In this document: one piece after another, positions 1 to 20,000 of the stretch | Numbering within the stretch: position 1 is the first letter of the stretch | Layout of the letters: each line of letters opens with the position of its first letter | Assembly (NCBI GenBank): GCA_036630325.1 | Contig: CP142726.1 | Location: 1,604,403 to 1,624,402, forward strand | Direction of reading: 5' to 3' | Source: Vairimorpha necatrix | Taxonomy: Eukaryota | Length of the DNA: 20,000 bases | Position numbers and translations under genes: made by a program | Notes under the pieces: model-generated | Told to the model about the DNA's origin: nothing | The model's database searches: none | Seen by the model: only the letters and a program-made list of their open reading frames with translations

Positions 1-298
1 GATATATTTTATTTAATATTATAACCTATTTATGTTGTTCTAACTTTTGTTCTAATTATTATGTGTTTCAATTTAAAACTAAAATTTTTATTTAATATAA
101 CCTAGTTTTTACTGTTAAAACTCTATCATTGTGTGTGTTCTAATTTCAATTTCCCAATTCAACATTTATGTTTTAACCTGAATCTAGAACGGCGATCATA
201 GTCTTGTGCCTGTAAAAAACTTGTTCCAACTTAATTTTATTTTAAAATTCATCAATTATCGCTTGACTGCAGTTGGTTAGTAACCCTGCTTACATTGT

Positions 299-503
299 CT
301 AGATAATACATGCATTCACTAGTTAAAATGTTCATTTTAATAGTGAGTAAACACTTTGACTAGAGGGAGCTCGTGAATGTATACATTCACTAGGTAATGT
401 GTTCATTTCAGTTACAATGAATACTTTAACTACAAATCTTAGTGAATGTATACATTCACTAGGTAATGTATACATTGCCTGGAATGTACACTTTGACTGT
501 AAC
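299..503. repeat. Degenerate tandem array of ~20-bp palindromic units (core AATGTATACATT, often joined at CTAG)
   Basis: Perfect palindromes GTGAATGTATACATTCAC (373-390) and TAGTGAATGTATACATTCACTA (440-461); near-palindrome AGGTAATGTATACATTGCCT (461-480); exact 28-bp direct repeat at 373-400 and 442-469; more degenerate units at 299-360 and 479-503. Confidence 0.7.
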
Positions 504-3500
504 ATATATATAAAATAAAATAAAATTTATATGATACTAGAAATTCAAAATGCCAACAAAATTTATAAATTTTTACTAAGTTATGTGTAGATATGTTAAG
601 ATGCCAAGTGCTTAATATAAATATACATAATATTCTAAGATATAAAAATCTTGGTAATAAGTTCATATTTATTGCAACAATCATATGTATCTATGTATAA
701 AAGAATGAAATACACCGAATCAATTACATGATATATTTTATTCGTACAGACTTAACATAATGAACAAAAACGTATTTTAATAATATAACATAAGATAATT
801 TTAAGTTTCTGAGTTATGATAATTTCGATTAATTACTAAAGAAAAAATATTCCCTATGTAAAAAGAATAAACAAATTATTTAGAACCCAATTGATAAAAA
901 TTAAGTATTGTATTCAATTAAATAATTGTTCTCTTTGGCAATATAATAGTTAAAATCTAAAAACAAAATTAGAGAAAATTAAAAAATAAAATTCACGTTT
1001 CATTTATCCTCTAAGAATAGAAAGTCAGTGTGAATATACTATTAACTTTATTCTATAGGACTGATATAGTAATTTTGACTTACAAAACCAAAAATAGAAG
1101 ACAAATAATCAGTTATTTAAGATAGTAAAATGAACAAAAGTTGAAAAATAAAGGAAATATAAAGTCAGAAACACGAGATTATAATTATTTGTGCATTTGA
1201 ATATAAATAAAATCATTTTTTACAACATATATACAATAGAGTGATATAATTCCGCAATTTAATATTTGATATGTTTAGATTTCATTACGTTAACATTTTT
1301 TTTTAAATTATATAATCTTAACAATGAAAAATTTATATTTTATGATACTATATTTTTTGAATATTCCAGAGGTTAAAATATTTTTCAAATATGGGGTGAA
1401 TGATCATTTAAATATAACATTTCTAAAAAATAATTAAATTGATATATTTTTGAATTACACCCCCTAATAGATATACTTTTTGTTTTCATATAATTAGACT
1501 ATCTAAATCATACACAAATCAAATAGAGAAGAGAACGATATATTGTTTAGAAAAGAAAACAAATAAAAAGATTGTAGATCTTAAAATAGTTATAAAACTG
1601 TACACTAAATCAAAATTATTCTTCACATTAGATATTATACCATGGATTTAATAATTGCAGACATAAATTTTGACTGAACCTTCCTGGGATTGATTTGGTT
1701 GCAAATTAAATTTTTATAAAAAATGCACATATTTTATTTATGTTCTATAAAAAAAGGAAAAGGACTTTATATACACATTATATTACTTTAATAATATTTT
1801 GACACAAAATAAAGTATGCAGGAAACAAATTTACTCGTTTGTTCCTTATTTCTAATTTTTAAAACCAAATTCCGTACACTAATTTTAATTTGGCAGAAAA
1901 ACAAATCCCTAGATGAAAGATTATCGAAATGTCGTTTCTTGCAATAAAAATTTTGATGTTTTGTCCAAGACATTCATAATATTAAGGGCGAAAATATATA
2001 TATGCGAGAAATTAATATTTACAAAATAAAAGAATCAATTTCTTTGAAAAAACAGTCCATTATTTATTTTAGATGAATCAATAGCTTCTTCCCCGTGTAA
2101 AGGACAAGGTTTTTATATCATTTTTAAAATAGTAATACTGTCATTATTATTTGTTCGTTCCGTAAATTCGAACCAAATCTTTATCGTATAACAAAACACA
2201 AGTTTAATGTTTGATAATTTTTGAATTTTAGATTGTATTTAGTACTGTTTATTTAATAGAGATGTATTGTTTTAATAAATATCAGTTGTAGATAAAATCT
2301 TGACAAGAAATAAATATGAAAATTACCTTATAAAACCTTAATGAAATGCGCTTAATACGTACGATTCAAGTCGAATTAATATAATCAACTTGTTATAAGT
2401 TTAAAACATTATGTTAAGCCGCATGATTCAATGTATCTGTGTAAAATCAAAAATAAGATAAATTCTTAGTAAAAAAATACATTATGTAAAATATAATAAT
2501 TTTAAGTTTTTATATTATTCTATTTTTATTTGAAAATGACAAGAAACGTATCGACAATATAAATATAATACAAGGATCAAAATGATACAAATTTAACACA
2601 CTCTTTAAAAATCAAAAATAACTTGGACTTTATACATAAAACTATCTATGTAGAAATTTTTAAGTTAATAAATTTGAATATAAAACTTGTATCAGCAATA
2701 TATATAGAGTGGATAAAAAAAATATTATGTTCAAAACTAAATAACAAACCGTTTTCTGATACAATTTTATAATAAATAGTGTAATATAAGGAAAATTCTC
2801 ATATAGAGTATTAATAAACTGAAACCGAATTTTCTATATAAATTAGAGATGATTATTGTATAAAAAATAATAAGTAATTTTGTATAAAGTAGCTTTTTAT
2901 AATAAATTTTAAAATTATATTTTTTGTAGTAGACACTGAATATGTAGAACATTTTAAAAATATTTATGAGATAAAAATGATATCCAGTCCTTTATATTTA
3001 AGATTAACGTCACTAGAAAAAACATTAAAACCCATCGTTTTTGTACGATGACTTTCTAATTTCGGGTTTTTTGAAAAAAATTTTCGTTCATCGCACGAAG
3101 AAGTTTATTTGGAAATCATTAAAAAATTTTATATAACACTGAGCTTCAAAAAATACAAAAATAGAACTTTACTATTAATGAACAACTTCACTTTCAACTA
3201 GAAATAAAATTGATGTTTAAATCGACCGTGTTTTAAAAAATAGGCCAGTTTTTTAATAACAAACTCGATGCAGTGTTTAATGAAATTTGTTAATGGTGAA
3301 TTAACGACTAGAAGAATTTATCTAGGATCATCTTTTTTTCTTTTATACGATTCTTTATCCCCATTTTCCAAAATTCGAATAACTGGTGATCAAAGAAGTT
3401 TGTAGAAAGCAGGATCGAATTTTAGAAATGTAAAAAGTCGCGTAAAAGATTCATGTAATGATAAGTGACATTTGTGTAAGTATTATGTACATGGTTTTTC

Positions 3501-3844
3501 AATTTAGAATTTTTTTTAAGTATTAGTTTTTTTATCAGCAGTGAATCTTGACGATGTAATATAAAGATAGATAAAAACATATGTTCTGAAAAGAAAAAAT
3601 TTTACAATATGTACGTTCTTTAGTTTGTATGAAAAATCAAATTTTGTTTTAATAATAAATTACCTATGCTAAACGTATGAGAACAAATTCATTGTTAACA
3701 AAATTCTAAGTAATAGTTTTCTCTTATCTTTCATTGAAAAAAATAAAAATTAGGAAGAGATTAATATTATGAGAAAAGTAGAGAATGTCTAGAAATATTA
3801 TTTAATGAAGGATCATTAACATTTACGAAAATTTTATAACAATC

Positions 3845-4207
3845 TGTGGTGCGAGCTGCCTTCCTGGCCGCTCGGCTTGTTTAAATAGTTTACGTTTGTA
3901 TAATTTTTATTGACTCTTTTAGTTTTCATACCTTGGTGAAGGGCTAGAAATTCATCCTTTTATGTTTTATTTCTTATAAATGTCAAGCATGTCAGTTATT
4001 GGAGGGAAAGCTGGCCTCTTGTACAGCTTTCCATATTCTGACATTATTTACTAGATTAGACATTTTCTTATTCGTCATTTGTTTGTTGACGAAAACGTAT
4101 TTGTTTACGTCTATGACTCGGCTGTAATTGAGATATGACAGACGAGGGGTTCGAGTATTAGAGTCTCACTGGGCTTGTCATAGGGACAGGAAGGATGTCG
4201 TGTGACA
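3845..4207 (-). mobile_element. Solo LTR (363 bp) with 5-bp TSD CAATC
   Basis: Begins TGTGGTGCGA and ends TCGTGTGACA (TGT..ACA). CAATC at 3840-3844 and 4208-4212. Subterminal inverted match CCTTCCTG/CAGGAAGG. Locally GC-richer than flanks. AATAAA on the minus strand (TTTATT at 3906-3911) suggests minus orientation, which is tentative. Confidence 0.8.
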
Positions 4208-4627
4208 CAATCGAAAAGTGAAATTATTATATAAGAAATTTAGCATATAAATAAATTTGAAAGTTTGTGCATACGGTAATTGATTGCAATTACATATCTG
4301 TCATATAAAGTATATATTGACACTGATTCAGGCGAAGTTCAATATCAGCTTTGAAAGTCTTTATTAGTTAACATTCAACTTTAGATAATATATTAGTAAT
4401 AAATAGATACCAAATTATCATATAAACTGTTTACAGTTATAATTAAGATGAATAAGTAGAACAAAATATTTCAAATGTAAAGTTATAAATAATAAGAACA
4501 TTATATAAATACCAAATTAAAGACTGTCATTCTATTATAATGAATAATTAAATGAGTTTAATAATTAAAAATATTATAAAAACGTATATATGATATAAAT
4601 ACTATAAATAAATAAGAATGATTATTT

Positions 4628-4650
4628 TATATATATATATATATATATAT
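4628..4650. repeat. (TA)n microsatellite
   Basis: 23 bp of uninterrupted TA alternation. Confidence 0.9.
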
Positions 4651-5494
4651 CAGTAAAAATCTAGAATTTTGTATAAATAAAAATATATTTAGAAAAAACA
4701 TGTTGGCCATGTAAAAAAGGTGTGTAGCAATTTGGCTGTTTGTAATGATTTTTACTTTTTTAGAGATAAAGATAATTAAAACAACGGATTATATTACAAT
4801 AAATACTTAATGAAGGATAAATCATCAGATCAAGCCTTGTAGAATTCAAAAATATTTTTTATCGATGTAAGGTTCATATTAATCTTGTCTATTATATTTA
4901 ATGAAACTAATCTTTTTGTAATATTTAATTTATATATTTTGGGATCTGAAATTATCTTCATTTAAGGAAAATATTTGAAAAAAAATATTTTAAATATATT
5001 ATAAATAAAAATTATATATTAAAAATTTAAATAAGATAGTTTATAGAGTATAATAAAGAAGATATATATACATTTGAATAAAAATATAATATAATATTAA
5101 TACTATTATTTTTGTGTTATATAAAATAAAAAATAGGTTAAACTATCAAATACTCTAAGAAAGTAGAAGCGTACATAAAGATGATTAACAGAGAAGACAA
5201 ACGAAATCATTTCAATAGACTACCGAAAAGATGTGAAGGTTCCGATTTGAAAAGGACTAAGAACCGAGAAGCTGCCCACAAACAGGAGATGCTAACGCGG
5301 AACCTATTCAGAATATACTAGAAATATAAAACACCGTTAGCATATACTGAAATAATTTATTTTTTATAATAGAAAACATAATAGTAATTATGTTGTATTT
5401 ATTTGTAAAGATTATTTATATATATATTATAACAATGGTATTTATTATGTTATTTTCTGAAATAAACTATATTTTTTTATGTTAAATATGAATT

Positions 5495-5779
5495 TGTGGT
5501 ATTATTTACCACATTATTATATTTTCCCTCCAAATGAATTTTCTAAAATTTGTTTTTCAATAAATATTTTCTTTTTTTTTTACCCCACCAAAATATGTCA
5601 AGAAGAACAGAGGAGTCTAGAAATCAGCAGTATCAATCAATGCATCCCCAGAAGAGGGAAGATAAAGCCCAAGGAGGCAGATTTAATAGTACAACTTGCA
5701 TTATAATAAAACTTTAATACCCGGGAGAAGCATTATAGAATGCTATCTGAGGAGCAGTCATCTCCCGGGTAATACCTCA
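5495..5779 (+). repeat. 5' LTR (285 bp) of the Gag-only element
   Basis: About 21 differences from 7187-7470 by hand alignment (~93% identity). TG..CA ends. AATAAA at 5705-5710. Confidence 0.93.
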
Positions 5780-7167
5780 ATGAGCTCATTAGTATTTGAA
5801 AAAAGTAGTAATACTGAGAAACAAAATGATGATGAAGCATATACCACATTTGACAAAACCATAGAAGGAACTACAATAGTTGTTAAAGAAAAAATCGAAA
5901 AATGTAAAACGAGACTTCACCATAAAGCATCTCAAGCTGTTTGAAGAGCTAGGAACGGCCAATAAATGGACTGATAAGCAGGTGGGACTCATCTACCATT
6001 CTTTGATTGAAGATTCTAAGGTGAAAGATAAGCTAAATAAGATAAGCTTTAAAAAATAAAAAAAAGAACTACTAGAATTTAGATATTCAAAAAATGATGT
6101 AGCTTTATTATTAACAGAGATGGAAACTGTAAACCCGGCAAATTATAGAAGTATGGCAGATTATTATGAGAAAATGAAGTCGATGATTGAAATATACGGA
6201 CTATCTATGAACCTATCGAAAAAGGAATTTGATGTTAGATTGGAACAGATTTTTGAGAGAGGATTAGGCAGATCAACTGCCATTGAAGTTTTAAAATCAG
6301 GAATGAAAACAAGGGAATGAACGAGCTATTAAAATATTCACAAGATCTGGAAGAAATGATTATTTTACAGGCGAAACTGGAAGGGAGACTTTATCATAAT
6401 TTATATCTAAAAAAAAGTATTATGAAAGACCTGAAGAAACAGGAAGATACTTTAAAAGTGATAAGTGGTGCTCTATACATCGAGCAAGATCACATGATAC
6501 ACGAGATTGTCGTCTACGAAAACCAAAAGAAAACGATAGAGAAATAAAAAAGAAGGTAAATCGTTAATGATAAAAAAAATTCCTAACGATGAATTGGATG
6601 AAAAACATAAAAAAACCGACTGCCTTTTAATTCAGAAACAAAAAGAAAATAAAATCATCAATAAACAAAAATGTATAAATGAAAGAATAAATAATATAGA
6701 TAATTGTATTAAAAGAAATTAGAATAAAAATAGACAATCTTCCAGCTAAAGTCTTAACTAATATAGTCGACTTTGTGAAAAGGACAGGAAATACGATACC
6801 ATCAGATGATATATATTCAAAAAATATTAAAATAAATAACAAAGAAAGAAGCAAGCCTCCTGATAAAATTAAAGATAACCATCAACATGTAAAAGATTTG
6901 GCAACATCTAAATATGATGATAGTTATTAGAATAAAAATAAATTAAATCTTAGAAACTTTCAGAAACATTGCCTCAAAAATAAAATGCAGCAGATGCCAT
7001 TTAGCATATGTAGATATGGAGTAAACGGTGAATCTGAGAAGCATAAATATGATAAGTTGAATTCATACCTTGATTTGAGGTTTAAAATATCTAATTTAGC
7101 TATTACTAGGAAACGGCGGAAAGAACTATTTGATGATTTCGGAGGAATCCGTATTCTAATTTGCTGA
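5780..7167 (+). pseudogene. gag: Frameshifted gag (capsid-like region + CHHC zinc knuckle) followed by an unassigned C-terminal reading frame
   Basis: ATG at 5780 (MSSLVFEK..TTIVVKEKIEKC). After a frameshift, LKLFEELGTANKWTDKQ (5931-5981), resembling the Ty3/gypsy capsid FE..N.W motif. ..SMADYYEKMK..EQIFERGL in ORF 6120-6320. WCSIHRARSHDTRDC (C-X2-H-X4-H-X4-C, Cys to Cys 6469-6510) in a frame the ORF track misses. A frame from ~6706 to 7167 is open except for one stop. Confidence 0.75.
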
Positions 7168-7173
7168 CCCTTT

Positions 7174-7186
7174 AGAGAAGGTAGTA
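7174..7186 (+). promoter_or_regulatory. Polypurine tract (degenerate) of the Gag-only element
   Basis: AGAGAAGGTAGTA directly precedes the TG of the 3' LTR at 7187. Confidence 0.65.
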
Positions 7187-7470
7187 TGTGGTATTATTTA
7201 CCACATTATTATAATTTCCTCCAAATGAATTTTCTAGAATTTATTTTTCTATAAATATTTTCTTTTTATTTTTACCCCCACCAAAATATGTCAAGAAGAA
7301 CAGAGGAGTCTATAAATCAGCAGTATCAATCACTGCATCCCCAGAAGAGGAAGATAAAGCCAAAGGAGGCAGATTTAATAATACAACTTTAATTATAATA
7401 AAACTTTAATACCCGGGAGAAGCATTATAGAATGCTATCTAAGGAACGGCCAACTCCCGGTAATACCTCA
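7187..7470 (+). repeat. 3' LTR (284 bp) of the Gag-only element
   Basis: Direct repeat of 5495-5779. TATA-like TATAAA at 7311. Ends in CA and is followed by the TSD GAATT. Confidence 0.93.
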
Positions 7471-7547
7471 GAATTAAACATAAAAACAAGAAATAAATAT
7501 ATGACAAATTAATAATTTTGTTTTCTTTATGGAGTATCTACACATCT

Positions 7548-7900
7548 TATGATTTGGCATGTAGCCTGATCCGAAGTTGAAGTGATGAGTCTAAACTTAC
7601 ATAATGATTTATATTATTTGTTTGTTTTGCTGCTCATCGGAATTGTAGGTCAGATGTAAATTCCGTTTAAATAGTCAATCAGATTAACTGTCAAACTCTT
7701 TAAGATGTAATCAAACAAACATGAAACCGAAGTTCTACTGAATTAGTAGTACTTCATGTGACATGCACTTGTCTTACTTTTAGTTTGTGAATGTCAAACA
7801 TGTCTAATGTTTATTTACAATACTCTTAGACGTTTGACAGTACCAATAATCATTGTATAATTATAAACAAGATTCGTCAGTGCAGGTCTGCAGCCTCACA
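7548..7900. mobile_element. Probable solo LTR (353 bp) with 5-bp TSD CATCT
   Basis: CATCT at 7543-7547 and 7901-7905. Right end TCACA; left end TATGA, one change from TGTGA. GC-richer than flanks. Internal inverted repeat TGTCAAAC(AT)GTCTAA / TTAGACGTTTGACA (~7792-7839). Confidence 0.55.
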
Positions 7901-10900
7901 CATCTGAAGAAAATATTAATATTGTTATTTTGAAAATTATTTCTTGCACAATTTAGTACATTTTTTTTAGAGGTTGCCAACGTATGTATCTGTATAATTA
8001 ATATTTTAAGAAATTTAGATTTATTTGTCTTTTCATATGAGTACGTAAGTATATAATTTGCTGTATATAAAATAATTATGAAACGCATTATGTGCAGAAT
8101 CGACATAAAAATAAAAAATTGAAGTAAAGTTAAACATATTAATTCGGCTTTGGACAAATACGTTAATTAAACGCAATATTTACTTCATTTTGTAAGATAA
8201 AAACATATTTTTCAAAACAAGTAAATTAGATTCTTTCAAAAAGAAATTAAAACACAATCATTGACTGATTTAATTACAAGAAATTTCTGACACTATATAT
8301 TAATCATTTAAAACATATATTTAAGTCTAACAATATATTTGTTGAATGAATTAGGACATATTTTTATACAAGAAATAAGATTATAAATCTATCTAAAATA
8401 ATTTAGGTATATGCATAAAAGTATTTAAATAAATGTTAAAATACGCAAACTTGATAAACTAAATACAAAGGTTTCATGGAAGTGTGTAGTAACGATTACA
8501 TCATAAGGACAGTTGTCGAAGTTTACTCTGTCAAATATCCACTAACAACGTTCCAACACACCAATAATACAACAAAAAATACAAAATTTACAATATGTTT
8601 ATCCATGCAAAATAATTAACCTTTAACCTACGTGGCTAAAAATTATTACAATAAAAATAAAATATAAAAAACAAGTTTGTATATGAAGGGCAAGAAATAT
8701 CTATGAAGCAAGTACACAATCATAAAGTTAATAATTCAAAATTTTTAAAGCCTTCTAACTTAAAAGTAGCAAAGTTTTATCTATGAAGAACAAAGAAATA
8801 AAGGAAAAATAAGAACGAGCATATTGGTTGAAAGAAAAAAATATTTTTAAAACGAAATCTACAATCTATCTAAATTTACAACATAGGTAATAACAAGATA
8901 ATTTAAATTTGATCTTTCGCCTTTTCTTTTGGTATAAGGACGAAAGCAAATAAATAGAATAACTTTTACGATCAAAAATAGAATGTGTAAGAAGTGATAC
9001 AAATAATATTCATTTATTATAACTAGATAGTAAAGGGATTATAAAGAAAAGATATACATATGATTCCTACAAATTGCTTAGTAAGATAAACACATAAGAA
9101 TTGAAAATAAAGATATACGTTCAAGATATTAGATGAAATATAATTTTCTTTTATATTAAAATCTACGCCAAGATAAACAAAAATAAATCCAAATATTGCA
9201 TATAGTATAATTTAAATACAATTAAAACAAGCAATGAAGTTTTTAAATTATCTAGAACATAACAGACGATTTCATAAATAAAAATTATACCAAAAAATCA
9301 ACTATATTATCTTTATATTTGACCAATATGTACACTTTATTAAGTATAATAATTACTAATGGTAAAAAAACGAAAACAAATATTATATTTAAATTTTAAA
9401 CTAATTTCGATTAACCTCGTATATGACATTTTTTTGGTTTATAGAATTCTAAAGAAGTTTCAGTTATAAAACATTGTAGACTTTTGAAATCGAAGTTGGT
9501 AAAAAACAAATGTCACAAATATAAATTTGTTTTTTACAATCATATTGACCACACAAAAATAGAAATTATGACCAAAAATTCTATAAAATTATTAATACTT
9601 TTATCATATTTATAAAAATATATTATTTTATTATTAATTTCAAATAATTAAGAACAAATCAATTCAAAAATCTATCGGTTAAATATTTGATAATCGCTCT
9701 TTTATTATATATATACTTTCTAAATCCGTTAAGTATAATATTTTTTTATAATAATTTGATCAAAATTTAAGTATGAAAATTGAAATATTAAAAAGAGGTC
9801 ATTTACGAAAGAAAAAAAAATTCAAATTCAATCAACAATATCGTAAAATTATATATTCATTTAGAAATCATTTATTTAATCTATAATTAGAAGAATTGAA
9901 GAAAATTATATTAAATTAACAATATAAAATAAAACCTATTCATTGTAAAATCGTTCAGCAACAGTAAAAAGAATTTTACTTAGAAACGACATTTATGTAA
10001 TTGATTTTAAAAATCCTAGGGAACCCCTACTTAAATATATTTTCCATATTATAATATAATAAGAAATAATAAGTAAATTTTCAATTATGAATAATTAAAT
10101 AAAAACAATAGCACATACAATTTAATACAAGGTTGTTGTGAATAAAACATTTTCGAGATTTTGAAAAAGGCGTCGCATTATTAAAAAAAATAAAACCAAA
10201 AATACGGAGCGAATAGAAATGCATATAAATCCAATACAGTTAATAACAACGCAAGAATAAATTATGAAATGCTATATTTTTTAAAAAATCTTATATACCA
10301 TAGTTACACGCAAACTAAAATAGAATTCAAAATTTATATATTTGAGCAGAAAATAATTTAAATTAATATAAAGAGTAATAACATAAAATAAAATGATTAA
10401 CACTTGTTAAATTTATATTAAAAAACTTACTTAAAACATGTTAATACAAGATAAAGTTTTTTCAATAATAATACTATAAAATATTTCACCTGGACGTTTT
10501 CAAGATTATTTACAAAAAAATAAAAGAAAAGTCTAAAAGTTAGAATTGGATATATTAAATCTTAACAATATGGTAATACTTCGAAACAAATAAGAATCTT
10601 AGAAAAAACACCTAAATAATATTTATATATCGTTAGTCTCAAAAAATAAAAGTATTTTTAAGAAATTAAATTTTTAGAATATATAATAATTCATTTACAC
10701 ATATTTAAATCTAAAATTAAAATTTTATTTATTTAGTAAAAAAATGAAATATTATTAGTTAAAAGACTTAACTTAAAAATTTTTCTTAAAAGTAAAAAAT
10801 TTCGTTCTTTGACTTATAATTATCAGACATTTAAACTTTTTAATCAAAAATTTAAATATAACCGTTAAAGTCAATATTTTTTAAGAAAAATTGAAATTTA

Positions 10901-13761
10901 ATTTTGATATTATATATTGTCTATAGTTCAATAAAATGCGTTAGATTAAATCTAAGTATGAAAAGGTCAAGAAATTTTTTACTTAATATAAATTTTATAA
11001 TACACAAGGATTTATCTACAAGTAAAATAAACATAATGGCAATAAAAATCTTTGAAAAAACTATTATATTTCGAAATGCAATTTCAATAAAGATAATCGA
11101 AATTAATATTACAAAAATAATTTTTAAAAGAAAATATATTGAAAGTAGTAGGATAGCTTTTTTTAAAAAATACATATTGGACTAAAACTCGTTTTGAAAA
11201 GAAATATTTTCTTTTAGAATAGTTAATAAAAGCATTCAAACTAAACGTTTGAATAATTTTAGATAAGTAGAAAGAAGAAATTTTTCATACAATTAAATTT
11301 TCACGACTAATTAATCTAGAAGTCTTAAACACTAAAACGAAAATAATATTTTTTGATCATTAAATTGAATTTTATATTTTCAAATTTTGTTCATAATAAT
11401 ACACATACGACTGATTCTAATAAGTAATAGTTTTAGAACATATAACGACATTTTTTTTTTCAAAAATAATATATCAATCGAACATTTAAAATGCAATATA
11501 TTACACAAACATTATTAAACATGATGATATATACAACCTACACGAAAACATATGATCAATAACGAAAAATTTATAAAAATATTAATAAAATATTTAAAAT
11601 TTTTATATGTTTGAATTTCAAAAGAAACCATATCACGGAGGGTTTTAAAAATTGTAGATTAAAGGTATAAATCACAATCAATATTTCAAAAAATTTTATA
11701 AATGATTTAAATCATTCTTATAGTATAACATTCAATACTATTTATCGCAAGGAAGCATTGGAAAGTTCTTCATATGTAAAAACTCATTTTTTTATGCTTA
11801 ACTTAAGTTTTTAAAATTATTATAAAAATGTACATATATAAACCAAATAATATCATGAAAATTTAGAGTATCAAAGAAACATAAAGACATACGACGAAAA
11901 TAAAATATAAACATCTATAGAGAAACACAACGAACGACATTTCATTCTGTTATCATTTATTACAACAGTATTTTGTTATTTTTGGTCATAATCTGTAAAA
12001 ATATTATAAAATAAAATATAAAAATTATTTCAATGGAAATAATGATAAATATCTGAGAAATAAATCTAATAATGGTCAGAAAACATATTAAATACATTTC
12101 GAATAATAAGATAATAAATATATATACAAATTGTAAATTTATAAACAAAACTAGGCTGGAAATGAATTTCGTATTTCTTCATGTGAATTTTTCTAGTAAA
12201 TATCATAAATTCCAAGTATTTATTTTTAATACTATAATTATGATAAACATACAATCAAAATAAAAACAGAATTAGTAAATTTTTTGAAAAATATCTTACA
12301 CTAACCGAAGATTTTAAAAATATAATATAATAAGAGCTAATAAGGGTTAATAAAAAGTATAAACAAAACCCAATGCAACTAATTAATAGATATTTATATA
12401 AAATTAAGGATAATATAATGTAAGAGCGTATAAATTAAAAAAACAAATCTTATCTGTAATAATGACAGAAAATATTTTTATGCATAAACCTAATTACATA
12501 TTAAACATAGATGCGGATGACGATTTCTAATAATTATTAAATAATATTTAATTCAAATATTAATTGATAAAAAAAAATATAATAATAAATTGATAAATTA
12601 AATTTTAATTATTAAAACAACAAAATCTTTTTGAATTTTAATTGGAGCAAATATTTTGAATCGTTAATTGAAATCAATCTGATGATTTAATTAAAAATTA
12701 AAATTTTAAAATAATCCATGAATTGGTTTTCTCATAAAAAAAAACATTTTAACTTAACACATTAATAAAACATTTTCATAGGGAATGTTAAGTTACTTCT
12801 AAACTATCCGCAAATTTTTATGCAATAATTTAGAATATACAACATATCTGAATCGCAAAAAATTTATCAATATTAACTTGTTATCAAATATATCAAACTA
12901 GTTCTCTTCATAATTAAAATTATATGAAGATCAATCAAGATTTAAATCCAACGGTTATAAAAGAAAATATATAAGTATAAACAAAATATATCTAAGGAAT
13001 TATGATCACATTATCAAATATATATCTTATAGAATGTTTTTTTTAATTTTCCAATATTTTCACTCCCTCTTATTTTAAAATATTATATTTTCTACCGTAA
13101 AAAATTGAATCCCAAAGAAAACATAAAAAATAGACACAATAACATTTGTAATTATAAAAGACTTCCTGGACAGTTAGGCAAATACATATATAAATAGAAT
13201 TGTACATTAGAAGAGGAAGCATCCCTATGCAGCAGCCAAGTAGATATAAATATTCATAAAAAAATTCAAAAAAAAATTAAATCATATTTATTTAGATAAA
13301 TATAAATTACATTCATTGATCTATTTTAATATCACATAATTTTATAGTGAAATATTTAAATGTAATTAGTTATTCGTATTGTATTTTAAAATCAAACATG
13401 GAATTTAGTCCTTAATGTTTTCAAATTATTACGTCCTTTTATTTTCTTGGAAGAGTGATTCAATTTTATTATTCAAAGTGGTACAATGAGCTTTCCTAAA
13501 GAGTATAATCTCCTGTGTCTGTATATATGCGTTAGAACAGCTTTCGAAATTTAAGTTATTTGCATAATATCCCTAAAATATTATTTTTTTTTAGTATAAT
13601 ACTAATATTTCATGTAAGAAAAATGTTAAAACACAAAATTGACTTTTTTTTACAATAATATATATTACAAATTAAAGAAGTAATTTCATACTTTTACAAT
13701 ATATTATTACATAAATTTATTCGCAGAATTACACCAAAAATACTTTGTGTTTTAATTATAA

Positions 13762-13799
13762 TGTTAAAGTTGAACCTCCTATTAAATAAATGAATAACA
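13762..13799 (+). repeat. 5' mini-LTR (38 bp)
   Basis: TGTTAAAGTTGAACCTCCTATTAAATAAATGAATAACA; TGTTA..TAACA inverted ends; 34 of 39 aligned positions identical to 16888-16926; contains AATAAA. Confidence 0.88.
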
Positions 13800-14246
13800 T
13801 GGCAAACACAAAATACAAAAGGGTAACAAGTGAGACTTGTGTTTAAGAGAAGAGAAAATTGCTAAAAGAAGCTCAGAGAGTAGAAGCAATCATCTGAATG
13901 CAGAAAGATGTAAAAGATGTGACAACGAAGCAGTCGATAAAACAAGTAAGTTCTGAACTTTTGAATTTTATTAATGATAAAAATTTAATCAGTATGATTA
14001 ATTGGAATGATATTAATGATGAAATTGATAAATTAGTTGTTGAAGAGTAAGAGAATAAGAACAAAGAAAAATAAAAAGCAGAGAACTAGATGATATGGTA
14101 AAGGTTATGAAAGAAAAAATAAAAAGAAGATTAAAGGATAACTGACTAGGACTGTAGCAGTGCCAGGAAGAAACTTTCAATATCAAAGACGAGAAGAAAA
14201 ACATTTTTTTATATGTGGAAGAATTATACATATAGCTAGAGGTTGT
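13799..14246 (+). pseudogene. gag: Short decayed gag-like region ending in a CCHC zinc knuckle
   Basis: ATG at 13799 overlaps the LTR end (MANTKYKRVTSETCV*). Interrupted charged/helical frames follow. FFICGRIIHIARGC at 14205-14246 is C-X2-C-X4-H-X4-C with the first Cys codon read as TTT (one change from TGT). Confidence 0.65.
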
Positions 14247-14489
14247 ATGGAGCGTAAAGGAAGACAGGAAGAGAATAATGAAAATATAAGTGTTAAATAT
14301 TTTGGCATTCGTGATAATAGTAAAATGAAAATATTAAGTGGAAATGATTTTAAATTGAGACTACCAGTGGAGGTAGAAAGAGAGAACTCAAGAAACCGTT
14401 TTTATGTAAAAATACAAACCAAGATAAAAGAAGAAAAAATATTAATAAATATGAAGAATTGGAAGGAAAATTTTCGAGGTATTGTGAAA

Positions 14490-15300
14490 AGACGAAGGGA
14501 AAATAAAATACTTAACAGGGAGAAAATGTTCTATCAAAACAAAACAATGAGTGAAAGTAGTTTAAAAGGAACAAAATATTCTTATAAACTCCGATAAAAG
14601 TTAGAAAAGTATATTAATTATTAAAAAGTATAGGTATTATCAGAAAAAAAAAAGAACGAATGGAGAAGCCTTATAAAAACTATAGAAAAACCAAATGGTG
14701 AAGTACAATTTAGAAGCAATTTGATGGCTTTAAACGAACTGGTGCAAAAAGATCCGTATGAATTGCCATTGATTAGAGACATTATTAGGGCAACGCAAGG
14801 TTCTAATGTATTTATGGTTATAGAACTAAAGGAAGGATTCTATCATATAGAAATTAAGAAAGCTCAAAAGCATAAGACAGCTTTTGAGATAAATGTTAGA
14901 GTTTACAAAAAGAATAGCATGGTAATGGGATTTAAAAATCTTCCTATTTTATGTAAAAAGTGATGAACGGAGTTTTAGATAAGTTTAGAGGCAAGAGTGT
15001 TGAGATGTACATGGATGATATTATTATTCATGCAAGAGATAGTAATATACACGAAATTTTTTTAAAACAAGTTATTCGAAAATTTAACGAATGTGGATTA
15101 AAAAAAACTTAAAAAAAAATACAATATAAAGGAGAAGTATAACTACTAGATGTAACAATTAACGGAGAAGACATTAAACCGACAAAAATGAAAAACAAGA
15201 GACATTAAAATACAGAAGGCCTAACAACATGAAAGATTTTAGAAGATTTAAGGGACGGGCAGGCTGGTTAAGAGATTTTATTTCCCATTATGCTTATCGG
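14490..15300 (+). pseudogene. pol: Reverse transcriptase (frameshifts and stops); boundaries approximate
   Basis: GIIRK..EWRSLIKTIEKPNGEVQFRSNLMALNELVQKDPYELPLIRDII..VIELKEGFYHIEI..KHKTAF..MVMGFKN; YMDD at 15008-15019 (VEMYMDDIIIH); LRRF..GRAGW thumb region near 15235-15270. Confidence 0.93.
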
Positions 15301-15431
15301 TCAGCACGTCTTACAGAAGCACTAAATAAGATAGTAAATATTTATGATCCGAAAAAATGTAAAGAGCTTTTATGGATATCAAAGAGGGTTTAAAGGATGT
15401 GAAAAAATTAAAAATAGAAGATAGTTAAAAA

Positions 15432-15790
15432 ATGTATAGAGTAAGAACGAATGCATGCGATACGGGAATTAAAGCCATACTTCTGCAAGAAGACAAGGCA
15501 GATAAGTGGAATCCGATACAATGGCATCATAAATGTTAACACCAACATATAAAAAGTATACGATTAGTGAAAAGGAGATGATGGCAGCGTTATTTGGATT
15601 AAAGAAATTCGAGTCAGATTTGTGAGAAAGAAAATTATATTAAATGTTAGATCATTAAGCACTGCCCGAGATTAGAAACAACCCGTTTACAATAATAACA
15701 TAATTAAGAGATGGATAGAATATATACAAGAGTTCGATTTCATAAAGAATATGTAAAAGGAAGAAAAATGACGGATGTGGATGCAAAGAG
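15432..15790 (+). pseudogene. pol: RNase H domain (decayed); boundaries approximate
   Basis: RVRTNACDTGIKAILLQE from 15438 (compare the Ty3/gypsy TDAS..GIGAVLLQ motif); YTISEKEM at 15557-15580; LDH*AL; RWIEYIQEFDF..YVKG....DVDA. Confidence 0.88.
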
Positions 15791-15976
15791 AAGAAAATTT
15801 AAAAATAACGAAGTGAAAGAAAGCTTCGAAAGAGAGAAACGGACCCAAAAACAAAGGAAAGGGAAAGAAATAAAGCGCATGGTTAAAAGAGAAGGTAAAA
15901 ACTATTTGAAGTTCTTAACAAAAGAAATTAAAGAACTACTACACAAAGAACTAAGAGAGACAGAAATTTCAGAGTT

Positions 15977-16887
15977 CATGAGAAATTAAATCATCGTGAA
16001 GTGAAAAAGACCTTATTATAAGTAAAAACAAAGATTGTACTGACCAGGTATTGGACCAGAAAACCACAACGCTAAAAAATTATGGAGTATGTAGCATTAA
16101 TAACAGAAAAACGACCGGAGGTTGCAATTTTGTAACAAAATTTAAGAAATTAGAAAAAGTAGCTTTAGACGTAATGAATATTGCGAAAAAAAATACGTGC
16201 TATTAGGGATTGACTACTTAGAAGAAGAGTATAGGGCGCAAAGATGGAAAACAAAGGAAGTGATGTTATTACTAAATTTTTAGATAAATGGATAAATGAA
16301 ATGAATGCCCAGATGATATATTACGGATAACGGTAAAGAATTTGTCAGATAGAAGTTTGTACCTCCGTGTATCGAAAACGGAATTATACAACGGAAAGTA
16401 GGTTTAGTAGCTCATAGGTTTTATTGAAGAATAGAACGATGTATTTACACAATAAGGGAATCGATGATCAAACAAAAAGAAGGAAATGCAGAGGAAAAAC
16501 TAGAACAAGCTGTAAGAACCTATAATAACACTCTACACACAGCATTACAAGTACAACAATGAAAGCATGTAAAGAACAAGGAAAAGAAGTCTTTATTGAA
16601 AACGATAAAAAGTGTGTGTATGCAAGTAATTTTAACAAAGGCATAGAGAAAACTTTAGAGTAGATCAGGCTGTGAGAATTGCAAGATAAAAAACTTGGTT
16701 GAATAGATGAAAAGTATGAAAGGAAGATTTACAAGTGTTGGAGAAATAATGGAAAGTGTGAGAAAAATTCTTATATTGTAAAGACTGATAGCGGAAGATA
16801 CATTAAAAAACGACATTATGACCTAAAATATTATAAAAATGGAAAATTAGAAGCTTGTAATGTGAGACTAGCCGTTTGGAGGGGGGA
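15977..16887 (+). pseudogene. pol: Integrase (HHCC remnant + DDE core), no chromodomain seen
   Basis: HEKLNHR at 15977; VALDVM with D at 16168; LGIDY; TDNGKEF with D at 16326; RIER with E at 16434, giving D-35-E spacing; YNNTLHTAL; C-terminus NSYIVKTDSGRYIKKRHYDLK runs on toward the PPT. Confidence 0.9.
16878..16887 (+). promoter_or_regulatory. Polypurine tract
   Basis: GGAGGGGGGA abuts the TG at 16888. Confidence 0.9.
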
Positions 16888-16926
16888 TGTTAGGGTTGAA
16901 CTTTCCTATTAAATAAATGTATAACA
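16888..16926 (+). repeat. 3' mini-LTR (39 bp)
   Basis: TGTTAGGGTTGAACTTTCCTATTAAATAAATGTATAACA, followed by the TSD TATAA. Confidence 0.88.
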
Positions 16927-17085
16927 TATAATCATTAATCTGAAAAAAAATACTTGAATAAATAGATATTTAGTTAAAATTTATCAACAAATTTTCAATT
17001 TTTATTTAGTTTAGTTACATATTGATTAAATTGAATTTTTTTTAAACAAAAGATTAAGGAAGTTTTGAGGGCTAAAAGCTTACGT

Positions 17086-20000
17086 TTAGGTAGGGTAGGT
17101 AGGTTAGGTAGGTTAGGTTAGGTTAGGTAGGTTAGGTAGGTAGGTTAGGTAGGTAGGTAGGTTAGGTAGGTAGGTTAGGTAGGTTAGGTTAGGTTAGGTA
17201 GGTTAGGTAGGTTAGGTAGGTAGGTTAGGTAGGTTAGGTGTAGGTAGGTGTTAGGTTAGGTAGGTTAGGTAGGTAGGTTAGGTAGGTTAGGTAGGTAGGT
17301 TAGGTTAGGTTAGGTGTAGGTAGGTGTTAGGTTAGGTAGGTTAGGTAGGTAGGTTAGGTAGGGTTAGGTAGGTTAGGTAGTTAGGTTAGGTTAGGTTAGC
17401 TAGGTTAGGTAGGTTAGGTAGGTAGGTTAGGTAGTAGGTAGGTAGGTAAGGTTAGGTTAGGTAGGTTAGGTAGTAGGTTAGGTTAGGTAGGTAGGTTAGG
17501 TTAGGTTAGGGTTAGGTAGGTAGGTTAGGTTAGGTAGGTTAGGTAGGTAGGTAGGTGGTGGTTAGGAGGTTAGGTAGGTAGGTAGGTTAGGTAGGTGGTG
17601 GTTAGGTAGGGTTAGGTTAGGTAGGTTAGGTAGGTAGAGGTTAGGTAGGTAGGTGGTAGGTTAGGTTGGTGGTGGTAGGTTAGGTAGGTAGGTTAGGTAG
17701 GTTAGGTAGGTTAGGTAGGTAGGTTAGGTAGGTAGGTGGTTAGGTAGGTTAGGTAGGTAGGTTAGGTAGGGTAGGTAGGTAGGGTAGGTTAGGTAGGTTA
17801 GGTAGGTTAGGTAGGTAGGGTAGGTAGGGTTAGGTAGGGTAGGTAGGTAGGTTAAGGTAGGTAGGTTAGGTAGGTAGGTAGGTAGGTAGGTAGGTAGGGT
17901 AGGTAGGGTAGGTTAGGTAGGTAGGTAGGAGGTTAGGTAGGTTAGGTAGGTAGGTAGGTAGGTTAGGTTAGGTAGGTAGGTTAGGTAGGTAGGTAGGGTA
18001 GGTAGGGTAGGTAGGTTAGGTAGGTTAGGTAGGTAGGTAGGTAGGTTAGGTAGGTTAGGTAGGTAGGTTAGGTTAGGTAGGTAGGTTAGGTAGGTAGGTT
18101 AGGTAGTAGGTAGGTTAGGTGTTAGGTAGGTTAGGTTAGGTAGGTAGGTTAGGTTAGTAGGTTAGGTAGGTTAGGTAGGTAGGTTAGGTAGGTAGGTTAG
18201 GTAGGTAGGTTAGGTTAGGTAGGTAGGTTAGGTAGGTAGGTTAGGTTAGGTAGGTAGGTAGGTTAGGTTAGGTAGGTTAGGTAGGTAGGTAGGTAGGTAG
18301 GTTAGGTAGGTAGGTAGGTAGGTTAGGTAGGTTAGGTAGGTTAGGTAGGTAGGTAGGTTAGGTAGGTTAGGTAGGTTAGGTAGGTAGGTAGGTGTAGGTA
18401 GGTAGGTAGTAGGTAGGTAGGTTAGGTAGGTTAGGTTAGGTAGGTAGGTAGGTAGGTTAGGTAGGTTAGGTAGGTAGGTAGGTAGGTTAGGTAGGTAGGT
18501 AGGTTAGGTAGGTTAGGTAGGTTAGGTAGGTAGGTAGGTAGGTTAGGTAGGTAGGTAGGTAGGTTAGGTAGGTAGGTAGGTAGGTTAGGTAGGTTAGGTA
18601 GGTAGGTAGGTAGGTTAGGTAGGTAGGTAGGTTAGGTTAGGTTAGGTAGGTTAGGTAGGTAGGTAGGTTAGGTAGGTTAGGTAGGTAGGTAGGTAGGTTA
18701 GGTAGGTAGGTAGGTAGGTTAGGTTAGGTAGGTAGGTAGGTTAGGTTAGGTAGGTAGGTTAGGTAGGTAGGTAGGTTAGGTAGGTTAGGTAGGTAGGTTA
18801 GGTTAGGTAGGTTAGGTAGGTTAGGTTAGGTAGGTTAGGTAGGTAGGTTAGGTAGGTTAGGTAGGTTAGGTTAGGTTAGGTAGGTAGGTTAGGTTAGGTA
18901 GGTTAGGTAGGTAGGTTAGGTAGGTAGGTAGGTTAGGTTAGGTAGGTTAGGTAGGTAGGTAGGTTAGGTAGGTAGGTAGGTTAGGTTAGGTTAGGTAGGT
19001 TAGGTAGGTAGGTTAGGTAGGTAGGTAGGTTAGGTTAGGTAGGTTAGGTAGGTTAGGTAGGTTAGGTAGGTTAGGTAGGTTAGGTTAGGTTAGGTAGGTA
19101 GGTAGGTAGGTTAGGTAGGTAGGTTAGGTAGGTTAGGTAGGTAGGTAGGTTAGGTAGGTAGTAGGTTAGGTAGGTTAGGTAGGTTAGGTAGGTAGGTAGG
19201 TTAGGTAGGTAGGTTAGGTAGGTAGGTTAGGTAGGTTAGGTAGGTTAGGTAGGTTAGGTAGGTTAGGTAGGTAGGTTAGGTTAGGTAGGTTAGGTAGGTT
19301 AGGTAGGTTAGGTAGGTTAGGTTAGGTAGGTAGGTAGGTTAGGTAGGTTAGGTAGGTAGGTTAGGTTAGGTAGGTTAGGTAGGTAGGTTAGGTAGGTAGG
19401 TTAGGTAGGTTAGGTAGGTTAGGTAGGTTAGGTAGGTTAGGTAGGTTAGGTAGGTTAGGTAGGTAGGTAGGTTAGGTAGGTTAGGTAGGTAGGTAGGTTA
19501 GGTAGGTAGGTTAGGTAGGTAGGTAGGTAGGTAGGTTAGGTAGGTTAGGTAGGTAGGTAGGTTAGGTAGGTAGGTAGGTTAGGTAGGTTAGGTAGGTAGG
19601 TTAGGTAGGTAGGGTAGGTAGGTAGGTAGGTTAGGTAGGTAGGTTAGGTAGGTAGGTAGGTAGGTTAGGTAGGTTAGGTAGGTAGGTTAGGTTAGGTTAG
19701 GTAGGTTAGGTAGGTAGGTTAGGTAGGTAGGTTAGGTAGGTAGGTAGGTAGGTTAGGTAGGTTAGGTAGGTAGGTTAGGTAGGTAGGTAGGTTAGGTAGG
19801 TAGGTAGGTAGGTTAGGTAGGTAGGTTAGGTAGGTAGGTAGGTTAGGTTAGGTTAGGTTAGGTAGGTAGGTAGGTTAGGTTAGGTAGGTTAGGTAGGTAG
19901 GTAGGTTAGGTAGGTTAGGTAGGTTAGGTAGGTAGGTTAGGTAGGTAGGTTAGGTAGGTTAGGTAGGTTAGGTAGGTAGGTAGGTTAGGTAGGTAGGTAG
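17086..20000 (+). repeat. Telomeric repeat array of mixed TTAGG and TAGG units (T1-2AGG)
   Basis: 2,915 bp to the window end made almost entirely of TTAGG and TAGG. The G-rich strand runs 5'->3' toward the end, as expected for a right chromosome end. Variant units are concentrated proximally. Confidence 0.95.

Follow-up and report, generated by a model that had tools for sequence, protein, structure and literature searches.

A decayed Ty3/gypsy-type insertion in Vairimorpha necatrix that very probably carried native LTRs of only 38-39 bp

Positions 13762-16926 of a 20,000-nucleotide stretch of Vairimorpha necatrix DNA (the window) very probably represent an old, dead insertion of an ultra-compact microsporidian LTR retrotransposon of the Ty3/gypsy type, whose long terminal repeats are natively 38-39 bp long. 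The structure of this element, its boundaries and its 5-bp target-site duplication (TSD) recur in relatives. Comparison of these sequences supports the view that the mini-LTR is a trait of the family and not a product of erosion.

At its left end, the element reads directly as TATAA, the 38-nt repeat TGTTAAAGTTGAACCTCCTATTAAATAAATGAATAACA (13762-13799) and TGGCAAACAC, while the right end reads GGAGGGGGGA, the 39-nt repeat TGTTAGGGTTGAACTTTCCTATTAAATAAATGTATAACA (16888-16926) and TATAA. Both repeats, on the forward strand like all element features described below, are direct repeats with TGTTA..TAACA ends, and they are identical in 34 of 39 alignment columns, with four mismatches and one indel. 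The two identical copies of TATAA occupy 13757-13761 and 16927-16931. A putative primer-binding site (PBS), TGGCAAACACAA (13800-13811), places TGG directly after the 5' LTR, and the polypurine tract (PPT) GGAGGGGGGA (16878-16887) is flush with the 3' LTR. In a self-blastn of the window, the repeat pair is recovered at 87.8% over 41 nt (E 2e-7), with no further copy of the repeat within the window, and a repeat search detects only a 24-nt core (13777-13800 and 16904-16927, 96%). The global alignment of the two repeats scores 29, a value reached by none of the 16,783 other 39-mers of window positions 1-17000, the best of which scores 17. The direct repeats with their TGTTA..TAACA ends, the TATAA duplication, the TGG and the PPT had all been claimed in the preliminary description, and each is confirmed with exact coordinates. 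The TGG of the putative PBS and the purine run are correctly placed in every copy examined. No primer tRNA was matched, the window contains no tRNA gene, and the sequence downstream of TGGC differs among relatives.

The LTRs themselves are densely packed. The 5' copy contains a C-rich motif, CCTCC, the hexamer AATAAA at LTR positions 24-29 and an in-frame ATG at positions 29-31, and its last A (13799) opens a second ATG, which spans the boundary between LTR and PBS. The putative PBS also encodes the polyprotein N-terminus M-A-N-T, as tblastn places residue 1 of the family protein P0005 (MANT...) at 13799. The 3' copy contains the ORF stop codon TAA (16910-16912) as well as AATAAA. The C-rich motif of the window LTR is CCTCC/TTTCC and not a clean CCC.

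The interior consists of a Ty3/gypsy-type polyprotein gene (13799-16912), decayed yet of full length, with zinc knuckle, reverse transcriptase (RT), RNase H and integrase, a single gene ending at the TAA within the 3' LTR. In tblastn, residues 1-998 of P0005 align with 13799-16828 in nine HSPs that use all three forward frames and include 40 stops; the colinearity of this alignment shows a full-length copy with no sequence lost between the coding region and either repeat. The final open frame (16703-16912) extends into the 3' LTR. A remnant of the gag zinc knuckle CX2CX4HX4C, FFICGRIIHIARGC, lies at 14205-14246 within the ORF 14142-14597 and has lost its first Cys. The RT (14634-15112) is split between two reading frames, retains YMDD and matches Pfam RVT_1 twice (E 3.1e-7 at 14634-14963 and 6.3e-6 at 14957-15112). 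The RNase H region, approximately 15350-15741, is delimited by tblastn HSPs over P0005 residues 497-627 (Pfam RT_RNaseH). The integrase, approximately 15950-16828, comprises a zinc-binding region, a DDE core and a C-terminal region reaching to KRHYDLK, as indicated by tblastn of P0005 residues 629-998 and a weak rve_3 match (E 0.009 at 16428-16562). The order RT, RNase H, integrase is found in the window by tblastn and in P0005, P0009 and P0021 by Pfam. Just upstream of the PPT, the nucleotide block GAGACTAGCCGTTT (16864-16877) is conserved in 6/6 family 3' ends. A 4-bp hairpin can be drawn in this block, without covariation support.

The relatives selected for comparison (29 proteins; minimum length 930 aa, minimum identity 40%) show what an intact member looks like. 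Their single ORF of about 1000 codons fills the element and encodes a short gag with a zinc knuckle, RT, RNase H and integrase; in intact relatives (934-1188 aa), the stretch from zinc knuckle through integrase lies in one frame, and zf-CCHC is matched in 9 of 13. None of 13 family proteins matches retropepsin models at E<=1, and no invariant Asp is present between the zinc knuckle and RT. As positive controls in the same protease test, L021, L015 and L019 score above the cutoff and L017 is weak. These four elements belong to the same metagenome bin (G001) as the family member L006. Within the N-terminal ~150 residues, Pfam identifies no gag family except the zinc knuckle. Together, the missing retropepsin and invariant Asp, the protease-bearing elements sharing a bin with L006 and the minimal gag could mean that the ~3.1-kb family is non-autonomous and moves only with the help of co-resident relatives that supply a protease and a fuller gag. 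This is considered unlikely: many assemblies retain long, uninterrupted ORFs that encode RT, RNase H and integrase, one cluster alone comprising 31 member sequences, and an unprocessed polyprotein or the use of a host protease is also conceivable.

The coding region of the relatives overlaps both LTRs. Their ORF starts in the 5' LTR, where the ATG is composed of the last A of the LTR and the TG of the putative PBS; this CA|TGG junction is present in L001, L008, L011, L017 and L021, and a second in-frame ATG often lies 9-18 nt upstream of it. The stop codon lies 15-25 nt inside the 3' LTR. As a consequence, the mini-LTR is a fused unit, and its order is as follows: TGTT integrase end, ORF stop, AT-rich sequence with AATAAA, C-rich motif, start codon and ACA integrase end. 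CCC or CCTCC, together with AATAAA, is present in every family LTR examined, and CCC adjoins the in-LTR ATG in L004 and L026, while L008 has CCG there. The proteins bear the same imprint. Met followed by A, G or V occurs within the first 10 residues of 22 of the 29 N-termini, which fits because the CA|TGG junction would force such residues. At the other end, 10 of the 29 C-termini traverse the Gly-rich PPT into TGTT, and among relatives the PPT-TGTT string is translated as GGML, GDV or GGC-stop, that is, in three frames, an indication that the nucleotide sequence is constrained and not the protein.

Such an arrangement is compatible with gene expression in microsporidia. According to part of the text of PMC2803860, microsporidian mRNAs have 5' UTRs of <7 nt, a CCC-like motif immediately precedes the start codon and is itself preceded by AT-rich sequence, and AAUAAA is found near the stop. 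Transcription of the element would start within the LTR, only a few bases ahead of the ATG, and would rely on the very small promoter-proximal signals that microsporidian genes typically have; the AATAAA of the LTR would direct polyadenylation at or just past the LTR end, so that R would measure only ~10-25 nt and U5 would be near zero. Minus-strand transfer would proceed through this short R homology, plus-strand synthesis would be primed at GGAGGGGGGA, and integrase would cut the target with a 5-bp stagger on insertion. From the layout of the LTR, it is reasonable to infer a promoter of very compact size and a short strand-transfer homology. Alternatively, the mini-LTRs could be real but the terminal redundancy could arise from tandem copies sharing one LTR, from one-LTR circles (as in pararetroviruses) or from transcripts begun at upstream host promoters. 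One contig of run X2, from another organism, joins a purine-rich PPT-like end, a 39-nt LTR, the PBS and the 5' leader in one piece (loose end at 13780), and an AATAAA of the window type lies so near the LTR end that cleavage within the LTR would be unusually tight. The one-piece contig is weak evidence, however, since an assembly graph with k=31 gives the same result for any high-copy element whose LTR is barely longer than k. Moreover, the window element and L001 each stand as a single copy bounded by two LTRs and a TSD, which is what ordinary strand transfers and integration yield, and the LTRs carry microsporidian-style promoter motifs adjoining the ATG. This alternative is therefore regarded as decidedly improbable.

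The length of the LTRs can be read from the boundaries of other copies. L001, a metagenome contig, carries a complete element whose 39-nt LTRs match at 38/39 positions and have TG..CA ends; TGG follows its 5' LTR, GGCGGGGA precedes its 3' LTR, and TTATA is flush on both sides. The preliminary description had looked to additional copies that have ~39-bp LTRs but other TSDs, and L001 is one such copy, outside the genome of the window. L006 has a 38-nt 3' LTR resembling that of the window, beyond which similarity ends. The 5' LTR of L008 (47 nt) and the 3' LTR of L026 (46 nt) represent the same LTR found on two contigs; between two unrelated flanks, homology begins exactly at TGTT and ends exactly at CACA. 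LTRs in the family range from 38 to 49 bp, below the length of ~100 bp or more, with U3 (promoter), R and U5, that is usual for Ty3/gypsy elements. LTRs start with TGT and end with ACA in the window copy, L001, L006, L008, L026, L011, L021 and L017, and a ...GGGGA|TGTT junction between PPT and LTR is common to the window, L001, L004, L006 and L026. A TSD is present in two of five complete copies inspected (TATAA in the window, TTATA in L001); none was found in L011, L021 and L017, short-read metagenome contigs of related but different families. No LTRs of >100 bp, which had been named as a sign against the mini-LTR claim, were encountered among the family copies examined, and the ORFs of close relatives nearly fill contigs of 3.0-3.3 kb: 20 of the 29 intact ~1000-aa relatives lie on contigs of this size (<=3333 bp), contig minus ORF amounts to 25-422 nt, and in 15 of the 29 just 25-100 nt are left. 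Short contigs of this kind could also reflect assembler cuts at repeat borders. A further concern was homology continuing past 13762 or 16926. On the left, run X2 argues against it, with depth 0 over 13400-13768, at least 836 from the bin starting at 13769 and hundreds to thousands inside the element, and the L008/L026 homology likewise stops at TG and CA; on the right, some X2 depth persists beyond 16926 (116.8 in the bin 16967-17080). The left flank also occurs in several copies in run X1 (9 contigs at 13509), so that the X1 copies may have arisen by segmental duplication of one insertion. The notion that the 38/39-nt repeats are coincidental or are what erosion has left of ordinary LTRs of at least 100 bp, with TATAA a chance match, is largely refuted and most improbable, for although the copy is old (5 LTR differences, 40 stops), a match of two given 5-mers in this ~75% A+T DNA has a non-negligible probability of 0.0034 and LTRs of 58, 75 and ~175 bp occur in more distant relatives, the TSD, putative PBS and PPT each adjoin a repeat, P0005 residue 1 falls on the final base of the left repeat, the match score is unequalled in the control, L001 shows the whole arrangement again with a different TSD, the L008/L026 and L006 boundaries fall at TG and CA, and intact ORFs leave so little contig in 15 of 29 relatives.

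A literature search found no description of mini-LTR coding elements such as these, whose best named protein matches come from Nosema granulosis, Vairimorpha necatrix and Enteropsectra breve. The Nbr elements of Nosema bombycis, said to have been reported by Xu et al. in 2006, are reportedly microsporidian Ty3/gypsy elements with a single polyprotein. The LTR of Ty3 is ~340 bp long. Like Ty3 and the Metaviridae, the mini-LTR family has TG..CA ends, a putative TGG PBS, a putative PPT, a 5-bp duplication, a CCHC zinc knuckle and the RT-RNase H-integrase order; unlike them, it has an ORF that overlaps both LTRs, no detected protease and an element size of ~3.1 kb. The N. bombycis elements, as presented in a portion of PMC2474625, are organized as gag-protease-RT-RNase H-integrase and thus encode a protease, whereas none was detected in the mini-LTR family. 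The microsporidian Ty3/gypsy groups of Parisot et al. 2014 (PMC4202319) share, in the sections of that paper drawn on here, the microsporidian host, the single gag-pol ORF and the RT-RNase H-integrase order; LTR lengths were not found in those sections of its main text, and its authors may already have such elements among theirs. The shortest LTRs found in print, in excerpts of PMC3281118, are the 76-90 bp of FRetro64 and FRetro129 (SMART) of grasses, which likewise combine very short terminal repeats with TGT..ACA ends and a 5-bp TSD. FRetro64 is also coding but, by the same excerpts, is a 5.2-kb Ty1/copia element, whereas the mini-LTR element is a 3.1-kb Ty3/gypsy element with LTRs half as long. 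Terminal-repeat elements of the TRIM type, as described in abstracts, are similarly small LTR-type elements missed by standard finders, but they are non-coding and non-autonomous, while the mini-LTR family encodes RT, RNase H and integrase. The lack of coding capacity that defines TRIM/SMART elements does not apply here, as the polyprotein gene fills the element.

In textbook accounts, an LTR must accommodate a promoter, a strand-transfer repeat and a poly(A) signal. It is tentatively suggested, with a likelihood somewhat short of even, that this microsporidian Ty3/gypsy clade has undergone shrinkage and comprises the smallest coding LTR retrotransposons yet described: ~3.1 kb long, ~97% coding and protease-less, with LTRs of 38-49 bp in which att ends, ORF stop, poly(A) signal, promoter and ORF start overlap, with R of ~10-25 nt and U5 absent, still active in several microsporidian lineages and invisible to LTR finders with a 100-bp minimum. 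LTRharvest, for instance, defaults to a minimum LTR of 100 bp and a seed of 30 (PMC2253517), so that elements with 38-49-bp LTRs cannot be found. Microsporidian repeat annotation probably files them as LTR-less "pol" genes, as suggested by the source names of relatives ("Transposon Tf2-9 polyprotein", "reverse transcriptase", "hypothetical protein"). Two public bacterial MAGs contain such contigs as contamination. If it is working, a family whose LTRs measure 38-49 bp would push the lower limit of LTR size down and would offer a natural minimal system for the least homology that first-strand transfer needs, for the smallest possible eukaryotic promoter and for an LTR element without a protease of its own.

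The ends of the element, read across 13500-17200, are as the preliminary description had claimed: two direct repeats of 38 and 39 nt, flush TATAA copies outside them, TGG inside the left repeat and a purine tract inside the right one. Specifically, the left target-site duplication (TSD, TATAA, 13757-13761) is followed by a 38-nt 5' mini-LTR at 13762-13799 (TGTTAAAG...GAATAACA) and then by TGGCAAACAC. At the other end, the polypurine tract (PPT) GGAGGGGGGA at 16878-16887 directly precedes a 39-nt 3' mini-LTR at 16888-16926 (TGTTAGGG...GTATAACA), and TATAA at 16927-16931 forms the right TSD. Four mismatches and one indel separate the two repeats, a divergence of 13%; self-blastn of the window pairs them at 87.8% over 41 nt (E 2e-7), and no second copy of the element turns up there. 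When the left repeat was globally aligned to every other 39-mer of window positions 1-17000, none of the 16,783 reached the left-right score of 29, the best being 17, and a match between two particular 5-mers has p = 0.0034 at the local base composition. A retroelement DNA bounded by terminal repeats of 38-39 bp thus entered this site via a 5-bp staggered cut, in a design common to its relatives, and the window copy itself is a fossil.

The interior of this copy contains only ORF fragments under the standard code, and the single ORF of at least 100 aa in the whole 20-kb window sits inside the element. Pfam reverse transcriptase (RT) is matched in two adjoining pieces in different frames (E 3.1e-7 and 6.3e-6), the integrase-core match is weak, and a search with the RT piece returns 37 proteins, the named ones coming from the microsporidia Nosema granulosis and Enteropsectra breve. 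In tblastn, the intact relative P0005 (1002 aa) aligns from residue 1 at 13799 through residue 998 at 16828, in nine HSPs that occupy all three forward frames and contain 40 stops. Because this alignment runs end to end with frame changes and stops, the window copy is full length yet heavily decayed, which is consistent with the divergence between its LTRs. Another genetic code is an unlikely source of the stops, since the RT pieces lie in different frames and the frame shifts repeatedly; these repeated changes suggest that the stops reflect decay, not recoding. No other retroelement remains were found in the window, where 0 of 416 tblastn HSPs fall outside 13700-17000.

Domain order, LTR ends, TSD and zinc knuckle together make this a Ty3/gypsy-type LTR retrotransposon, similar to the microsporidia-specific single-polyprotein groups of Parisot et al. 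as the excerpted text presents them (PMC4202319). Two customary features of LTR retrotransposons are absent from the family, namely LTRs of about 100 bp or more and an element-encoded protease (none detected). A retropepsin search at E<=1 matched 0 of the 13 proteins in the family alignment (P0005, P0009, P0021 and the other members), and the alignment has no invariant Asp between zinc knuckle and RT, a region at about 14250-14630 in the window. As a positive control, the same search placed protease above the cutoff in contigs L021, L015 and L019, and weakly in L017. Gag in this family has shrunk to about 150 residues and carries a single zinc knuckle.

Several independent lines of evidence support the view that the mini-LTR is native to the family. 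The alternative, erosion from longer LTRs, had been argued against in the preliminary description, and the family members, with 39-nt LTRs in contig L001, 38 nt in L006 and 47/46 nt in L008/L026 and with similarity ending at the LTR borders, bear that argument out. L001, a 4.7-kb metagenome contig of 35% G+C, carries a complete decayed relative in the order TTATA, 39-nt LTR, TGGCACCCAGTC ... AAGGCGGGGA, 39-nt LTR, TTATA, and its LTRs are identical at 38 of 39 positions. This is a further copy with ~39-bp LTRs and a different TSD (TTATA versus TATAA in the window), an observation of the kind that the preliminary description had named as support. The 3' end in L006 reads GGAGGAGGGGA, then the LTR TGTTGGGTTATTAGCCCCTATTAAATAAATGACTAACA, then TGAAA; this LTR is clearly related to that of the window, and the similarity ends where the LTR ends. 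In L008, from a metagenome-assembled genome (MAG) bin other than that of L006, the 47-nt 5' LTR is followed by TGGCAACACCG, and L026, a different contig in the same bin as L008, carries the same LTR as a 46-nt 3' copy preceded by GAGGGGGGA. These two LTRs match from TGTT to CACA only, with nothing shared beyond.

The wider protein family is consistent with this picture. A full-length P0005 search returns 107 proteins at E<=1e-50, and a sharp gap sets the close family (at least 40% identity) apart from ordinary Ty3/gypsy proteins; the named hits are on contigs of 1.3-1.5 Mb. Among the 29 close relatives that reach 930 aa, 20 lie on contigs of 3035-3333 bp, which exceed the ORF by only 25-422 nt (by at most 100 nt in 15), evidence that is supportive rather than decisive, as assemblers may break contigs at repeat borders. 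In a sequencing run from another organism, depth is zero in three bins over 13400-13768 and at least 836 once the bin beginning at 13769 is reached; past the right end of the element there is some depth (116.8 in 16967-17080), a result that may not fit. One contig of this run, at window position 13780, runs without a break from a purine-rich PPT-like end through a 39-nt LTR into the primer-binding site (PBS) and 5' leader; it may represent a tandem pair, a 1-LTR circle or simply a k=31 assembly-graph path through a high-copy element. Solo LTRs were absent from two MAG bins, where exact or near-exact patterns of the L006 and L026 LTRs matched the source copies only, and no relative was found among viral contigs profiled with the family alignment.

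The anatomy of the ends is shared across the family. All LTRs examined start with TGT, end with ACA and contain AATAAA, the last as the preliminary description had proposed for the window, with TGG after the 5' copy and a purine run before the 3' copy. The ATG that opens the polyprotein straddles the junction, its A being the final base of the LTR and its TG the start of the PBS, so that the window reads M-A-N-T, as do P0005 and the related protein P0015; the same junction ATG is present in L001, L008, L011, L017 and L021. Many relatives have an extra in-frame ATG inside the LTR, giving N-termini such as MNINVHMA, MIKYNHMA and MKIDIHMA, and the L008 junction reads CCG-ATG-ATT-GGA-AAC-GAT-CAC-A/TG-GCA. 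Because the TGG of the PBS makes the next codon begin with G, Met is followed by A, G or V; this occurs within the first ten residues in 22 of 29 relatives, a loose pattern that is consistent with the junction ATG and not a test of it. Downstream of TGGC, TGGT or TGGG, the PBS of the relatives is variable. The window contains no tRNA genes or Rfam families and hence no primer candidate, and an informal comparison by eye in L001 and L021 found no reverse complement of the PBS in the LTR, as Tf1-type self-priming would have it.

At the opposite end, the ORF crosses the PPT and enters the 3' LTR. In 10 of the 29 relatives the C-terminus is ...GGML.., ...GDVV.. or ...GGC-stop, which are GGGGGGATGTT read in three different frames, and the window C-terminus is WRGDVRVELSY-stop, with TAA at 16910-16912. 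Since this conservation across the PPT/LTR junction ignores reading frame, it points to a constraint acting at the nucleotide level, which is what a PPT next to an integrase end would be expected to show. All six family 3' ends (window 16864-16877, L006:2700-2713 and matching sites in L001, L004, L026 and L032) share a conserved block, GAGAC(T)(A)CC(C)GTCT, that precedes the PPT by 0-5 nt and whose reading frame differs between relatives (ETTRLEGG versus ETPSCGG). The block can fold into a hairpin of 4-5 bp; RNAalifold preferred another weak fold (-2.3 kcal/mol), and the 5-pair stem (90% paired) has no covariation, 169 of 500 shuffles scoring as high. Additionally, GTGAGACT recurs at window 13830-13837, near the 5' end of the element.

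Related but different families carry longer LTRs, as three complete elements show: L011 has identical 58-bp LTRs and an intact 1088-aa ORF spanning 3267 of its 3364 bp, L021 has identical 75-bp LTRs and an intact ORF, and the LTRs of L017 measure 176/172 bp. Together they form a graded series of short LTRs, each with the start ATG straddling the LTR/PBS junction. None of these three contigs shows a TSD, plausibly owing to chimeric flanks, because they are short-read metagenome contigs of seemingly young multi-copy families. Separately, at L002:56-310 and L003:1098-1352 an RNase H fragment (P0005 residues 518-603) immediately precedes a second, longer copy starting at residue 84, a nested or rearranged element pair that is identical in the two metagenome contigs.

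The host setting is subtelomeric. G+C is 17-35% up to about 17000, and an irregular TAGG/TTAGG array from 17086 to the window end at 20000, with its G-rich strand outward and a GC skew of 1.0, is a telomere lying 154 bp from the right TSD. The excerpted text of PMC11592040 describes one Nosema species with a composite TAGG/TTAGG telomere, a very low G+C content and subtelomeres conserved over ~20 kb. In a sequencing run with exact matches to parts of the window, the left flank (13400-13768) is multi-copy, with, for example, nine contigs at 13509, all G where the window has T; this is consistent with duplicated subtelomeric blocks, and the insertion was probably copied together with its subtelomere. 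Positions 1-13700 belong to subtelomeric DNA (~17 kb in all) without an ORF of at least 100 aa outside the element. Within it, a stretch at 5000-7500 has higher G+C and a strong A-over-T skew and contains a chain of ORF pieces of 76-86 aa, notably at 5461-7167 on the plus strand; the ORF pieces across 5461-8166 have no credible Pfam match, and the stretch may represent a further decayed gene or element. Many eukaryotic Ty3/gypsy contigs (49 and 17 matches to the family alignment) occur in two public MAG records that carry the names Clostridium sp. and Turicibacter sp. (L006-L045), which means that both bacterial bins are contaminated by microsporidian or other eukaryotic DNA; one such contaminant ORF, P0003, stands under a bacterial name in protein databases.

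The shortest LTRs found in print, to judge from an excerpt of PMC3281118, are those of FRetro64 and FRetro129 (76-90 bp). LTRharvest defaults to a 100-bp minimum LTR and a 30-nt exact seed (PMC2253517), in agreement with the earlier remark that a common LTR finder uses a 100-bp minimum. A full-text literature search turned up no account of such short LTRs or of microsporidian mini-LTRs; Xu et al. 2006, Repbase and supplementary file 1 of PMC4202319, which lay outside its scope, may bear on priority.

A compact mode of expression may account for such LTRs. According to the excerpted text of PMC2803860, microsporidian 5' UTRs are shorter than 7 nt; AT-rich sequence leads into a CCC-like motif that abuts the start codon, and AAUAAA is found close to the stop. 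The LTRs of L026 and L004 have the order AATAAA, CCC, ATG, with CCG instead in L008; that of L006 has CCCC, TATTAAATAA, ATG; and the window LTR contains CCTCC and TTTCC, decayed forms of the motif. Because the family LTRs thus contain the signal set of microsporidian genes (CCC-like motif, AT-rich sequence, AAUAAA), transcription is proposed to have its start site within the LTR, a few bases upstream of the ATG. In LTRs of the window and L008 types, AAUAAA would fall in U3 and so act at the 3' end only, with cleavage predicted at or just past the LTR end. R would then measure ~10-25 nt, U5 would be essentially absent, and strand transfer would proceed via this ~10-25-nt homology; minus-strand strong-stop DNA is predicted at ~15-30 nt plus primer. 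In some retroviruses R is about 15 nt long, and in experiments about 12 nt can be enough. The proposed mechanism would explain why miniaturisation is possible in microsporidia particularly. The interest lies in the family, not in the window fossil, as an extreme form of a known element type with a testable minimal-LTR mechanism.
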